Part shown: piece after piece, positions 1 to 64,000 of the stretch
Layout: every line of letters starts with the position of its first letter
Numbering within the stretch: the first letter of the stretch is position 1
Virus record (IMG/VR): IMGVR_UViG_3300020530_000006
Strand: one strand, 5' to 3'
Origin: a virus
Length of the DNA: 64,000 bases
The notes under the pieces: generated by a model
Databases searched by the model: none
Told to the model about the DNA's origin: nothing
The model's input: the letters and a program-made list of their open reading frames with translations, nothing else
Translations under genes and position numbers: made by a program

Positions 1-165
1 AGATACTAATATTCTATATTACCTCTACTGTACTTCTTATCTCTATAGTATTACTTAACCTCTGCATAAGAGTATTAGAGAACTAAGGGTCGGTCAAGCA
101 GCGAAACCCTCTTAATAAAAAGTTATCGAACGATCACTGTTTGTAAGTTGTTTAGTTTCAAGGAG

Positions 166-194
166 TTGCGTCACGACCGCCGATGTGTTACAAT
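166..194 (+). promoter_or_regulatory. Putative sigma70-type promoter
   Basis: TTGCGT-17-TACAAT, with CCGATG in the spacer. Confidence 0.45.
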
Positions 195-583
195 GTGTGT
201 GAGTGTGTTAGTTCGTTTACTTCCTTACAAGTTGGGTGACTATGGTTATTGAAATGATTCCGTATGTTATTTGGGGCGCTTTCATTTACGGGTTTGCTCT
301 AGGGTTTACCCCTAAATGTTGTTGATCATACTTCTGTTTTTTATAGTTTATTATTGTGAAGTGTTTCCCAATGATAATACATGACTTTATATGGCCGATG
401 GTGATAGTAAGTTTGTCCAACGCTAGTTTTTATCATAAACCTTCTATTAGCAAACTCGACTATACCATACCCTATAACGATTGTCAAACACAAAACCAGA
501 AAAATACTATGGAATACAACTACATAAAATCAAAGGATCTTATAGAAACCAATAATCAAAAATATCAAGACCTAATAAAATAG

Positions 584-667
584 GGAGAGATGGCAGAGCG
601 GTTTAATGCACCGGTTTACTAAACCGACGAGATAATATCTCCACAGGTTCGAATCCTGTTCTCTCCG
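584..667 (+). tRNA. tRNA-Ser (anticodon ACT)
   Basis: Acceptor GGAGAGA/TCTCTCC, discriminator G, D-loop GG, anticodon loop TT-ACT-AA (618-620), long variable arm, T-arm ACAGG-TTCGAAT-CCTGT; CCA not encoded. Confidence 0.9.
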
Positions 668-670
668 TTG

Positions 671-1030
671 TTTTTCCTAATCTATCCTATTTGGCGTCTT
701 GGTGATAGTCAGTGAATTTTAAGGGTCACTTGTTTTTCCCAATATATCAAGGTTGGTTTTTATGGTCACAGTCAGTGAATTACTATGAGTCTGTATTATA
801 GTTTAGCAAGAGAAATATCTGGGGAAAAGTTGTTACAGGATATTTCTAATATGGTAAAAAAATTTGTGGAGAATAATGGAGATGCAAACAACAGCGTTCT
901 AGTAGTCGAGATACATAGAGTGTCAGATCATTCTGGAGACAGTTTGCTTCCTAAGTTACCATATAAAAATACTGAGGATTGTTCCACCTAATATATCAAG
1001 TTTGCCCCGGTTGCTCGTAGTCAGCGAAAA
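671..1030 (+). repeat. Three degenerate ~45-bp direct repeats ending AGTCAGYGAA (about 675-716, 737-779, 986-1028)
   Basis: Manual alignment: CCYAATMTATC...TTGS-N5/6-TGST...AGTCAGYGAA; partial copies near 91-106 and 399-411. Confidence 0.65.
785..991 (+). CDS. Hypothetical protein
   Basis: 68-aa ORF flanked by the repeats. Confidence 0.6.
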   Translation: MSLYYSLAREISGEKLLQDISNMVKKFVENNGDANNSVLVVEIHRVSDHSGDSLLPKLPYKNTEDCST

Positions 1031-1126
1031 TGAATAGTCTAGGATATTTTAAAGATTATGGGTGGCTAATAATTTTCGGCTGCATAATATTCTATATGGG
1101 CTGGTATATTTATCTTAATTCAGAAT

Positions 1127-1330
1127 ATGGAGAATCCCATGAAGACGAATGAATTCCACAAGCCTTTTATCAAAAGTTTGATTCTGGTTGCTTTTGTCAC
1201 AGTGTTTGCTATGGTTTCTAGTAAATATGTGACCAATTATTATCTAAATACTAAATTTCATCCTGCAAAAACCCTAGAATACTCATCTCAAAAATCCCAT
1301 GAACCAACAATCTCATCGGTTGCTGAGTAG
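1127..1330 (+). CDS. Hypothetical membrane protein
   Basis: One hydrophobic segment. Confidence 0.5.
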   Translation: MENPMKTNEFHKPFIKSLILVAFVTVFAMVSSKYVTNYYLNTKFHPAKTLEYSSQKSHEPTISSVAE

Positions 1331-1435
1331 ATATTGGCTTATTCGCCATTAATATCGCCACATTTTTACTTATTGAATTTGGCCGTCCTGTAAAATGGAT
1401 TAAAGACCAGATTAGGAAATGGCCGATAAAGGGTA

Positions 1436-1464
1436 TTGACAACCCATCTGTTTCATGGTATACT
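1436..1464 (+). promoter_or_regulatory. sigma70-type promoter
   Basis: TTGACA-17-TATACT with TG extension; CCGATA just upstream. Confidence 0.75.
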
Positions 1465-1509
1465 GGATCGTAGTAGTAATGGTATTTTTCTTAATAGGTA
1501 AAGGTAAAA

Positions 1510-1686
1510 ATGTATAGGAATGTATTGTTGACCGATAAAGAAATTGCCCTTCTACGGTCTGTTATTAGTCAAACTTTGCACGAAAAAGTAAGCATTGACC
1601 GTAATAATTTGACCATTATCCATAACCGTTTGCGACAAATCGCACCACTGAAAACTAATAATCAATTCTTGAATTATGGTAAATAG
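1510..1686 (+). CDS. Hypothetical protein (58 aa, not in the ORF track)
   Basis: ATG..TAG directly downstream of the promoter. Confidence 0.55.
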   Translation: MYRNVLLTDKEIALLRSVISQTLHEKVSIDRNNLTIIHNRLRQIAPLKTNNQFLNYGK

Positions 1687-1938
1687 GGATGTAATGGGCA
1701 ACAAATGAAAACAATCAATATAAGCATGGGCAGGAAACCCACAAAATGATCGAACCTACCATTTATACTCTTGATGAGGGGAAAACTTATCAAATAGATT
1801 TTGAACGAACAAAAGATCATGTGAAGTTCCAAACTATTAAAAGGATCAAGTTCTTGACTATGGATGATCTATTGAAACTAAGAGAGAATATTGATAAGAT
1901 TACTATTAAGTTTAAAAAGTAAAATTTGGAGAAAAATA

Positions 1939-2136
1939 ATGACTGACAAAGCAGTTCAATATTATCTTGATAAGGATAAATTGATTGATATTAGGGTGGA
2001 TCATTGGAGTCAAAATAGGATGCACGTTAGCATTTATAATGACCGAAATGATACTTGTGTGGGATATACTTGTAGTAGGGAAGAACTTAGGGGTTTAGCC
2101 GATTTTATTTATAAGACTACTGGAGAAAAAAAATGA
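1939..2136 (+). CDS. Hypothetical protein; C-terminus shared with 2345..2542
   Basis: GGAG RBS; ends SREELRGLADFIYKTTGEK. Confidence 0.7.
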   Translation: MTDKAVQYYLDKDKLIDIRVDHWSQNRMHVSIYNDRNDTCVGYTCSREELRGLADFIYKTTGEKK

Positions 2137-2348
2137 GAGATTGGATAGTTGATTTAGTTTATCTAGCACTTATTATTGTTAGTTTTGCTGTTTGTTACCA
2201 TAGATTGTCCGTTTTGTCTCACCGAATTGATATGGTCATAATGGTTCAGCAATCTCAAGAAGAATCATTTCGTCGCTCTCTTGAAAGGGATGCTGATCTA
2301 CTTTTAAAGTTAGGCAAGATAGAACAACTATTGGGGGAAAATAAATGA
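2133..2348 (+). CDS. Hypothetical membrane protein (paralog of 6171..6329)
   Basis: N-terminal TM then SHRIDMVIMV. Confidence 0.7.
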   Translation: MRDWIVDLVYLALIIVSFAVCYHRLSVLSHRIDMVIMVQQSQEESFRRSLERDADLLLKLGKIEQLLGENK

Positions 2349-2542
2349 AATATACTAATCCTTATAGTTGTGATTATCTAAAATTCTTTATTGAGAAAAG
2401 AGAAAATCCAATTAATCAAAAAACTAAGGATTATGTTGTTGCTTTTCATGGTAAAAACGGATACTTTGAAGAACCAGTATTGTCTAGGGAAGAACTAAAG
2501 GGGTTGGCCGATTTTATTTACAAAACCATTGGAGAAAAATAA
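2345..2542 (+). CDS. Hypothetical protein
   Basis: Ends SREELKGLADFIYKTIGEK. Confidence 0.7.
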   Translation: MKYTNPYSCDYLKFFIEKRENPINQKTKDYVVAFHGKNGYFEEPVLSREELKGLADFIYKTIGEK

Positions 2543-2745
2543 TGAAAACTAAATTTCCACAAGAATTATATGATTTACTTAATCTTCAATTTCATGCTGC
2601 AACCACTAGCAATAGTTGTAAAATACTGCCTACATTCGATAAGGACAAAGAAGGAGATCTATCAATAAGTATATGTTTTAACGAAATCTCAATAATCCTA
2701 AATGATAACGGAACATGGTATTATTCAAAACCAACCAATAATTGA
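2542..2745 (+). CDS. Hypothetical protein
   Basis: Tiled ORF with GGAG RBS. Confidence 0.6.
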   Translation: MKTKFPQELYDLLNLQFHAATTSNSCKILPTFDKDKEGDLSISICFNEISIILNDNGTWYYSKPTNN

Positions 2746-2772
2746 TAATTTTACACTTATAGGAGAAAAGAA

Positions 2773-3195
2773 ATGAACAGAAGAAGTCTTATTAAATCTT
2801 TGTTACAAATAACGGCTGGGTTTTTACTTTTTAAGAACGTATATGGTGAGCATGAATCATACCTTTACAAAGGTAAAAAACTTATTGTTGTACCATCAGA
2901 TACTCTTTATAATATCTGTCAGAAGAAAAAAGAACCGAGGTTTCTTCCTAAATTTCAATCTAATGATAGTATCATAGACGAAATGAAAATCTTTGTTGAT
3001 ATGTGCAAAGAGTATAACATGAAACTTGGATATGAAGTATATGGTTGCGTTCATAAAGACGGAAATTATTCTGTAATTTCATTCAGCGATCCATATATTT
3101 GTGCAACATATCCATGTACTACAGGCGTTAAGAACAATAGAATTGCTAAATTATTTAAGATAACTAATGAAAACTCACACTTGTTCAATAGATAG
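2773..3195 (+). CDS. Hypothetical protein with Tat-like signal peptide
   Basis: MNRRSLIKS plus a hydrophobic stretch; AGGAG RBS. Confidence 0.65.
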   Translation: MNRRSLIKSLLQITAGFLLFKNVYGEHESYLYKGKKLIVVPSDTLYNICQKKKEPRFLPKFQSNDSIIDEMKIFVDMCKEYNMKLGYEVYGCVHKDGNYSVISFSDPYICATYPCTTGVKNNRIAKLFKITNENSHLFNR

Positions 3196-3207
3196 GATTT
3201 TTACACA

Positions 3208-3417
3208 ATGAATAATCCAACATTATCAGACGATATTCTTTACGCCATTAGTTGTGTTCAAGACTATAGGGCTACTATAGATACTGATTGTGAAGTTGGT
3301 GGTCATGTTTATGACACTATTAGTCATCGAATTGACCGATTAATGGATTTTTATTATATGTTAACAGGATTTAATCCACATAATATTAGACAAATTAATT
3401 TAAATGAAATTGACTAA
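3208..3417 (+). CDS. Hypothetical protein (paralog of 3424..3678)
   Basis: ISCVQDYR..RIDRL shared motif. Confidence 0.7.
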   Translation: MNNPTLSDDILYAISCVQDYRATIDTDCEVGGHVYDTISHRIDRLMDFYYMLTGFNPHNIRQINLNEID

Positions 3418-3423
3418 AGTCTT

Positions 3424-3678
3424 ATGAAACTCTCCAAAGAAGAAATAGATAGCCTAATTGTTAATGATATTCTTATTGGTAATCATTTTAAGGTGGGATA
3501 TTTAGAACTATATCCAGAACTATCAAATGATATTGCATTAGGAATCTCTTGTATGCAAGATTATAGAGATACTATTGATTCTTGGGAGAATCAAGAAGAC
3601 TGGGACAAAGTTAGCATAAGAATTGATAGACTATTACAATTTTATCACAAGATATGGGAAATAAGTCATAGAACTTGA
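3424..3678 (+). CDS. Hypothetical protein (paralog of 3208..3417)
   Basis: ISCMQDYR..RIDRL shared motif. Confidence 0.7.
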   Translation: MKLSKEEIDSLIVNDILIGNHFKVGYLELYPELSNDIALGISCMQDYRDTIDSWENQEDWDKVSIRIDRLLQFYHKIWEISHRT

Positions 3679-3696
3679 TTATCACGAGGAAAAGAA

Positions 3697-3993
3697 ATGA
3701 GTCACCTAAACCAGCAAGATTTGAATGATATAAAGAGCATTGTCGAAGAAGTTCAAAGAATGACTATAGATTTTGATCTTAGTTACGATCAAGGATATGT
3801 AGCAGAATTACTTTATGATGTTGATATGAGCATGAGAGCGATTCTGGAAATAATTAATGGGCCTAGTGGAAAGATAGAGAAAATGATAGATAGTACAGAT
3901 AAAGAACTTCGTTGTAATAGTTGCTCTAGAACAATTGATTCTTATTTCTACAGATATTTTTGTAAAACTTGTTACGATAGGGGAACACGATGA
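3697..3993 (+). CDS. Hypothetical protein with C-terminal Zn finger
   Basis: CNSC..CKTC. Confidence 0.6.
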   Translation: MSHLNQQDLNDIKSIVEEVQRMTIDFDLSYDQGYVAELLYDVDMSMRAILEIINGPSGKIEKMIDSTDKELRCNSCSRTIDSYFYRYFCKTCYDRGTR

Positions 3994-4144
3994 ATGTTGG
4001 ACAAGAGTTGGTCGAGAGGCTACAAAATCTGAATAAGATGCTGTATGCTATAAGATCAGCAGAGGTTGATACTTTTGAATTGCCCGAAATAAATGACAAG
4101 AATAAATCTATTGTAAAACCTAAAAAATTGCCTAAAAGAAAGAA

Positions 4145-4543
4145 ATGACTGGTTTAAATATTCAGATTCCTTGGTCGTTTCTTTTAATTAATGGCGACAA
4201 AAGCGTTGAAACACGCTCGTATCCGCTCCCTAAAAAGTATGAGGGAGTCGAACTAGCATTAATTGAAACGCCGGGCAAATACGGTCGATTTAAATCTCAT
4301 ATTATTGGTACAATAACCTTTAGCCATAGTTTTCAATATCCAGATAAGCAATCTTGGGTAGATGACTATAATAGACACAAAGTAGAAGAACTTGATGAAT
4401 TTTTGGGTTGGAATCCAGACAAACCTAAATACGGATGGGTAGTTAGCGATATTAAAAAATTCGACCACCATATTCCAGCCCCAAAGAAAAAGGGGATAGT
4501 GTTCACAAAAAACTGCAAAGTTCATGTTGACAGTTGTCGATAG
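4145..4543 (+). CDS. ASCH domain protein
   Basis: LNIQIPWSFLLINGDKSVETRS matches the ASCH GxKxxExR motif. Confidence 0.8.
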   Translation: MTGLNIQIPWSFLLINGDKSVETRSYPLPKKYEGVELALIETPGKYGRFKSHIIGTITFSHSFQYPDKQSWVDDYNRHKVEELDEFLGWNPDKPKYGWVVSDIKKFDHHIPAPKKKGIVFTKNCKVHVDSCR

Positions 4544-4554
4544 TATGGTATACT
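4527..4554 (+). promoter_or_regulatory. sigma70-type promoter
   Basis: TTGACA-16-TATACT, TCGATA in spacer. Confidence 0.75.
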
Positions 4555-4582
4555 GGCAGAGTCACCACTGGAGAAAACAATA

Positions 4583-4786
4583 ATGTATACTCAATTTGAT
4601 AGTTCTGCTATGGAGTGTGCTAGATATATTTTTGATAGCGACTGCGAACAAGTTAGTTATCAAGAATATGTGCAAGATGGAAATGATCCAAGGGATCACA
4701 TTCTTTATCATGCTGCTATTGTTCTAGGTGAAACCGATGATTTTGCTCCAGATATTGATGAGTATTTGAGTATCAAAAATGATTAA
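4583..4786 (+). CDS. Hypothetical protein
   Basis: GGAG RBS after the promoter. Confidence 0.65.
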   Translation: MYTQFDSSAMECARYIFDSDCEQVSYQEYVQDGNDPRDHILYHAAIVLGETDDFAPDIDEYLSIKND

Positions 4787-5216
4787 ACACTTTCCCATTA
4801 CTAATACCGATAAGGTTATTGAGCATTATTCACAAAAAGATAATGTTCCTATCATTTATGTTTGTACTACAGATTTTAAAATGAGTGATCGTCCTGCGGA
4901 TATTTTCTATAGAAATACTCCTCATCCAACATTTGGCAACAGATATTTTGGTATCGGTATTAATCATGAAGATGGATCTTATGTTATTTTTAATGCTGAC
5001 GAAATTGAAAGTTTCACATTTGGTCTTGTAGAAGATGACGATGGTAATCTTCAATATAGCCAATCTCATCATGAGTATAAAAGTTTTGACAACGGCAATA
5101 TGATTGATGGAGGTAGACGCTACATTAGATCATCTCGTAATAATGTTTCTATTTATGTTGTTCGTGATGGAAAAATGGTCGAGCGACATTTGACAACTTC
5201 TGACAGTCTGGTATAA
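4779..5216 (+). CDS. Hypothetical phage protein
   Basis: YSxxHHEY..MIDGGRxY motif; 145 aa. Confidence 0.7.
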   Translation: MIKHFPITNTDKVIEHYSQKDNVPIIYVCTTDFKMSDRPADIFYRNTPHPTFGNRYFGIGINHEDGSYVIFNADEIESFTFGLVEDDDGNLQYSQSHHEYKSFDNGNMIDGGRRYIRSSRNNVSIYVVRDGKMVERHLTTSDSLV

Positions 5217-5217
5217 T
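5190..5217 (+). promoter_or_regulatory. sigma70-type promoter
   Basis: TTGACA-16-TATAAT. Confidence 0.75.
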
Positions 5218-5258
5218 ACATTGTTGTGGTTCGTTGTCTTTTACTTTAGAGGATATTT

Positions 5259-5426
5259 ATGAGTCTTGGTGTTGCTGAAAAGAATGGTAAGTTTGTGGTT
5301 ACTCAGAATGGTCAGCCTATCAATCTTCCTAAGAGTGATGGTCAGGCTATTGTGACTGAATTCAATAGCAAGAGTGATGCCGAAAAGTATATGAGCATAC
5401 TCAAATCTCTCAAAAAGAAAAAGTAA
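5259..5426 (+). CDS. Small basic protein (55 aa, not in the ORF track)
   Basis: GAGGA RBS after the promoter; MSLGVAEKNGK..LKKKK. Confidence 0.7.
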   Translation: MSLGVAEKNGKFVVTQNGQPINLPKSDGQAIVTEFNSKSDAEKYMSILKSLKKKK

Positions 5427-5427
5427 A

Positions 5428-5880
5428 ATGGACGCTGAACTCCAAAATCAACTGTACGAAAAGTATCCCGACTTATTTTCCAATAGGAATAAAGGTCGCA
5501 TGGAATCGTGTATGTGTTGGGGGTGCGAGGTTGGAAACGGTTGGTATGAATTATTGTCATCTGTCTGCTGGCGAGTATCTCAGCACGAAAAAAATATAGA
5601 GGACAGAAAAAGAATTTTAGCGGATAAACCAGAAAAGATCAAAGCGGAACTAGAGTATTTTCCTGTTAAATTTGACCAAGTGAAAGAAAAGTATGGTGGA
5701 CTTCGCATATATTTCAGCGGTGGTGATGATTATGTAGATGGTCTTGTTGGTATGGCGGAAGAATACTCTTATAAAGTATGTGAAGTTTGTGGCAATGCTG
5801 GCAAACCCAATAAAGGTGGATGGATAACAACCTTATGTGAAAGTTGTAGGGAAAAAACTTGTCAAACAATGCCACAATAA
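5428..5880 (+). CDS. Conserved phage hypothetical protein with Zn finger
   Basis: GW..QVKEKYGGLRIY..CEVCG..LCESC. Confidence 0.75.
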   Translation: MDAELQNQLYEKYPDLFSNRNKGRMESCMCWGCEVGNGWYELLSSVCWRVSQHEKNIEDRKRILADKPEKIKAELEYFPVKFDQVKEKYGGLRIYFSGGDDYVDGLVGMAEEYSYKVCEVCGNAGKPNKGGWITTLCESCREKTCQTMPQ

Positions 5881-6170
5881 CAATTAGCAAACAAGAAGCA
5901 TGGAGAATGTTAGATGCTCTTGATGCTTACAAAAAAGACTATAATGTTAGTACAGCGGTAAATAAAGTAATTGAATCGTTAAATAAAAAACTCAAGAAAA
6001 TCGTTAAAGAATAATAGTTATGGATAACCTAATAGGAATACTATACGGTAATGAGTATGTAACTAGTTTTAGTATATCATTTACTAAACCAGAAATACTA
6101 ACAATCAAATTTAAAGATGGTTCAACACTAAGACTATGCGAAGTACAACCAGATAAAACGGGAAAAAATA

Positions 6171-6329
6171 ATGAGACAACTAATATTTGACGCTATCTTA
6201 CTATCTTTAATAGTCGTATGTTTTTCAAGAATTACTTATACTAGTCACAGACTTGAGATGAATATTATGGTTGTTCAAGGTTTACAGCATCAAATTGATG
6301 ACCTAAATAAAAAGTTGGAGGAAAAATGA
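6171..6329 (+). CDS. Small membrane protein (52 aa, paralog of 2133..2348)
   Basis: TM plus SHRLEMNIMV. Confidence 0.6.
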   Translation: MRQLIFDAILLSLIVVCFSRITYTSHRLEMNIMVVQGLQHQIDDLNKKLEEK

Positions 6330-6586
6330 GTTGGAACTATCGTGTCGTTAAAAAAGTTAATAAAATACCTATTCTCTTAAAAAAGAATAATCCTGATCTG
6401 GGCGATTTTGATGTTTTTTATGAAATTCATGATGTATACCTTGATGAAAGTCTAGATATTGTAAATATTGGAAGAATATCATTTCCTATGGGCGATGATG
6501 TTGAGTCATTACAATGGAGTCTAGAAAGAATGATGGAGGCTTGTAGTAAGCCGGTTATTGACTATAATACAGGAGAAGAAATATAA
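6326..6586 (+). CDS. Conserved phage hypothetical protein
   Basis: MSWNYRVV..YEIHDVY. Confidence 0.7.
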   Translation: MSWNYRVVKKVNKIPILLKKNNPDLGDFDVFYEIHDVYLDESLDIVNIGRISFPMGDDVESLQWSLERMMEACSKPVIDYNTGEEI

Positions 6587-6600
6587 GATCGGAATTAACC

Positions 6601-6709
6601 GACGCCGCTGGGTTGATCGCCAGAAGGCAACGTCCTGTGCCTCTAGTTCCCGTATGATCCTGCTATATGCTGGTTCGCTAGGGTTCTAACGCACGATAAT
6701 GGGGGCGTT
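6601..6709 (+). ncRNA. Candidate multi-stem RNA domain
   Basis: GC-rich intergenic island; closing GACGCC/GGCGTT; hairpins CTGG/CCAG, AGGCA/TGCCT, CTAG/CTAG, CGTATG/TATATG with G-U pairs. Confidence 0.55.
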
Positions 6710-6722
6710 TTCAATACAACAA

Positions 6723-6852
6723 ACATGGTAAGACAAGGAAAAGGAGAATGGGATTTGACTGATATGAGAAAATAAAGCCTAGATCTGGAATAGTGGTCTT
6801 TGATATCGGTGTTATTTTCAGAGTATTGGTAATGATACCTCACCTGCCATGT
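6723..6852 (+). ncRNA. Unassigned structured RNA motif, copy A
   Basis: Closing stem ACATGGTA/TGCCATGT; two conserved blocks shared with 9272-9370. Confidence 0.65.
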
Positions 6853-7154
6853 CACAAAACATTACGGATAATTTTGATTGGGATTCTTGGATAAAAGAAG
6901 CGACAAGGTATAAACCCTGTGCCTCTTTATGTATTGATAAAGAGTCTGATAGAGTAGAATTATTGCTTGATACTAATACTTTTACTTACAATGAATGGAT
7001 AAAGGGAGAAGGTGCTGATATTAGTTTGGTTAGGTGCAGCAAAACCAACAAGGTTATTGGGATTAATCTTCCCTTATATCAAACAGATTTTAGCATATGG
7101 CATACTAATGGCATAAGAGTTAGAATAAATCAAGGATATTTAAAAAATGAATAA
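6849..7154 (+). CDS. Hypothetical protein
   Basis: 101-aa ORF; its ATG lies inside the copy A closing stem. Confidence 0.65.
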   Translation: MSQNITDNFDWDSWIKEATRYKPCASLCIDKESDRVELLLDTNTFTYNEWIKGEGADISLVRCSKTNKVIGINLPLYQTDFSIWHTNGIRVRINQGYLKNE

Positions 7155-7554
7155 AGATATTGCTAAAAAGTGGGTCAAGGCTTTGCGTAGTGGAAAATAT
7201 AAGCAAGGATATGGCTATCTAAAACAATTGAATAGCAAGAATCAGCCAAGACATTGTTGTTTGGGTGTTCTTTGTGAACTTTATAACGACACTATGAAAA
7301 AGAATCATAAAAAAACTCTTTACATAGAGGACATGGAAGATTCTGACGGTACGTATTTCATTAGATTCAATTTATTAGATGGCGGTCTACCCATTGTAGT
7401 GCAAAAATGGGCTGGCATTAAAAATATTATAGGAGAATTTGCCGTTGCACCGTATGGCAGATACGATGTTGAATGTCTTGCTGATCTAAACGATGGTGGT
7501 AAAAAATTCTCAACTATTGCTGATATTATCGAAAAGAATGTAGAGAATCTATGA
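7147..7554 (+). CDS. Conserved phage hypothetical protein
   Basis: KWVKALRSGKYKQG..HCCLGVLCEL..LNDGG..FSTIADIIE. Confidence 0.75.
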   Translation: MNKDIAKKWVKALRSGKYKQGYGYLKQLNSKNQPRHCCLGVLCELYNDTMKKNHKKTLYIEDMEDSDGTYFIRFNLLDGGLPIVVQKWAGIKNIIGEFAVAPYGRYDVECLADLNDGGKKFSTIADIIEKNVENL

Positions 7555-7618
7555 AGGAGCCATTAATTTATTATGAAATTAAAACAACTATACTAGAAGG
7601 TATTGGTGAAATACTAGT

Positions 7619-7843
7619 ATGAATACTCTAGACTTCATAGGACTCTTCTTATTAAGCATGGCTTTAGCCTGTGTAATATCTATTGTTTGTTCTCTAGGTA
7701 TAACAGCACTCTTACTTCATATTGTTCATGCTTTTGATTTAAATCCTGGTCGTGATAATTATTGGGTATTTAATGTGACCATAATTTCACTAATAGTTAG
7801 TTGGATTATTAGTTTCGGTTGCTTTATGAGTATTAATAAATGA
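7619..7843 (+). CDS. Hypothetical membrane protein
   Basis: Two TM segments. Confidence 0.6.
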   Translation: MNTLDFIGLFLLSMALACVISIVCSLGITALLLHIVHAFDLNPGRDNYWVFNVTIISLIVSWIISFGCFMSINK

Positions 7844-8082
7844 ATATACTAAGTACAAAACATACTTATGATAACAGAATATTAACTCTGATAATTGATT
7901 ATAAAGGTAGATTATTTAGAATCAATAATGTATCGCCAGCGGGGTTATATATTTGGTCAGGAATTAATGGGTGGTTGTTTATTGAACTTGGCGAGTATGC
8001 AAAAACAGAACAAGAAATTATCAATCAGTTTATTAAACTTATGGATGCTTATACTAATGAAGAAGAAAAAGAAACAAAATAA
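7840..8082 (+). CDS. Hypothetical protein
   Basis: Tiled ORF. Confidence 0.55.
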   Translation: MNILSTKHTYDNRILTLIIDYKGRLFRINNVSPAGLYIWSGINGWLFIELGEYAKTEQEIINQFIKLMDAYTNEEEKETK

Positions 8083-8260
8083 ACGTAAACAAAAAATTGA
8101 TGTTGTAATAGAGTCATTAGTTCATCTTGAACAAAGAATGAAGGAACTAATAACTAAAGTAGAAAGTTTGCATACACAAAGATATTATCATCCACAAAAT
8201 GCTGAACCAAAAAAATATTGGCCGGTTGATTATCCAAAATATAAAGATGTAACTTGGTAG
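8057..8260 (+). CDS. Hypothetical protein
   Basis: Tiled ORF; internal ATG chosen as start. Confidence 0.5.
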   Translation: MKKKKKQNKRKQKIDVVIESLVHLEQRMKELITKVESLHTQRYYHPQNAEPKKYWPVDYPKYKDVTW

Positions 8261-8520
8261 ATAGTATGAGCAAAAGTTTACTTTCTCAACAAGATCAGTT
8301 AACAAACTTAAAACTTCAATACGGACTTAGTTTAAATTTTGTGGAAGTTACAATTCCTCTTACAGAAAATGAGATGATTGATATTTGGGGAGAAAATTGT
8401 GACGAATACGAACACAGTTGCTCATTATGTAGAGCGTGGCATGAGTGGAATACTAATTATCATAAGGTAACGGTAGTCGTATCAAGAGATAGTATTGTTA
8501 AAGCGGCAAAGAAAGATTAA
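8254..8520 (+). CDS. Hypothetical protein
   Basis: Tiled ORF, C..CSLC motif. Confidence 0.55.
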   Translation: MVDSMSKSLLSQQDQLTNLKLQYGLSLNFVEVTIPLTENEMIDIWGENCDEYEHSCSLCRAWHEWNTNYHKVTVVVSRDSIVKAAKKD

Positions 8521-8522
8521 AT

Positions 8523-8846
8523 ATGAAAAATAAAATAGGCTCATTTGCAATTTGCAATAATAACCAATTAGGTTTAATACTATACGAAACACAAGTTCTT
8601 GTAAAGAGAACAAACAAATCACATACTTTGTATCATGGAATTTGTTTAAGTCCACAAGAAAAGTACGGATGCAATTGGCAAAGTAAAAATCCTAAATTTT
8701 TAAACAAAAATCAATTTCAAAAATTGTGGAAAAAATTAGCATATGATAGGTTGTTAGGTGAGGTTAAAAACAATGGTTTTGTAGAGGCTTTAAAAAGATA
8801 TAAGCTAATAAAAGATAAAGAAATTAATGAGGTTTTAAAAAAATGA
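8523..8846 (+). CDS. Hypothetical protein
   Basis: Tiled ORF. Confidence 0.6.
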   Translation: MKNKIGSFAICNNNQLGLILYETQVLVKRTNKSHTLYHGICLSPQEKYGCNWQSKNPKFLNKNQFQKLWKKLAYDRLLGEVKNNGFVEALKRYKLIKDKEINEVLKK

Positions 8847-9058
8847 ATTTTATATCAACATTTATTAAAAGCTTTACAGTATCTGTAGTATTTTTTGTGT
8901 TATTTGTTTCAAATATAGGCCCAATACTTGCTAAAAATTTTAATTGGCATGGAGATGATCCTAGTACTTTATTTGGGCCAGAATGGATTTGGAATTATGG
9001 TTTTATCATAGCATTAGTTTCTTTCTTCGTTTCAGCATTGTTGTTCGAAAGGACATAA
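8843..9058 (+). CDS. Hypothetical membrane protein
   Basis: Two TM segments. Confidence 0.6.
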   Translation: MNFISTFIKSFTVSVVFFVLFVSNIGPILAKNFNWHGDDPSTLFGPEWIWNYGFIIALVSFFVSALLFERT

Positions 9059-9061
9059 AAA

Positions 9062-9268
9062 ATGATTGATTTAAAGTGGTTTCATCCGTTTAATTTCTTG
9101 TTTTATAAAAGACCAAGAATGGATACACATTGGCATCCATCAGACGATCTTTGTCAATATGGTTTTAGTCTCGACCTTACCACCGAAATGTATTATTATA
9201 CATATGATTGGGGCCATGGTTTTAATTTCAGAATACTTGGATTTGGGATTGGAATAACAAGAGTGTAG
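9062..9268 (+). CDS. Hypothetical protein
   Basis: Tiled ORF with AGGA RBS. Confidence 0.55.
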   Translation: MIDLKWFHPFNFLFYKRPRMDTHWHPSDDLCQYGFSLDLTTEMYYYTYDWGHGFNFRILGFGIGITRV

Positions 9269-9271
9269 GTA

Positions 9272-9370
9272 ATATAATCCTACTAGGTAAGGAAAGCAAA
9301 AGGAGCATGGGAACTGTAGATACGTCACAGAAACGAACAGAGATACCGCACCTGCCTATTAGGATTGTAT
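9272..9370 (+). ncRNA. Unassigned structured RNA motif, copy B
   Basis: ~20-bp closing stem with G-U pairs, inner CTGT-A-GA-TACG-TC-ACAG hairpin, conserved blocks shared with 6723-6852. Confidence 0.65.
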
Positions 9371-9371
9371 C

Positions 9372-9581
9372 ATGAGTAAAACTATTAAAGAAAAATTTGA
9401 AACTTTTTTAGATACAGTAGATTGGAGTAGCCCAAAACTTTCTAGAAAAAAAGAATATCTACTCTACAAAATTAAAAACGCACAAAACGATGAAGAATTA
9501 TTAGATATAATGTGTGGAGTATTTTATCACGGCCATCAAGCATCTATAGTAAACTATTGGTGGTATATAGACAATGATTGA
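9372..9581 (+). CDS. Hypothetical protein
   Basis: Its AGGA RBS lies inside the copy B closing stem. Confidence 0.6.
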   Translation: MSKTIKEKFETFLDTVDWSSPKLSRKKEYLLYKIKNAQNDEELLDIMCGVFYHGHQASIVNYWWYIDND

Positions 9582-9680
9582 TAAGTACTTACATACCAAA
9601 TCAGATAGATCAAATAATTGAGATAGAACCAGAGGGTACACAAATGACATATAAACAATTTATCAAAAGGATATTAAATA

Positions 9681-10073
9681 ATGTATTATGAACTAATTCA
9701 AATAAACGATGAACTAAGATACACTATTGACAATCTGAAAAAACAATTAGCAGAATACGAAAAATGTACAGCACGAGTTTATGCTCCAGGTAAAAGTTAT
9801 AAAGAATTAGAAGAAAAATTAGCAAACTTTGAAGAAGAAAAGCAGAACGAAATTAATAGACTAATAGATACTATGGCTCAAGCAAATAAAGAAATACAAT
9901 CTCTTAGCCAAACAAATTATAATCTTAAGTCTACTAATATAAATCTAGAACAAACTATTGAACAACAAAATGTGGTCATAACTCTTGCTGCTGGTTATAT
10001 TAGTACCTCTAAAAGATTCAGTAATACTCATCCTATAGATGTTAAAAAGTGGCTAACTGGAGGTATGGAATGA
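9681..10073 (+). CDS. Coiled-coil hypothetical protein
   Basis: E/K/Q/L heptads. Confidence 0.65.
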   Translation: MYYELIQINDELRYTIDNLKKQLAEYEKCTARVYAPGKSYKELEEKLANFEEEKQNEINRLIDTMAQANKEIQSLSQTNYNLKSTNINLEQTIEQQNVVITLAAGYISTSKRFSNTHPIDVKKWLTGGME

Positions 10074-10282
10074 AATATATTTATTCACTAATACTATTAC
10101 TTGTTCCTCTTGGTCAATACTATACTTTAGAACCAAATACTCCAGTATGGTTTTGCATACCAGATGAACTTGGTTGGACAAGAGGAAATGTGGTATATCT
10201 ATGGGGATATTATCCAATGGTAAGCAGCGAAAAAGGATTAAAAGATTTCAAAGATATTAACTGGGAGATAGGCTATGAATAG
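10070..10282 (+). CDS. Hypothetical protein
   Basis: GGAGG RBS; signal-like N-terminus. Confidence 0.55.
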   Translation: MKYIYSLILLLVPLGQYYTLEPNTPVWFCIPDELGWTRGNVVYLWGYYPMVSSEKGLKDFKDINWEIGYE

Positions 10283-10514
10283 ATATAAAATTTGTAAATT
10301 TGTTGATGGTAACAACGAAGAATGGTATCAGGTTCGTAAAAGGGGTTTATTGTTCTGGTACTGGAGTTCTGATTGTGAACTTCTTGGCAGCGGAATACTG
10401 CGCACAGTTAAAAAGTTTTTTACAATCGAACAAGCAAAAGAATATATCAATAACGACATAAAATACCTTAAAAGAGGACAGATCAAAAAAGTAGACTGTT
10501 TTGATTATGAGTAA
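10275..10514 (+). CDS. Hypothetical protein
   Basis: Tiled ORF. Confidence 0.6.
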   Translation: MNRYKICKFVDGNNEEWYQVRKRGLLFWYWSSDCELLGSGILRTVKKFFTIEQAKEYINNDIKYLKRGQIKKVDCFDYE

Positions 10515-10673
10515 TTTAACACAAGAACAAAAGTTTGTTATCTTCTGGCTTTATAATAGAGTAGCAGAAAGGATACCACCTAATCCTATAAAGGGTGGAA
10601 GCGATGATATTATTCTTGATGGAATTAATGTAACAGAAACAGTTAGAGAATTACTACAAGAAAGACTATTCGT

Positions 10674-10892
10674 ATGACTTTCGAAGAATTTTTAAATCGC
10701 ATTGATAAAGTTTATTATGAAAACGAATTTGAACTTCGTTATGGTCAGACTATAATGAATGTGTTATACCAAATCTGGCCGGATCAATACAAAAAGATCA
10801 CCGGAACTGATCTTGATTGTTTTTATGATGACGGTACAGCACAATCAACTCTTGAGTATTTAGAGAAGGTGTGGAATGATCAGAACATTTGA
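10674..10892 (+). CDS. Hypothetical protein
   Basis: LRYGQ..N.L..DCFY. Confidence 0.65.
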   Translation: MTFEEFLNRIDKVYYENEFELRYGQTIMNVLYQIWPDQYKKITGTDLDCFYDDGTAQSTLEYLEKVWNDQNI

Positions 10893-11181
10893 AGAATGGT
10901 TAAACGAACTTGAGGGATTTTCTTTGCGTATGGAAAGAGCATACGATGATCTAGTCGTTAACCCTAAAGATGAGGTTGATAACTGGCAAAATATCAAACA
11001 GTGGTTAAAGGGGGCGTTTGATGCTGGATACGAGGCTGGTGAATTTAATAAACTATATCTTATTCAAAGTCTAAAGGTTGAAATACGAACACTAAACAAA
11101 GAGATTGCTGGATTAAGAGAAGAAAGACGGTCGATTGTTGACAAAGATTTTCCGCCAGGATATAATGCAAATCTACCATGA
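10876..11181 (+). CDS. Hypothetical protein
   Basis: Tiled ORF. Confidence 0.6.
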   Translation: MIRTFEEWLNELEGFSLRMERAYDDLVVNPKDEVDNWQNIKQWLKGAFDAGYEAGEFNKLYLIQSLKVEIRTLNKEIAGLREERRSIVDKDFPPGYNANLP

Positions 11182-11294
11182 CAAAACCGCTAACTAAAGA
11201 GTTTCTAATTAGTAGAAAAGTTTGTTGTTCTCATAAGTGTTTAAATTGTCCTTATGTTCCAAAGTGGATTAAAGGCAGCACAAAAATTAAATGA
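11178..11294 (+). CDS. DUF5522-like Cys-rich mini-protein (38 aa)
   Basis: FLISRKVCCSHKCLNCPY. Confidence 0.55.
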   Translation: MTKPLTKEFLISRKVCCSHKCLNCPYVPKWIKGSTKIK

Positions 11295-11370
11295 TCTATG
11301 AAATTGTGATATATTTTATTTGTTGCGAATTAATCATATCATTAGCAGAATATTGGATTAAAAGTTCCAG

Positions 11371-12054
11371 ATGAATGAAATAGTTATTATTAGCGATATT
11401 CATTTAGGAAGCGATGTTTGTCAGGTTGATCGACTATATAAATTTCTTGACAAGATACAAACACAAACCCTAATCATTAATGGAGACTTATTTGACAGTT
11501 GGGATTTTAGACGATTACGCAAGGATCACTGGAAAATATTAAAGAAACTCAGGCAACTGTCCGATAAGATAAAAGTAGTTTGGATTAGTGGAAATCACGA
11601 TGGGCCAGCAGAAATGGTGAGTCATCTTATTGGTGTGGATTTTGTTAATGAATACTTAGTAGAAAGTGGACACAAAAAAATGCTGGTTTTACATGGGGAT
11701 ATTTTTGATAACTTTATTTCCAAATATCCTATGTTTACAAAGTTTGCCGATAAGATTTATAGATTAATTCAAAGATATGATAGATTTCACAACAATCAAT
11801 ATTACTATTCTAATTTAGCAAAAAGAAATAGCAAAACTTTTTTAAGATGCTCAGAACAAATAGCAGATCGTGCATTACAATATTGCAAAGATAAAAATTG
11901 CGATTTTGTTATCTGTGGTCATACTCATGCCGTATTGACAAAAGCATCTGACATGGTAGAATACTATAACTGCGGCTGTTGGACAGAAAGTGTTTGTTCT
12001 TTTATCACTATTAATTCTGGAAATGTGGAGACAAAATATGAAAGACCGATTTAG
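11371..12054 (+). CDS. Calcineurin-like metallophosphoesterase (LpxH/LpxH2-like)
   Basis: SDIHLG, GDLFD, GNHD, HGD, GHTH motifs. Confidence 0.85.
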   Translation: MNEIVIISDIHLGSDVCQVDRLYKFLDKIQTQTLIINGDLFDSWDFRRLRKDHWKILKKLRQLSDKIKVVWISGNHDGPAEMVSHLIGVDFVNEYLVESGHKKMLVLHGDIFDNFISKYPMFTKFADKIYRLIQRYDRFHNNQYYYSNLAKRNSKTFLRCSEQIADRALQYCKDKNCDFVICGHTHAVLTKASDMVEYYNCGCWTESVCSFITINSGNVETKYERPI

Positions 12055-12292
12055 TCTTGAAAATGAAATTATGACTTTGCATACTTTTGCTGATAATCTT
12101 GGTACTTTGAGCGAAGGTATTCTTGAACATGGTTTGACTACAGATGAAACTGTAAATGCTATTGAGGGGCTACGAGTGATGCTCTCGCTTCAGGCAAATA
12201 AGTTGATGGATACCATGAGCCAGTGTTTTAAACTGGATCAATATAGAGATTGCGACTATACCGACCAAGACGCTAAAATGGATACTTATTAG
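12038..12292 (+). CDS. Hypothetical protein
   Basis: GGAG RBS; MKDRFSLE. Confidence 0.65.
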   Translation: MKDRFSLENEIMTLHTFADNLGTLSEGILEHGLTTDETVNAIEGLRVMLSLQANKLMDTMSQCFKLDQYRDCDYTDQDAKMDTY

Positions 12293-12519
12293 TGAACACA
12301 GAAATTTATCGACAAATCTCAAGTTTTTTAGATAGTGTGGGATCATACATTTACATGGAATATGGTTCAGACTTTCATAATGAATTTACCAAAGACAAAA
12401 ATTTGCAACGTATGTATAATTTTGTTGGTAGTTATTATTATCTTAGCGGAAATAATGTACCAGACACGGCAAGATATGTTGTGGAACTTTTAAATATGAT
12501 GCGTGATGGACGAGCATAA
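12292..12519 (+). CDS. Hypothetical protein
   Basis: Tiled ORF. Confidence 0.55.
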   Translation: MNTEIYRQISSFLDSVGSYIYMEYGSDFHNEFTKDKNLQRMYNFVGSYYYLSGNNVPDTARYVVELLNMMRDGRA

Positions 12520-12621
12520 ACAAGAAGATATTCCTATTTATGGATTAGAAATCAATGATGGGGTTAACGCCCCGTTTGCTGATTTATACTTAGATCTTTT
12601 TCCAGAACTTTATGATGTAGA

Positions 12622-12894
12622 ATGAAATCATTAGCAAGATATTATAAAGATAAAAATAACTTCGATGGTGTTGCTATGATAAGATTGGCACATGATGGTA
12701 TATACGAAGATTATTCAAAGTGGGTATCGGACAGTAGTTATTTATTCTTGTTTGATAACTCTATGAAAATAGGTCATATTTTACTATTCACCGATCCTGT
12801 TAAAGAAATAGATGATACTCGTATAATAATTAATCTAGATAAACCTAACTTATGTTTAGGTTTAGAACTATTTTATGGAGGAGCAACACCGTGA
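12622..12894 (+). CDS. Hypothetical protein
   Basis: Tiled ORF. Confidence 0.55.
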   Translation: MKSLARYYKDKNNFDGVAMIRLAHDGIYEDYSKWVSDSSYLFLFDNSMKIGHILLFTDPVKEIDDTRIIINLDKPNLCLGLELFYGGATP

Positions 12895-13082
12895 ATAGCG
12901 TAGAACAATTAATTCAGATGTTGCATAGCGTCACAGAATACGATATTATAGACTGTGGGCATGATTCCGAAGGTCACAAATGCTATGCTATTCGCAATCT
13001 TTCAACTAAACCATCCACACTTTTGCTTGGAAATTTAGAAACAACAAATTTTCCACAGTGGTGTGGTAAAAATAAACAATAG
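12891..13082 (+). CDS. Hypothetical protein
   Basis: GTG start after GGAGGAG. Confidence 0.55.
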   Translation: MNSVEQLIQMLHSVTEYDIIDCGHDSEGHKCYAIRNLSTKPSTLLLGNLETTNFPQWCGKNKQ

Positions 13083-13091
13083 GAAAACAAT

Positions 13092-13376
13092 ATGAAAAAT
13101 TTAGTAAAATGTTTTATAGTGATAATGCTTATGAGCGTTGGGTCAAGTTTATATGCTCAAAATTGGATACCATATCAAGAACCTATTCAACCAGTAGTAC
13201 AAACTCAAGTAATTTATGTATCTCAGCCTCAACCAGTAGTAGTTTATCAGTGGGTTCCATACGCTGTTCAGCAAAATGTAGTTGTGGAACAAAGACGGTT
13301 ATTTTGTGTGAATCAAACACTAGTTAGCAGACCAACAGTTCAATGGATTCTTCAACCAATAGTGATCTACAAATGA
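13092..13376 (+). CDS. Secreted P/V/Q/Y-rich protein
   Basis: Signal peptide ending SLYA; QPVVVYQWVPY low-complexity region. Confidence 0.65.
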   Translation: MKNLVKCFIVIMLMSVGSSLYAQNWIPYQEPIQPVVQTQVIYVSQPQPVVVYQWVPYAVQQNVVVEQRRLFCVNQTLVSRPTVQWILQPIVIYK

Positions 13377-13726
13377 AACCCAATCTTGAGTTAGATTTAA
13401 TGAAAAGTTATGAAATAGCAAATAAGTGTATACATAGCGATGTATATAGCCAAAACTTATATGCTGCTCTTTGTAATAACAGATTCTTTTACGGAGAAGA
13501 AGAATGGACTTGTTCTTGGAGATATGCTGGTGAAATAGTTGCGGATTTAGTCGATGCTAATGGTGATTATATGGATTACTATTGCTCTGGAATTGGAGAT
13601 AAGGCTGGATATGTAGCAGAGAGCGTTGTTACTGATGAAATACGTCTTGATTTAATGAAATTAGGATGGGTTGTTAGACCATATGAGCCAAAATTAAAAC
13701 CTGGGGTTTATACTAATGTTTGGTGA
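13373..13726 (+). CDS. Conserved large-phage hypothetical protein
   Basis: YSQNLYAALCNN..WTCSWRYAG..GDYMDYYCSG. Confidence 0.75.
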   Translation: MKPNLELDLMKSYEIANKCIHSDVYSQNLYAALCNNRFFYGEEEWTCSWRYAGEIVADLVDANGDYMDYYCSGIGDKAGYVAESVVTDEIRLDLMKLGWVVRPYEPKLKPGVYTNVW

Positions 13727-13729
13727 TAT

Positions 13730-13954
13730 ATGCCAAAAGTAACTTTTGAATTTAATTTACCAGAAGAAGAAAGAGAATATGAAGTAGCGTCCCAAGCAAA
13801 TCAGATGCAAAGTTTTTTGTGGGACTATTCTCAACAATTAAGAGCATGGTATAAATATGGTCACGCATTTAAAGATGCTGACGATGCCTTAGATAAGATA
13901 CGAGAAGAATTTTATAGATTACTGAACGATAATCAGGTTAATATAGACTTATGA
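13730..13954 (+). CDS. Hypothetical protein
   Basis: FEFNLPEE motif. Confidence 0.7.
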   Translation: MPKVTFEFNLPEEEREYEVASQANQMQSFLWDYSQQLRAWYKYGHAFKDADDALDKIREEFYRLLNDNQVNIDL

Positions 13955-14679
13955 GATTATTAAAAAGTAGAATAGACTATTGGAGCAATTCTAGACTCGC
14001 CAATTGGGTAAGGGGCGAGAATAAACCATACGCTCTTGAATGGCATAAATGGGATGAGTGGAAAAAAGAGCAAAAAAAGAAAAGACCATTCAGATATTGG
14101 TTAAGCGATACTGTTCTAAAGAAAATGCAAGATATTATTTATCTTCCACTCGATATTTATCGCACAATCAAAGTTTATGTTCGTAATAGATTTTTCGATA
14201 AACTTCACTATCTTAATACGGGCTTAAAAAAAGGAGAATATTACGACTTAGACTATAGAATGATCCACGCTCTATTCAATGAGTTGGTAGATTTTGTAGA
14301 ATTGGAATTATCTCACCTTAGTAGATACGACAAGAATAAAAAATACAAGTTTGTCAAAGGTCGCTGCCAAGAAGCACAAGATGATTATTTTAGATGGGCG
14401 AATCACCTAAAGCAACAGGGTCGATTAACAGAGCAGGCTAAAGCAAGTCGTAAGATTAAAGAACTGTACGAATGGTGGAAATATATTAGACCAAAAAGAG
14501 TTGATCCTTACTCTTGTAGTTCTTTCTCTTATGATATAGATGAAATCTTAGATAATAAAAACATAAAACAAAAACAAAAATCCTACAAGAAGGCGTATGA
14601 TTTACAAGAAAAGTATGATAATGAAGATACTGAGATGCTAATAGAACTTATTAAAATCAGAAATCATCTATGGACATAA
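13951..14679 (+). CDS. Conserved large-phage hypothetical protein
   Basis: IKELYEWWK..EMLIELIKIRNHLWT. Confidence 0.75.
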   Translation: MRLLKSRIDYWSNSRLANWVRGENKPYALEWHKWDEWKKEQKKKRPFRYWLSDTVLKKMQDIIYLPLDIYRTIKVYVRNRFFDKLHYLNTGLKKGEYYDLDYRMIHALFNELVDFVELELSHLSRYDKNKKYKFVKGRCQEAQDDYFRWANHLKQQGRLTEQAKASRKIKELYEWWKYIRPKRVDPYSCSSFSYDIDEILDNKNIKQKQKSYKKAYDLQEKYDNEDTEMLIELIKIRNHLWT

Positions 14680-14680
14680 T

Positions 14681-15304
14681 GTGTTAAAACTAAAAAAGCA
14701 ACCCTATAATAGCGTCTGGATTAGTGCCGACTCTCAAAAAGAATTGGGAGAAACATTTATTCGTTTTCAAGAGTATTATGAAAGCCCAAGTAAAAAATAT
14801 CGTAATAAGATATTTACTCTTGGCGACATTAAAAACTATTACAGTTTACAATATGGTGCTGATCTATACAGTGATTTATGGATAGGATTCAATTTTCCTA
14901 GTTCAGTTTTAGTACCATTTAAACAAGGATTATTTGACCCATTAACTTCTCAAGAAAAAGAATTATTGGGATCTCTTAAATATAGACATGATACCTTCTA
15001 TATTATAGGAGCACAAAATAATAGCACATTAAGACACGAACTATCTCATGCTATGTATGGATATGATTCTAGATATAAGAATGAAATAGATAATTTTATA
15101 TCTAAAAATAAAAAGGGCTTTCTTAAAGTATCTAAACATATACTTAAAAGAGGTTATGATAAGAGCGTATTGAACGATGAACTTCAAGCATACATCACCG
15201 ATAATGATGATGATTTTATTCGTAGTAATCTTGATCCTAATCTAATAAATGGCATACTATCTATTTATAAAAGGTATAGAAAACATGACAGAAAACTGGG
15301 ATGA
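14681..15304 (+). CDS. HExxH-motif protein (possible metallopeptidase)
   Basis: LRHELSHA plus downstream DELQAY. Confidence 0.55.
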   Translation: MLKLKKQPYNSVWISADSQKELGETFIRFQEYYESPSKKYRNKIFTLGDIKNYYSLQYGADLYSDLWIGFNFPSSVLVPFKQGLFDPLTSQEKELLGSLKYRHDTFYIIGAQNNSTLRHELSHAMYGYDSRYKNEIDNFISKNKKGFLKVSKHILKRGYDKSVLNDELQAYITDNDDDFIRSNLDPNLINGILSIYKRYRKHDRKLG

Positions 15305-15476
15305 ATTGTGCGATGAAGAAAAATCATTTAATGAATGGTTTAAAGAAAATAATTCTTTGATTTATGATTCATTTGATGTTACATTAGAAATATATAAAAA
15401 TATTTATATGCAAGGATATGCTGCTGGATTTCAGTCTAAATTAAAGTATTCTAGTGAGGAACATTTACAAAAATGA
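15285..15476 (+). CDS. Hypothetical protein
   Basis: Tiled ORF. Confidence 0.55.
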   Translation: MTENWDELCDEEKSFNEWFKENNSLIYDSFDVTLEIYKNIYMQGYAAGFQSKLKYSSEEHLQK

Positions 15477-15745
15477 AAGAACATATACCTCTAAAATACG
15501 AATGTTTAAATGGTTTATCAGATAAAATAAAGTCTTGCTCTGATGATAGGATAGCCAAACTTTTAATAGAAATGTATGATCTTATAGTTTATCAGATGAA
15601 TGAAATTAAAGAACAAAGAATGGAAATAATAGCATACAAACATAAAGCAGCATGGAAACATTATGATAAGCCTATAGAAAATTATGATCCTAACACAAGA
15701 CAGTACGTTGACAAGCCTCCAAAATCTGGTAATATGAGTTGTTAG
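15473..15745 (+). CDS. Hypothetical protein
   Basis: Tiled ORF. Confidence 0.6.
   Translation: MKEHIPLKYECLNGLSDKIKSCSDDRIAKLLIEMYDLIVYQMNEIKEQRMEIIAYKHKAAWKHYDKPIENYDPNTRQYVDKPPKSGNMSC
15708..15735 (+). promoter_or_regulatory. sigma70-type promoter
   Basis: TTGACA-16-TAATAT. Confidence 0.55.
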
Positions 15746-15755
15746 GAGAACACAA

Positions 15756-16004
15756 ATGTTATGGACTGAGGTTCGTTCTTGGGCAAAATCTAAAGGTTAT
15801 GAAACCATTAAAGATAAAGAAGATAACCAATATTATTGGGCCAAATTAGATTCTACTGAGCCAGAGGCTAGTGGTGTTGCTAAAAGTGTTAGTAAACTTG
15901 CTTTTGCTATTTACAATCATATGACAGATAATAAATGGTTGGATCATCAACAAAAGTATAAAGAAAATTTAGAAATTAAAAAGACGAACGTAAGTGACTA
16001 CTAA
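15756..16004 (+). CDS. Hypothetical protein
   Basis: AGGAG RBS. Confidence 0.65.
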   Translation: MLWTEVRSWAKSKGYETIKDKEDNQYYWAKLDSTEPEASGVAKSVSKLAFAIYNHMTDNKWLDHQQKYKENLEIKKTNVSDY

Positions 16005-16142
16005 AAAGAAAAATATTGTTTATACATGCGTTGTTGTGCCAGCGGCAGTTGCCAATGGTATTATTGGTGGTATTTCTAGCGTTATTACAGCGTATTTTTT
16101 TAAGCCAATATGGGATCGAACAATGAAATGGTGGAATAATAA

Positions 16143-16790
16143 ATGAATGTTAAACTAATAAGTGTTACTCCAGACGCAGAAAAACAGGTCGCATACTGTG
16201 CCAGAGTTAGCAATCCTAAAAATCAAGATAGCGACAATATATCTAAACTTCTCAAATATTGTATTGACCATGCTCATTGGTCTATATTTGAAATGGCATA
16301 TATGACTCTTGAAATTAATACCACGAGAGGTTTGGCCGCACAAATTTTACGTCATCGTAGTTTCACGTTTCAAGAATTTAGCCAAAGATATGCTGATGCT
16401 ACTCTTTTGAGTGAAGAAATTCCACTCTTTGAACTTCGTCGCCAAGATAATAAAAATAGACAAAACAGCATTGATGATATTGATCAAGAAGTAATTTATA
16501 GATGGAATAGTAAGTTGCGTGAACATTTTGCTAAATCAAAAGCAATTTATGATGGAATGATTAAGGACGGCATAGCAAAAGAGTGTGCAAGATTTGTATT
16601 GCCATTAGCAACACCCACCAGACTTTATATGAGTGGATCAATACGCTCATGGGTGCATTATATTGAGTTACGATCATCTCATGGAACTCAAAAAGAACAT
16701 ATGAATATAGCAAATGAATGTAAGTATATTTTTATTGAACAATTTCCTGTAATTGGAGAGGCTCTTGGGTGGAAAAATGAAACTATTTAA
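16143..16790 (+). CDS. thyX: Flavin-dependent thymidylate synthase
   Basis: HWSIFE, RHRSFTFQEFSQRY, ARFVLP, TQKEH. Confidence 0.95.
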   Translation: MNVKLISVTPDAEKQVAYCARVSNPKNQDSDNISKLLKYCIDHAHWSIFEMAYMTLEINTTRGLAAQILRHRSFTFQEFSQRYADATLLSEEIPLFELRRQDNKNRQNSIDDIDQEVIYRWNSKLREHFAKSKAIYDGMIKDGIAKECARFVLPLATPTRLYMSGSIRSWVHYIELRSSHGTQKEHMNIANECKYIFIEQFPVIGEALGWKNETI

Positions 16791-16971
16791 TATTACAGCA
16801 CAGGTTTATAAAAATAACGATAAATCAAAACAAAACCTATTGATTAATCAAACACATGATGGATCTTCATCAGAAGAAGCACTCTCTAATTTTAAATTAC
16901 ACTTTCCTTGTACAGAATTTTCTCTGGTAAAGATCCTATCTGTTGAAGAAATTTCTAAAGAAGCGGCTTGA
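16777..16971 (+). CDS. Hypothetical protein
   Basis: Tiled ORF. Confidence 0.5.
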   Translation: MKLFNITAQVYKNNDKSKQNLLINQTHDGSSSEEALSNFKLHFPCTEFSLVKILSVEEISKEAA

Positions 16972-16995
16972 CTCTGACCGATAATCTGATATATT
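16968..16995 (+). promoter_or_regulatory. sigma70-type promoter
   Basis: TTGACT-16-TATATT, CCGATA in spacer. Confidence 0.6.
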
Positions 16996-17013
16996 GTAAC
17001 CAAGGAAACTCCT

Positions 17014-17931
17014 ATGAACAGATACGGTCTTTGCTGCATCAGTCTTAAACTCAAAGAGCAAGGCTTTAGTCATCAAACTATGACCTATAAGCGTTTTAGT
17101 TCTCTGCCTAGAGAAGAAGCACTCTCTATTCTTGGTAGCAGAATTCAAAATAATCTTATGGTTACAGATAAGACTATACAATTTTGTGCAGAAAATAACT
17201 ATGTTTATCGTGTTAGTAGCGATATTTTTCCATTAATTACTTATGATGAAGCGAATGTTAAATTGGAGGATTTACCAAATTATGAGGCTATTGAGAATCA
17301 GTTTACGAATATTTCACAGACTATTTCCAGCACTGGCGTCCGCGTTTCTTGTCATCCTAGCGAATTTAATGTATTGGCATCTTTCAATACCAGAGCAGTC
17401 GATAAAACAATCAAAGAACTCAATTTCTACAGCAGTTTCTTCGACAGAATCGGCCTTGAAGCAAATTATACCAACCCAATGAATCTACATATTCATAATA
17501 AAAATGGAACACACTCTGAAATCATTGATCGGTTTATTCAAAATTTTAATCGTCTTGATCCTAATTGCAGGAGCAGACTGGTTATTGAAAATGATGACAA
17601 AATTAACTGCTGGAGTGTGAAAGAACTTATCGAACATTTTCATCCTGCAACAAATATTCCTATCACATTTGATTACCTTCATCACAAGTGTAATCCAGAT
17701 GGATTAAATGAGCAAGAAGCACTTGAGTCTTGCTATTTAACATGGCAAAGATACAGACCACTTTTTCACTATAGCGAAAGTAGACCTGGAAATAATCCAC
17801 GAGCCCACTCTGACTATGCTGAAAATCAATTCAATAATTATGGATTAGAATTTGATATTGACATGGAACTCAAAATGAAAGACTATGCTATAGAGCATCA
17901 CGCTGAAATTTGTAGAGGAGTAATGGTATGA
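17014..17931 (+). CDS. uvsE: UV-damage endonuclease UvsE/UVDE
   Basis: YRVSSDIFP, RVSCHP, IENDD, FDYLHH, HYSE, RAHSDY, ELKMKD. Confidence 0.92.
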   Translation: MNRYGLCCISLKLKEQGFSHQTMTYKRFSSLPREEALSILGSRIQNNLMVTDKTIQFCAENNYVYRVSSDIFPLITYDEANVKLEDLPNYEAIENQFTNISQTISSTGVRVSCHPSEFNVLASFNTRAVDKTIKELNFYSSFFDRIGLEANYTNPMNLHIHNKNGTHSEIIDRFIQNFNRLDPNCRSRLVIENDDKINCWSVKELIEHFHPATNIPITFDYLHHKCNPDGLNEQEALESCYLTWQRYRPLFHYSESRPGNNPRAHSDYAENQFNNYGLEFDIDMELKMKDYAIEHHAEICRGVMV

Positions 17932-18077
17932 GTGCATGGTTGATCGCTTTTACTGGATGTGTTTATTTTTATGTTGCTCTTGAGCAATATATTGTTCACA
18001 AAAATATTGGAATGTTAATTACATATATTGGTTATGCTTTTGCAAATATCGGACTTTATATGTTAGCAAATAAATAG
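17928..18077 (+). CDS. Small membrane protein (49 aa)
   Basis: GGAG RBS; YIGYAFANIGL. Confidence 0.6.
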   Translation: MSAWLIAFTGCVYFYVALEQYIVHKNIGMLITYIGYAFANIGLYMLANK

Positions 18078-18196
18078 GAATATAATTATGGAAGAACCAA
18101 AGCGTATACCTCTTACAGATAATCCAAAACAAAAAGAACCACAAAAACTTAGACTTTTTCCAGACGATGATTCTTTTTTAGATGATCTTGATAAAA

Positions 18197-18655
18197 ATGA
18201 AAATTATCAACAAAACAATTCGCAAAGCATACAACAATTGGAATCCGACAAGACTAATTAGATGCTATCACTATGCTGCCGCATTTGATGGAACAAAACT
18301 GATTTGTTTCACCCAAAACAACCCGATTAAAACACATACTGGTGCTTACAAGATAGGCGAAGATTTTAATCTTCCAAAATATAAGGAACACCCTTTTTAT
18401 CATGCTGAAAGTCATCTTATTTCTAAACTGCTTGATCGCTATAATACCATTGATCTTAGTTGGTCAGTTGTTGTTATGCGTATTAATAGAAAAGGATTAA
18501 TTCTTGGAAGCAAGCCTTGCGAAAATTGTGATAAACTTTTGAGCAGCGTTGGATTGACTGATATTTATTATAGTACCGACTGTGGGAATTTTAGTGACAG
18601 TTTTGGAAATCTCGTTCAAGTAGACCAGTTGACAGTTCCGATGAGTATGGTATAA
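18197..18655 (+). CDS. Zn-dependent deaminase-fold protein
   Basis: HAE..SKPCENC. Confidence 0.8.
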   Translation: MKIINKTIRKAYNNWNPTRLIRCYHYAAAFDGTKLICFTQNNPIKTHTGAYKIGEDFNLPKYKEHPFYHAESHLISKLLDRYNTIDLSWSVVVMRINRKGLILGSKPCENCDKLLSSVGLTDIYYSTDCGNFSDSFGNLVQVDQLTVPMSMV

Positions 18656-18656
18656 T
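18629..18656 (+). promoter_or_regulatory. sigma70-type promoter
   Basis: TTGACA-16-TATAAT, CCGATG in spacer. Confidence 0.8.
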
Positions 18657-18832
18657 CTTAGAACAAAGGAGGTTGAATATGCTATTGTCTTTAAGCGATA
18701 ATGAAACCGATGCGTTAAAGTGGGTGTTACATATTGCCAAATTAGAAGCGAACAAAAGTTTTCCTAAATCGGGTTTGTTAGCCAATATTGAAAACATTAT
18801 ACTCAAAGTAAAGAAACAAATAGGAGAGTAAT

Positions 18833-19051
18833 ATGAACTGTATTTACTGTCAAGATTGTATGGATTTTGAAAGATATGAATTTCTTGTAGAAACTGGTCG
18901 CAAAATGATTTGCAAAGATTGTAGTGTAGAGAATCGTGCTGTTGGATTTATGGATTGGGGCCATAAAACTGCTCCTAGTCTTGTGTTGGTTCCAGCCAAC
19001 GCCACAGAAACTATTCGTAAACTTGATAGAGCAAATAGGAGAGCCAGATGA
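18833..19051 (+). CDS. DksA/TraR-like C4 zinc-finger protein
   Basis: CIYC..ER..CKDC spacing. Confidence 0.55.
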   Translation: MNCIYCQDCMDFERYEFLVETGRKMICKDCSVENRAVGFMDWGHKTAPSLVLVPANATETIRKLDRANRRAR

Positions 19052-19254
19052 AATGGATTGATTTATTTCAGTATCTAAACGAGAGAGCAAATGATTTCAA
19101 AAATCTTGGAAAATTTCCTTGGCAAGAAGAAGTTCAAGCATTTGATTTTGGGACTCTCGAATATTACCCATTAGATTTTATACAAATCTTACCAGATCAA
19201 AAAATTTCTTTTCATATGGATACATCTACAACTGGAGAAGATAATGGATCTTGA
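19048..19254 (+). CDS. Hypothetical protein
   Basis: Tiled ORF. Confidence 0.6.
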   Translation: MKWIDLFQYLNERANDFKNLGKFPWQEEVQAFDFGTLEYYPLDFIQILPDQKISFHMDTSTTGEDNGS

Positions 19255-19465
19255 AATTGAGAGCCTGCTTTTTAAACAAGTATCGAAACCTAAACATCAT
19301 CTTATGACTAAAATTATTAATGTATGGGAAAATCGTTATCGCATTAATGTTTACACAGAAATTGAGGAAGATAATTTAACTAAAAGAAAAATACATTCTA
19401 GTTATTTTTGTCACTATTTGCCCGGAAAACTCACAATCGTAGACGGTCTAAAGAAAACTGCTTGA
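19244..19465 (+). CDS. Hypothetical protein
   Basis: NVWENRYRINVY..SYF. Confidence 0.65.
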   Translation: MDLEIESLLFKQVSKPKHHLMTKIINVWENRYRINVYTEIEEDNLTKRKIHSSYFCHYLPGKLTIVDGLKKTA

Positions 19466-19489
19466 CAGCACCGATAAGTATGGTATACT
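19462..19489 (+). promoter_or_regulatory. sigma70-type promoter
   Basis: TTGACA-16-TATACT, CCGATA in spacer. Confidence 0.8.
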
Positions 19490-19521
19490 TAGAGTATCAC
19501 AACTGACACAGGAGACTGAGG

Positions 19522-19947
19522 ATGCCCAAGGGTAAAAAGACTTGTCCGAATTGTTCTAACATGGTTGGGCCGCGAGCCTATGTTTGCAAGAATTGCAACC
19601 ATGTTTTCTCTTTTAAAATGACCAATAAGGAAAAGAGAACCTTGAAGGTCGTAAAGGATTTTAATTGGAAAGAACTCGAAAAGGGAGATAAGATTAAGGT
19701 TGGTGGAGGCCCATATTTTCTTCATAGCGGCGAACTTATTCCTATGGGTTATAGAGGGAAGTTTGTTGTTGAAAAGGTTGATATGAAGGGTATTCATGCT
19801 TGGGGTTTGGATAAAAATGCAGGATTTGCCCATATTTATATGGGGCCAGATTATCAAAACCCTGAGACTGGAGTATGGAAAGTTAAGCACAAGATTCTTA
19901 AACTGAAAAGGAAAGACCATCAGGAGTCGGCCAGAGAACTCGTTTAA
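19522..19947 (+). CDS. Zn-ribbon protein
   Basis: KTCPNC..CKNC N-terminal ribbon. Confidence 0.7.
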   Translation: MPKGKKTCPNCSNMVGPRAYVCKNCNHVFSFKMTNKEKRTLKVVKDFNWKELEKGDKIKVGGGPYFLHSGELIPMGYRGKFVVEKVDMKGIHAWGLDKNAGFAHIYMGPDYQNPETGVWKVKHKILKLKRKDHQESARELV

Positions 19948-20210
19948 TGAATAATCAATCAAAAATAAATGATTTGCTTGATTTGAGAGAAGAAATAGCA
20001 GAATCTCTTAAAAAAATAGACGCTGTGCTACAGATTTATTTTCCAGAGCAATATTCAGATGCTTATCAGCACTGGATGCCTCAGATATTGACAGCACTGT
20101 ATAATGATGTAAAATGGCTACCAAGAGGACAGGTAACTCTACAAGATACGATTGACCGTATTAAAGATGATTCTGAAGAATCTGCTGGTGTATCTAAATT
20201 TATCAAGTAA
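19947..20210 (+). CDS. Hypothetical protein
   Basis: Tiled ORF. Confidence 0.65.
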   Translation: MNNQSKINDLLDLREEIAESLKKIDAVLQIYFPEQYSDAYQHWMPQILTALYNDVKWLPRGQVTLQDTIDRIKDDSEESAGVSKFIK

Positions 20211-20221
20211 TTGGAGAAATC

Positions 20222-20602
20222 ATGAGCGAAGAAATTTACGCTATTAATAATCTCGATGGTTATGTTACTCAAATGAGAGAGGCTGCATCCAAAAATATTA
20301 GCGAAAATAGTAGCGAAGATAATTTAGATGACTATATCAGTATCAATCAAATGGTTGGTTTAGTTAAAAGTAATTGCCTTGGTTATGACGACAATAATTA
20401 CCCACTACTAAATGAAGACGCTAATCAAAAAATTTTTGATGAGATAACGATTTGGATTCATAATATTGGTTTGGCTAAACTAGCAGCACAAGATTTGATT
20501 GAATGTGCTTGGGATGATGAATTAAATGAAATGGTTTTTTGGCAGAAGGAGCCTGCAAAAGATGACAAACCCAAACGAAAACGAAAGAGAAAAAATTCTT
20601 GA
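20222..20602 (+). CDS. Hypothetical protein (C-terminal motif like 32123..32542)
   Basis: LIECAWDDELNEMVFW versus LVETAFDEEANDFVFW. Confidence 0.7.
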   Translation: MSEEIYAINNLDGYVTQMREAASKNISENSSEDNLDDYISINQMVGLVKSNCLGYDDNNYPLLNEDANQKIFDEITIWIHNIGLAKLAAQDLIECAWDDELNEMVFWQKEPAKDDKPKRKRKRKNS

Positions 20603-20747
20603 TAGAATAATCAGGATTAAAGAAGATATTTGGGAAGCAAGAGAATATATAAATTCAGATTATTGTAAGAAATGTTCAGAAATATATTCTCAAATACTCA
20701 GACTTGAACAAGAATTAGAAGGTCTACAAAGAAAACTTACGCAATGA
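20562..20747 (+). CDS. Hypothetical protein
   Basis: Coiled coil with CKKC. Confidence 0.5.
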   Translation: MTNPNENEREKILDRIIRIKEDIWEAREYINSDYCKKCSEIYSQILRLEQELEGLQRKLTQ

Positions 20748-21289
20748 ATGTTCTTGATGGTTTGAAAGATTTGAGCGTTCCAGATATTGCCAAGTATTGT
20801 CAGGATAAAAGTATCCCTGCTAGTGTTGCTATGATTAACATTGGTGGAGATTTTAATCTTAGCACAATGGTTCGCAATGCTAATTTTTTTGGATTTCGTA
20901 GTATCCATTATGTGGGTAAAAAGAAGTGGGATAAAAGAGGAAGCGTAGGCACTCATCACTACACTCCAATGTACTATCATAAAACAGAAGAAGATTTTAT
21001 CAAATCACATTCATCGAGTGGTCGCACACTAATTGCTATTGAAAATAATATTCCAGAATACAAAGATATGACATTCGATCCTTTTAGTTTTGACTTCTCT
21101 AATGTTGATGAGCCAATTTTTATTTTCGGAGAAGAAAATGCTGGTTTGTCAGAAAAGATTCTTATGGCCTGTAGTTGTGTCTTAACTATTCCTACTTATG
21201 GAAGCGTTAGGTCTTTAAATGTTGGAACAACTAGTGGCATCATTATGAGTTTTTATCGCCACTATTACGAAAAATTTCTCAAGGGTTGA
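20744..21289 (+). CDS. SpoU/TrmH-family RNA 2'-O-methyltransferase
   Basis: NLSTMVRNA, FIFGEENAGL, IP..GSVRSLNV SPOUT motifs. Confidence 0.9.
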   Translation: MNVLDGLKDLSVPDIAKYCQDKSIPASVAMINIGGDFNLSTMVRNANFFGFRSIHYVGKKKWDKRGSVGTHHYTPMYYHKTEEDFIKSHSSSGRTLIAIENNIPEYKDMTFDPFSFDFSNVDEPIFIFGEENAGLSEKILMACSCVLTIPTYGSVRSLNVGTTSGIIMSFYRHYYEKFLKG

Positions 21290-21314
21290 CAGGGATTGGT
21301 CGATAAGGTATAAT
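21286..21314 (+). promoter_or_regulatory. sigma70-type promoter for tRNA-Ile
   Basis: TTGACA-17-TATAAT, TCGATA in spacer. Confidence 0.8.
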
Positions 21315-21324
21315 ACAAAAACAT

Positions 21325-21398
21325 GGGGCGTTGCAGCCGGTAGTTGCACATACTCTTATAAGGTATTCAAAAGGTAGGTTCGACTCCTACACGCCCTA
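21325..21398 (+). tRNA. tRNA-Ile (anticodon TAT)
   Basis: Acceptor GGGGCGT/ACGCCCT plus A; loop CT-TAT-AA (21357-21359); T-arm GTAGG-TTCGACT-CCTAC; atypical D-arm. Confidence 0.8.
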
Positions 21399-21414
21399 TT
21401 AGGAAGGTTTAGAT

Positions 21415-21666
21415 ATGACAAATAAATCAAAACATATGCCATATTACATAATCCTATGTGGATTTTTAGGTATGTCCATTGGCTTTAATTTTGTTCAACA
21501 TGAAGAAATTAAATTGCTCAAACAAGAAAAGACTATGTATAGGGTATTTTTTGAGTATCTCTATCTTAAACTAGAGACTTTACAAAACAAGAATTTTGTG
21601 TATAATAATGATACCTTGGGGGCGAAATGTATCGATTGGATTGATTTGAGTAAAACTAGCAAGTAG
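21415..21666 (+). CDS. Hypothetical membrane protein; 3' end overlaps the tmRNA
   Basis: AGGAAGG RBS, one TM. Confidence 0.55.
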   Translation: MTNKSKHMPYYIILCGFLGMSIGFNFVQHEEIKLLKQEKTMYRVFFEYLYLKLETLQNKNFVYNNDTLGAKCIDWIDLSKTSK

Positions 21667-21969
21667 TGGTTGGTGGAAAGGCCACTTTAAAAATCTACCA
21701 AATGCTTTAACTGGCAATAATCAGTTAGCCCTTGCTGCTTAATTAAATAACAGCAACAATCTTAGAAAGCGATGAAGGTAGCGTTCAAAAGATTGATGTA
21801 AAATCCTTCGGCTGCTAGAATAACCAACGGGTTCTAGCCTGAGATTAGTTGGTACGGAAAGATGAATGTTGTTTGTTCTTTAATCTTTCTCAAAACTTAT
21901 GAACAAAATAAACTTGTAGAGGTTTTATAAAAATGATCACAAGACGGCGAGTCGAATCGCCCGCCTCCA
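21618..21969 (+). ncRNA. ssrA: tmRNA; tag (A)GNNQLALAA
   Basis: Acceptor GGGGGCG/CGCCTCC-A with G3:U70; TAACT before the resume codon; tag ORF 21713-21742 ending ALAA; about 352 nt. Confidence 0.9.
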
Positions 21970-21975
21970 CTTAAT

Positions 21976-22368
21976 ATGCCTAGAAAAAATTGTACTTACT
22001 GTGGCAAAAGAAAAAACCTTAAAAGTTTTCCCAAGCACAGTATGTACAAAGATAATCTAGATAGTAGATGTAGACATTGTGTTAAAAAACATAGCAAGAT
22101 AAGAAGCAAACTACATAAAAATGCTCCAATAAAACCAGAAGTTTGTGAGTGTTGCGGCAAAGTTCCCTTCAAATGGTGTTTGGATCATGACCATAGTGAT
22201 GATAGTTTTAGGGGATGGTTGTGCGAGCCTTGTAACACTGGACTAGGAAAATTAGGAGATAATCTAGATGGTGTAATTAAAGCTGTGAACTATTTGATAA
22301 TGACTAAAAATAGGAATCAGCAAAATGAATCTTTACAAAAAATGGATTCAACATCTAAAAGAGAATAA
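21976..22368 (+). CDS. Endonuclease VII-like HNH nuclease
   Basis: CECC..LDHDH..RGWLCEPCNTGLG. Confidence 0.85.
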   Translation: MPRKNCTYCGKRKNLKSFPKHSMYKDNLDSRCRHCVKKHSKIRSKLHKNAPIKPEVCECCGKVPFKWCLDHDHSDDSFRGWLCEPCNTGLGKLGDNLDGVIKAVNYLIMTKNRNQQNESLQKMDSTSKRE

Positions 22369-22531
22369 TATGACATATACTGAGCATCTTATTTTTGCTC
22401 TTTTTTATGGATGTGCTTGTTTATTGGCAGGATTTTATCTTATCGTACACTCTGTTTTGCCATGTTTTTTTCCAACAGCAGGAAGTGATTTAGTATCAAA
22501 GTTAAGTAAAAGATTCAAGAAGCATCACTAG
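22325..22531 (+). CDS. DUF6356-like membrane protein
   Basis: HL..NNMTYTEH..HSVLPCFF. Confidence 0.65.
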   Translation: MNLYKKWIQHLKENNMTYTEHLIFALFYGCACLLAGFYLIVHSVLPCFFPTAGSDLVSKLSKRFKKHH

Positions 22532-22543
22532 GATTGTCGATAC

Positions 22544-22572
22544 TTGACAATGGGATTGCTGTGTGGTATACT
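22544..22572 (+). promoter_or_regulatory. sigma70-type promoter
   Basis: TTGACA-17-TATACT; TCGATA just upstream. Confidence 0.75.
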
Positions 22573-22597
22573 CTAGAAAACACAGGAGAATTTTTAG

Positions 22598-23905
22598 ATG
22601 ATTCACGATTTTGATTATGTTGAGGGGATGGTTCGTGATCTTAGGGCCACTAGTAGCACTAAAGATAAAGAAGGTATTATTCTGGATTATTGCGGACACA
22701 ATAGTGCCGCAGCATCTTTCACCAAGAATATTTTGCTTTATACCTATCATCCGTTGTGGCAATACAATGTTACTAGTGATAATCTCAAGAAAAAGAGTCA
22801 TCTGGATGGACAAAAGTATTATGATATTTTCTTGCTTCTTAATGACTTGAGAGATCGTGTTATAACTGGTCACGATGCTATCGGTGCAGTAAATGCCTTT
22901 GTGGATGTTTATCCAGACTATGAGGAACTTATCCATTGCATTATTGACAAGGATTTGAAAACCCGTGCTGGTGACAAGATTATCAACAAGGCTATTCCTG
23001 ACCATATTCCAGAGTTTAGTGTTGCTCTGGCAGATAAGTACGAGCCTAAACTTGTAGATTGGAAGGATGGGTGGTATGTTAGCAGAAAAATTGATGGTGC
23101 TAGATGTGTTGCTATTGTTGATAGCAATGGTGATGCTACCTTCTATTCCCGCACGGGAAAAGAATTTGATACTCTTGCTATTGTTAGGGCCGGTATTAAG
23201 GCTCTTAACATTACTAATACCGTCCTAGATGGCGAACTTTGTCTTGTAGATGATGAGGGTAATGAGGATTTCCAAGGAGTAATGAAACAACTAAAGAAGA
23301 AGGATCATACTATTCCTAATCCTTCCTATAAGATTTTTGATATGATCTCGCATGATGAATTCTATAGCAAGAAGGGTGTGAAGAATCGTCCTTATTCTAT
23401 TCGCTATAATAATCTACAAGAAGTTATGAGAGATAATACTTGTACTTGTCTTAGTGTGCTTGGTCAAGAACTTATTAAAGATGATGACCATTTTAGTGAG
23501 TGGATAGGCAAAGCCAAGGAATATGATTGGGAGGGTTTGATGCTTCGTGCTGATGAACCATATAAAGGTAAGCGATCCAAAGACCTTCTAAAATTTAAAA
23601 GTTTCTTTGATGATGAATATGAAGTAGTCGATGTTGAAATGGGGCCATTTAGATATGTTCTTAATGGTAAAGAGCATGAGGAAACGATGCTTTCTTGTGT
23701 GATGATTCAACATAAGGGATATATTGTGAGAGTTGGAAGCGGATTCTCTATTGAACAACGTCAAGAGTTTTATCAAGATCCCAATAAGATTCTTGGAAAG
23801 ATTATTGAAGTACAGTATTTTGAAGAAACTAAGAACCAAGATGGTGGCATCAGTCTACGATTCCCCACATTTAAAATTCTACACGGTGCTGCGAGAACCG
23901 TTTAA
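22598..23905 (+). CDS. ATP-dependent DNA ligase
   Basis: KIDGAR, LDGEL, EGLMLR, LLKFK, VGSG, SLRFP. Confidence 0.95.
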   Translation: MIHDFDYVEGMVRDLRATSSTKDKEGIILDYCGHNSAAASFTKNILLYTYHPLWQYNVTSDNLKKKSHLDGQKYYDIFLLLNDLRDRVITGHDAIGAVNAFVDVYPDYEELIHCIIDKDLKTRAGDKIINKAIPDHIPEFSVALADKYEPKLVDWKDGWYVSRKIDGARCVAIVDSNGDATFYSRTGKEFDTLAIVRAGIKALNITNTVLDGELCLVDDEGNEDFQGVMKQLKKKDHTIPNPSYKIFDMISHDEFYSKKGVKNRPYSIRYNNLQEVMRDNTCTCLSVLGQELIKDDDHFSEWIGKAKEYDWEGLMLRADEPYKGKRSKDLLKFKSFFDDEYEVVDVEMGPFRYVLNGKEHEETMLSCVMIQHKGYIVRVGSGFSIEQRQEFYQDPNKILGKIIEVQYFEETKNQDGGISLRFPTFKILHGAARTV

Positions 23906-23916
23906 AGAAACGAGTC

Positions 23917-23945
23917 TTGACAAACCGATACCAGTAGTGTAGAAT
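23917..23945 (+). promoter_or_regulatory. sigma70-type promoter
   Basis: TTGACA-17-TAGAAT, CCGATA in spacer. Confidence 0.7.
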
Positions 23946-23970
23946 CGTAGCATACCCATTGGAGAAAACC

Positions 23971-24675
23971 ATGATTGTTGAAAACACTGTTATTCCGATT
24001 CAGAATACAACTCTTGATAAGAGCAAGGCCGATATTTTCTTTGCTACTTTTCCTAAAGACAAGGTAGTTTCATATAAGGAATATTGGGAGAGTGTGCGTC
24101 CGCAAAACGTGGAGGATATTTTTCGTCGTTATCTTTTTGCATATTGTAGCGTTCATACTACATGGAAGGGTAATTGTGCAGGATACAATGCTATCAAGAA
24201 TTTCAACGAATGGGTTGATGACGAGAATCTTTTGAGAGAAAAACTCCACAAGAGTGGCGTTGGTCTACACAATAATCGTACAAAGTATATTTGGGATTTT
24301 GCCACAAAGTTTTGGGATAATCCTAAAGACTTTTATTTTACCACCAAGAAGGGTCACGTTAAGAAGCGTGACGAAATTGTAAACAAGATTAATGGTATTG
24401 GTTTGGCTAAAGTTAGTTTTGCTCTTGAAATGATTCATCCCAATGAGGCTAGAGTATTGTGTGGTGATGTTCATCAACTTCGCCTTTACGATATGGAACA
24501 TCTGAAGTATAATAAGAGTAAGAGCGGAACCGATTCTTACAAGAAGATGGAACGACATTGGGTGGTAAATTGTGGTAAGCACAAGATTCCACCATATATC
24601 GCTCGCTGTCTCTATTGGGACAATCTTCAAAAGAAAGAAGATAGTAGATACTGGAGTTTTGTGCTTGAAAGTTAA
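23971..24675 (+). CDS. HhH-GPD N-glycosylase/AP lyase (Ogg-like)
   Basis: HhH INGIGLAKVSF followed by DVH. Confidence 0.7.
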   Translation: MIVENTVIPIQNTTLDKSKADIFFATFPKDKVVSYKEYWESVRPQNVEDIFRRYLFAYCSVHTTWKGNCAGYNAIKNFNEWVDDENLLREKLHKSGVGLHNNRTKYIWDFATKFWDNPKDFYFTTKKGHVKKRDEIVNKINGIGLAKVSFALEMIHPNEARVLCGDVHQLRLYDMEHLKYNKSKSGTDSYKKMERHWVVNCGKHKIPPYIARCLYWDNLQKKEDSRYWSFVLES

Positions 24676-24677
24676 AT

Positions 24678-24989
24678 ATGTTAAACCAAAATGATTTAGA
24701 CTACCTTAAATGGATAGCACAAAGACTAGTAAATAGATATAGAGAAGATCCAAAAATATTATTAATAGTTGATGATATTATTTCTAAAATTATAGCAGAA
24801 ATATCTACATATAAAACATATAATAATTTTATAGTTAAATCCTTACCGTCTTGTGCAAATACTCTGCAAGAAATTATTAATTACACAAATAAATTATCAT
24901 CAATAACACAACAAAACGCCACACAAATAACTATTAGTAAAAATACTGAAACTTTTGAAAACATAGACATATCGGAAATATTAAAATGA
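24678..24989 (+). CDS. Hypothetical protein
   Basis: Tiled ORF. Confidence 0.55.
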   Translation: MLNQNDLDYLKWIAQRLVNRYREDPKILLIVDDIISKIIAEISTYKTYNNFIVKSLPSCANTLQEIINYTNKLSSITQQNATQITISKNTETFENIDISEILK

Positions 24990-25162
24990 GTAATGGTAAA
25001 GGTGATAAAAGAAGGCCAAAAACTGTTTCGTATTCAGTTTGGGAAAATAACTGGGAAAATATTTTTGGTAAGAAACAAAAAAATTCAAGTTGGGCAGTTG
25101 ACAAGCCGATAAAGGATGATAGAATACAAGAGTCCAAGCGAGAGGATCAGTCGCGTGACTGA
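24986..25162 (+). CDS. Small conserved phage protein (58 aa)
   Basis: GKGDKRRP..NWENIF. Confidence 0.6.
   Translation: MSNGKGDKRRPKTVSYSVWENNWENIFGKKQKNSSWAVDKPIKDDRIQESKREDQSRD
25098..25125 (+). promoter_or_regulatory. sigma70-type promoter
   Basis: TTGACA-16-TAGAAT, CCGATA in spacer. Confidence 0.7.
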
Positions 25163-25167
25163 CTCGC
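25138..25167 (+). promoter_or_regulatory. 5' leader hairpin with bulged AGGA
   Basis: GCGAG-[AGGA]-TCAGTC-GCGT-GACTGA-CTCGC. Confidence 0.55.
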
Positions 25168-25203
25168 AAAGACGGTTGGTTGTTTAAGATTTGGAGGTTG
25201 ATT

Positions 25204-25485
25204 ATGGCTGAAGTTACTAATGTTGAGAAGCAGACCCGTATTCGTTGCAGCGACGAGGCATTTCTTGAGGCGGTTTATTCGTCCAAGACTTATGCTGAAA
25301 TTGCCACTAAGACTGGTCAGAAGGTTGCTAGTACGATGGCTCGTTACGCTCGTACAAAGGCTGCTTTGTCCAAGAAGGGTATTGAACTTCCTTCTATGGA
25401 ACGTGCAAAGCCTACCAAGACAGTTGATAATGTCGAGGCTATGGCTGAGATTGTTCGTCGCCTCAAGGCTCACAATAACGGCTGA
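25204..25485 (+). CDS. Small HTH-like DNA-binding protein
   Basis: GGAGG RBS; TYAEIATKTGQKVASTMAR. Confidence 0.6.
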   Translation: MAEVTNVEKQTRIRCSDEAFLEAVYSSKTYAEIATKTGQKVASTMARYARTKAALSKKGIELPSMERAKPTKTVDNVEAMAEIVRRLKAHNNG

Positions 25486-25505
25486 GAGTCGATATTATAA
25501 ATCAT

Positions 25506-25588
25506 TGGTAGTCGGCTACAACAGTTTAAATGGATGAGGCACACAAGCATAATCAACCTCAAACTTTGATTGTTGTAGTCGATTACTA
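25506..25588 (+). ncRNA. Long G-U-rich hairpin upstream of tRNA-Leu
   Basis: 21-bp stem with 5 G-U pairs and no mismatch; inner GAGG/CCTC. Confidence 0.5.
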
Positions 25589-25591
25589 TAT

Positions 25592-25664
25592 GGGAGTGTA
25601 GTCCAAAGGCAGAGACAACGGACTTAAAATCCGTACAGTGTGAGTTCGATTCTCACCACTCCTA
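25592..25664 (+). tRNA. tRNA-Leu (anticodon TAA), short variable loop
   Basis: GGGAGTG/CACTCCT plus A; ACGGA-CTTAAAA-TCCGT; GTGAG-TTCGATT-CTCAC. Confidence 0.9.
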
Positions 25665-25683
25665 CTTAAACAAGGAATAATTT

Positions 25684-26055
25684 ATGAACGAAAATTCTGA
25701 TCCTATTGAGTTTCTAATCGAATTTGCTTGGGCAAATGGTGCTGATCGTTTTGTAGTAAATAACGCTAAAGATAAACTACAAAAACTCAAAGAAGATAGT
25801 AGTGATTCTAAACGATGGTTTAGTTGTGAGCAAGAACTTAGCAGACTAAAACAAGAATACAACAAACTTATTGCTGTGTTTGAGAATCCTGTTGCTTATG
25901 GTCTTATAAATGAAAGACACGATCTTTACGATCTGAGAATAACGGATAATCCTCATAACACCGATGAGAAAGTTGTGCCTCTCTATTCTAATAGACAAGA
26001 ATTTTTAACCGGAGATTGGAAGGGATACAATCACTATGGTAAGTTTACCAAATAA
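25684..26055 (+). CDS. Hypothetical protein
   Basis: AAGGA RBS, 123 aa. Confidence 0.65.
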   Translation: MNENSDPIEFLIEFAWANGADRFVVNNAKDKLQKLKEDSSDSKRWFSCEQELSRLKQEYNKLIAVFENPVAYGLINERHDLYDLRITDNPHNTDEKVVPLYSNRQEFLTGDWKGYNHYGKFTK

Positions 26056-26365
26056 ATTTTATAGAGGAGTAGTTTATAGTGATCCAGATTTTAAACATCC
26101 TAATTTTCGTTTTCTTTTAGTTGATACAGTAAAAGAAGTTCAGGATGAATATGGGGAATGGTATTTGGATATTTTCCATGACGCTACTGATTTTCTAATG
26201 CACGATCATGCCTTGGGAAATGTTTTTTATGGAGTTTATGGATCATACTGGATTGATATTCCAAAAGGCCCAATTAAGTTGTGTGAAACATCTGACTTAA
26301 ATGAAGCCATTCATGTGGCTCAAGAAATTATGGGTTCTATTATAGTAGATAAAACTCATGATTAA
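26036..26365 (+). CDS. Hypothetical protein
   Basis: Tiled ORF. Confidence 0.65.
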   Translation: MVSLPNKFYRGVVYSDPDFKHPNFRFLLVDTVKEVQDEYGEWYLDIFHDATDFLMHDHALGNVFYGVYGSYWIDIPKGPIKLCETSDLNEAIHVAQEIMGSIIVDKTHD

Positions 26366-26891
26366 CTCTGATTATCTAATAGATTATAGTGATTGGTTTG
26401 ATGAGGGTGGATATTGCCAAGTATATCCTATCAAAGATAAAAAAGATTTGGTATTCAAAGAATTTCGCAATAAAAAGAAGGCACAAGAGTCATACAAATA
26501 TCACAAAAAACTAGCCAAGTTCGATCTTGCACCAAAAATCTATAGCAAAATCTGTAAACTAGAATTCGCAAAAGAGGATGATCTTTATCAACCAGACCCT
26601 AGCGATTGGGGATACATTACTGAATTGGCTAAGACCCATGCTGCTAATACTAAGATTAGCATGGCTAATATTCAATATCTTGTTGATGAAATCTACAATA
26701 AAACCGGCTTAAAATTTTGGGATTGTCATTGGTACAATGTGGGAGTGGTCAAAAGAGGTAGGAAGAAAAAGGTTGTTTGTATAGATACTGGCAAAGAAAG
26801 TTTTGATGGTAATGCTAATGCTTGGGCAAACCCCGATCCCGGCCCAAAATGTTCTTACTGTGAAAAGTATGAATGTAATTGTCTTAGTTAG
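26358..26891 (+). CDS. Minimal protein-kinase-like protein
   Basis: EGGYCQVY loop, VFK lysine, DCHWYN catalytic loop, IDTG. Confidence 0.7.
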   Translation: MINSDYLIDYSDWFDEGGYCQVYPIKDKKDLVFKEFRNKKKAQESYKYHKKLAKFDLAPKIYSKICKLEFAKEDDLYQPDPSDWGYITELAKTHAANTKISMANIQYLVDEIYNKTGLKFWDCHWYNVGVVKRGRKKKVVCIDTGKESFDGNANAWANPDPGPKCSYCEKYECNCLS

Positions 26892-26937
26892 GTGTATTAA
26901 TTAGTGAGATAATATTTCCTTAAATAAGGAGAACGTA

Positions 26938-27246
26938 ATGTCAAAAGAATTTGATGACGTAATTAAAAAAATTAATCAATCCGATAAATTATTTTTTAGA
27001 GACATTACAAATCTGGAAAAAGATCATGAAAAAATCTTAAAAGAAGTAAACGATATTAAAAAACAAGTTAAGGATATGTCGGCTAAAGTAGATATGATGC
27101 TTGAAATACTAAATAATTTCACCATTATGCTGGCAGAAGATGATGAAGATTTAGAAGAAAATTATGATTTCGATAATGACTCTGACGAATCTTGGGCTTC
27201 AAAAGAGGATGACTTTTGGGAAGATGATACCGACGAACAACTTTGA
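26938..27246 (+). CDS. Coiled-coil protein with acidic tail
   Basis: AAGGAG RBS. Confidence 0.65.
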   Translation: MSKEFDDVIKKINQSDKLFFRDITNLEKDHEKILKEVNDIKKQVKDMSAKVDMMLEILNNFTIMLAEDDEDLEENYDFDNDSDESWASKEDDFWEDDTDEQL

Positions 27247-27529
27247 TATCAATACTGCTCTAATTATATTTGTCACATATTTTATATTGGATATGTTTTA
27301 TGCTTATTATATTCTTTGTATAGAATCTCGTCAAAGTTTAATGTCCTCTTTTATGGCGGGAATGATAACGTCCTTATCGGCATTTGGGGTTGTTAGTTTT
27401 AGTAAAAATATGCTGTATGTTATTCCTTTGTTTTTAGGGGCGTTTGCTGGAACTTACTTTACGATGAAGTTAAAAGAAATCTTGCAATCCAGAAAATCCA
27501 GAAAGCGTAAGGTTGACAACGCGGAATGA
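27224..27529 (+). CDS. Multi-TM membrane protein
   Basis: Three TM segments; GAFAGTY. Confidence 0.65.
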   Translation: MIPTNNFDINTALIIFVTYFILDMFYAYYILCIESRQSLMSSFMAGMITSLSAFGVVSFSKNMLYVIPLFLGAFAGTYFTMKLKEILQSRKSRKRKVDNAE

Positions 27530-27540
27530 CGATGTATACT
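27513..27540 (+). promoter_or_regulatory. sigma70-type promoter for rIIA
   Basis: TTGACA-16-TATACT, ACGATG in spacer. Confidence 0.75.
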
Positions 27541-27574
27541 TGGAGCATCACACAGGAAACCTTGGAGAACAAAG

Positions 27575-30220
27575 ATGAAACTCGCGGATCGAACGGTTGA
27601 AGTTCACAGTGCTGGCATCAATAGCACCAATCAGTTTACCATCGCTCAAACGAGCAAAATGTTTAAGATTCTGTCGGATTCTCTTTATTCCGACAAGACT
27701 ATGGCAGTTATTCGTGAACTTGCCACCAATGCTTATGACTCTCATATTAGTGCTGGTAATAAGAATCCTTTTAAGGTGACGTTGCCTACCGCTGCTAATC
27801 CTAATTTTGCGGTGCGTGATTATGGCACTGGTCTTAATCAAAAGGACATGGAGCATCTGTATACCACTTATGGTGCAAGCAATAAGAATGACAGTAATGA
27901 TTTTGTGGGTTGTCTTGGTCTAGGGTCTAAGAGTCCGTTTGCTTATACCAAGAGTTTTACTACTACTTCTTATTTTAACGGTACTCAATATACTTATATT
28001 GCGGCTATTGATGATACTGGTGTTCCTACGTTGAATCTTATTCATAGTACAGATACTAACGAGCCTAATGGTCTTGAGATTAGTTTTGCTGTTAAGCAAT
28101 ATGATTTCCAAGAGTTTAGTCAGAAGGCTGTTAGGGTTTTTCATTACTTTAAGAATAAGCCTATTATTGAGGGTGGTGTTCATTGGGATTTTACCAAAGA
28201 ATATAGCCAGCGTAATGTGGTTATTGATGGTGATGGGTGGCGTGTTTGCCGACTCAATAATGACAATATGAAGTTCCCGAATAATTATCATCGTATTCAA
28301 AGCGGCGTTATTGCTCTGATGGGTAATATTGCGTACCCTGTTGAAGTTTCTCATCTTATTGGTGAGGAAAAGGCTGAGACTCCAGATCATATTGCTAAGT
28401 GGAATCGTGCCTTTAATAAGGCCGACATTGCTTCTTGGAAGAGTTTTGTTGGTGAAATCATCAATCAGGGTCTTTATCTGGAACTTGATTTTGGTATTGG
28501 CGAACTTGAGATGGATGTTAGTCGTGAAGGTTTGCAGTATACAAAATCTGTTGTTAAGACTCTGCGTGAAAAGACCCAGGATATTTTCGTTGAGTTGAAG
28601 AAGAATTTCAGCGACAAGATCGCTACTGCTAAAACCAAGGTAGAAGCAATCCAGACATATTACCAGATGAATGATCTTGCTGGTGGTTGGGGTGTTGGTG
28701 CTAGTTGGACTGATGCTTCTGGTAAAGATCATAGCATTAGTTCTGGTCAGGATATTGAATACAAGTTGGACAAGGAAGAGAATCTTTATGTGTTCAATTA
28801 TCGCACAGCAGGATATCGTTCTCGTCGCATGATTTATCTTACCAATCAAATTCATCATGACACTCTTACTGGCAAGGGGTATAATTACTGGAATACTAGC
28901 GGTAAGAAGAATGGCGGTATGAAGTTCTTCTGGTGTGATATTAGTGCTACAGAAACTGCTAAGAAGATCGTCACCAAGTATTGCAACACAAATGATTGTT
29001 TTGCGTATCTTTTGGTACACACAAAGGATCATACCAATGTGTCTAATGGCTTTAAAAGTCTAGTTAAGGATGTTGGAGAACATAATATTCTTAATGTATC
29101 AGACTATCGTGATCTTATTAAGTCAACTCCTAAAGCCAGAGGGAGTAAGGGTAGTAAGGGTAGTGTTAGCGACCAAGATATTTTCTTGATCTTTGGAGAT
29201 CAGAAGAATACTAGTCCTCTAAACTATGACTACAATGATGCTACTCTTATGCGTAGTCTTAGCATTGATAGTCTTAATGATCTAGAGGATGCTGACGAGA
29301 TTGTGTATATTCCTATCCTCAGATACGCTACTGCTACTACTGATTACCCCACCATTAATGGTTTGTATAGTCACAAAGATTTCTTTGAGAAGTATAAGGT
29401 TTTTGATAACACAAATATTTATGCTATCAAGCATAGTGTGGTGGATCGTTTAATCAAGGAAGGGTACAACCTTGTGGATTTTAACACTTGGTTCAAGACT
29501 CGCTTGAAGAAACTGAACGATAACAAGTTCAAGGATATTTATCAGTTTAATAGTCTGGTCGAACAGTGCAGGAACGAATACAATTCTGATGACAAAATGA
29601 ATCGTGGGTACGGTCAAGGCTATATTGATAGACAGTTTCTTTTCCATATGCTCAATATGTTCGGGTTGGAATATGACCAGTTTATCAATAACAAGAAGAT
29701 TGTGTCAACTTTGGATAGTCTGATGATCCTTGAATTCTTTACAGATACTATTCATCGTGAAGAATTTGATATTGCTAAGTTCAAGAAGGACGATTACTAT
29801 GGTCACATGACAAAACTGTTGAACGATTTTGGAATCAATGATTTGGATAGTGCTAAGATTAAGGATTCTAATGTTGTCTATAATCAGATTAATCGTATCA
29901 TCGACAGTATGTATGATAGCGACAAGGTTTCGCAGTATAAGAGTATTTTTAAGAAAACAGAATCGGATAACGAGTATGTTGCTCCGAAAATCGCTGATCT
30001 TAGAAAAACAATTAAAGCGGAACTTGACAACAATCCGATACTGAAGTATACTATGTGTGTTACGCCTGTTAGTGGCAATTTGAGAGAATTGAGAAATGTT
30101 AATCCTCTCAAACAAAACGATGGAAGTCGTGGCTACTATCATCGTGATAACAATGGTTGGTTTAGTACGATTAATGATCTTGATAAGTTGAAGGTTCAAT
30201 TCGGTCAAATAATTGGTTAG
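27575..30220 (+). CDS. rIIA: rIIA-like protein (N-terminal GHKL ATPase)
   Basis: FKILSDSLYSDK..RELATNAYD..DYGTG..GCLGLGSKSPFAY..SREGL. Confidence 0.88.
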   Translation: MKLADRTVEVHSAGINSTNQFTIAQTSKMFKILSDSLYSDKTMAVIRELATNAYDSHISAGNKNPFKVTLPTAANPNFAVRDYGTGLNQKDMEHLYTTYGASNKNDSNDFVGCLGLGSKSPFAYTKSFTTTSYFNGTQYTYIAAIDDTGVPTLNLIHSTDTNEPNGLEISFAVKQYDFQEFSQKAVRVFHYFKNKPIIEGGVHWDFTKEYSQRNVVIDGDGWRVCRLNNDNMKFPNNYHRIQSGVIALMGNIAYPVEVSHLIGEEKAETPDHIAKWNRAFNKADIASWKSFVGEIINQGLYLELDFGIGELEMDVSREGLQYTKSVVKTLREKTQDIFVELKKNFSDKIATAKTKVEAIQTYYQMNDLAGGWGVGASWTDASGKDHSISSGQDIEYKLDKEENLYVFNYRTAGYRSRRMIYLTNQIHHDTLTGKGYNYWNTSGKKNGGMKFFWCDISATETAKKIVTKYCNTNDCFAYLLVHTKDHTNVSNGFKSLVKDVGEHNILNVSDYRDLIKSTPKARGSKGSKGSVSDQDIFLIFGDQKNTSPLNYDYNDATLMRSLSIDSLNDLEDADEIVYIPILRYATATTDYPTINGLYSHKDFFEKYKVFDNTNIYAIKHSVVDRLIKEGYNLVDFNTWFKTRLKKLNDNKFKDIYQFNSLVEQCRNEYNSDDKMNRGYGQGYIDRQFLFHMLNMFGLEYDQFINNKKIVSTLDSLMILEFFTDTIHREEFDIAKFKKDDYYGHMTKLLNDFGINDLDSAKIKDSNVVYNQINRIIDSMYDSDKVSQYKSIFKKTESDNEYVAPKIADLRKTIKAELDNNPILKYTMCVTPVSGNLRELRNVNPLKQNDGSRGYYHRDNNGWFSTINDLDKLKVQFGQIIG

Positions 30221-30224
30221 TATA

Positions 30225-30683
30225 ATGAAAAAATTTAATATTACTTATGAAGATTTATATGACTTATATATAACTCAAGGCTTATCAACATTATCTATTG
30301 GAAAACTATATGATGTACACCATACCTCGGTTTTAGATAAGTTGAACAAGTTTGCAATTAAAACTAGAAATATATCTGATAGCAAAAAACTTTCAAAACT
30401 TAATAGGGGTTCATCAAGCAAATTATTTAGGCATGGGTTAAGCGATAGTGGCTATAAAGTATTTAGACAAAATGGCAAAAAAACCAAAGAACACAGAATT
30501 GTTGCAGAACGTATTCTGAGGAGGTCTTTGGATAAAAACGAAGTGGTTCATCATGTTAACGGTATCAAAACAGATAACAGAGTAGAAAATTTATGGATTT
30601 TTCCATCACAAAAAGATCACGCAGAATATCATTGGAATGGAACAATACATAAGGATACAATTATATTAAAAAATGTCGATTAG
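30225..30683 (+). CDS. HNH homing endonuclease with N-terminal HTH
   Basis: EHRIV..VHHVNGIKTDNRVENL; inserted between rIIA and rIIB. Confidence 0.85.
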   Translation: MKKFNITYEDLYDLYITQGLSTLSIGKLYDVHHTSVLDKLNKFAIKTRNISDSKKLSKLNRGSSSKLFRHGLSDSGYKVFRQNGKKTKEHRIVAERILRRSLDKNEVVHHVNGIKTDNRVENLWIFPSQKDHAEYHWNGTIHKDTIILKNVD

Positions 30684-30724
30684 GTTTATATTCACGGGTA
30701 ACTTTATTTCATAGGAGATTTTCA

Positions 30725-31597
30725 ATGTCTGTAGTTCCTTTTATGTGGGTTGATGGTAATCTTACGCTTGTTCTTAATAACAGGACGTATCAGGTTTTGC
30801 CGGATCATATTAATTACAAGATGATTCTTGAGGCGTTGCCAACTGCAAACGCTGATGAACTCTTGGAGATTGTGGATGTGGAAAAGGCTGTTGCTACTTT
30901 TAGTGATGGTCTTGTGGAGATTAAGAACGGCCAAGTCACTTATGAGGGTGAGGTTGTTCATGGTAGTATCAGTAAGCGTATTCTGGAGTTTATGAGCAAG
31001 GGTCTGCCTTTTCAGCCCCTAGTTAACTTCCTGAATAATCTTATGGATAATCCTAGTATGCAGAGTCAAAAGGAACTGTATGATTTCCTTGAGCATGAGC
31101 ATCTGCCTATTACTGAGGACGGTTGTTTTCTTGCTTATAAGGCAGTCAGGAGCGATTTTAAGGATAAATATCGTGGAGTATTCGACAACAGTGTTGGCAA
31201 CATCTGTAAGATGACCAGAGCGAAGGTTGACGATAATCGTAGTCGAGGTTGTTCTGATGGACTTCATGCTGGTGCATTGAATTATGTTGCTGGTTATGGT
31301 AGTCTTGAGAGCGGCGACAAGATTGTGATCGTCAAGATTAATCCCAAGAACGTTGTGAGTGTTCCTAGTGATTGTAACTGTGAGAAACTTCGCACATGCG
31401 AATATCTTGTGGTTGGTGAATATCAAGGAGAACTTCTCAAGCCGTTGTATTCGGCAACATTCTCAGAGGATGAGTATGCTGGTTATGATGATGAGGATGA
31501 GGACTATGATATCCGTGATGATTACTGGGATCAGTTTGATGACGAAGATGAGGATTATGAGGACGAGGATGATTACGACAACTCGTATCCTGGTTGA
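30725..31597 (+). CDS. rIIB: rIIB-like protein with acidic tail
   Basis: LYDFL..ITEDGCFLAYK..CSDGLH..VSVPSD..KLRTCEY. Confidence 0.88.
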   Translation: MSVVPFMWVDGNLTLVLNNRTYQVLPDHINYKMILEALPTANADELLEIVDVEKAVATFSDGLVEIKNGQVTYEGEVVHGSISKRILEFMSKGLPFQPLVNFLNNLMDNPSMQSQKELYDFLEHEHLPITEDGCFLAYKAVRSDFKDKYRGVFDNSVGNICKMTRAKVDDNRSRGCSDGLHAGALNYVAGYGSLESGDKIVIVKINPKNVVSVPSDCNCEKLRTCEYLVVGEYQGELLKPLYSATFSEDEYAGYDDEDEDYDIRDDYWDQFDDEDEDYEDEDDYDNSYPG

Positions 31598-31608
31598 TTA
31601 AAAGAATT

Positions 31609-31691
31609 AGTGGAGTCTGGGGACTAAGATAATAGCCTCTGGTTGGGAAACTCGACAAACGCTATTTGAGAGGGTTCGATTCCCTCCCACT
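31609..31691 (+). ncRNA. tRNA-like RNA with aberrant anticodon arm
   Basis: Canonical T-arm GAGGG-TTCGATT-CCCTC, AGTGG/CCACT acceptor-like stem, AATAGC/GCTATT stem. Confidence 0.5.
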
Positions 31692-31708
31692 TTTTAAAAG
31701 GAGTATTG

Positions 31709-32113
31709 ATGAACGATCCATACGATGACGAAGATGACGAATACGATGATGACTACTATAATAATGATTATAGTGATCAGTATGATCCGTATAAGTTTTA
31801 CTTTAAGTTTGATATAAACCAAAACTCTCCGTTGTCGGAATGGATAAGCAAAATGATCAATGATATCTTTAAAAAAGATTATGACTTCGATAAGATGGTA
31901 GTGTTTCCTGTGAATAGTTGGAATCCCAATACTGGAGGAAAAGATAAACTCCAGTATTTGGGATCCAATTATGCTAACGAACCAATTTGGAAAACAAAAT
32001 ATTGGGTTGCTGATCCTGTAAATTCAGCATACAAGGCACACTTACAATCTCATGCTGTTCATTTTATTAATCAACCTAAATATTACAAGGGATTATTTGA
32101 TATCTTAAATTAA
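31709..32113 (+). CDS. Hypothetical protein with acidic N-terminus
   Basis: AAGGAG RBS. Confidence 0.65.
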   Translation: MNDPYDDEDDEYDDDYYNNDYSDQYDPYKFYFKFDINQNSPLSEWISKMINDIFKKDYDFDKMVVFPVNSWNPNTGGKDKLQYLGSNYANEPIWKTKYWVADPVNSAYKAHLQSHAVHFINQPKYYKGLFDILN

Positions 32114-32122
32114 GGAAACATT

Positions 32123-32542
32123 ATGTCACAATCAGAATGGTTTGTTGTACCAAATATTAAAGAATTTACAGATAAGGCTAGATCAATAGTCTACAATAAT
32201 TTTGGCGTTTGGAACAATAAAACAGATATGGATATCCTTATAGATGATGTGGCTCAAAATGAAAAAGCGGAATTTGATAAAGTATTATCTCATCAAGAGA
32301 GTTTAGTAATAGTTAAAGAAAATCTGAAAAGAGAAAGAAATAAGATCACAAAAAAAATTAGATATATTCTAAACGATGATATATTTGCTGAGATAGTATA
32401 TAAACTTAATGATAGGATGGTAAGTAATATTATTAGTGGTTTGGTTCAAAAGGGTTTAGTAGAAACTGCTTTTGATGAAGAGGCTAACGACTTTGTATTT
32501 TGGGTAAAAAAAGATGAAGAAGAAAAACCAGAAACCGATTGA
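32123..32542 (+). CDS. Hypothetical protein
   Basis: Motif shared with 20222..20602. Confidence 0.65.
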   Translation: MSQSEWFVVPNIKEFTDKARSIVYNNFGVWNNKTDMDILIDDVAQNEKAEFDKVLSHQESLVIVKENLKRERNKITKKIRYILNDDIFAEIVYKLNDRMVSNIISGLVQKGLVETAFDEEANDFVFWVKKDEEEKPETD

Positions 32543-32942
32543 TATTGATAGCCACTTTAAATACAGATGTCCAAAAATTAATTGTGGCTATGATCATTGG
32601 TTATCTTTCAAGCAAGTGAAAATAAAAAACTTTAAGGTGGTCTGCGATTGTGGAACTGTTTTTAAACCAAAAACTATCAAAAAAATTAAAATAGTATATG
32701 AAAAAGATATTGAGCAACAACAGGTAGTACAAGTACCGCATAAAGAACAAATAGTCGAACAACCTAAGATTCCTCTTGATCTTGAAAAGCAATGTGGTAC
32801 AATACTTACTGGTTATGGTTTTACGACAGAGGAGTGTTCGGTTCTTATAGCAAAAGCATATCAAAAAAACCAGACAAACAGTGCTGGTTCGTTGGTTAAA
32901 TATATAATACAAAATTTGGGAGAATTAAATGAGTTCAATTAA
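32514..32942 (+). CDS. Zn-ribbon plus RuvA C-terminal-domain-like protein
   Basis: CPKINC..CDCG; C-terminal ILTGYGFTTEEC..SLVKYIIQNL resembles RuvA domain III; overlaps the ruvB start. Confidence 0.55.
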   Translation: MKKKNQKPIDIDSHFKYRCPKINCGYDHWLSFKQVKIKNFKVVCDCGTVFKPKTIKKIKIVYEKDIEQQQVVQVPHKEQIVEQPKIPLDLEKQCGTILTGYGFTTEECSVLIAKAYQKNQTNSAGSLVKYIIQNLGELNEFN

Positions 32943-33819
32943 GAGGCCAAGTTCTTTTGATAATATTGTTGGTCAGTCAGATGTTGTCAATAGGCTCCGT
33001 ATCTCCACAGAGGGCTGTAAAAAAACCGACTCTGTGCTGCCCCATGTTTTAATAGACGGCCCTCCTGGCCTTGGTAAAACGACAATAGCGGGTGCTATAG
33101 CAACAGAAATGGGAGTGAATCTGTATACCGCGAACGCTGCTAATCTAAGAAGTGTAAAAAGTGTTCTGCCATATTTGTTAAGAATGACTAAGCGTTCTGT
33201 TTTTTTTATAGACGAAATCCATAGATTACCAAAACTTGTGGAAGAATTTCTTTATCCTGTAATGGAAGACTTTAAGATCAATATTGTTCTAGAAAAAGAA
33301 CCAGAAGAAATAGAGATTCCAGCATTTACATTAGTTGGAGCAACTACTAGTGGTGGTAGTCTTAGTCAGCCATTTTATGATCGTTTTCAAATCAAAGAGC
33401 ATTTATCATTTTATACCGATATTGAGTTAGCTAAACTAGCAAGATTGAATTCTGATAGTCTAGGATTATCAATGGAAGATTCCGAACTATTAGAAATAGC
33501 AAAAAGAAGTAAAGGCACTCCAAGAATCCTAAATGGTAGGCTACAATGGTATAAAAACTACAAAATGTGTAGTAATGATAACACAACAGTAAACGATATA
33601 TTTCTTATTCAGGGTATTGATGAGTATGGTTTGGATGTGTACGATAGAATGTATTTAGACATTCTTAAAAATAACAAAGGTAATCCGTTGGGATTAAAGT
33701 CTATCAGTTCGTTAACAGGAATAGCAATAGAAACTATAGAAAATAGTATCGAACCATACCTAGTGCGAAAAGGATTTGCGAAAAGAACACAAAAGGGTAG
33801 AATTATAGGAGATATATAA
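32929..33819 (+). CDS. ruvB: Holliday junction branch migration ATPase RuvB
   Basis: GPPGLGKTT, FIDEIHRL, GATT, DRF, GTPR, EPYL..RTQKGR. Confidence 0.95.
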   Translation: MSSIKRPSSFDNIVGQSDVVNRLRISTEGCKKTDSVLPHVLIDGPPGLGKTTIAGAIATEMGVNLYTANAANLRSVKSVLPYLLRMTKRSVFFIDEIHRLPKLVEEFLYPVMEDFKINIVLEKEPEEIEIPAFTLVGATTSGGSLSQPFYDRFQIKEHLSFYTDIELAKLARLNSDSLGLSMEDSELLEIAKRSKGTPRILNGRLQWYKNYKMCSNDNTTVNDIFLIQGIDEYGLDVYDRMYLDILKNNKGNPLGLKSISSLTGIAIETIENSIEPYLVRKGFAKRTQKGRIIGDI

Positions 33820-33820
33820 C

Positions 33821-34117
33821 ATGGATCCTTTGATTATTATACTAATCATTCTCAATATTAATAGTCTATTAATTGGCTTTATTTTTGGTCGATTTGGTAG
33901 TCAGAATGGTGTATTAAATAATACTCATGGATCATTTTTAACCAAACAAAAACATCATATCAAAGAAAATAATAGTATATCAATAGACGATAAGAAAGTA
34001 GTTGTAGATATTAAAACCGATGGTTTGGAAAAAAAATACGATTCTTTAGGAGATATAAAAAAGACTCAAGATAATATAACAAACTCTGTAAATAAACTTA
34101 AAAATCTTAAGGGGTAA
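33821..34117 (+). CDS. Single-TM protein, putative actin partner
   Basis: N-terminal TM; ends NSVNKLKNLKG 3 nt before the actin gene. Confidence 0.6.
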   Translation: MDPLIIILIILNINSLLIGFIFGRFGSQNGVLNNTHGSFLTKQKHHIKENNSISIDDKKVVVDIKTDGLEKKYDSLGDIKKTQDNITNSVNKLKNLKG

Positions 34118-34120
34118 ATT

Positions 34121-35122
34121 ATGGCAAAAGGTCTTGACGTAGGTACTAGTTTCATTGTTTTATCAAAAGATAATAACGGAAACATAGAGTATAAAGATTT
34201 TCGAGACGCATTTTATATTATTAAGCCAACAACCCCAGTAGCCACAAAAATGATAGAAAAAGGCTTATCTGGTAAGGTTTTTATTAAAGACAATGACGGC
34301 TCATTCATTATTCTTGGCAAAGATGCAATTGAAAAAGCAGTAGAACGTAATGACGCCGCAAAAAGACCCATGTATAGAGGCGTTGTTTCTGCTAAAGAAA
34401 AAGATGCTAAAAGAATTCTCGCATTTATTCTAAAAGAAGTAGTCGGCACAGCATCAGAGTCAGGGGAAAAACTGGTTTTCTGCGTTCCTGCTCAACCAGT
34501 AGATCAAGAAGATGAAGATTTTGATGTGGGTTATCATGAAGATGTTGTTAAAACAGTATTAGCAGAATGTGGTTATGATGCTAGAGCAATTAACGAAGCA
34601 GAAGCATTATGCTATGCTGAATTAGAAGGAGACGATTATACTGGTATAGCAATTAGTTGCGGTGCTGGTATGACAAATGTTTGCGTTATGTTAAATGGCG
34701 AACCAACAGTAGTCTTTAGCACAACAAAGTCAGGCGATTGGATTGATCGTATGAGTGCTGTAGCCACAGGAGAACCAGACAGTGTTGTTCAGGCAGAAAA
34801 AGAAGGCGGCGAATTTAAAATAGGCGAACCGAACGATAATCCAGTTCTATCCGCTGTTTCTGCTTATTATGATCGTCTTATTGATTATACAACAAAACAA
34901 TTAACATTTGCATTAACCGGTCACAGAGCTTTGCCAAAATTTAAAAATCCGCTTAAAATAGTTATAGCAGGAGGGACTTCTCAGGCCAAAGGTTATGTTG
35001 AAAAATTTAGAGAAAAATTAGTAGAAAATAATTTTCCACTACCAGTTAAAGAGGTAGTACATTCATCAGACCCACTTCATGCTGTTTCTAAGGGTTGCTT
35101 AATCGCATCAAAAGTTTTATGA
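34121..35122 (+). CDS. Actin-fold ATPase (MreB/MamK/ParM superfamily)
   Basis: GLDVGTS, INEAEA, SCGAGMT, IAGGTS, DPLHAVSKG. Confidence 0.88.
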   Translation: MAKGLDVGTSFIVLSKDNNGNIEYKDFRDAFYIIKPTTPVATKMIEKGLSGKVFIKDNDGSFIILGKDAIEKAVERNDAAKRPMYRGVVSAKEKDAKRILAFILKEVVGTASESGEKLVFCVPAQPVDQEDEDFDVGYHEDVVKTVLAECGYDARAINEAEALCYAELEGDDYTGIAISCGAGMTNVCVMLNGEPTVVFSTTKSGDWIDRMSAVATGEPDSVVQAEKEGGEFKIGEPNDNPVLSAVSAYYDRLIDYTTKQLTFALTGHRALPKFKNPLKIVIAGGTSQAKGYVEKFREKLVENNFPLPVKEVVHSSDPLHAVSKGCLIASKVL

Positions 35123-35772
35123 GTAATTATCTAAATATAGACACTCCAACCTTTTTTTGTTATCTAGATACAAATTTTTTCTATAATAAACCCCCGGATA
35201 TTAACTCTAAAAGAATAGTAGTAGAGGTTTTTAATTTTACTAGTATTCCACAAAGATGTGGTCTTTTTTCTGTTATGACAGAATACGGTAGTCAACACGC
35301 AAGAGTACCTATCCACTATTTGAGAGCAAACGAATCTGGTGGCTCAAACTACCCATTAGACTGGATTCAACTTTGGGATAGTATTAGTTATTATGCCTCC
35401 ATTAAGATAGATCAGTACACAAAAAATAGAGCAGCTAATATCTTCCTAAAAGATAAGAAGCTACATAAAGCTAAATATATGTTTACTATAGATTGGTGTC
35501 TAGGCCCACAATATCAAAATGGCTACGGCGAAATGTCAGCAGGACACAAGTGTGGTCATTTTTTCCAGGGGTTTGATGGTCAATATTTTTTACAACCCAA
35601 TAACAGAGTTCTTTGGATGGATGGTGGCAGTTTCATAGCCAAAAAATTTGATAAAAAACCAGACTGGGAAGTATTTAGTTTAGAATTTAGTTGTGAAAAT
35701 ACTGGAAGCAGATGGGTTAGCGAAAGTGAAGAAGAATTATATTTTTATGAATTTAAAGAAAAAAATTTATAA
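35119..35772 (+). CDS. Conserved phage hypothetical protein
   Basis: YMFTIDW..HKC..QPNNRVLW. Confidence 0.7.
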   Translation: MSNYLNIDTPTFFCYLDTNFFYNKPPDINSKRIVVEVFNFTSIPQRCGLFSVMTEYGSQHARVPIHYLRANESGGSNYPLDWIQLWDSISYYASIKIDQYTKNRAANIFLKDKKLHKAKYMFTIDWCLGPQYQNGYGEMSAGHKCGHFFQGFDGQYFLQPNNRVLWMDGGSFIAKKFDKKPDWEVFSLEFSCENTGSRWVSESEEELYFYEFKEKNL

Positions 35773-35823
35773 TAAGTGTATTTAGGTACGGTAAAAATAA
35801 ATCCTATAAAATATAGGTGATAT

Positions 35824-36585
35824 ATGTTTGGTTTATCTCGTAGAATTTTTCTTTTATCAGTAATAGCATCTCCAATATATGCTGGAACTCGTGATCCTAG
35901 GATTAAAGACGCAGAATACATAGAATATGCTAACTCATTTAAAACTGTTGGTAAAATTTGTGGATTAGCAAAAGACGGATCCAAATTTTGTGGTTCCGCT
36001 GTCGCCATAGATGATTATCACATATTAACAGCGGCCCATGTTATTCAAGGAAGCGTATCATGTTCGTTTTATATAAATGATAAAGAATACTGTATACCAG
36101 ATATAAGAATGCACAAAAATTTTGAAAATGGTGGTTTTGGAGTAGCAGACATAGCAATCGGTAGGTCAAAATTATCTTTTGATCTTGACAAATATCCAGA
36201 ACTATACAATGAGGAAAATGAAGTTGGTAAAGAGTGTGCAATTTGTGGTTATGGATTTAGCGGAACATTTGAAACAGGCTCCAAATTTTATGATGACAAA
36301 AAAAGAGCAGGACTGAATAGGATAGATAATATAGAAAAAGATATGCTAGTATGCTCATCATCTGATAAAACAGATAAAAATATTACAAAAATGGAGTTTC
36401 TAATAGCCAGCGGAGATAGCGGCGGGGGACTTTTTATTAATAATAGACTGGCTGGTATTAATTCTTGTGTCATGGCAGTTGACAGATCGCCACAGTCGAA
36501 ATATAATGAAGAGTCTGGTCATACTAGAATTTCTAAGTTTTTGGATTGGATAAATGAATATAGGAAAAATAAAGAAGAAAAATGA
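35824..36585 (+). CDS. Trypsin-like serine protease with signal peptide
   Basis: LTAAH, DIA, GDSGG triad. Confidence 0.9.
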   Translation: MFGLSRRIFLLSVIASPIYAGTRDPRIKDAEYIEYANSFKTVGKICGLAKDGSKFCGSAVAIDDYHILTAAHVIQGSVSCSFYINDKEYCIPDIRMHKNFENGGFGVADIAIGRSKLSFDLDKYPELYNEENEVGKECAICGYGFSGTFETGSKFYDDKKRAGLNRIDNIEKDMLVCSSSDKTDKNITKMEFLIASGDSGGGLFINNRLAGINSCVMAVDRSPQSKYNEESGHTRISKFLDWINEYRKNKEEK

Positions 36586-36776
36586 AAGATGATTTAGATA
36601 GAGAAAACAGAAAAATAAATAATAAAAGTTCTAATAAGAAATTTAAAAAATTTATTTCTGATGATCAAAAACTTGCCAATAAAGCCAAAAAGGCTTTTAA
36701 AAATCGTGTACAAGAAATCAAGGAAGATGAACTTTTAGACGACATGGAATACTACGATAAATATAGTGATATATGA
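36582..36776 (+). CDS. Hypothetical protein
   Basis: Tiled ORF. Confidence 0.55.
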   Translation: MKDDLDRENRKINNKSSNKKFKKFISDDQKLANKAKKAFKNRVQEIKEDELLDDMEYYDKYSDI

Positions 36777-37015
36777 AATATGTAGAAGAATTATTAGCTG
36801 GTAATTGTTTTATCTACAATAATAATTATTATTTAATAACAGTTAATTTTAAATCTAATAATCAAAGACTTTGTTATAATTTAGATTCAGGATTCCCTCA
36901 CTGGATATCAGGAGAAACAATAGTTGATGATATACAAATATATACTATGGATGAAAAAAATACCATAATTCCAATCAAAGAAAATAAAAAGGAACACAAG
37001 AATGTATCTTCTTAA
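36773..37015 (+). CDS. Hypothetical protein
   Basis: Tiled ORF. Confidence 0.55.
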   Translation: MKYVEELLAGNCFIYNNNYYLITVNFKSNNQRLCYNLDSGFPHWISGETIVDDIQIYTMDEKNTIIPIKENKKEHKNVSS

Positions 37016-37238
37016 AATTAAAAATTTTATAAAATCATTAATATGGCATGCCTACTCTGGTTTTCCTAAAAGTAGTCAAGAACTAATTAATTATAGATAT
37101 AAAATATGTAATGATTGCGACATGATGAATAAATCAGCGAATCAGTGTCTGGTTTGTGGATGCAACATAAGTAATAAAAAAATCTTTATGAATAAATTAG
37201 CCTGGAAGGATCAGGCTTGTCCAAAAAATAAATGGTAA
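37002..37238 (+). CDS. Cys-rich protein (DUF6171-like)
   Basis: R..ICNDC..CLVCGC..K..CPKNKW. Confidence 0.65.
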   Translation: MYLLKIKNFIKSLIWHAYSGFPKSSQELINYRYKICNDCDMMNKSANQCLVCGCNISNKKIFMNKLAWKDQACPKNKW

Positions 37239-37239
37239 A

Positions 37240-37941
37240 ATGCAATACTACTATATTAATCTAGACAGAAGAAAAGAAAGGAATAAACACTTTTTATCAG
37301 AAATTAAAAAATCTAAGATTATATCAAGTCGTATAAAAAGATTTAGTGCGGTAGATGGATTTCAATTAGATATTAAAAATATATCAAATAATATTCTAAC
37401 AGAAAAAAGTAAATCAGAATTATTAGATAAAAATAAAACATTCGGCATCTCTTTAACTTATGGCGCTGTTGGATGTGCTTTGTCTCATTACGAACTATAC
37501 AAAAAATGTATTGATACTAATGAAGATTTTTTGATTCTGGAAGACGATGTTACTATAGATCCAATAATAGATAAATATTTAGAAGATTATATAGACTATT
37601 TTAAATATGATCTTCTTTATTTTGGTTTTCACAGACATTCTCATACAGAATTAAAGAAAGTACATCCCTTGATCAACAGGATTACTGGCAATGTATGGGG
37701 TACATTTGCTTATGTTGTTACTCCAAATTTTTGTAAATATTGCATAGAAAAAATCTTCCCTATTTCAATACAGTTTGATAGTGAAATTAGTAAACATATA
37801 AATCAGAAAAAAATTATAGCTATGGCATTTAATACTAATGTTATACAAGCAAGACATTTAGGAACAGATATACAAGGTGGAGATGGAATGAAATTAATTG
37901 AAAATATTGAACAAGACCCTTGGACAATGGTGTTTGGATGA
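37240..37941 (+). CDS. Glycosyltransferase family 25
   Basis: INLDRRKER, FSAVDG, GCALSH, LILEDD. Confidence 0.88.
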   Translation: MQYYYINLDRRKERNKHFLSEIKKSKIISSRIKRFSAVDGFQLDIKNISNNILTEKSKSELLDKNKTFGISLTYGAVGCALSHYELYKKCIDTNEDFLILEDDVTIDPIIDKYLEDYIDYFKYDLLYFGFHRHSHTELKKVHPLINRITGNVWGTFAYVVTPNFCKYCIEKIFPISIQFDSEISKHINQKKIIAMAFNTNVIQARHLGTDIQGGDGMKLIENIEQDPWTMVFG

Positions 37942-38735
37942 CAGATGAATTTGACTCTTTATTTTCTAAGTCACTAGAAATACCAAAACAAGAAGTAAAA
38001 GAAGAGGTAAAAGAACAAATAAAATGCAAGTGTAATAGAAATACATTTACTGGCATTGTTAGCCAAAGAAGATCATTCTCAGAGTGTTCTAATTTTCAAC
38101 CATTTTATCACATAGCAGCAATGAATAATTGGAAAGAAGTAGTCAAAGAACAAAAAGATATTTGTGATCAATTAAATTTAAAACCTATTTGTGGAATCTT
38201 AGGATCTAATAAAGATGCCGAGTGGACAAGATCAATAGGCTTAAATATACAATATCATAGTAAAAATATTCATGAATATGAAACACCAACTTTAAAAATG
38301 TTATATGATTGGTCAAAGAACAATCCAGATGGTAGAGTTTTATATTTTCACACAAAAGGAGTGTCAGCACCAGAGATTATTGGTAAAAAATATTGGAGAT
38401 GGATTATGAATGAACAAATATTAATAAACTATAAAGATAATTTAAAAAGATTAGACATAGCAGATATACTTGGTATCAGTTGGATGCGCAGTAATTTTGC
38501 TCATTTTGCTGGTAATTTCTGGATGGCTAGATGTGATTGGATAAATATCTTAAAAGATCCTATTGATCATCAAAAAATTAATGGACCAATTGTTGCTGGT
38601 AATCCATGGAAAAGAATGAGCGCTGAATTATGGTTGGGGAGTAAACCTTATCATATAGCAGATTCATTGTGTGGAGAAAATTTGTGTATGTATTGCGAAG
38701 ATTTAGATTTATACGACAAATATAGGAATATTTAG
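37938..38735 (+). CDS. Putative glycosyltransferase-like protein
   Basis: VLYFHTKG..HFAGNFW; sits in the GT island. Confidence 0.55.
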   Translation: MTDEFDSLFSKSLEIPKQEVKEEVKEQIKCKCNRNTFTGIVSQRRSFSECSNFQPFYHIAAMNNWKEVVKEQKDICDQLNLKPICGILGSNKDAEWTRSIGLNIQYHSKNIHEYETPTLKMLYDWSKNNPDGRVLYFHTKGVSAPEIIGKKYWRWIMNEQILINYKDNLKRLDIADILGISWMRSNFAHFAGNFWMARCDWINILKDPIDHQKINGPIVAGNPWKRMSAELWLGSKPYHIADSLCGENLCMYCEDLDLYDKYRNI

Positions 38736-38736
38736 A

Positions 38737-39372
38737 ATGAAAATCTATACCGTCCATTCAGATTCTCATAATGAATTGTATGATAAATTCTTTCTACCAA
38801 CATTGCCAAAAGACGTAGAACTTAATAGTTATTTTATTCCTCAAGAATGTAAAACCGCAAATTTTAAAGAAAATGGATGGAAACAAACCTGTTACAAAAA
38901 AACAGAAATTTTTTTAAGAGCGTGTGAAGAAAACAGAAATAGTCTTTTTCTTTTTGCTGATGTTGATATACAGTTCTTTAGTCCAAAAATAGTTGATATT
39001 CTTCTGGAAGAATTACAAGATTATGACATAGCCTGTCAGTATGACACCGGTTATTTACCATATTGTTCTGGATTTTTTATTTCCAGAGTTAATGATAGAA
39101 CTATAAATTTATTCAACACAATAAATAAAGAATATATAGAAGAAGATCAAACCTCATTAAATATACATATAAATAAATGTAAAGCTAAATTTTTATCAAA
39201 TAAATTTTATACAGTAGCACAAAGTATCGGTATGGTATGGAATGGTCAAGATTTTAATATTCCTGCCGATATAATTATGCACCATGCTAATTGGATTGTT
39301 GGTGTTCAAAATAAAATCAAACTACTAAATTTAGTCAAAGACAAATATGAATCATTACCAAAAATATCTTAA
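38737..39372 (+). CDS. Nucleotide-diphospho-sugar transferase (GT77-like)
   Basis: DVD, CSGFF, DQ..LN, HHANW..K. Confidence 0.8.
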   Translation: MKIYTVHSDSHNELYDKFFLPTLPKDVELNSYFIPQECKTANFKENGWKQTCYKKTEIFLRACEENRNSLFLFADVDIQFFSPKIVDILLEELQDYDIACQYDTGYLPYCSGFFISRVNDRTINLFNTINKEYIEEDQTSLNIHINKCKAKFLSNKFYTVAQSIGMVWNGQDFNIPADIIMHHANWIVGVQNKIKLLNLVKDKYESLPKIS

Positions 39373-40234
39373 TGATTTTTTTTCTGAGTTCAGACCAGAA
39401 CCAAATTATCCGACATATCCACCGTATCATACTGGTCTTTATTTAGAAGACTATTTTTATAAAGAATACAATAAAGAAAATATTGAACATATATTCTATA
39501 TTCCTGTTTCTTGGACAACAACTTATATTCAGAACCAGGACAATAACTTACAAGAAAAACTAAATAGTCTCGAAAAAGATAAGAAATATTTTACTGTTTG
39601 CCAACACGACGATGCTCCAAAAGAAAATTTACCATATGACTGTTTGATATTTGCTGCCGGTGGAAATATTATAAAACAGAACACAATACCTATTCCGCTT
39701 ATATGTTCGAATATACCGTCAAATTTGATTGTATCCAACGAACCCAAAAAATATTTAGCCTCTTTTGTTGGGTCTATCACCCATCAATTGAGATATGAAA
39801 TCTATAATAAATATGCAAATAATGAAAAATTTCTAGTAAAAGCAAAACAATGGACGCCTACCGTTACAGATAATAACCTTGCTGATTTTATTAAAATTAC
39901 TCAGCAGAGTTATTTTACCTTTTGTCCTCGTGGATATGGTCTTAATTCTTTTAGATTATATGAGTCTTTTCAATTAGGGTCTGTTCCAATTATCGTAACA
40001 GATAAACCATTTTTACCAATGTCAGAATTATTTGATTGGAATAGTGCTGCGATTATAATAAATATGTCTGGTCTTGATAATCTTGAAAAGTCATTAATAG
40101 ATATAATAAATACCAATTATAATAGCTATATAACTTATGGCAAAAAAATCTATAATCAATATTTTACATTAAATAAATTATATAAGTATATCATGGAGAA
40201 AATTTGTGAAAAAAATACTACTACAAGTAGCTAA
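39347..40234 (+). CDS. Exostosin-family glycosyltransferase (GT47)
   Basis: FCPRGYG..SFRLYES..GSVPII. Confidence 0.85.
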   Translation: MNHYQKYLNDFFSEFRPEPNYPTYPPYHTGLYLEDYFYKEYNKENIEHIFYIPVSWTTTYIQNQDNNLQEKLNSLEKDKKYFTVCQHDDAPKENLPYDCLIFAAGGNIIKQNTIPIPLICSNIPSNLIVSNEPKKYLASFVGSITHQLRYEIYNKYANNEKFLVKAKQWTPTVTDNNLADFIKITQQSYFTFCPRGYGLNSFRLYESFQLGSVPIIVTDKPFLPMSELFDWNSAAIIINMSGLDNLEKSLIDIINTNYNSYITYGKKIYNQYFTLNKLYKYIMEKICEKNTTTSS

Positions 40235-40928
40235 CTATCAAGACTATAGACAAGACTATTTTCTAAAATTTCAAGAAAAAACCAAAAATTTTGCATTAAG
40301 ACATAACTATATCTACCATCATTTTGATACCAAAATTGGAGACAGAAACTATAGTTGGCAAAAAATTGTAAGAGCAAATGAATTATTGCAAGATAAGTAT
40401 ATCAATGATGACGATATCATCTTCTGCCTAGATGCTGACGCTTGCATATTTGATATGTCAGACGATTTTCCTTGTATAAATAATTTTAATTATGCAATAG
40501 ATAATGGAAATACTCATTGTATGGGTATTTGGTCTATGAGAATTAACGATTGGACTAGAAAATTATTGGAAAATTTTTTAGATCAAAACCTATATGATAA
40601 GTATAAAAATACAGAATTATGGCAAACTTGGTCGGAGCAAGGATGTTGGTATACATTAACGGGTCTACCAAGGCATAGTTGGTTAAGTTATAAAAATTTA
40701 GAAAATTATGGCTGGAATTCTGTGATTAACGACGATATGCTATACGGCATACAACAACTAAATAATAATGTTTGTATACTAGATACAAAATGGAATACAA
40801 CAATTCTTGAAGAAGATTATAATACAATAGATTCAAATATTCAACAGTATAACATAGTGAAAACTAAAAAAGAAGACACAAAAATTAGACATTTTGGTGG
40901 ACAAAAGTGGCGATTAGATTATTTATGA
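40206..40928 (+). CDS. GT-A glycosyltransferase (GT34-like)
   Basis: SWQKI, LDADA, EQG. Confidence 0.65.
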   Translation: MKKILLQVANYQDYRQDYFLKFQEKTKNFALRHNYIYHHFDTKIGDRNYSWQKIVRANELLQDKYINDDDIIFCLDADACIFDMSDDFPCINNFNYAIDNGNTHCMGIWSMRINDWTRKLLENFLDQNLYDKYKNTELWQTWSEQGCWYTLTGLPRHSWLSYKNLENYGWNSVINDDMLYGIQQLNNNVCILDTKWNTTILEEDYNTIDSNIQQYNIVKTKKEDTKIRHFGGQKWRLDYL

Positions 40929-41572
40929 ACAATACCATAGACCATATCTATATATGCCATTACTCCAAGTTAGTTGAAAGAAGACCATTTATACAGAATC
41001 AACTTGATAAATTTCGACTATCTGAAGATCTATATACATTTATAGAAAATTATGATAAAAATATTCTAGACATAGAAGAAATTAAAAAAGAATATCCTCT
41101 AATTTTTAATTTAACTAAAAGAGATAGAAGATATTTAAGATTATCTGAGATATCTTTGGCTCTCAAACATTGTCATATTATAAAAGATGCAATAAATAAA
41201 AACTATAACACAATCTTAATTCTAGAAGATGATGCTATACTAGATAATAATTTTTTTGATAAATATGTAGAATATGCCAAAGAATTACCAGAAAATTGGG
41301 ATATATTTTGGTTAGGAGGTTGTTGTGGATTACGGAGTAATAATATTTTACAAGATAAACATGTTTATCAAGTATCCGCATCACGTTGTTGTCATTGTTA
41401 TGCTATAAAAAAATCTGGTCTACAAATACTTAAAAATACTATTAACGATATTGATGAAGCTATTGATTGGTATTTTAATGATATAATACTTAAGCTTAAC
41501 TTAAATTCTTACTGGTGTGAACCACCAATATGTGAACAAAATTCATTGTTTGAAAGCACAGTACAATTATGA
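40925..41572 (+). CDS. Glycosyltransferase family 25-like
   Basis: SLALKH, LILEDDA, WDIFWLG. Confidence 0.8.
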   Translation: MNNTIDHIYICHYSKLVERRPFIQNQLDKFRLSEDLYTFIENYDKNILDIEEIKKEYPLIFNLTKRDRRYLRLSEISLALKHCHIIKDAINKNYNTILILEDDAILDNNFFDKYVEYAKELPENWDIFWLGGCCGLRSNNILQDKHVYQVSASRCCHCYAIKKSGLQILKNTINDIDEAIDWYFNDIILKLNLNSYWCEPPICEQNSLFESTVQL

Positions 41573-42420
41573 ATATTTCTTTTTCTGATTTTTGGGATGG
41601 CTTCGATCCTAACAATAATTTTTTTCGAGATCTCATTTTATCTATTGATAATTCATATAGTTTTATCCCATTCTCTAACGATACCGATATTTTAATCTAT
41701 TCTTGTTTTGGTAAGTTACATAGTAACGCTAATACAAGAGTGAAAAAAATATTTTATACTGGAGAAAATTTACGACCCAACTATAATGATTGTCAATATA
41801 GTTTAACTTTCGATTTTGACTCATACAATGGTAAAAATATCAGATTGCCATTATGGATATTACAGATTGACTGGTTCAGTAAAACAAACTATACTAATCC
41901 ACAATATGTTATTCCACTAGAATATATTAAGACCAATCCATTAACAAGAAAAAATAAAGATAAATTTTGTTGTATCGTGTTTAATAGTAGATCACCACAT
42001 AGATGGGAAATAATAGAAAAACTTGGAAAATATAAAAAAGTCGATTGCTACGGAAAACCCTTTGGAAATTGGTTTTATGGAGAAGACAACAAATTAAAAA
42101 CTATATCAGATTATAAATTTAACATATGTTTTGAAAACTCTATATCTCCAGGATACTATACTGAAAAAATGATTCACGCAAAAACTGCTGGATGTCTACC
42201 TCTATATTGGGCAGATAATAATTGCCATAAAGACTTTAATCCTAGATCGTTTTTAAATCTTTATGATTTTGGTAGTTTAGATGATTTTATTGAAAAAATT
42301 ATTTATTTAGATCAAAATGATTCTGAATATAAGAGAATCACATCCGAATATTTATTTGCAAACAAAGAGCCGACCCTCGATAATCTCAAAATACAACTTA
42401 GAAATATTTTATGTCAATAA
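41569..42420 (+). CDS. Alpha-1,3-fucosyltransferase-like (GT10)
   Basis: YKFNICFENS..GYYTEK..PLYW. Confidence 0.88.
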   Translation: MNISFSDFWDGFDPNNNFFRDLILSIDNSYSFIPFSNDTDILIYSCFGKLHSNANTRVKKIFYTGENLRPNYNDCQYSLTFDFDSYNGKNIRLPLWILQIDWFSKTNYTNPQYVIPLEYIKTNPLTRKNKDKFCCIVFNSRSPHRWEIIEKLGKYKKVDCYGKPFGNWFYGEDNKLKTISDYKFNICFENSISPGYYTEKMIHAKTAGCLPLYWADNNCHKDFNPRSFLNLYDFGSLDDFIEKIIYLDQNDSEYKRITSEYLFANKEPTLDNLKIQLRNILCQ

Positions 42421-42977
42421 CAAAAATAAAACATATTCCTGGCCAGTATCCGGACGGAGATGCCTTCAAATATAACTATATTAAATCTGTAAGAGATAAA
42501 TTTAATTGTAATTGTTTTGTAGAATTTGGTACACACAAAGGAGATTCTGTTATATTTTTATATGATTATTTTGATAAAATTATTACAATAGAACCAGTAA
42601 AAAAGTATTATGAAATATCTAAAGCTAAATTTTTGAATATAGATGTATCTAAGAAGATAGAAATTTTAAATATAAAATCTATAAACTTTATCGAACAATC
42701 ATTATCAAAAATAACCAACTTTAAAACATTGTTCTGGATAGACTCTCATATACAACCGCCATATACAGAAAATGCCTCGAACGATTTATATAAAGAAATT
42801 TTACTTATATATAGTTTAATGGAAAAAAATCAATATATTTTACTCATTGACGACTATAGGCTTTGGTCAAATTTTTGTAATAAAAATTCTTTAATAGATT
42901 TATTAGAAAAAAAATCTATCGAATTAATAGAAAGTTCAGATATGGTAATTTCAGTTCCATCAAACTATATATACTAG
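42411..42977 (+). CDS. SAM-dependent methyltransferase-like
   Basis: FVEFGTHKG, FWIDSH, IDD. Confidence 0.65.
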   Translation: MSITKIKHIPGQYPDGDAFKYNYIKSVRDKFNCNCFVEFGTHKGDSVIFLYDYFDKIITIEPVKKYYEISKAKFLNIDVSKKIEILNIKSINFIEQSLSKITNFKTLFWIDSHIQPPYTENASNDLYKEILLIYSLMEKNQYILLIDDYRLWSNFCNKNSLIDLLEKKSIELIESSDMVISVPSNYIY

Positions 42978-42978
42978 T

Positions 42979-44046
42979 ATGAAAATAGCATTTTGTAAAT
43001 TTGCCGGAATGGGTAATGGAGGAATAGAGAAGTATTTACAAACAATAGCCTTAATATATCACAAAGAACACAATGTAGATTATTACTACACAAATGCAGC
43101 CCCATTTCCTTGTCAATCTTGGCAGCACCCCGACAATGATGAACAACGAATTAAATTATTTGAAGACAACGGTATCAATCTTATAAAGATACAGGTTGGA
43201 TATAGAATTAAAAATGATTGGTATAATACAAATTTTACCGACCTGTTTGATGAAAATAAATACGATTATTTAATTACTGCGGGGAATGGAGAGACAGAAT
43301 ATCCATATAAAACACTTAAAAAAATACCTATCATACATACTGTTCATGGCGATCATGTTTTTGATCAATCTAATGTTAAGTATTATGTTTTATTATGTGA
43401 TTGGCAAGCAAAAAGATGGATTCAAAATGGTGGCGATGCGTCACGACTTATAATTGTTCCTCCCGTCGTTTATGTTCCAAAATTATGGAATAAAAATTTT
43501 AGAGAAACAATAGGAATTCCAAATGATGCTTTTGTATATGGATTACATCAAAGAGGAGATAATTCTATAAGTTCAACAATCAGTCTAGAAGCATTTAGCC
43601 AGATACAATCTCCTAAAACTTATTATGTGATAATGGGTGGTGGAGAAGCACACAGAAATTATGTCAGAGACAATAATATTAAAAATGTGATCTTTATTGA
43701 TCAGTCATCTTGTATTTATACCATACATTCATTTCTGGATTCAATAGATGTTTATGCTCATTGTAGATTAGATGGAGAGGTTTGTTCCGCTTCTATAATA
43801 GAGGCAATGTCTCATAATACTCCAATAATATCTTATCCAGGAATAAATATGGGACACGAAGAACAATTACATGGATGTGGAAAGATGGCTTTTTCTGTGG
43901 AAGAGTATAAAAATGAAATGATTGCCTTACAGGACTCCAATTACTATAATAGTATGTCTCAAAAAATAAACGAAAAGTATAATAGTGTTTACAATTACCA
44001 AATAGTCGAAGCAAAAATAAAAAATTTAATCAATGGCAACAATTAA
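42979..44046 (+). CDS. Glycosyltransferase family 4
   Basis: GGIE..GEVCSASIIEAM. Confidence 0.8.
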   Translation: MKIAFCKFAGMGNGGIEKYLQTIALIYHKEHNVDYYYTNAAPFPCQSWQHPDNDEQRIKLFEDNGINLIKIQVGYRIKNDWYNTNFTDLFDENKYDYLITAGNGETEYPYKTLKKIPIIHTVHGDHVFDQSNVKYYVLLCDWQAKRWIQNGGDASRLIIVPPVVYVPKLWNKNFRETIGIPNDAFVYGLHQRGDNSISSTISLEAFSQIQSPKTYYVIMGGGEAHRNYVRDNNIKNVIFIDQSSCIYTIHSFLDSIDVYAHCRLDGEVCSASIIEAMSHNTPIISYPGINMGHEEQLHGCGKMAFSVEEYKNEMIALQDSNYYNSMSQKINEKYNSVYNYQIVEAKIKNLINGNN

Positions 44047-44593
44047 CCAATATTTAGACGACATAAAGTTTATTTGTGATTCTCTCGATAAAACACAAAT
44101 ACAGAAATTTATAGATACTATAAAAAATATCTCACCAAAAGGCAGACTATTTATTGTTGGTGTTGGCGGTAGTGCCGCTAACGCCTCTCATGCTGTCAAT
44201 GATTTTCGAAAAATTTTGAGTATAGAAACATATACTCCAACAGACAATGTTTCTGAATTAACAGCAAGAATTAATGATGAGTCCTGGGAAGATGCCTATA
44301 AAAACTGGCTTAAGATTAGTAAACTCTGTAAAGAAGATATTTTAATTATTCTTTCTGTTGGTGGTGGCTCTATAAAAACTTCCTATAATTTAGTCAAGTC
44401 TATACAATACGCCTGGGAACAAGGATGCAAAATTTTATCAATAGTCAGTAGAGACGGCGGATACTCTCTTCCAAACTCTCATGCCTGCATAAAAATACCA
44501 TGTATTGATGATGATACGATAACCCCTCACGCAGAAGAATGGCAGGGAATCATTCTTCATATGGTAGTACATATTTTAAGTCAAACAAAATGA
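44033..44593 (+). CDS. gmhA: Sedoheptulose-7-phosphate isomerase (SIS domain)
   Basis: GVGGSAANASHAVND, TARIND, EEWQ..H. Confidence 0.8.
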   Translation: MATINQYLDDIKFICDSLDKTQIQKFIDTIKNISPKGRLFIVGVGGSAANASHAVNDFRKILSIETYTPTDNVSELTARINDESWEDAYKNWLKISKLCKEDILIILSVGGGSIKTSYNLVKSIQYAWEQGCKILSIVSRDGGYSLPNSHACIKIPCIDDDTITPHAEEWQGIILHMVVHILSQTK

Positions 44594-45285
44594 AAATATC
44601 TATATATTATGATGGTTCAAATGAACTAGAAATATTAAGTTATAACAACACTAATATAATTTCTGGTTTTACTACAAATCCATCTCTTATGAGACAAGCA
44701 GGGGTCGTAGAATATTCGGAATTCATACAATCTGTTACAAAATATGTCAAAGATAAGCCAATATCTTTTGAGGTTTGCGCAGACGATATAGATGAAATGT
44801 ATAGGCAGGCAAAAATTATTGCGTCGTATGGTAAAAATATATATGTAAAAATTCCTGTTGTAAATACAAAAAATCAATCTACCAAAAATTTGATTAAAAA
44901 ATTATTAGATGACAATATTATGATAAATATAACTGCTGTTATGACACAAAATCAAATAGAATCTTTATTACCTTATATACAAAATACAACTAATGTTATT
45001 GTTTCCATTTTTGCTGGCAGAATGTGCGATACTGGCTATCATCCGAAAAGCATAACTAAGTTTGCTAAAGAAAATTTACCACAAAATGCTAAAATTTTAT
45101 GGGCAAGCACAAGAGAAGTATACAATATCTATGAAGCAAGTGAGCTTGGTTATGATATAATAACGGTCACAGAACCTATACTTAAAAAATTTATGACTTT
45201 ACAAAATAAAAATCTTGACGAATTTTCATTGGAAACTGTAAAAATGTTCTATAACGACGCTATTGCGTCTAACTATACTTTATGA
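44590..45285 (+). CDS. tal: Transaldolase (short type)
   Basis: GFTTNPSL, VKIP, NITAV, SIFAGR, LWASTRE. Confidence 0.9.
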   Translation: MKISIYYDGSNELEILSYNNTNIISGFTTNPSLMRQAGVVEYSEFIQSVTKYVKDKPISFEVCADDIDEMYRQAKIIASYGKNIYVKIPVVNTKNQSTKNLIKKLLDDNIMINITAVMTQNQIESLLPYIQNTTNVIVSIFAGRMCDTGYHPKSITKFAKENLPQNAKILWASTREVYNIYEASELGYDIITVTEPILKKFMTLQNKNLDEFSLETVKMFYNDAIASNYTL

Positions 45286-46256
45286 TAATATCTCGCACAC
45301 CACTTAGAGTTACGTTGGCTGGCGGAGGAACAGACCTTCCAGAATTTTATTCACGATTTGGTGGTTCGGTAGTTTCTATGGCCATAGATAAATATATCTA
45401 TATTCATTTTAAAAGAAATATACTAGATAATTTTGTCAGATTAAGGTATTTACAAAATGAAGAAGTTACTAATTCAAATAAATTATCTAATGAAAGAGCA
45501 AGATGTGTATTACAAAAATTTAAAATCTATAATAAATGCGAAATCATAAGTGTCGGAGATCTTCCTTCTAATACGGGACTAGGATCTTCTGGTAGTTATT
45601 TAGTTGGCTTAATTAATGCTATACAAAAATATTCTAATCTAAATATGTCTAAACAAGAGATTGCCGAATTAGCTTGTGATTTAGAAATAAATACTTTGGG
45701 AGAACCAGTCGGCAAACAAGACCAGTATATTGCATCTTATGGACATGTTTATAAATTTGATATAGATACTAGTGGAAATGTGTTCCCATCTAAAGTAAAT
45801 ATTTCAAATATTGATGAATTAATAGAAAATACAAGAATATACTATACCGGTATACAAAGAAGCGCTTCAGAAATTTTACACGATCAAAAAAAAGACCATC
45901 AAAAATTTAATTCTAATTTACAAAAAATACATGATATTGGTCTTGAAATGCTTGACACATTAATAAACAATAATTTTGATGACTATGGGTTTTTATTAAA
46001 TGATTATTGGAGATACAAAAAATCTTTGTCGGCTAGTGTTTCCAATAATGTTGTAGATAGTATATATGATGATCTTATCGAAAGAAAACTAATCTTAGGA
46101 GGAAAGATAATTGGGGCTGGCGGAGGAGGATTTCTGCTCGTATATGCTCCAAAAAATAGACATAAGTTTTTAGATAAACAAATGGAAAGCATAGGATATC
46201 CAAGACTGGATTATGGAATAGATATTTATGGGACAAGTATCGTATATGAACAATAA
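45282..46256 (+). CDS. hddA: GHMP kinase, HddA-like heptose-7-phosphate kinase
   Basis: TPLRV..GGGTD, GLGSSG, GKQDQY, GAGGGG. Confidence 0.85.
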   Translation: MIISRTPLRVTLAGGGTDLPEFYSRFGGSVVSMAIDKYIYIHFKRNILDNFVRLRYLQNEEVTNSNKLSNERARCVLQKFKIYNKCEIISVGDLPSNTGLGSSGSYLVGLINAIQKYSNLNMSKQEIAELACDLEINTLGEPVGKQDQYIASYGHVYKFDIDTSGNVFPSKVNISNIDELIENTRIYYTGIQRSASEILHDQKKDHQKFNSNLQKIHDIGLEMLDTLINNNFDDYGFLLNDYWRYKKSLSASVSNNVVDSIYDDLIERKLILGGKIIGAGGGGFLLVYAPKNRHKFLDKQMESIGYPRLDYGIDIYGTSIVYEQ

Positions 46257-46965
46257 GGTTTATTGTTTTGATTTAGATGGCACATTATGCTCTCTATCAT
46301 CTAAAGATTATTCTACAGCAATACCAATTTTGGAAGCTATAAAAGAAGTTAATAGATTATACGATCTTGGTAACACTATAAAAATTTTTACGGCAAGAGG
46401 AACAACGTCGAAAATAGATTATACGATGTTGACTCAAGAACAACTTAAAACCTGGAAACTAAAATATCATGAATTAATAATGAACACAAAACCATCATTT
46501 GATATTTTCATAGACGATAGAGCTATTAATGCTTATGATTGGAGAAAAAATATCACATCGGTCAAAGGTTTTATTTCTGGTAATTTCGATATTATACATC
46601 CTGGATACATATTACTATTTATGGAAGCAAAACAACATTGTAATCATCTTATTATTGGACTTCATGAAGACCCATCTATAGAAAGACCACATAAGGATAA
46701 ACCAGTACAATCGTTGGAAGAAAGAAAATTAATTTTATCTTCCATCAAATACATAGACGATGTAGTAGTATATAAAACAGAAGAAGATCTTAAAGATATA
46801 TTAATTGATCATAAAATTAATCTTATGGTATTAAGCGACGAGTATAAAAATACTAAATATACAGGACACGATTTAGCTATACCAGTACATTTTCATAAAA
46901 GAGATCATGAATATAGCTCATCCAAACTTAAAAAACAAATAGCGGAGTCTATAAAATGCAAATAA
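46246..46965 (+). CDS. HAD phosphatase fused to HxGH cytidylyltransferase-like domain
   Basis: FDLDGTL..IDDRA; GNFDIIHPGY..EER..YSSS. Confidence 0.8.
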   Translation: MNNKVYCFDLDGTLCSLSSKDYSTAIPILEAIKEVNRLYDLGNTIKIFTARGTTSKIDYTMLTQEQLKTWKLKYHELIMNTKPSFDIFIDDRAINAYDWRKNITSVKGFISGNFDIIHPGYILLFMEAKQHCNHLIIGLHEDPSIERPHKDKPVQSLEERKLILSSIKYIDDVVVYKTEEDLKDILIDHKINLMVLSDEYKNTKYTGHDLAIPVHFHKRDHEYSSSKLKKQIAESIKCK

Positions 46966-47873
46966 AAACAGCGATTGTTACTGGTGGTTGTGGTTTTATT
47001 GGAAGCCATCTTGTTGATAGGCTTGTTTCTATGAATATTGAAACAACTGTAATAGATAATCTATCCGCAACATCAAATGAGAGATTTTACTATAACGATT
47101 TTGCAAAATATCATAATATAGATATTTGTGATCATGACAGTTTAGAGCCAATATTCGAAAGAAATATCGATATTGTTTTTCATCTAGCCGCCGAATCAAG
47201 AATAGGCCCGACAATAATAAATCCAAGCAAAGCCGTAAAAACAAACATTCTTGGAACCCAAAACATTCTAGAGTTGTCAAAAAAATATAATATCAAAAAA
47301 ATAATTTATTCGTCAACATCAGCATATTATGGATTAAAAAATACTCCACCTCTATCAGAAGATATGGAACGAGACTGTTTAAATCCATATACTCTCACCA
47401 AGATAGCCGGTGAAGATTTGTGTGTATTATACAATAATTTTTATGAGTTGCCAACAATATCTCTAAGATATTTTAATGTTTACGGAGACAGATCGCCCAC
47501 TAGCGGACCATATGCTCCGGTTCTAGGGTTGTTTATTGATGCGTTTAATAATAAAAAACCAATGACTATAGTTGGAGATGGATCTCAAAGTAGAGATTTT
47601 ATACACGTAAATGATGTTGTTGAGGCAAATATCTTCGCAGCAATAACAGAAAATAAAAAAACTTTTGGACAAACATTCAATGTTGGTTCTGGAAAAAATT
47701 ATTCGATCATTAGTATTGCCAAAATGATAGGCGGTGACTATAATTTTATTGACCCAAGAGCCGGTGAAGCAAAAGACACACTATCAAACAACGAAAAAAT
47801 ATACAACCTTTTAGGATGGAAGCCTTCTAAAGATATAATAGACTATATTAAGGAAAAAATTAATGTCAATTGA
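46956..47873 (+). CDS. NAD-dependent epimerase/dehydratase
   Basis: GGCGFIGSH, YTLTK, LRYFNVYG, RDFIHV. Confidence 0.92.
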   Translation: MQIKTAIVTGGCGFIGSHLVDRLVSMNIETTVIDNLSATSNERFYYNDFAKYHNIDICDHDSLEPIFERNIDIVFHLAAESRIGPTIINPSKAVKTNILGTQNILELSKKYNIKKIIYSSTSAYYGLKNTPPLSEDMERDCLNPYTLTKIAGEDLCVLYNNFYELPTISLRYFNVYGDRSPTSGPYAPVLGLFIDAFNNKKPMTIVGDGSQSRDFIHVNDVVEANIFAAITENKKTFGQTFNVGSGKNYSIISIAKMIGGDYNFIDPRAGEAKDTLSNNEKIYNLLGWKPSKDIIDYIKEKINVN

Positions 47874-48555
47874 ATTAGAAAAAAAAATAGACGAAATCTT
47901 ATTCGAAGTTAAAAATACTGCCAAAAGAGTAGGTGTTATAGATTATCACAAAACATACCTCACACACTGTTGCAAAGAGATTAGTGTTGATGGATTATGG
48001 CTAGAATTTGGTGTTTATAGGGGTCGGAGTATAACTGCCATTTCTGAATTTACCAAAAATATTGTTTATGGATTTGATAGTTTTGAGGGATTACCAGAGT
48101 TTTGGGATCAACAAAATCCTAAAGGAGTTTTTAATCTTGGTGGTATTATTCCAGAAGGAGCTATTTGCGGAAATAATGATGACAATCCTGGAATGTATAA
48201 TTCTAGTCCTACAAAAACAACACAGCCTTGGAGACCAAATATAAAATTAATCAAGGGTTATTTCGAGAATACTCTTCCAGAATTTCTTAATGATCATACA
48301 GAAAAAGTCGCTTTTGTTCATATAGATAGCGATATATATAGTTCAGCTAGAACCGTACTAACTCTTCTTAAAGATAGATTTCAAAATAATACTATATTGG
48401 CTTTTGATGAACTAACAGATTATCCTGATTTTAGAAACCATGAAATAAAAGCTTTTGCAGAATTTTTGCTTGAGACCGGTTATAAATATGAGGCAATATT
48501 TCACCAGTGCCTAGGTCAATACACACAATCCTGCTTTAAGATATTGTTGTCATAA
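47863..48555 (+). CDS. TylF/MycF-like O-methyltransferase
   Basis: LEFGV, FDSFEGLP, HIDSDIYSS, FDE. Confidence 0.82.
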   Translation: MSIELEKKIDEILFEVKNTAKRVGVIDYHKTYLTHCCKEISVDGLWLEFGVYRGRSITAISEFTKNIVYGFDSFEGLPEFWDQQNPKGVFNLGGIIPEGAICGNNDDNPGMYNSSPTKTTQPWRPNIKLIKGYFENTLPEFLNDHTEKVAFVHIDSDIYSSARTVLTLLKDRFQNNTILAFDELTDYPDFRNHEIKAFAEFLLETGYKYEAIFHQCLGQYTQSCFKILLS

Positions 48556-48563
48556 AATTAATA

Positions 48564-49304
48564 ATGAAAAATTATAAATGTTCAATATTTTGTAGCTTCT
48601 ATAAAGGTGAAAAATTTATAGAAGGATATCTTGAGGATGTTCTGAAACAAACAGTCTTCAATGACGTAGAATTTGTCTTTTTGGATTGTGATTCGCCAGA
48701 AAACGAAAAAGAATACATACTTCCATTAATAAAAAAATATGATAATATCCTTTATCACAAACTAGAAAAAGACCCAGGGTTATATCAAGCTTGGAATATA
48801 GCAATAAAACTATGTTCATCTCCAATCATAGGAAACTGGAACATTGATGATAGAAAGTCAATTAATAGTATAGATATATTATTAAAAAGATTCGATAAAA
48901 AACCAAGTCTAGATGTCTGCTATGGAATTACTTACGTTTCACGAATAGCAAATGAAAAATATGAAGATAATGAATATAATCTTATTTACCCCTGTACTCA
49001 ACATTCTCTTATTAATCTATTAAATAATAATTCGCCACACTGTATGCCATTGTGGAAAAAAAGTCTTCATGATCGGTTTGGATATTTTGATGAATCATAT
49101 ATTTCTGCGGCAGATGGAGAATTTTGGTTAAGGTGTGCATTTGGTGGAGCAAAATTAGAAATGATTAATCACCCAATAGGTTTGTACTACGAAAACCCAA
49201 CGGGTAGATCTACGAATCCAGAACATTTAGCCAAATGTCTTGAAGAGGTTAGACGCAGTAGAGAACCATATATTAAATTATTATATAATAATAATGTTCA
49301 ATAG
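48564..49304 (+). CDS. Glycosyltransferase family 2
   Basis: GLYQAWN, NIDD, GYFDE..DGEFWLR. Confidence 0.85.
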   Translation: MKNYKCSIFCSFYKGEKFIEGYLEDVLKQTVFNDVEFVFLDCDSPENEKEYILPLIKKYDNILYHKLEKDPGLYQAWNIAIKLCSSPIIGNWNIDDRKSINSIDILLKRFDKKPSLDVCYGITYVSRIANEKYEDNEYNLIYPCTQHSLINLLNNNSPHCMPLWKKSLHDRFGYFDESYISAADGEFWLRCAFGGAKLEMINHPIGLYYENPTGRSTNPEHLAKCLEEVRRSREPYIKLLYNNNVQ

Positions 49305-49836
49305 ACTAAATAATCAAAGAGTGTATTTAGCCGGTGCTATGGATAGAGTTGTAGATAGAGGCAACGGTTGGAGAAATAATATAACTCCATTCCTAGAAGA
49401 TTTAGGAATAGTAGTTTTTAATCCAATAAAAAAACCGACAATAGTTGGCCAAGAGGATGAGCAAACTCATAAGTATAAGTTAAAACTTAAACAAGAAATG
49501 AATTACGATGAACTTTCTAGTGTTATGAAAGTAATTCGTTCTGTTGATCTTAGATTAGTAGATATCAGTGATTTTTTAATTGTTAATCTGGATTTGGATA
49601 TTCATCCTTGTGGTACATATGAAGAAATTTTTTGGGCAAACCGTCAGAAAAAACCTATTATAGTACATATGGTTCAAGGTAAACAAAAAGCTCCGGATTG
49701 GTTGTTCGGAACTATACCACATCAAATGATATTCTCATCATGGGATGATGTTAAAATTTATTTATTACAAATACATAACGACAAAGAAATTAAAACCTAC
49801 AACAGATGGTACTTTTTCAATGCAAAAAATAATTAA
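49294..49836 (+). CDS. Nucleoside 2-deoxyribosyltransferase-like
   Basis: VYLAG, FNP, DL..V..SD, GTYEE. Confidence 0.7.
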   Translation: MFNRLNNQRVYLAGAMDRVVDRGNGWRNNITPFLEDLGIVVFNPIKKPTIVGQEDEQTHKYKLKLKQEMNYDELSSVMKVIRSVDLRLVDISDFLIVNLDLDIHPCGTYEEIFWANRQKKPIIVHMVQGKQKAPDWLFGTIPHQMIFSSWDDVKIYLLQIHNDKEIKTYNRWYFFNAKNN

Positions 49837-50932
49837 CGAAACTAAATTAGATTTTGATGATGTTCTGATTCGTCCTAAACGATCAACATTAAATAGCAGA
49901 TCCGAAGTAAATTTGATTAGAACTTTTAAATTTGCTCACAGCCCTAGAGAACTAAATTGTGTACCACTAATGGTAGCAAATATGGACACTGTTGGAACGA
50001 TACCTATGGGTAGATCGTTATCTATACATCAGTCTATTACTTGTTTACATAAACACTATGACGAGGATGTACTAGTCAATCTGTTTGTTAAACCCACCGA
50101 CTATTTTTGGTATTCGACTGGCACATCTAAAAAAGATATCGAGAAACTAGAGCGTGTTTTTAATACTATAAAACATAGTCAAGGATATATTCCAAACGTT
50201 TGTCTAGATGTAGCCAACGGATACACTGAACAATTTGTAAAAACAGCATCTCATATTCGTAAACTATATCCAGAAATTATTCTAATGGCTGGAAATGTCG
50301 TAACTCCAGAAATGACAGAAGAATTAATTATTCATGGCAAAGTTGATATAGTCAAGGTTGGTGTAGGATCAGGCAGTGTTTGTACTACTCGTTTAAAAAC
50401 TGGCGTGGGATACCCTCAATTGAGTGCGGTAATGGAATGTGCGGACGCTGCTCATGGTCTTGGTGGACACATTTGTTCTGACGGAGGCTGTAAAGTAGTC
50501 GGAGACATTTGTAAGGCTTTTGGTGGTAATGCTGATTTTGTAATGTTGGGTAGTATGTTTGCTGGTGCTGATGAGTGCGAAGGAGAATGGAAATATGAAT
50601 GGAAAATGAGAAGTGGTGGATGGCAACCTTTCGATCCACAATCTCCTGATGTTGAAAAACGCAAAGTATCATTACAATACTATGGCATGAGTAGCAAAAA
50701 TGCTATGGATAAACACCATGATGGAGTGGCAAACTACAGAACAGCAGAAGGCAAATGTGTTACTGTTTCATATAAGGGTCATGCAATAGATATTTTGCAA
50801 GATGTCTATGGAGGTCTACGCAGTGCCTGCACATATGTTGGAGCAAATAAAATCAAAGACTTTGGTAAAAAAACAACATTCATACAAGTTAATAATACTC
50901 ACAATAAGGTATACGAAAATGCAAAAACTTAA
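49820..50932 (+). CDS. guaC: GMP reductase
   Basis: LDFDDVLIRPKRS, DVANGY, GSGSVCTTR, YRTAEG, GGLRSACTY. Confidence 0.95.
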   Translation: MQKIINETKLDFDDVLIRPKRSTLNSRSEVNLIRTFKFAHSPRELNCVPLMVANMDTVGTIPMGRSLSIHQSITCLHKHYDEDVLVNLFVKPTDYFWYSTGTSKKDIEKLERVFNTIKHSQGYIPNVCLDVANGYTEQFVKTASHIRKLYPEIILMAGNVVTPEMTEELIIHGKVDIVKVGVGSGSVCTTRLKTGVGYPQLSAVMECADAAHGLGGHICSDGGCKVVGDICKAFGGNADFVMLGSMFAGADECEGEWKYEWKMRSGGWQPFDPQSPDVEKRKVSLQYYGMSSKNAMDKHHDGVANYRTAEGKCVTVSYKGHAIDILQDVYGGLRSACTYVGANKIKDFGKKTTFIQVNNTHNKVYENAKT

Positions 50933-51989
50933 TTTAAATTGTCCAATAAATTTTACTGGCTATGGTATAACATCATTTAATATATACAAATGTTTAAGAG
51001 AAAAACTTGATATCTGTTTATTCCCAATAGGTGGCGCACAAGTAGATTCTCAAGAATATGCTGCTATGTTATCTCACGACATGGGGAAACAAGACACTTT
51101 TAATAATGAGGATACGTGTCTAAAGATATGGCATCAATTTGATTTGGCGAACAGAATAGGCAATAAAAAATATGGAGCCCTAACATTTTTTGAAACCGAC
51201 AAACTCAAACCAAAAGAAGTTAGGATGATAAACAACCTAGACACCATCTTTGTCGCGTCAAATTGGGCAAAAGATATTTTAATAAATAACGGCATCAATA
51301 TTCCTATTATTGTTAGCCCATTAGGAGTAGATCCCAATATTTTTAATGATTCAGTAAATAACTTAGTAAAGAAAGATACTGATAAATATATTTTTCTAAA
51401 TATAGGCAAGTGGGAGATTAGAAAAGGACACGATGTTTTACTCGATATTTTTAATGAAGCGTTTGATGAAAAAGATAACGTTGAACTATGGATGTTAAAT
51501 CACAATCCATTTTTATCTCAAGAAGATAATAACACATGGATAACTCTATATAAAAATAGCAAACTAGGATCCAAAATTAAAATTTTACCAAGAATTAATC
51601 TTCATTCAGATGTTGCTAAGTTAATAGCATTATCTGATTGTGGTATTTTTCCCGCAAGGGCAGAAGGATGGAACAATGAGATACCAGAGTTCTTTGCCTT
51701 AAATAAGCCAGTAATCTGCACAAATTATTCAGCACATACAGAATATTGCGATAAAAATAATTCTTTCCTCATTGATATAGACGGGCTTACTCCTGCTATA
51801 GACAATAAATTTTTCGACGGATTTGGTAATTGGGCTGATTTTGGCGATAATCAAATCGAACAAACCATAGAACACATGAGATATGTGTATAAAAATAATG
51901 TTAAAACTAATCAAGCTGGTTTGGAAAAATCCAAAACATTAGCTTGGTCTAATACAGCCAATATTATATACAATCATCTATTCGGATAA
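50919..51989 (+). CDS. Glycosyltransferase family 4
   Basis: TGYG, RKG.D, RAEGWN..E. Confidence 0.82.
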   Translation: MQKLNLNCPINFTGYGITSFNIYKCLREKLDICLFPIGGAQVDSQEYAAMLSHDMGKQDTFNNEDTCLKIWHQFDLANRIGNKKYGALTFFETDKLKPKEVRMINNLDTIFVASNWAKDILINNGINIPIIVSPLGVDPNIFNDSVNNLVKKDTDKYIFLNIGKWEIRKGHDVLLDIFNEAFDEKDNVELWMLNHNPFLSQEDNNTWITLYKNSKLGSKIKILPRINLHSDVAKLIALSDCGIFPARAEGWNNEIPEFFALNKPVICTNYSAHTEYCDKNNSFLIDIDGLTPAIDNKFFDGFGNWADFGDNQIEQTIEHMRYVYKNNVKTNQAGLEKSKTLAWSNTANIIYNHLFG

Positions 51990-51993
51990 TACT

Positions 51994-52653
51994 ATGCCAA
52001 TACCATCAAGAAAACAAAACGAAGATAGAAACGTATACATATCTCGCTGCATGGGTAACGAGACAATGAAAAAAGAATATCCAGATCAAAAACAAAGAGT
52101 CGCTATTTGTCTTGGTCAGACACGAACCAAAAAAAGCTCTGGAGGAATTTTTAGTCAAGCACTAGAAATTTTAGGCTTTACATTGGGTTGTGAAGAATGT
52201 GATGGTTATGAAGAAACTCTTGATCACTCAAATATTGTAATACCAGCAAAAGAAGACTATGTTGATTTTGGAGAAGCAACAGAAGAATACGATCTTTCAA
52301 CATTAGCCGCTTATATGTATAAAAACCCAAGAACCGGAGAGATGTATTACTATGATATGCGTGGTGCCTATACAAAAGACGGTAAATCTTTAGTCTATGT
52401 TGGTAAGGCTAGTGAATATCAAGGACGAAAAGTTACTTTAAATAAACCTTTCAGAACACCAAGCGGTCCAAAAAAAATGAGTGTTTATGTTAAAAATGAA
52501 AAAGGTAATGTAGTTAAAGTAAATTTTGGCGACCCAAATATGAAAATTAAGAAAAATATTCCCGAAAGAAGAAAAAGTTTTAGAGCAAGACATAACTGTG
52601 AGAATCCTGGACCAAAGTGGAAAGCAAGATATTGGTCTTGCAAAGCTTGGTAA
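51994..52653 (+). CDS. DUF6321-like phage protein
   Basis: VNFGDP..RKSFRARHNC..ARYWSC. Confidence 0.7.
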   Translation: MPIPSRKQNEDRNVYISRCMGNETMKKEYPDQKQRVAICLGQTRTKKSSGGIFSQALEILGFTLGCEECDGYEETLDHSNIVIPAKEDYVDFGEATEEYDLSTLAAYMYKNPRTGEMYYYDMRGAYTKDGKSLVYVGKASEYQGRKVTLNKPFRTPSGPKKMSVYVKNEKGNVVKVNFGDPNMKIKKNIPERRKSFRARHNCENPGPKWKARYWSCKAW

Positions 52654-52683
52654 TACCCCTATAATATACGGAGAATAATTATT

Positions 52684-53166
52684 ATGAATGATCGCATCAA
52701 AGATATACTTAGTTCTATTAACAAAACTCTTTCAGAAACAACCAAGGCAGAAGATATAGACTTTACAAAAGTTGAAGATATGGAAGTAGAAAGTCCAGAA
52801 ATGGAATTGATGGAATATAAGTATGATTTCTATCAAATGAGCCTAGGCTCGATAAAGTCTATTGCAAAACATGCTCAGGCAATAGTAGACGCTCTAGAAA
52901 ATCCTTCTGTAAAGGAAGGCTTGACAGAAAGTTGGTTACAAGGTAAAATCGCTGTGACAGAAGATTATATGATTACTATCCACAATTTCCTCATGTTCGG
53001 TGAAACAGAAACCGATACAGAAGGAGCGGAAGCAGCAAAGAATCTTCCTGGCCTGTGGGAAAACATTCGTAAGAAAAGAGAACGCATGGGTAAAAAATAT
53101 AAACCAGCAAAACCAGGAGACAAAGATAGACCAGATCCAGAGCAGTGGAAAAAATTAACTAAATAA
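52684..53166 (+). CDS. Conserved phage hypothetical protein
   Basis: SWLQGKI..DY; GLWENIRKKR. Confidence 0.7.
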   Translation: MNDRIKDILSSINKTLSETTKAEDIDFTKVEDMEVESPEMELMEYKYDFYQMSLGSIKSIAKHAQAIVDALENPSVKEGLTESWLQGKIAVTEDYMITIHNFLMFGETETDTEGAEAAKNLPGLWENIRKKRERMGKKYKPAKPGDKDRPDPEQWKKLTK

Positions 53167-53219
53167 GTAAAAAGTTAATTTAAAAAGAGTTTAGGACAAC
53201 TTCTTAATAAAGGAAATAT

Positions 53220-53876
53220 ATGATACCATCCGTTGGTAAACCGAAGATTTTATATCAAGACCATAAAAATATTAAATTCGAATCTCTAGATTTTTATATT
53301 AACTTAGCCAAAAAGATTATATCTAAAATGGCTCCAACATTTTTTTCTGGACTTTCCAAAGAAATGTTAAAAAATGAGGACGCAATATCGTTTGTTGCTA
53401 ATGCAATAATGATGGGTGATTGGAGATGGAAAAAAGATACAATTAAAGATAATTCCAATGAAGAGAAACAATATAAGACACTCTATTCATATAGGAATCA
53501 ATGCGGCATATGGGCTATACAAACATATGTAACCAAAAGATATAAACAAAATAATAGTTCTAAAAAAATAAAAGAGAAGTACTCAATTAATTATACAGAC
53601 GATAACGATGTTTCGCTAGAAAGCGTTATTGCTGATCATTCTCAAATTGAGCCAGTAGACAAAATTATTGAGGAAGAAAAAAATAATAATATCAAATCTT
53701 TGATAGAGCAACTGTTTAATACAGATATCCTATCTGATAAACAAAAAGACCAAGTTAAGATGTACTATTATGATAATATGACATTAGAACAAATTGGCAG
53801 AGTTCAAGGAGTAACTAGAGAGGCAGTTAGGCAAAGTATTAAAACAGCCATATCTAAAATTAGGACTCTTATATGA
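53220..53876 (+). CDS. Phage sigma70-family sigma factor (region 4)
   Basis: LSDKQK..YYYDNMTLEQIG..VTREAVRQ..AISKIR. Confidence 0.8.
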   Translation: MIPSVGKPKILYQDHKNIKFESLDFYINLAKKIISKMAPTFFSGLSKEMLKNEDAISFVANAIMMGDWRWKKDTIKDNSNEEKQYKTLYSYRNQCGIWAIQTYVTKRYKQNNSSKKIKEKYSINYTDDNDVSLESVIADHSQIEPVDKIIEEEKNNNIKSLIEQLFNTDILSDKQKDQVKMYYYDNMTLEQIGRVQGVTREAVRQSIKTAISKIRTLI

Positions 53877-54304
53877 AACAAATAAAAATTCTTCACCTGA
53901 TTTTTTCATATGATTTAAAAAATAAAAATACCTATATATTATCTACCAATAGTGATGATATTATTGTTCCATATTCAATTATAGATAAGCCTATTTTTAT
54001 TCAAGAGCAAATAAAAACAACAATATTAGGTTTTTTTCAAGATCCAACTATAAAAAATATAATTGATATAGATGTCTGTATGTTGGAAATTCAGAATGAT
54101 CTTTTAATGAGATACATTGAAGACAATAATGACAAATACTCATATGATCAAAATGAAGATTTATGTATGTTGTCCAGCACTATTATGTTAGATAAAAACT
54201 TCTCTATGTTAAATTGGCTACCAATAGAATTTGAAACAGATCTATCAAAAAAGAAATCGGTAGACTTTTTAATTGATGATACGCTAAAAAGAATTTCTTT
54301 ATAA
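53873..54304 (+). CDS. Hypothetical protein
   Basis: Tiled ORF. Confidence 0.6.
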   Translation: MKQIKILHLIFSYDLKNKNTYILSTNSDDIIVPYSIIDKPIFIQEQIKTTILGFFQDPTIKNIIDIDVCMLEIQNDLLMRYIEDNNDKYSYDQNEDLCMLSSTIMLDKNFSMLNWLPIEFETDLSKKKSVDFLIDDTLKRISL

Positions 54305-54305
54305 T

Positions 54306-54707
54306 ATGCTAAAAAATATCTTTAATCTTTTTTCAAAAACTAAAAAAGAAGACCATTCAAAAGATAATCAAGACCTATATAATAAAAACGATCTTTTTAA
54401 TATCTTAATTTCTTTGAATGAAAAATTTGAAATAGATCTTGTTGTTTATATAAAAGACACTCAACATAATTCTCTTACAGAGATAGAACACGCTGTGGTT
54501 TGTTCTGAATTTTTGAATAGTTCTTTTACTAATAAAATAAAAGACCAAATTCTTGAAATAATCAATAAGCAAATAAAAAACGAAGACAATTCATCTCTTA
54601 TAGAAAACATATGTTTGGTAGACCAAATTACTCACAACACCAAAGATAATAGTAATGATGACGTATTTATACAACCGTCCCAAGTTTTTAGTAAGTATTT
54701 AACATGA
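54306..54707 (+). CDS. Hypothetical protein
   Basis: Tiled ORF. Confidence 0.6.
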   Translation: MLKNIFNLFSKTKKEDHSKDNQDLYNKNDLFNILISLNEKFEIDLVVYIKDTQHNSLTEIEHAVVCSEFLNSSFTNKIKDQILEIINKQIKNEDNSSLIENICLVDQITHNTKDNSNDDVFIQPSQVFSKYLT

Positions 54708-55114
54708 AAGATATTCCAACTATAATGTGGGAAAAATGGAAAGATCCTTTCGGTATTGATGATCAATTAGATTCAGATACAGATGATGACTATATAGATA
54801 GTTTTGAGGAAGAAAATTACGAGACGCAAAATAAAAAAATTAAGTGTCAAATAATAGCGACACCATTTGGCATTATTCCTATTAACGAAAATACGGCTTC
54901 AGGATCTATATTTAATTTTTGGAATGGACATACAAATTTTGCTATAACAAAAGGTGTTGCCAAAATAATTGAAAATACAATTGGTGTAGAAACCATAAAT
55001 ATTTTTACAAAATATAGATTTAGAATAGCTATTGGTAAAGCATTTAGCGACTCTAAAGTAATGAGACAAATTAATAATAATGTTTATAATTACATAGAAA
55101 ATAGTCATGTCTAA
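54704..55114 (+). CDS. Conserved hypothetical protein
   Basis: WEKWKDP..FWNGHTNF..GVE..YRFRIAIG. Confidence 0.7.
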   Translation: MKDIPTIMWEKWKDPFGIDDQLDSDTDDDYIDSFEEENYETQNKKIKCQIIATPFGIIPINENTASGSIFNFWNGHTNFAITKGVAKIIENTIGVETINIFTKYRFRIAIGKAFSDSKVMRQINNNVYNYIENSHV

Positions 55115-55790
55115 CTCAACATCCAATAAAGAAAACGAATTCGAACTCAGCAATATTCATAATTATAATATTGATACAAAACATAGAGAACTGTATTTGC
55201 ATTCATATTTAGATGTAGAAGAAGAGGGTGGAGTAGACTTTAGATCGGCTATTCTTTTTGAAAAAAATATTAGATATTTAAATTCCTTATCTATAGAACC
55301 TATATTGGTTCATATGCACCTTCCTGGCGGTGTTTGGGGTGATTGCATGGGCATCTACGATTGCATAAAACTTTCTAAATCAAAGATTATTATATTAGCC
55401 TATGGTAGTGTGGAATCGGCCAGTAGTGTTATATTACAGTCGGCGGATTTGAGAATTTTAATGCCAAATACCAATGTATTAATTCACTACGGATCTATTA
55501 GTGTTGATAACGAACATAAGGCCGCTTTGAGTTGGGTTCAATGGAGTGAAAAAGAAAGCGAAAAAATGATAGATATTTTTACAGAAAAATATATTGATAG
55601 CGATTTAGCCAAAGCAAAAAACTTAAAAAAAATGATGGCAAAAAAACATATAATAGCCCAATTAGCTAATAAATGCGACTGGATACTCACAGCACAAGAA
55701 GCTGTCAACTATAATTTTGCCGACGGTGTACTTGGTAGTAAGAGATATACAAGTATAGAGTCGTTAAAAGATATAGTGAAGAAAAAATAA
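55107..55790 (+). CDS. clpP: ClpP-family protease
   Basis: PGG, ESAS (Ser), LIH (His), DWILTAQEAV (Asp). Confidence 0.8.
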   Translation: MSNSTSNKENEFELSNIHNYNIDTKHRELYLHSYLDVEEEGGVDFRSAILFEKNIRYLNSLSIEPILVHMHLPGGVWGDCMGIYDCIKLSKSKIIILAYGSVESASSVILQSADLRILMPNTNVLIHYGSISVDNEHKAALSWVQWSEKESEKMIDIFTEKYIDSDLAKAKNLKKMMAKKHIIAQLANKCDWILTAQEAVNYNFADGVLGSKRYTSIESLKDIVKKK

Positions 55791-56437
55791 TGAATATAGA
55801 ATACAATCTATATAATATAGACTATAATGAAATAGAGCTTAAGGCAAAAATAGAAGAAGCTATTAAATATAGCGTCTCCTCGATATCAGTACCATTTGCT
55901 TATACTAAACTATGCAAGTCTCTAGTCAAAGATACCGGAATTAAGATAGCGAACCCAATAGACTATCCATTAGGTATTATGGATACTAATTCGAGAGGAT
56001 TTGCTATAAAAAACGCTATAGATAACGGCGCACAAAAAATTAATATAGTTATTCAAAATAATCTATTATGTTCAAAAAAATATGATAAAATAAAACAAGA
56101 TATACAAAACAATAATAACATTTGCACAGAAAAAAATGTAGACCTGAACTATTATGTAGAGTATAGAACTTTTACCCACCAGTCTCTGATCAAAGCCTGT
56201 GCAATATTATTAGAAAACAATATACAAAAAGCATATGTTTCTACTGGTTTTATGCTAGATAATCCAGAAGATAATCTTATCGCGACAGTTTTATTGAAAG
56301 ATAAATCAAAAATACAAACAATTTTTACAGGAAACATCTGGACGGTTAAGCATGTGGAAAATTTAAGAAAAAATAATATTTCTTATGTATGCACCAATAG
56401 TATTGAAAGTATAAAACTAATTCATAAATATCTATAA
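55790..56437 (+). CDS. DeoC-like aldolase fold, catalytic lysines apparently absent
   Basis: IDYPLG, AIDNGA, STGF. Confidence 0.7.
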   Translation: MNIEYNLYNIDYNEIELKAKIEEAIKYSVSSISVPFAYTKLCKSLVKDTGIKIANPIDYPLGIMDTNSRGFAIKNAIDNGAQKINIVIQNNLLCSKKYDKIKQDIQNNNNICTEKNVDLNYYVEYRTFTHQSLIKACAILLENNIQKAYVSTGFMLDNPEDNLIATVLLKDKSKIQTIFTGNIWTVKHVENLRKNNISYVCTNSIESIKLIHKYL

Positions 56438-56443
56438 TTTATA

Positions 56444-57724
56444 ATGTCAATTTTCATCAGTATAGCGTCATATAGAGATCCTGAGACTATCCCAACTATT
56501 ATTGACGCATATAATAAATCTAAATATAAAGATCAACTAAAATTTGGGGTTCTTCTTCAAGAAGATCAAGGTTTTTCCAAAAAAGAACTACTGTCGTCTG
56601 GTATTAATATAGAATTTTTAGATTATGATTGGAGAGAAAGCCAAGGAACTTGTTGGGCAAGAAATACTATTCAAAAATTGTTGTTCAATAACGAAGAATA
56701 TTATTTACAACTTGATTCACATCATAGATTTTGTGAAAATTGGGACGAAAAATTAATTGAAATGTTTGAAGAAACACAAAAGACATACTCTAAGCCAATT
56801 ATTGGAGGATATTGTCCGGGCTATGTTCCAAAAAATGATAAAAATTTGGAACAAAAACCTATGAGAATTGCTTCTTTTGCAGACTTTACCGATCTTGGCG
56901 ACCTAATGTTTATTCCCAAAGTTATTAAAGATTATCAAAAACTACAAAATAAAAAGATAAAACTAATAAAAGCACGATTCTTATCCGGGCACTTTATATT
57001 TGCTGGACAAACTTTTGTTAAAGAATGTATATATGATCCAAATATGTATTTTAGAGGAGAAGAAATAAGTCTATCTGCTAGAGCATATACTAATGGTTAC
57101 GATTTTTTTCATCCAACAACACCAATAGTTTGGCATGAATATCTTAGAACGGAACAAATCAAGCATTGGGACGACCACACAAAAGAAAATGGTTTTATAG
57201 TAACGTCTGAAAATAGATCTAATATAGGTAAACAAAGAGCTAGACATTTATTAGGAATGGAAAAAAACTCTACCAAGTTTGGCAAATATGGTCTTGGAGA
57301 CAAAAGGACTTTGCATGAATATGAATTATATGCTGGATTAAATTTTGGACAAAGACTTATTCATAAGGATACCTACGATATTAATGACACATGTAAAGAG
57401 CCATATCCCATGACAGAAGAGGAGTGGTCATCTGGCATGCTCAGTAAATATTCTGTAGAATTTGATATGCCAAATAACTATATGTTAAATCTGATAGATA
57501 AAAATGTGAATTCACTAGCTATAATTTTACACGATAGCAAAGACAATATTTCTTATAGAAAAGATATTAGAAAAAATGATTTTAAAAATTTTAATACCAA
57601 TATTTTAAGATTGATAGGAAGTATGGAGTCGAAACCACATAGAGTAACACTGATACCATTTTTAGAAAACAAATCATCACTACAAACACAAGTAATAAGA
57701 TCAATAAGGATAGCAAATGAATAA
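56444..57724 (+). CDS. GT60-like GlcNAc transferase
   Basis: IASYRDPE, LQLDSHHRF, GEE..R..T.GYD, YGLG..RTL. Confidence 0.82.
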   Translation: MSIFISIASYRDPETIPTIIDAYNKSKYKDQLKFGVLLQEDQGFSKKELLSSGINIEFLDYDWRESQGTCWARNTIQKLLFNNEEYYLQLDSHHRFCENWDEKLIEMFEETQKTYSKPIIGGYCPGYVPKNDKNLEQKPMRIASFADFTDLGDLMFIPKVIKDYQKLQNKKIKLIKARFLSGHFIFAGQTFVKECIYDPNMYFRGEEISLSARAYTNGYDFFHPTTPIVWHEYLRTEQIKHWDDHTKENGFIVTSENRSNIGKQRARHLLGMEKNSTKFGKYGLGDKRTLHEYELYAGLNFGQRLIHKDTYDINDTCKEPYPMTEEEWSSGMLSKYSVEFDMPNNYMLNLIDKNVNSLAIILHDSKDNISYRKDIRKNDFKNFNTNILRLIGSMESKPHRVTLIPFLENKSSLQTQVIRSIRIANE

Positions 57725-58436
57725 AGTACTTTTTATTGCAAAATTTAACGAAGCGAATAGTTACAACTCTGTTTCCATGTCTAAACAGATACCAAAAAAT
57801 AAACTTTTGTGTTTTTTTAATGATTATAAATCATATGAGTTATTTAGTAAGATTATTCTTAGCGATAATAATCTTGCTAAAATAATAGATCTTAACTTAA
57901 ACATAACAAATATGATAAACGAATATAAAAATACTTATTCTCATTTTATTTTTATTCATTATTCAGACATAGTGTTTGACGAAGAAAAAATAGTTGCAAT
58001 AGCTAATGGTGTTAAAAATGAACCTGTTGGTATTTATATAGAAGATAAACATATGGCTACAATAGCAAGATACGAAGATCTTATAGAACTAAATAGAAAA
58101 CATTGTCAGTATAAAAACTTGTTCAAAGAGATAAAAAATATAACGCCTAAAAAACACATTGTGGGACACGATATTATTGATCATAAAAATATTCCAGATA
58201 TAATAAATTATGAAAACGATAAATGTCTATTTGCTTTTTTTAACGAACGCAAAGATCTTGGATTAGTTCAAAGTTATTGCTTTTTTAATAAAAATAACCA
58301 AAAAATATATAATATTGACAATAATGTTCTGGGAACCGTTATACAACATACTGATAATGACATAACTATTGAATGGAATTTGGATAGTAGCGATACGTCT
58401 TGTGTGTATGCTAACGAAAATGGTTGTTTTATTTAA
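57717..58436 (+). CDS. Hypothetical protein
   Basis: 239-aa tiled ORF. Confidence 0.6.
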   Translation: MNKVLFIAKFNEANSYNSVSMSKQIPKNKLLCFFNDYKSYELFSKIILSDNNLAKIIDLNLNITNMINEYKNTYSHFIFIHYSDIVFDEEKIVAIANGVKNEPVGIYIEDKHMATIARYEDLIELNRKHCQYKNLFKEIKNITPKKHIVGHDIIDHKNIPDIINYENDKCLFAFFNERKDLGLVQSYCFFNKNNQKIYNIDNNVLGTVIQHTDNDITIEWNLDSSDTSCVYANENGCFI

Positions 58437-58482
58437 AATGGCTAAATTACTAATGAAAAGTTTTCAAATATTTTAACTTAAT

Positions 58483-58497
58483 GTGTATACTAAAATA
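58483..58497 (+). promoter_or_regulatory. GTGTA-type putative late promoter (other copies at 21598, 26892, 33909, 35776, 59123, 63760)
   Basis: Recurrent GTGTAT followed by an AT-rich tract at gene boundaries. Confidence 0.5.
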
Positions 58498-58531
58498 GTA
58501 AAAGCCAAATATTACAAGGAGCATTCTCATT

Positions 58532-59056
58532 ATGGCAACACAACAAGTAAATGGTAGCGCAGTAACAGCGACATCAACCAACAACAGGGGTGGTGCGGTT
58601 GTTAATGGCGGCACAACCACAATTTTAGATCAAGTTAGTTTAGGCTATTCCAATGTTGGTGTTTTTGGTTCTTCTGTTGCAGACGGCACTGATACAGATA
58701 AGGCCTTAAGTGCTGGTACTTTCTCTTTTAACAACAGAGGTCCAATCGCTAAAAGAGTAACAGAATCTTTATCTGGCGTAACAAATACTGTATTGCGAAG
58801 TGGTGCTGATCAACCACAATTAATTAGAAGTATTCACAAGCTAGAAGTTGTTAGAACACGTAGATTAACAACAGCTATTCGTGCTGGTTCCTGGAATATC
58901 TACAGTGGTACTTTCACTAGTACTCCAACAGTCGCTGTAGACACCTTTGCGTCAGACGATGCGGCTAATCCAAGTAGAAGTTCTCCTGGTGAACTAACAT
59001 ATATGACCGGTTCACCAAATCCAGTAAATGATGATTACAAAGCCAAAACAGGCTGA
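58532..59056 (+). CDS. Probable virion structural protein
   Basis: T/G/S/A-rich; AAGGAG RBS, own motif and terminator. Confidence 0.55.
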   Translation: MATQQVNGSAVTATSTNNRGGAVVNGGTTTILDQVSLGYSNVGVFGSSVADGTDTDKALSAGTFSFNNRGPIAKRVTESLSGVTNTVLRSGADQPQLIRSIHKLEVVRTRRLTTAIRAGSWNIYSGTFTSTPTVAVDTFASDDAANPSRSSPGELTYMTGSPNPVNDDYKAKTG

Positions 59057-59083
59057 GTTTATCATAAATATATTATTTTATAG

Positions 59084-59121
59084 AAATAGGCCATAGAGTA
59101 ATTCTATGGCTTATTTTTTTT
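59084..59121 (+). terminator. Rho-independent terminator
   Basis: ATAGGCCATAGA-GTAAT-TCTATGGCTTAT followed by a T-run. Confidence 0.8.
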
Positions 59122-59163
59122 AGTGTATTATTATACGTGTCGCCACCATTATGGATCACCAAT

Positions 59164-59487
59164 ATGAATGAACAGATACTCCATTTTTGGCAATCTTTAG
59201 CCACAGCGTCTATCGGTATCATAGTAACATTAATTGGGTTTTGGGTAAGTATCGGGAAAAAAATTGTTACTAAAGAAGAAATTACAAAAATGATTCAAAA
59301 TGAAACCCCATACTGTAAAGATAGAGAATTTATTATGGAGAGGTTGGCTACTAATAAAGAAACACAAGTGGCACTATCTATAACGCTTCAAAAAGTTATA
59401 GAAGTAATGCATGAATTAAAAATTCAAATAGCAACACTAGGTAAAACACTTGAAGCTCTAGAAGAAAGAATAGAAAGAAAAACTTAG
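59164..59487 (+). CDS. TM plus coiled-coil protein
   Basis: N-terminal TM, C-terminal heptads. Confidence 0.65.
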   Translation: MNEQILHFWQSLATASIGIIVTLIGFWVSIGKKIVTKEEITKMIQNETPYCKDREFIMERLATNKETQVALSITLQKVIEVMHELKIQIATLGKTLEALEERIERKT

Positions 59488-59497
59488 GAGATAAATT

Positions 59498-59695
59498 ATG
59501 GCAAATGATATACAAGCAGCAGTTAGTGGTGTTGTTGTTAAAAACGGAACAGTAGTAGTTTCATGTACCGAAACTGGTGAGTATTCAACCATAGATACTT
59601 ATGTTAAAAACACACCGACAATAAGCGATATCGAAGCAAAGTATGATAGTAGATTTGACGAGCCAAGATACTATAGTGGAGATAATGATTCATGA
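59498..59695 (+). CDS. Hypothetical protein
   Basis: AGGAG RBS. Confidence 0.65.
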   Translation: MANDIQAAVSGVVVKNGTVVVSCTETGEYSTIDTYVKNTPTISDIEAKYDSRFDEPRYYSGDNDS

Positions 59696-60054
59696 AATTA
59701 AAACCAGGATATAAAACTAGTGAATTTTGGTTCACAGTAGTTAGTTTTATTTTTAGTGGTTTATATTTAACTGGTCTTATTTCAGAAAATGACCAAAAAG
59801 AGGAACTTATAACGATAGTTACTCATGCTGTAGAATCGTGTATATTAATTGGTGGACAGTTGATTATTCTTTATAAATATGTAAATGGTAGAACAAAAAT
59901 TAAACAACAATTCGAAACGAAAGAAGTAGCTCATGAGCCAGATCAAAGTAGTAAAACCACTAGTCAGCCAAGACCTAATAAAAACAGAAGTAGAAAACCT
60001 AATACTAAACGTAAAAAACAGCCTAGCAACAGTAAAAAGATTAGCGGTAAATGA
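59692..60054 (+). CDS. Holin-like membrane protein
   Basis: KPGYKTSEFW, two TM segments, basic C-tail. Confidence 0.55.
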   Translation: MKLKPGYKTSEFWFTVVSFIFSGLYLTGLISENDQKEELITIVTHAVESCILIGGQLIILYKYVNGRTKIKQQFETKEVAHEPDQSSKTTSQPRPNKNRSRKPNTKRKKQPSNSKKISGK

Positions 60055-60349
60055 GGCTTGGAAGATTCTGCAACTAGCAACAGCTAGTGTTATTCAAATT
60101 ATAGAAAAATTAGGCCACGATATTAGTAGTCCAGATAAAAAAGCCCTGGCTATGGAACTACTTAATAAGTTTTATGATAGTGTTTTTGTTGTTGTTGACA
60201 TTCCTGTTGTTCCAAATTTTTTAGAACCTATTATACATAAGTACGTCAAAGCGTTTTTGATGATACTAGTAAGCGCAACAATAGATGCTCTTGTTACAAC
60301 GTTTAGAAACACGGGCGTATTTATTAAAAAAATGAATGAGGGGACTTGA
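59933..60349 (+). CDS. Hypothetical protein
   Basis: DKKALA..YD..DIPVVP..EP. Confidence 0.65.
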   Translation: MSQIKVVKPLVSQDLIKTEVENLILNVKNSLATVKRLAVNEAWKILQLATASVIQIIEKLGHDISSPDKKALAMELLNKFYDSVFVVVDIPVVPNFLEPIIHKYVKAFLMILVSATIDALVTTFRNTGVFIKKMNEGT

Positions 60350-60350
60350 T

Positions 60351-60767
60351 ATGAATTTTACTCAAAGTTTTGAGGAGTTTAGTAAGGGCTTAGGACCAAC
60401 AGATCTTATGCTGTATGCTGGTATTGGCTTGGTTATATGGGTGTTATTCAAAGATAAACTTGCTCCAATGAATGGACTATATAGTTTTGTATTAGAAAAT
60501 ATAAAAAATCTTTTTCTAAAAAAACAACCAATGTTACCAAATGTCGTAACTGTTAGTACCAATACTGCTCCAGTTATTCTAGCAAATACTATTTCAGAGC
60601 ATTCCAAAGTAGAACCAGAAGATTTATTTTTTAAACTTGTGGTATCATGGAAAGAAACTCGTGATTTGGCTCTTAAGTGTGGCTGCGAAAAAGCTGTAGA
60701 TGTGGCTGATGAAATGTTTCCATATCTAAGTCCCAATGTTTGCGGAAAGGATCGTGTCGATGAATAA
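60351..60767 (+). CDS. Membrane-anchored hypothetical protein
   Basis: One TM. Confidence 0.65.
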   Translation: MNFTQSFEEFSKGLGPTDLMLYAGIGLVIWVLFKDKLAPMNGLYSFVLENIKNLFLKKQPMLPNVVTVSTNTAPVILANTISEHSKVEPEDLFFKLVVSWKETRDLALKCGCEKAVDVADEMFPYLSPNVCGKDRVDE

Positions 60768-61254
60768 TAAATTTTTATTACTTGTAGCAGTAGTTCTTGT
60801 AGTATTCGGAATTACAAAACCAAATTTTAATTTTCCAATAAATCGTCCAGTCGATGTGGTCGATAGCATAGTTATTATAACTCCACCATCTGATCCAGAA
60901 CTTAAAAAGTTGTGCGAACCAGTTATAGATGCCTTTAATGTAGATGTTGGAAATAAAAAACAAGATGCAAAAAGATTATCTGATTTGTATATGGATTTAG
61001 CAACTCTAGTTGAACTAGATGGCGAAAACGAAGTTGTTAAGACAACAGAAGAGATTCGTCAGGCAAACTCTTTAAGTGGAGTAATGCTAAGGCTTAATCT
61101 TAAGGGTGCCTATCCAAATCTTAGTGCCGCTTGTCAGTCTTTAATTTCATCGCAGATAGGTGATGACATGGTTCCTCTAGATACTAATTTAAGATCAAAG
61201 TCTGCTAACGCATTTAGAGCATTAGCATGGGCTTGTAATGAAAGTCGTAAATAA
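60760..61254 (+). CDS. Secreted or membrane-anchored hypothetical protein
   Basis: N-terminal signal/TM. Confidence 0.65.
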   Translation: MNNKFLLLVAVVLVVFGITKPNFNFPINRPVDVVDSIVIITPPSDPELKKLCEPVIDAFNVDVGNKKQDAKRLSDLYMDLATLVELDGENEVVKTTEEIRQANSLSGVMLRLNLKGAYPNLSAACQSLISSQIGDDMVPLDTNLRSKSANAFRALAWACNESRK

Positions 61255-62180
61255 TGTCTAAGTTTTCTCCTAATGATTTATATCTAAACTATCGTAAGGG
61301 CTACCAGGGTTGCCTTTGGGAACAACACGTATTTGATGAGTTACTCGAAACTTCTAAATACGCATATTTTGCCGATGGTTCAAAAAGGATAAAAAATAGT
61401 GGCAAGAGTAAGCTCAGTACTCCATATAAAAGCGTATTGAAGTTTGATAAAAATCCTTATAATGAAAGACAAACTACTGGAGATTGTGTTAGTCATGCAA
61501 CACGAAATGCCGTAGATGTTAGTCGAGCAGTAGAGATAGATGTGCATAGAGATAAGGAGTCTTGGGTAGCAAGAGGTGCTACTGAAGCAATTTACGGAGC
61601 CAGAGGTCATGGTGGTCAAGGGATGAGTTGTTCAAGAGCGGCGACATTTGTTAGTCAAAGCGGCGGCGTTGTTGTTAGAAAAAATTATAAGGGCGTGGCC
61701 GACTTTAGCAAGTATAATGGTGGTCTTGGTGCTGGCTGGGGTAGTAGAGGATTACCAGACCCCGTTATAGATCTTGCTAATGACCATCAAATTACAACCG
61801 TTAGTCTTGTTAGAACAATAGAAGAGGCAAGAGACGCATTAGCTAATGGTTATGGTTTATCTGTATGTTCTAGTTATGGATTCAGTAATAAACGCGATAG
61901 TAAAGGATTCGCAAAAGTAAGTGGTAGTTGGGCTCATGCTATGGCATGGATAGCGTGTGATGATACTGGTAGTGAGCCAGCATTTCTTGTCCAAAATAGT
62001 TGGGGCAAGTGGAATGATGGTGGTCATCCTGCGTGGGGTAAAATACCAGACGGTTCATTTTTAATTCATGCCGAAACAGCAGCAGGGATGCTTAGTCAAA
62101 GCGGAGCATACGCATTTAGTAATTTCGATGGCTTTCCTGTTCAAAAACTTCCGTCTTATGGTTTTGAGGATTATTTATGA
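61254..62180 (+). CDS. Papain-like (C1) cysteine peptidase
   Basis: QTTGDCVSH, HAM, QNSWG. Confidence 0.85.
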   Translation: MSKFSPNDLYLNYRKGYQGCLWEQHVFDELLETSKYAYFADGSKRIKNSGKSKLSTPYKSVLKFDKNPYNERQTTGDCVSHATRNAVDVSRAVEIDVHRDKESWVARGATEAIYGARGHGGQGMSCSRAATFVSQSGGVVVRKNYKGVADFSKYNGGLGAGWGSRGLPDPVIDLANDHQITTVSLVRTIEEARDALANGYGLSVCSSYGFSNKRDSKGFAKVSGSWAHAMAWIACDDTGSEPAFLVQNSWGKWNDGGHPAWGKIPDGSFLIHAETAAGMLSQSGAYAFSNFDGFPVQKLPSYGFEDYL

Positions 62181-62338
62181 AAATAATAGATAAAGTAATT
62201 CTTAATAGATTACTAAGTATTATAGCAAGTTTTATATTAAGTATTATTAAGATACTATCACCAAAAAGTGTCGAAGAAATTGATACCCCAAAGCCAGATA
62301 AAAGATGGCGCCCCAGATGGAGAAAGCAAGATGAATAA
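62177..62338 (+). CDS. Small amphipathic/TM protein (53 aa)
   Basis: ATGA overlap; hydrophobic helix plus RWRPRWR tail. Confidence 0.55.
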   Translation: MKIIDKVILNRLLSIIASFILSIIKILSPKSVEEIDTPKPDKRWRPRWRKQDE

Positions 62339-62639
62339 AGCTATTGGTTTATTTTTAGTAGCGTCTATTTTTTTATCGTCAGACTATGGCTATCACGGTT
62401 CCACAACAGGGGTTGTGACTCTTGTTGGCTCTGTTATCAAAACATCTCATATAGATAAAGAAAAAAAGTATCCTAGAAAAGAATGTCCTGTTTGTAAAGG
62501 AACAGGAAAATATCTAAGTGGAGATGGTATTAAAATGGTTGACTGTGGATATTGTGAGCCAGAAAACAAAGAGTCGGAAGTTACTCATCCTCCAGCTATT
62601 TTAAAACCAGATTGTAAAACTAAGGTTCATAAAAAATGA
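62331..62639 (+). CDS. Secreted protein with DnaJ-type Zn motif
   Basis: Signal; CPVCKGTG..GDG..CGYC. Confidence 0.6.
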   Translation: MNKAIGLFLVASIFLSSDYGYHGSTTGVVTLVGSVIKTSHIDKEKKYPRKECPVCKGTGKYLSGDGIKMVDCGYCEPENKESEVTHPPAILKPDCKTKVHKK

Positions 62640-63025
62640 ATGATAAATTAAACAGCATAGCAGAAAAAATTAGAGCTGAATCTGATATACCAGAAGAAGA
62701 AAAATTTGGTAGTGTAATTGCTATACTTATGATTATTAGTATAATATTAACACTAGTTAGAGTGTTACAAGAATGTAATAAAAATAAAACTTCAGAACTT
62801 CACTCATCAGAAGACAAGTACACATTCTACGGTTCTGAAATACACAACTATTCCCTTAAAAGGGGATGGTTTACAAAACTAAGAATTAAAAAAGCTATTA
62901 GAAAACAAATGTCTAAAGAGCAATACGCAAAATACGGTTCATCATTAATGAATTCAATTCTAAATACAGGAGAAAATATCAAGGATGATGAAGTTATAAC
63001 TTTAGTGGAGGCAGCAAATGTTTAA
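62636..63025 (+). CDS. Membrane protein
   Basis: One TM then C. Confidence 0.6.
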   Translation: MNDKLNSIAEKIRAESDIPEEEKFGSVIAILMIISIILTLVRVLQECNKNKTSELHSSEDKYTFYGSEIHNYSLKRGWFTKLRIKKAIRKQMSKEQYAKYGSSLMNSILNTGENIKDDEVITLVEAANV

Positions 63026-63269
63026 TATAATTGTCTGGTGTGTATATGGCTTGTTTGTTGGCAGTATAGCCAAAGCCCTAGTTCCTGGTGAAGAAAGAAT
63101 GGGATTTGCTCAAACAATAGCGGTTGGTGTTGCCGGATCATATATGGGCGGCGCCGTATTATATTTGCTTGGAACTTATGAAAGTATCAGTCCATCTGGA
63201 ATATTTATGGGTGTTGCTGGCGGCGTACTAAGTCTTGTTTTGTATAATAAGTTAACACAAAAATCTTGA
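63018..63269 (+). CDS. GlsB/YeaQ/YmgE (transglycosylase-associated) membrane protein
   Basis: GLFVGSIAKALVPG..TIAVGVAGSYMGG. Confidence 0.8.
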   Translation: MFNIIVWCVYGLFVGSIAKALVPGEERMGFAQTIAVGVAGSYMGGAVLYLLGTYESISPSGIFMGVAGGVLSLVLYNKLTQKS

Positions 63270-63293
63270 CTAGCACACTGATCGCACTATAAT
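63266..63293 (+). promoter_or_regulatory. sigma70-type promoter, probably leaderless
   Basis: TTGACT-16-TATAAT; ATG 6 nt downstream. Confidence 0.65.
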
Positions 63294-63299
63294 ATCCTT

Positions 63300-63770
63300 A
63301 TGGAACGACCAAACTGGACAGATTATTTTTTAGGATTGGCTACAGTAGTTTCTCAACGTAGCCATGATATTCAAACACAACATGGTTGTGTAATAACAGA
63401 CAAAAATAACAGGATACTAGGACTAGGATATAATGGTTTCCCTAGGGGTCTTGATGATAAATTATTACCAAATACTAGACCAGAAAAATATCCTTGGATG
63501 ATACACGCCGAAAGAAACGCTCTGTCAAACTGTATAATTAGACCAGAAAATGGAATAGCGTATGTTACGGGACAATCTTGCAATGATTGTGCTATGGCAT
63601 TGTGGCAAGAAGGTGTGACCACAATTGTAATGTCAAAAAATCACGGAACACACCTTTTCGACGAATCTGCAAAACAAAGATTCTCAACTTTTGTTGCTAT
63701 GAGTGGCATCAAAATTATATATGCTGAACCAAATCTTTCATGGCTGAAACAATTGGTCGGTGTATTATGA
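63300..63770 (+). CDS. dCMP deaminase
   Basis: RPNWTDYF, GYNG, HAERNA, SCNDC. Confidence 0.9.
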   Translation: MERPNWTDYFLGLATVVSQRSHDIQTQHGCVITDKNNRILGLGYNGFPRGLDDKLLPNTRPEKYPWMIHAERNALSNCIIRPENGIAYVTGQSCNDCAMALWQEGVTTIVMSKNHGTHLFDESAKQRFSTFVAMSGIKIIYAEPNLSWLKQLVGVL

Positions 63771-63905
63771 TATACCATATTGGTTTTTTCATAGTATTAT
63801 TTTTTTATTTTTATTTCAATATTACCTCCAATACTATAATGATAGAAAACTCTTTTAAAGGATTGGTAATATTAGGTCTTTTAACATTAATCGATAGGAG
63901 ATAAT

Positions 63906-64000
63906 ATGTCTGCTCTTCAAGAATTACAGAATTATACCTTTGTAAGCAAGTATGCTAGATGGCTAGAAGATAAAAACAGAAGAGAGACGTGGAAAGAAGC
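63906..64000 (+). CDS. Ribonucleotide reductase large subunit, 5' part (truncated by the window)
   Basis: AGGAG RBS; FVSKYARW..RRETW.E. Confidence 0.75.
   Translation, partial: MSALQELQNYTFVSKYARWLEDKNRRETWKE

What the first reader, a model, noticed from the sequence alone, without database searches (positions are those of the whole stretch)
6723..9370. Two copies of an unassigned structured RNA motif, each burying the start signal of the next gene
Seen: intergenic segments 6723-6852 and 9272-9370 share two blocks. The 5' block (6727-6757 vs 9286-9316) is GGTAAG..AAG.AAAAGGAG.ATGGGA..TG, 25/31 identical without gaps. The 3' block (6834-6848 vs 9342-9356) is GATACC(T/G)CACCTGCC, 14/15 identical. 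Both close with a stem of different sequence (ACATGGTA/TGCCATGT vs a ~20-bp stem), and both carry an unrelated inner stem (a long rod vs a UACG-capped hairpin). One variable position pair looks compensatory (G-U vs C-G). The closing stem pairs the ATG at 6849 in copy A and the AGGA RBS of 9372 in copy B. Inference: a conserved core with variable stems is the pattern expected of a riboswitch, ribozyme or protein-binding cis element controlling phage translation. I recognise no known family.
Basis: partly seen in the sequence, partly recalled or inferred. Interest (0 to 1): 0.85.

Follow-up and report, generated by a model that had tools for sequence, protein, structure and literature searches.

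The report
Widespread new phage structured RNA
The two look-alike segments are copies of a small, extremely conserved folded RNA found in at least 171 large-phage DNA stretches, mostly inside tRNA gene clusters; it matches no catalogued RNA family and its job is unknown, so it is not simply a switch for the next gene.

Summary
Both copies (6723-6852 and 9272-9370, + strand) belong to one RNA family that I found in 171 viral-metagenome loci (116 distinct sequences), two cultured phages (Ralstonia RSP15, Vibrio 1.121.O) and almost no bacterial genome. Its fold has a closing stem, a 12-nt purine-rich bulge, a 6-bp helix [A/C]GGAGN / N'CACC[U/G] with an invariant A.A, an AU bulge, invariant GG/CC, and an apical hairpin of any size. 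Compensatory changes support the closing stem, three pairs of the inner helix and the base of the apical hairpin. Rfam 15 gives no match even at E<=10, and a full-text search for the sequence found no relevant paper. Insert lengths fall in all three frames, so it is not coding.

The cis-regulatory reading holds only locally. Of 171 copies, 101 share a locus with same-strand tRNA genes, none with opposite-strand ones, and 74 have tRNAs on both sides. Others sit behind their own consensus promoter, or in a 3' UTR before a terminator. Downstream genes are unrelated. I read it as a self-contained small RNA module with an unknown, probably universal, partner. A new ribozyme or free-standing aptamer is not excluded. 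Earlier scan notes on another genome covered DNA sharing short words with this motif and read it as tRNA mimics.

The parts
6723..6852 (+). Copy A of the RNA motif. P1 is 6723-6729 paired with 6846-6852. The purine bulge is 6730-6741. The inner helix is 6742-6747 paired with 6840-6845 (A6745.A6842 mismatch). The AU bulge is 6748-6749. GG 6750-6751 pairs with CC 6838-6839. The long apical rod is 6754-6833.
   Evidence: Model R1 scores 52 bits, E 4e-11. The minimum-energy fold reproduces the covariation model. Seven close relatives are aligned in A5.
9272..9370 (+). Copy B of the RNA motif. The extended P1 is 9272-9288 paired with 9354-9370. The purine bulge is 9289-9300. The inner helix is 9301-9306 paired with 9348-9353 (A9304.A9350 mismatch). 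The AU bulge is 9307-9308. GG 9309-9310 pairs with CC 9346-9347. The apical hairpin is 9313-9341.
   Evidence: Model R1 scores 71 bits, E 5e-16. Folds. The relative L011 keeps the long P1 and the ribosome-binding site inside it.
6849..7154 (+). 101-aa ORF whose ATG directly follows copy A and lies inside the 3' strand of P1. No Shine-Dalgarno sequence lies between the motif and the ATG.
   Evidence: ORF list. No PHROG family. In relatives a different 49-aa hydrophobic ORF starts at the same place.
9372..9581 (+). 69-aa ORF downstream of copy B. Its AGGA (9361-9364) lies in the 3' strand of P1.
   Evidence: No PHROG family.
6563..6568 (+). TATAAT box conserved in all 8 relatives, about 160 nt upstream of copy A. 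It is a candidate promoter of an RNA unit that carries 6587-6722 and copy A.
   Evidence: Invariant columns in alignment A5. This is a consensus resemblance only.
6587..6722 (+). G+C-rich conserved structured segment upstream of copy A. It contains a T-arm-like hairpin, CUGG-GUUGAUCG-CCAG, at 6608-6623.
   Evidence: Alignment A5 shows compensatory changes in the hairpin stem. Fold energy is -43 kcal/mol. There is no Rfam or ARAGORN call.

Best explanation
Both segments are copies of one small RNA fold (core 48-133 nt in the copies recovered; for the shortest, for the longest). It has a closing stem P1, then a 12-nt purine-rich bulge (A-AGrnAAGnAAA). Next comes a 6-bp helix [A/C]GGAGN / N'CACC[U/G] with an invariant A.A mismatch, an AU bulge, an invariant GG/CC pair of pairs, and an apical hairpin that may be nearly absent or 80 nt long. 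The family is confined to large phages, with 1-2 copies per genome. I read it as a self-contained RNA module, not a switch dedicated to the next gene. It is transcribed inside tRNA operons or other polycistronic RNAs. It is probably released as a small stable RNA, in arrays by the tRNA-processing enzymes that cut on either side of it. It then probably acts through its invariant bulge and internal loop by binding a partner shared by very different hosts, such as the translation or RNA-processing machinery, or a universal small molecule. Shown here: the family, the fold, the phage restriction and the range of contexts. Inferred: release, stability, action in trans and the nature of the partner. 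In this window the lengthened P1 stems also cover the ATG (copy A) and the ribosome-binding site (copy B). The fold should therefore lower initiation on the next ORF locally, a lineage-specific side effect.
For: Further scans raise this to 171 loci and 116 distinct sequences. Structure on 98 distinct sequences: 94.8% of cells are paired, against 73.6% in shuffles and 34-48% with slid partners. The N-N' pair is A-U 45, C-G 39, G-C 12. The pair at the base of the inner helix is A-U 51, C-G 37. Eleven natural variants change G-C to A-U at a third pair of that helix, although the partner was left free in the search pattern. Context: 101 of 171 copies share a locus with same-strand tRNA genes and 0 with opposite-strand ones. 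74 have tRNAs on both sides and 56 lie within 30 nt of a tRNA. In L037 the motif fills the 68-nt gap between tRNA-Asp and tRNA-Glu. Independence from the downstream gene: the L012 lineage has a perfect TTGACA-17-TATAAT promoter about 6 nt before P1 and a second promoter right after the motif. In the L136/L138/L164/L172 lineage the motif sits between a stop codon and a long hairpin plus T-run terminator. Downstream ORFs are unrelated. Phage restriction: only 2 true hits, both on small MAG contigs, in one genome each of 185,579 species, and none in plasmids. Host breadth: Ralstonia phage RSP15 and Vibrio phage 1.121.O, plus loci with cyanophage-type genes CpeT and OprB/SLH porin. Copy number: 8 matches in the 8 whole records that gave a match, one record with two. 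Precedent: GOLLD and ROOL RNAs are phage RNAs of unknown function often found near tRNA islands (PMC12286853).
Against: There are no expression or end-mapping data, and no partner has been identified. The two window copies are not in tRNA arrays, and they do overlap start signals. In all 8 members of the copy-A lineage the ATG follows the motif directly. Near-invariance of about 30 nucleotides across phages of distant hosts is what ligand-binding aptamers and catalytic cores show, more than protein-binding small RNAs. The terminator after the motif in the L136 lineage could in principle be a riboswitch expression platform. Association with tRNAs could reflect only that tRNA arrays are a permissive landing place.
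Confidence: 0.5

Rival explanations
1. It is a new class of small self-cleaving ribozyme that cuts polycistronic phage transcripts, whether tRNA precursors or mRNAs, wherever it is inserted.
For: It has ribozyme-like size and conservation, with invariant junction nucleotides around short helices. Its placement does not depend on context and it always lies on the strand of its neighbours. In arrays P1 starts immediately after the upstream tRNA's last base. From my own knowledge, not tested here: known small ribozymes (pistol, hatchet, twister-sister) are also scattered in phage DNA without gene association.
Against: No similarity to any ribozyme model in Rfam at E<=10. No candidate cleavage site can be named. 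No permuted forms were seen among 59 5'-block matches that lack a downstream 3' block. There is usually one copy per genome (8 matches in 8 whole records), not one per junction.
Confidence: 0.2
2. It is a cis-acting riboswitch or protein-binding operator. Binding of a ligand or a phage protein stabilises P1 and hides the start signal of the next gene, or sets a downstream terminator.
For: P1 covers the ATG in copy A and its 7 relatives, and the AGGA in copy B and L011. The L136 lineage has a terminator about 12 nt after the motif. Aptamer-grade conservation.
Against: 78 of 171 copies lie within 100 nt of a same-strand tRNA gene, with no ORF to control. Elsewhere the ribosome-binding site lies 20-50 nt beyond P1. 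Downstream genes share no function. In the L136 lineage the downstream gene has its own promoter inside or after the terminator. I could not find an anti-terminator pairing by eye.
Confidence: 0.15
3. It is a Y-RNA-like partner of a Ro60/Rsr-type protein, as earlier notes of this scan proposed for other RNAs in phage tRNA arrays.
For: The position in tRNA arrays and the stem-plus-bulge look are similar (earlier notes seen).
Against: No Y_RNA or YrlA match at E<=10. TROVE is present in only 1 of 5 near-complete motif-bearing phage genomes. DUF2828 gave no match in those 5, but its control genomes also gave none, so that search is uninformative.
Confidence: 0.05
4. The similarity comes from a coding frame, a DNA-level site or chance.
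For: The invariant AAGGAG-N-ATG looks like a ribosome-binding site plus a start codon.
Against: Insert lengths fall in all three frames, 40/29/29. The G.U pair at U13.G138 (85 of 98 sequences) is strand-specific. Compensatory changes occur at pairs of the closing stem, the inner helix and the apical hairpin. Zero matches are expected by chance. The Shine-Dalgarno-like part is only 1 nt from the ATG, and in 44 of 98 sequences it reads ACGGAG, with a compensating change in its pairing partner.
Confidence: 0.02

Closest known systems
GOLLD and ROOL RNAs (Rfam families; PMC12286853)
   Same: They are phage and prophage non-coding RNAs of unknown function, often encoded near tRNA islands, with covariation-supported structure and no known protein partner.
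   Different: GOLLD members often exceed 800 nt and both are multi-domain RNAs that assemble into cages. This motif is a single bulged hairpin of about 50-130 nt with no sequence or model similarity to them.
Phage T4 stable RNAs rnaC and rnaD (species 1 and 2) in the T4 tRNA cluster
   Same: They are small non-tRNA RNAs encoded on the tRNA strand inside a T4-type tRNA cluster (annotation of NC_000866). From my own knowledge they are co-processed with the tRNAs and their function is still unknown.
   Different: The model finds nothing in the T4 tRNA region (best 12.8 bits), and the T4 RNAs lack both conserved blocks.
Small self-cleaving ribozymes found in phage DNA (pistol, hatchet, twister-sister)
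   Same: Size, invariant junction nucleotides, variable peripheral stems and no fixed gene association.
   Different: No model match. Cleavage is untested. The architecture differs: a long one-sided purine bulge with no pseudoknot detectable by covariation.
Translational riboswitches that sequester the ribosome-binding site in a closing helix (for example preQ1-II, SAM-II)
   Same: In copies A and B the 3' strand of the closing helix holds the start codon or the ribosome-binding site.
   Different: This feature is absent from most family members. There is no common downstream gene class and no Rfam match.
Bacterial and phage Y RNAs (YrlA/YrlB) bound by Ro60/Rsr
   Same: Small stem-bulge RNAs that can sit in phage tRNA arrays (earlier notes).
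   Different: No model match. A phage-encoded TROVE protein is present in only 1 of 5 motif-bearing genomes.

Membership tests
Any Rfam 15 family | Covariance-model score at or near the family's gathering threshold | tested here: not met
   The whole window at gathering thresholds gives only a tmRNA and 2 tRNAs. Region 6400-9700 at E<=10 gives 0 matches.
Riboswitch (as a class) | Conserved aptamer-like core with covarying stems | tested here: met
   94.8% of cells paired and a covariation score of 0.445 against 0.110 in shuffles.
Riboswitch (as a class) | Consistent position in the 5' UTR of functionally related genes | tested here: not met
   78 of 171 copies lie within 100 nt of a tRNA gene. 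Downstream ORFs are unrelated. One lineage places it in a 3' UTR.
Riboswitch (as a class) | Expression platform (sequestered ribosome-binding site, or terminator/anti-terminator) coupled to the aptamer | tested here: inconclusive
   Present in the two lineages of this window and possibly in the L136 lineage. Absent elsewhere.
Riboswitch (as a class) | Specific ligand binding | not testable with these tools
   Needs in-line probing or ITC.
Self-cleaving ribozyme | Site-specific self-scission | not testable with these tools
   Needs an in-vitro transcription and cleavage assay.
tRNA or tRNA-like RNA | Cloverleaf or T-arm/acceptor mimic recognised by ARAGORN or the Rfam tRNA model | tested here: not met
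   ARAGORN and Rfam call neither copy. In the arrays the motif occupies gaps between called tRNAs.
T4 rnaC/rnaD stable RNAs | Sequence or structure homology to the T4 RNAs | tested here: not met
   Search of the T4 tRNA region with filters off: best 12.8 bits, and not at rnaC or rnaD.
Y RNA with Ro60/Rsr | Ro-binding stem matched by Y_RNA/YrlA models, and co-occurrence with a TROVE protein | tested here: not met
   No model match. TROVE in 1 of 5 near-complete genomes. The DUF2828 search is uninformative because nothing matched in the control genomes either.
Protein-coding sequence | Length variation in multiples of three and an open frame | tested here: not met
   Insert lengths modulo 3 are 40/29/29.

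The most novel reading that the evidence does not exclude
The motif is a new catalytic or ligand-binding RNA class that large phages deploy as a free-standing unit. It would be either a self-cleaving ribozyme that processes tRNA-operon transcripts, or an aptamer without an expression platform that binds a universal metabolite, a signalling nucleotide, or the ribosome directly. An RNA counterpart of protein 'sponges' would be one form of this.
Probability: 0.25. Interest if true: 0.9.

Novelty: categorically new. Interest (0 to 1): 0.8.

Why it matters
About 30 nucleotides are nearly invariant across phages of Betaproteobacteria, Gammaproteobacteria and probably cyanobacteria, while the helices covary. 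That level of conservation is normally reserved for aptamers, catalytic cores or ribosome-binding RNAs. An RNA class of this kind that is absent from Rfam, confined to large phages and tied to their tRNA clusters would add a third orphan RNA, and by far the smallest and most tractable, to GOLLD and ROOL. It bears on the open question of what phage tRNA islands do beyond supplying tRNAs. Two cultured phages carry it, so its ends, partners and deletion phenotype can be tested directly. One caveat: a published catalogue of 8,495 unnamed candidate structured RNAs from IMG/VR (PMC10690425) may already list it without study. Its supplementary tables were not available to me.

Tried and rejected
- Rfam at gathering thresholds and at E<=10: nothing.
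- Nearest held genome record G001: no copy.
- blastn of the window region against cultured phages: no match.
- blastn of the motif: only RSP15 and Vibrio phage 1.121.O. Plasmids: none.
- Bacterial and archaeal species genomes: 6 pattern hits, of which 4 are chance matches (three Streptomyces, one Chlorobiaceae MAG contig) and 2 are true members on small MAG contigs.
- T4 rnaC/rnaD: not related.
- Y RNA/Ro60 lead from earlier notes: TROVE in 1 of 5 genomes; the DUF2828 search was uninformative.
- Literature: full-text search for the conserved blocks gave only two unrelated globin papers. Keyword searches gave nothing on this motif.
- Conserved neighbouring proteins: clustering of ORFs within 3 kb found only array-neighbourhood genes (ferritin-like, lysozyme, CpeT, porin), none next to the motif across lineages.
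- Extra Watson-Crick pairs or a pseudoknot: mutual information among core columns shows only the modelled pairs. A14/C26/U137 covary weakly as a triple.
- Variants of the invariant GG of the GG/CC pairs: none found in two scans, so that pairing cannot be tested by covariation.
- Permuted forms: none.
- By eye only, I considered and dropped a kink-turn, an 11-nt tetraloop receptor, a mimic of the 16S 3' end or of the SD/anti-SD helix, pairing of the bulge to the tRNA-Glu or tRNA-Lys anticodon loop, and a put-like antitermination RNA. In each case positions needed for the idea vary or the register does not fit.
- A promoter-like site at 9249-9278 before copy B is not above chance for this A+T-rich DNA (19 sites found against 19.4 expected).
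Full report
**What is in the window.** The 5' block pattern occurs only at 6727-6753 and 9286-9312, with none expected in shuffles. The 3' block occurs only at 6834-6848 and 9342-9356, with 0.11 expected. In copy A, ACAUGGU/GCCAUGU includes the ATG of ORF 6849-7154. In copy B, a stem of about 17 bp (9272-9288 with 9354-9370) includes the AGGA at 9361-9364, upstream of ORF 9372-9581. Rfam 15 gives only a tmRNA and two tRNAs elsewhere in the window. It gives nothing in 6400-9700 even at E<=10.

**The motif is a large family.**
83 of those also carry the 3' block 13-94 nt downstream. The other 34 lack the leading GGTAAG and are chance or coding matches.
- Scans for variants (AAAC instead of AAAA; a non-U in CACCNGCC; GGAA instead of GGAG) found 84, 48 and 11 further loci.
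- With one relaxed expression I count 171 viral loci and 116 distinct sequences.
- Among cultured phages, blastn finds it in Ralstonia phage RSP15, inside its tRNA cluster. It also finds it in Vibrio phage 1.121.O, in a 1.4-kb unannotated gap.
- In one genome each of 185,579 bacterial and archaeal species, a 21-base gapped pattern found six places. Only two are true members, both on small MAG contigs. Plasmids gave nothing.
- The eight whole records that gave a match are 146-368 kb long and gave 8 matches in all, one record with two. Two close relatives of copy A were missed by that tool's first-look filter, although the model scores them at 53 bits.

**Structure.** I built a covariance model from 20 short members and a hand-drawn structure. 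It finds exactly the two copies in the window, at 71 and 52 bits. I used it to align 98 distinct members. The supported fold has these parts:
- P1, formed by variable flanks plus GGU/GCC.
- A one-sided 12-nt bulge, A-AGrnAAGnAAA.
- A 6-bp helix [A/C]GGAGN / N'CACC[U/G] with an invariant A.A.
- A two-base AU bulge.
- Invariant GG paired to the CC of (GA)UACC.
- An apical hairpin of any size. In the aligned set the apical insert ranges from 6 to 79 nt, and the 48-nt member L154 has essentially none.

On this structure 94.8% of cells are standard pairs, against 73.6% after shuffling and 34-48% when partners are slid by 1-3 columns. The N-N' pair is A-U 45, C-G 39, G-C 12. The pair at the base of the inner helix is A-U 51, C-G 37, and this is not an artefact of my patterns: the scans fixed only one side of it. 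Eleven natural variants with GGAA instead of GGAG all carry U instead of C opposite, although the pattern left that position free. Four P1 pairs and both pairs at the base of the apical hairpin covary freely. No variants of the invariant GG were found, so that pairing is inferred, not tested. Mutual information shows no further Watson-Crick partners. Insert lengths fall in all three frames (40/29/29), which excludes a coding explanation.

**Where it sits.** This is what changes the interpretation.
- ARAGORN on the loci shows that 101 of 171 copies share their locus with tRNA genes on the same strand, and none with tRNA genes on the opposite strand. 74 have tRNAs on both sides, 56 lie within 30 nt of a tRNA and 78 within 100 nt.
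- In L037 and a dozen related arrays, the motif with its P1 fills the gap between tRNA-Asp and tRNA-Glu. P1 begins right after the last base of the upstream tRNA.
- Outside arrays, the L012 lineage has a perfect TTGACA-17-TATAAT promoter ending about 6 nt before P1, and a second near-perfect promoter just after the motif.
- In the L136/L138/L164/L172 lineage (RSP15-like, about 168 kb) the motif lies between the stop codon of the upstream ORF and a long GAAA-capped hairpin with a T-run. That hairpin also carries the -35 box of the next promoter, so the motif is in a 3' UTR.
- In L053 a 38-nt direct repeat, a duplicated ORF junction, brackets the motif. This looks like the footprint of a cassette insertion.
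- Where ORFs follow, they encode unrelated proteins: a GIY-YIG nuclease, a gp32-like protein, a UvrD-type helicase, a DUF2201 peptidase and unknowns. Their ribosome-binding sites mostly lie well beyond P1.
- Only the two lineages in this window bury a start signal. All eight copy-A relatives have the ATG abutting the motif, though in front of different ORFs. Copy B and L011 keep the ribosome-binding site inside a long P1.
- Even copy A looks like part of an RNA unit. A TATAAT box invariant in eight relatives (6563-6568) precedes a G+C-rich conserved segment (6587-6722), which contains a T-arm-like hairpin with compensatory changes, and the motif follows.

**Interpretation.** The element behaves as a self-contained RNA module that works wherever it is transcribed.
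- My preferred reading (about 0.5) is a small stable RNA, excised from tRNA-operon or other polycistronic transcripts. It would act through its invariant bulge and internal loop on a partner common to very different hosts. The hosts include Ralstonia and Enterovibrio and, judging from CpeT and OprB/SLH porin genes in several loci, cyanobacteria. Release, stability, action in trans and the partner are all inferred.
- The degree of conservation equally suits a new self-cleaving ribozyme (about 0.2), or an aptamer used in cis in some lineages (about 0.15).
- A Y-RNA/Ro60 relationship, suggested by earlier notes on other phage tRNA arrays, is not supported. There is no YrlA or Y_RNA match, and TROVE occurs in only 1 of 5 near-complete motif-bearing genomes. 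The DUF2828 search was uninformative.
- T4's rnaC and rnaD, the classical non-tRNA RNAs of a tRNA cluster, are unrelated.
- The best analogues in kind are GOLLD and ROOL, phage RNAs of unknown function often found near tRNA islands (PMC12286853). This motif is an order of magnitude smaller and shares nothing with them in sequence.

**The window's phage.** The window belongs to a low-G+C (about 32%) large phage. All of the large ORFs I annotated lie on the + strand. It encodes RIIA, DNA ligase, ThyX, a SpoU methylase, RuvB, an actin-like volactin, a tmRNA and three tRNAs. Its close relatives are complete genomes of 224-231 kb.

**Novelty and limits.** I found no Rfam family and no paper containing the conserved blocks. 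Keyword searches found no description of this motif. A catalogue of 8,495 unnamed IMG/VR candidate RNAs (PMC10690425) could contain it, but its tables were not available to me. Earlier notes of this scan on another genome cover DNA that shares short words with this motif. They read that region as arm-deleted tRNA mimics.

Noticed in passing
window 6563-6722: An invariant TATAAT box (6563-6568) is followed by a G+C-rich conserved segment. The segment holds a T-arm-like hairpin, CUGG-GUUGAUCG-CCAG (6608-6623), whose stem shows compensatory changes in relatives. No Rfam or ARAGORN call. It may be a second unassigned RNA or a degenerate tRNA piece.
   Followed up: partly
L053 4295-4332 and 4456-4493: A 38-nt direct repeat (95% identical) brackets the motif. 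It duplicates an ORF junction (stop codon, ribosome-binding site, start codon), so both flanking ORFs stay intact. This looks like the footprint of a cassette-like insertion.
   Followed up: partly
L136 6835-6891 (also L138, L164, L172): A long GAAA-capped hairpin plus T-run terminator carries in its 3' arm the TTGACA -35 box of the next promoter (TATAGT -10 box just after the T-run). Terminator and promoter overlap, and the hairpin stem covaries between relatives.
   Followed up: partly
L009, L069, L098, L057, L013, L047 (about 80 nt after the motif); L033, L083, L052, L107 (after the motif): Other conserved, hairpin-rich, unannotated elements fill gaps of these phage tRNA arrays. One begins CACTGCCCTCTAATGCAGTG and another begins AACACCCCTCAAGCC. 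ARAGORN does not call them.
   Followed up: no
L017, L020, L025 (19-23 nt upstream of the motif): Hairpins with a UUGAUC loop (for example GGGG-AUUUGAUCA-CCCC) lie directly upstream of the motif in several arrays. TTGATC occurs within 160 nt upstream in 12 of 98 distinct members. They may be tRNA 3'-half remnants.
   Followed up: partly
window 21618-21972, 21324-21399, 20744-21289: A phage tmRNA is found by Rfam (81 bits) but not by ARAGORN. It lies next to tRNA-Ile(TAT) and a SpoU-type RNA methylase gene.
   Followed up: no
window 584-667: An 84-nt tRNA that ARAGORN calls tRNA-Ser with anticodon ACT, an unusual A34 anticodon.
   Followed up: no
L240 2155-3534 (Vibrio phage 1.121.O, MG592495 140231-141610): A 1.4-kb stretch with no annotated gene holds the motif and may hold further RNA genes.
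   Followed up: no
alignment A4 columns 14, 26, 137; columns 13, 138: There are non-Watson-Crick co-variations. C14/C26/C137 occur together in 6 distinct sequences. An A13 with A138 class (GGAAAGG...CACCGACC) recurs in many loci, including the Vibrio phage. These suggest a base triple or a non-canonical pair at the P1/inner-helix junction.
   Followed up: partly
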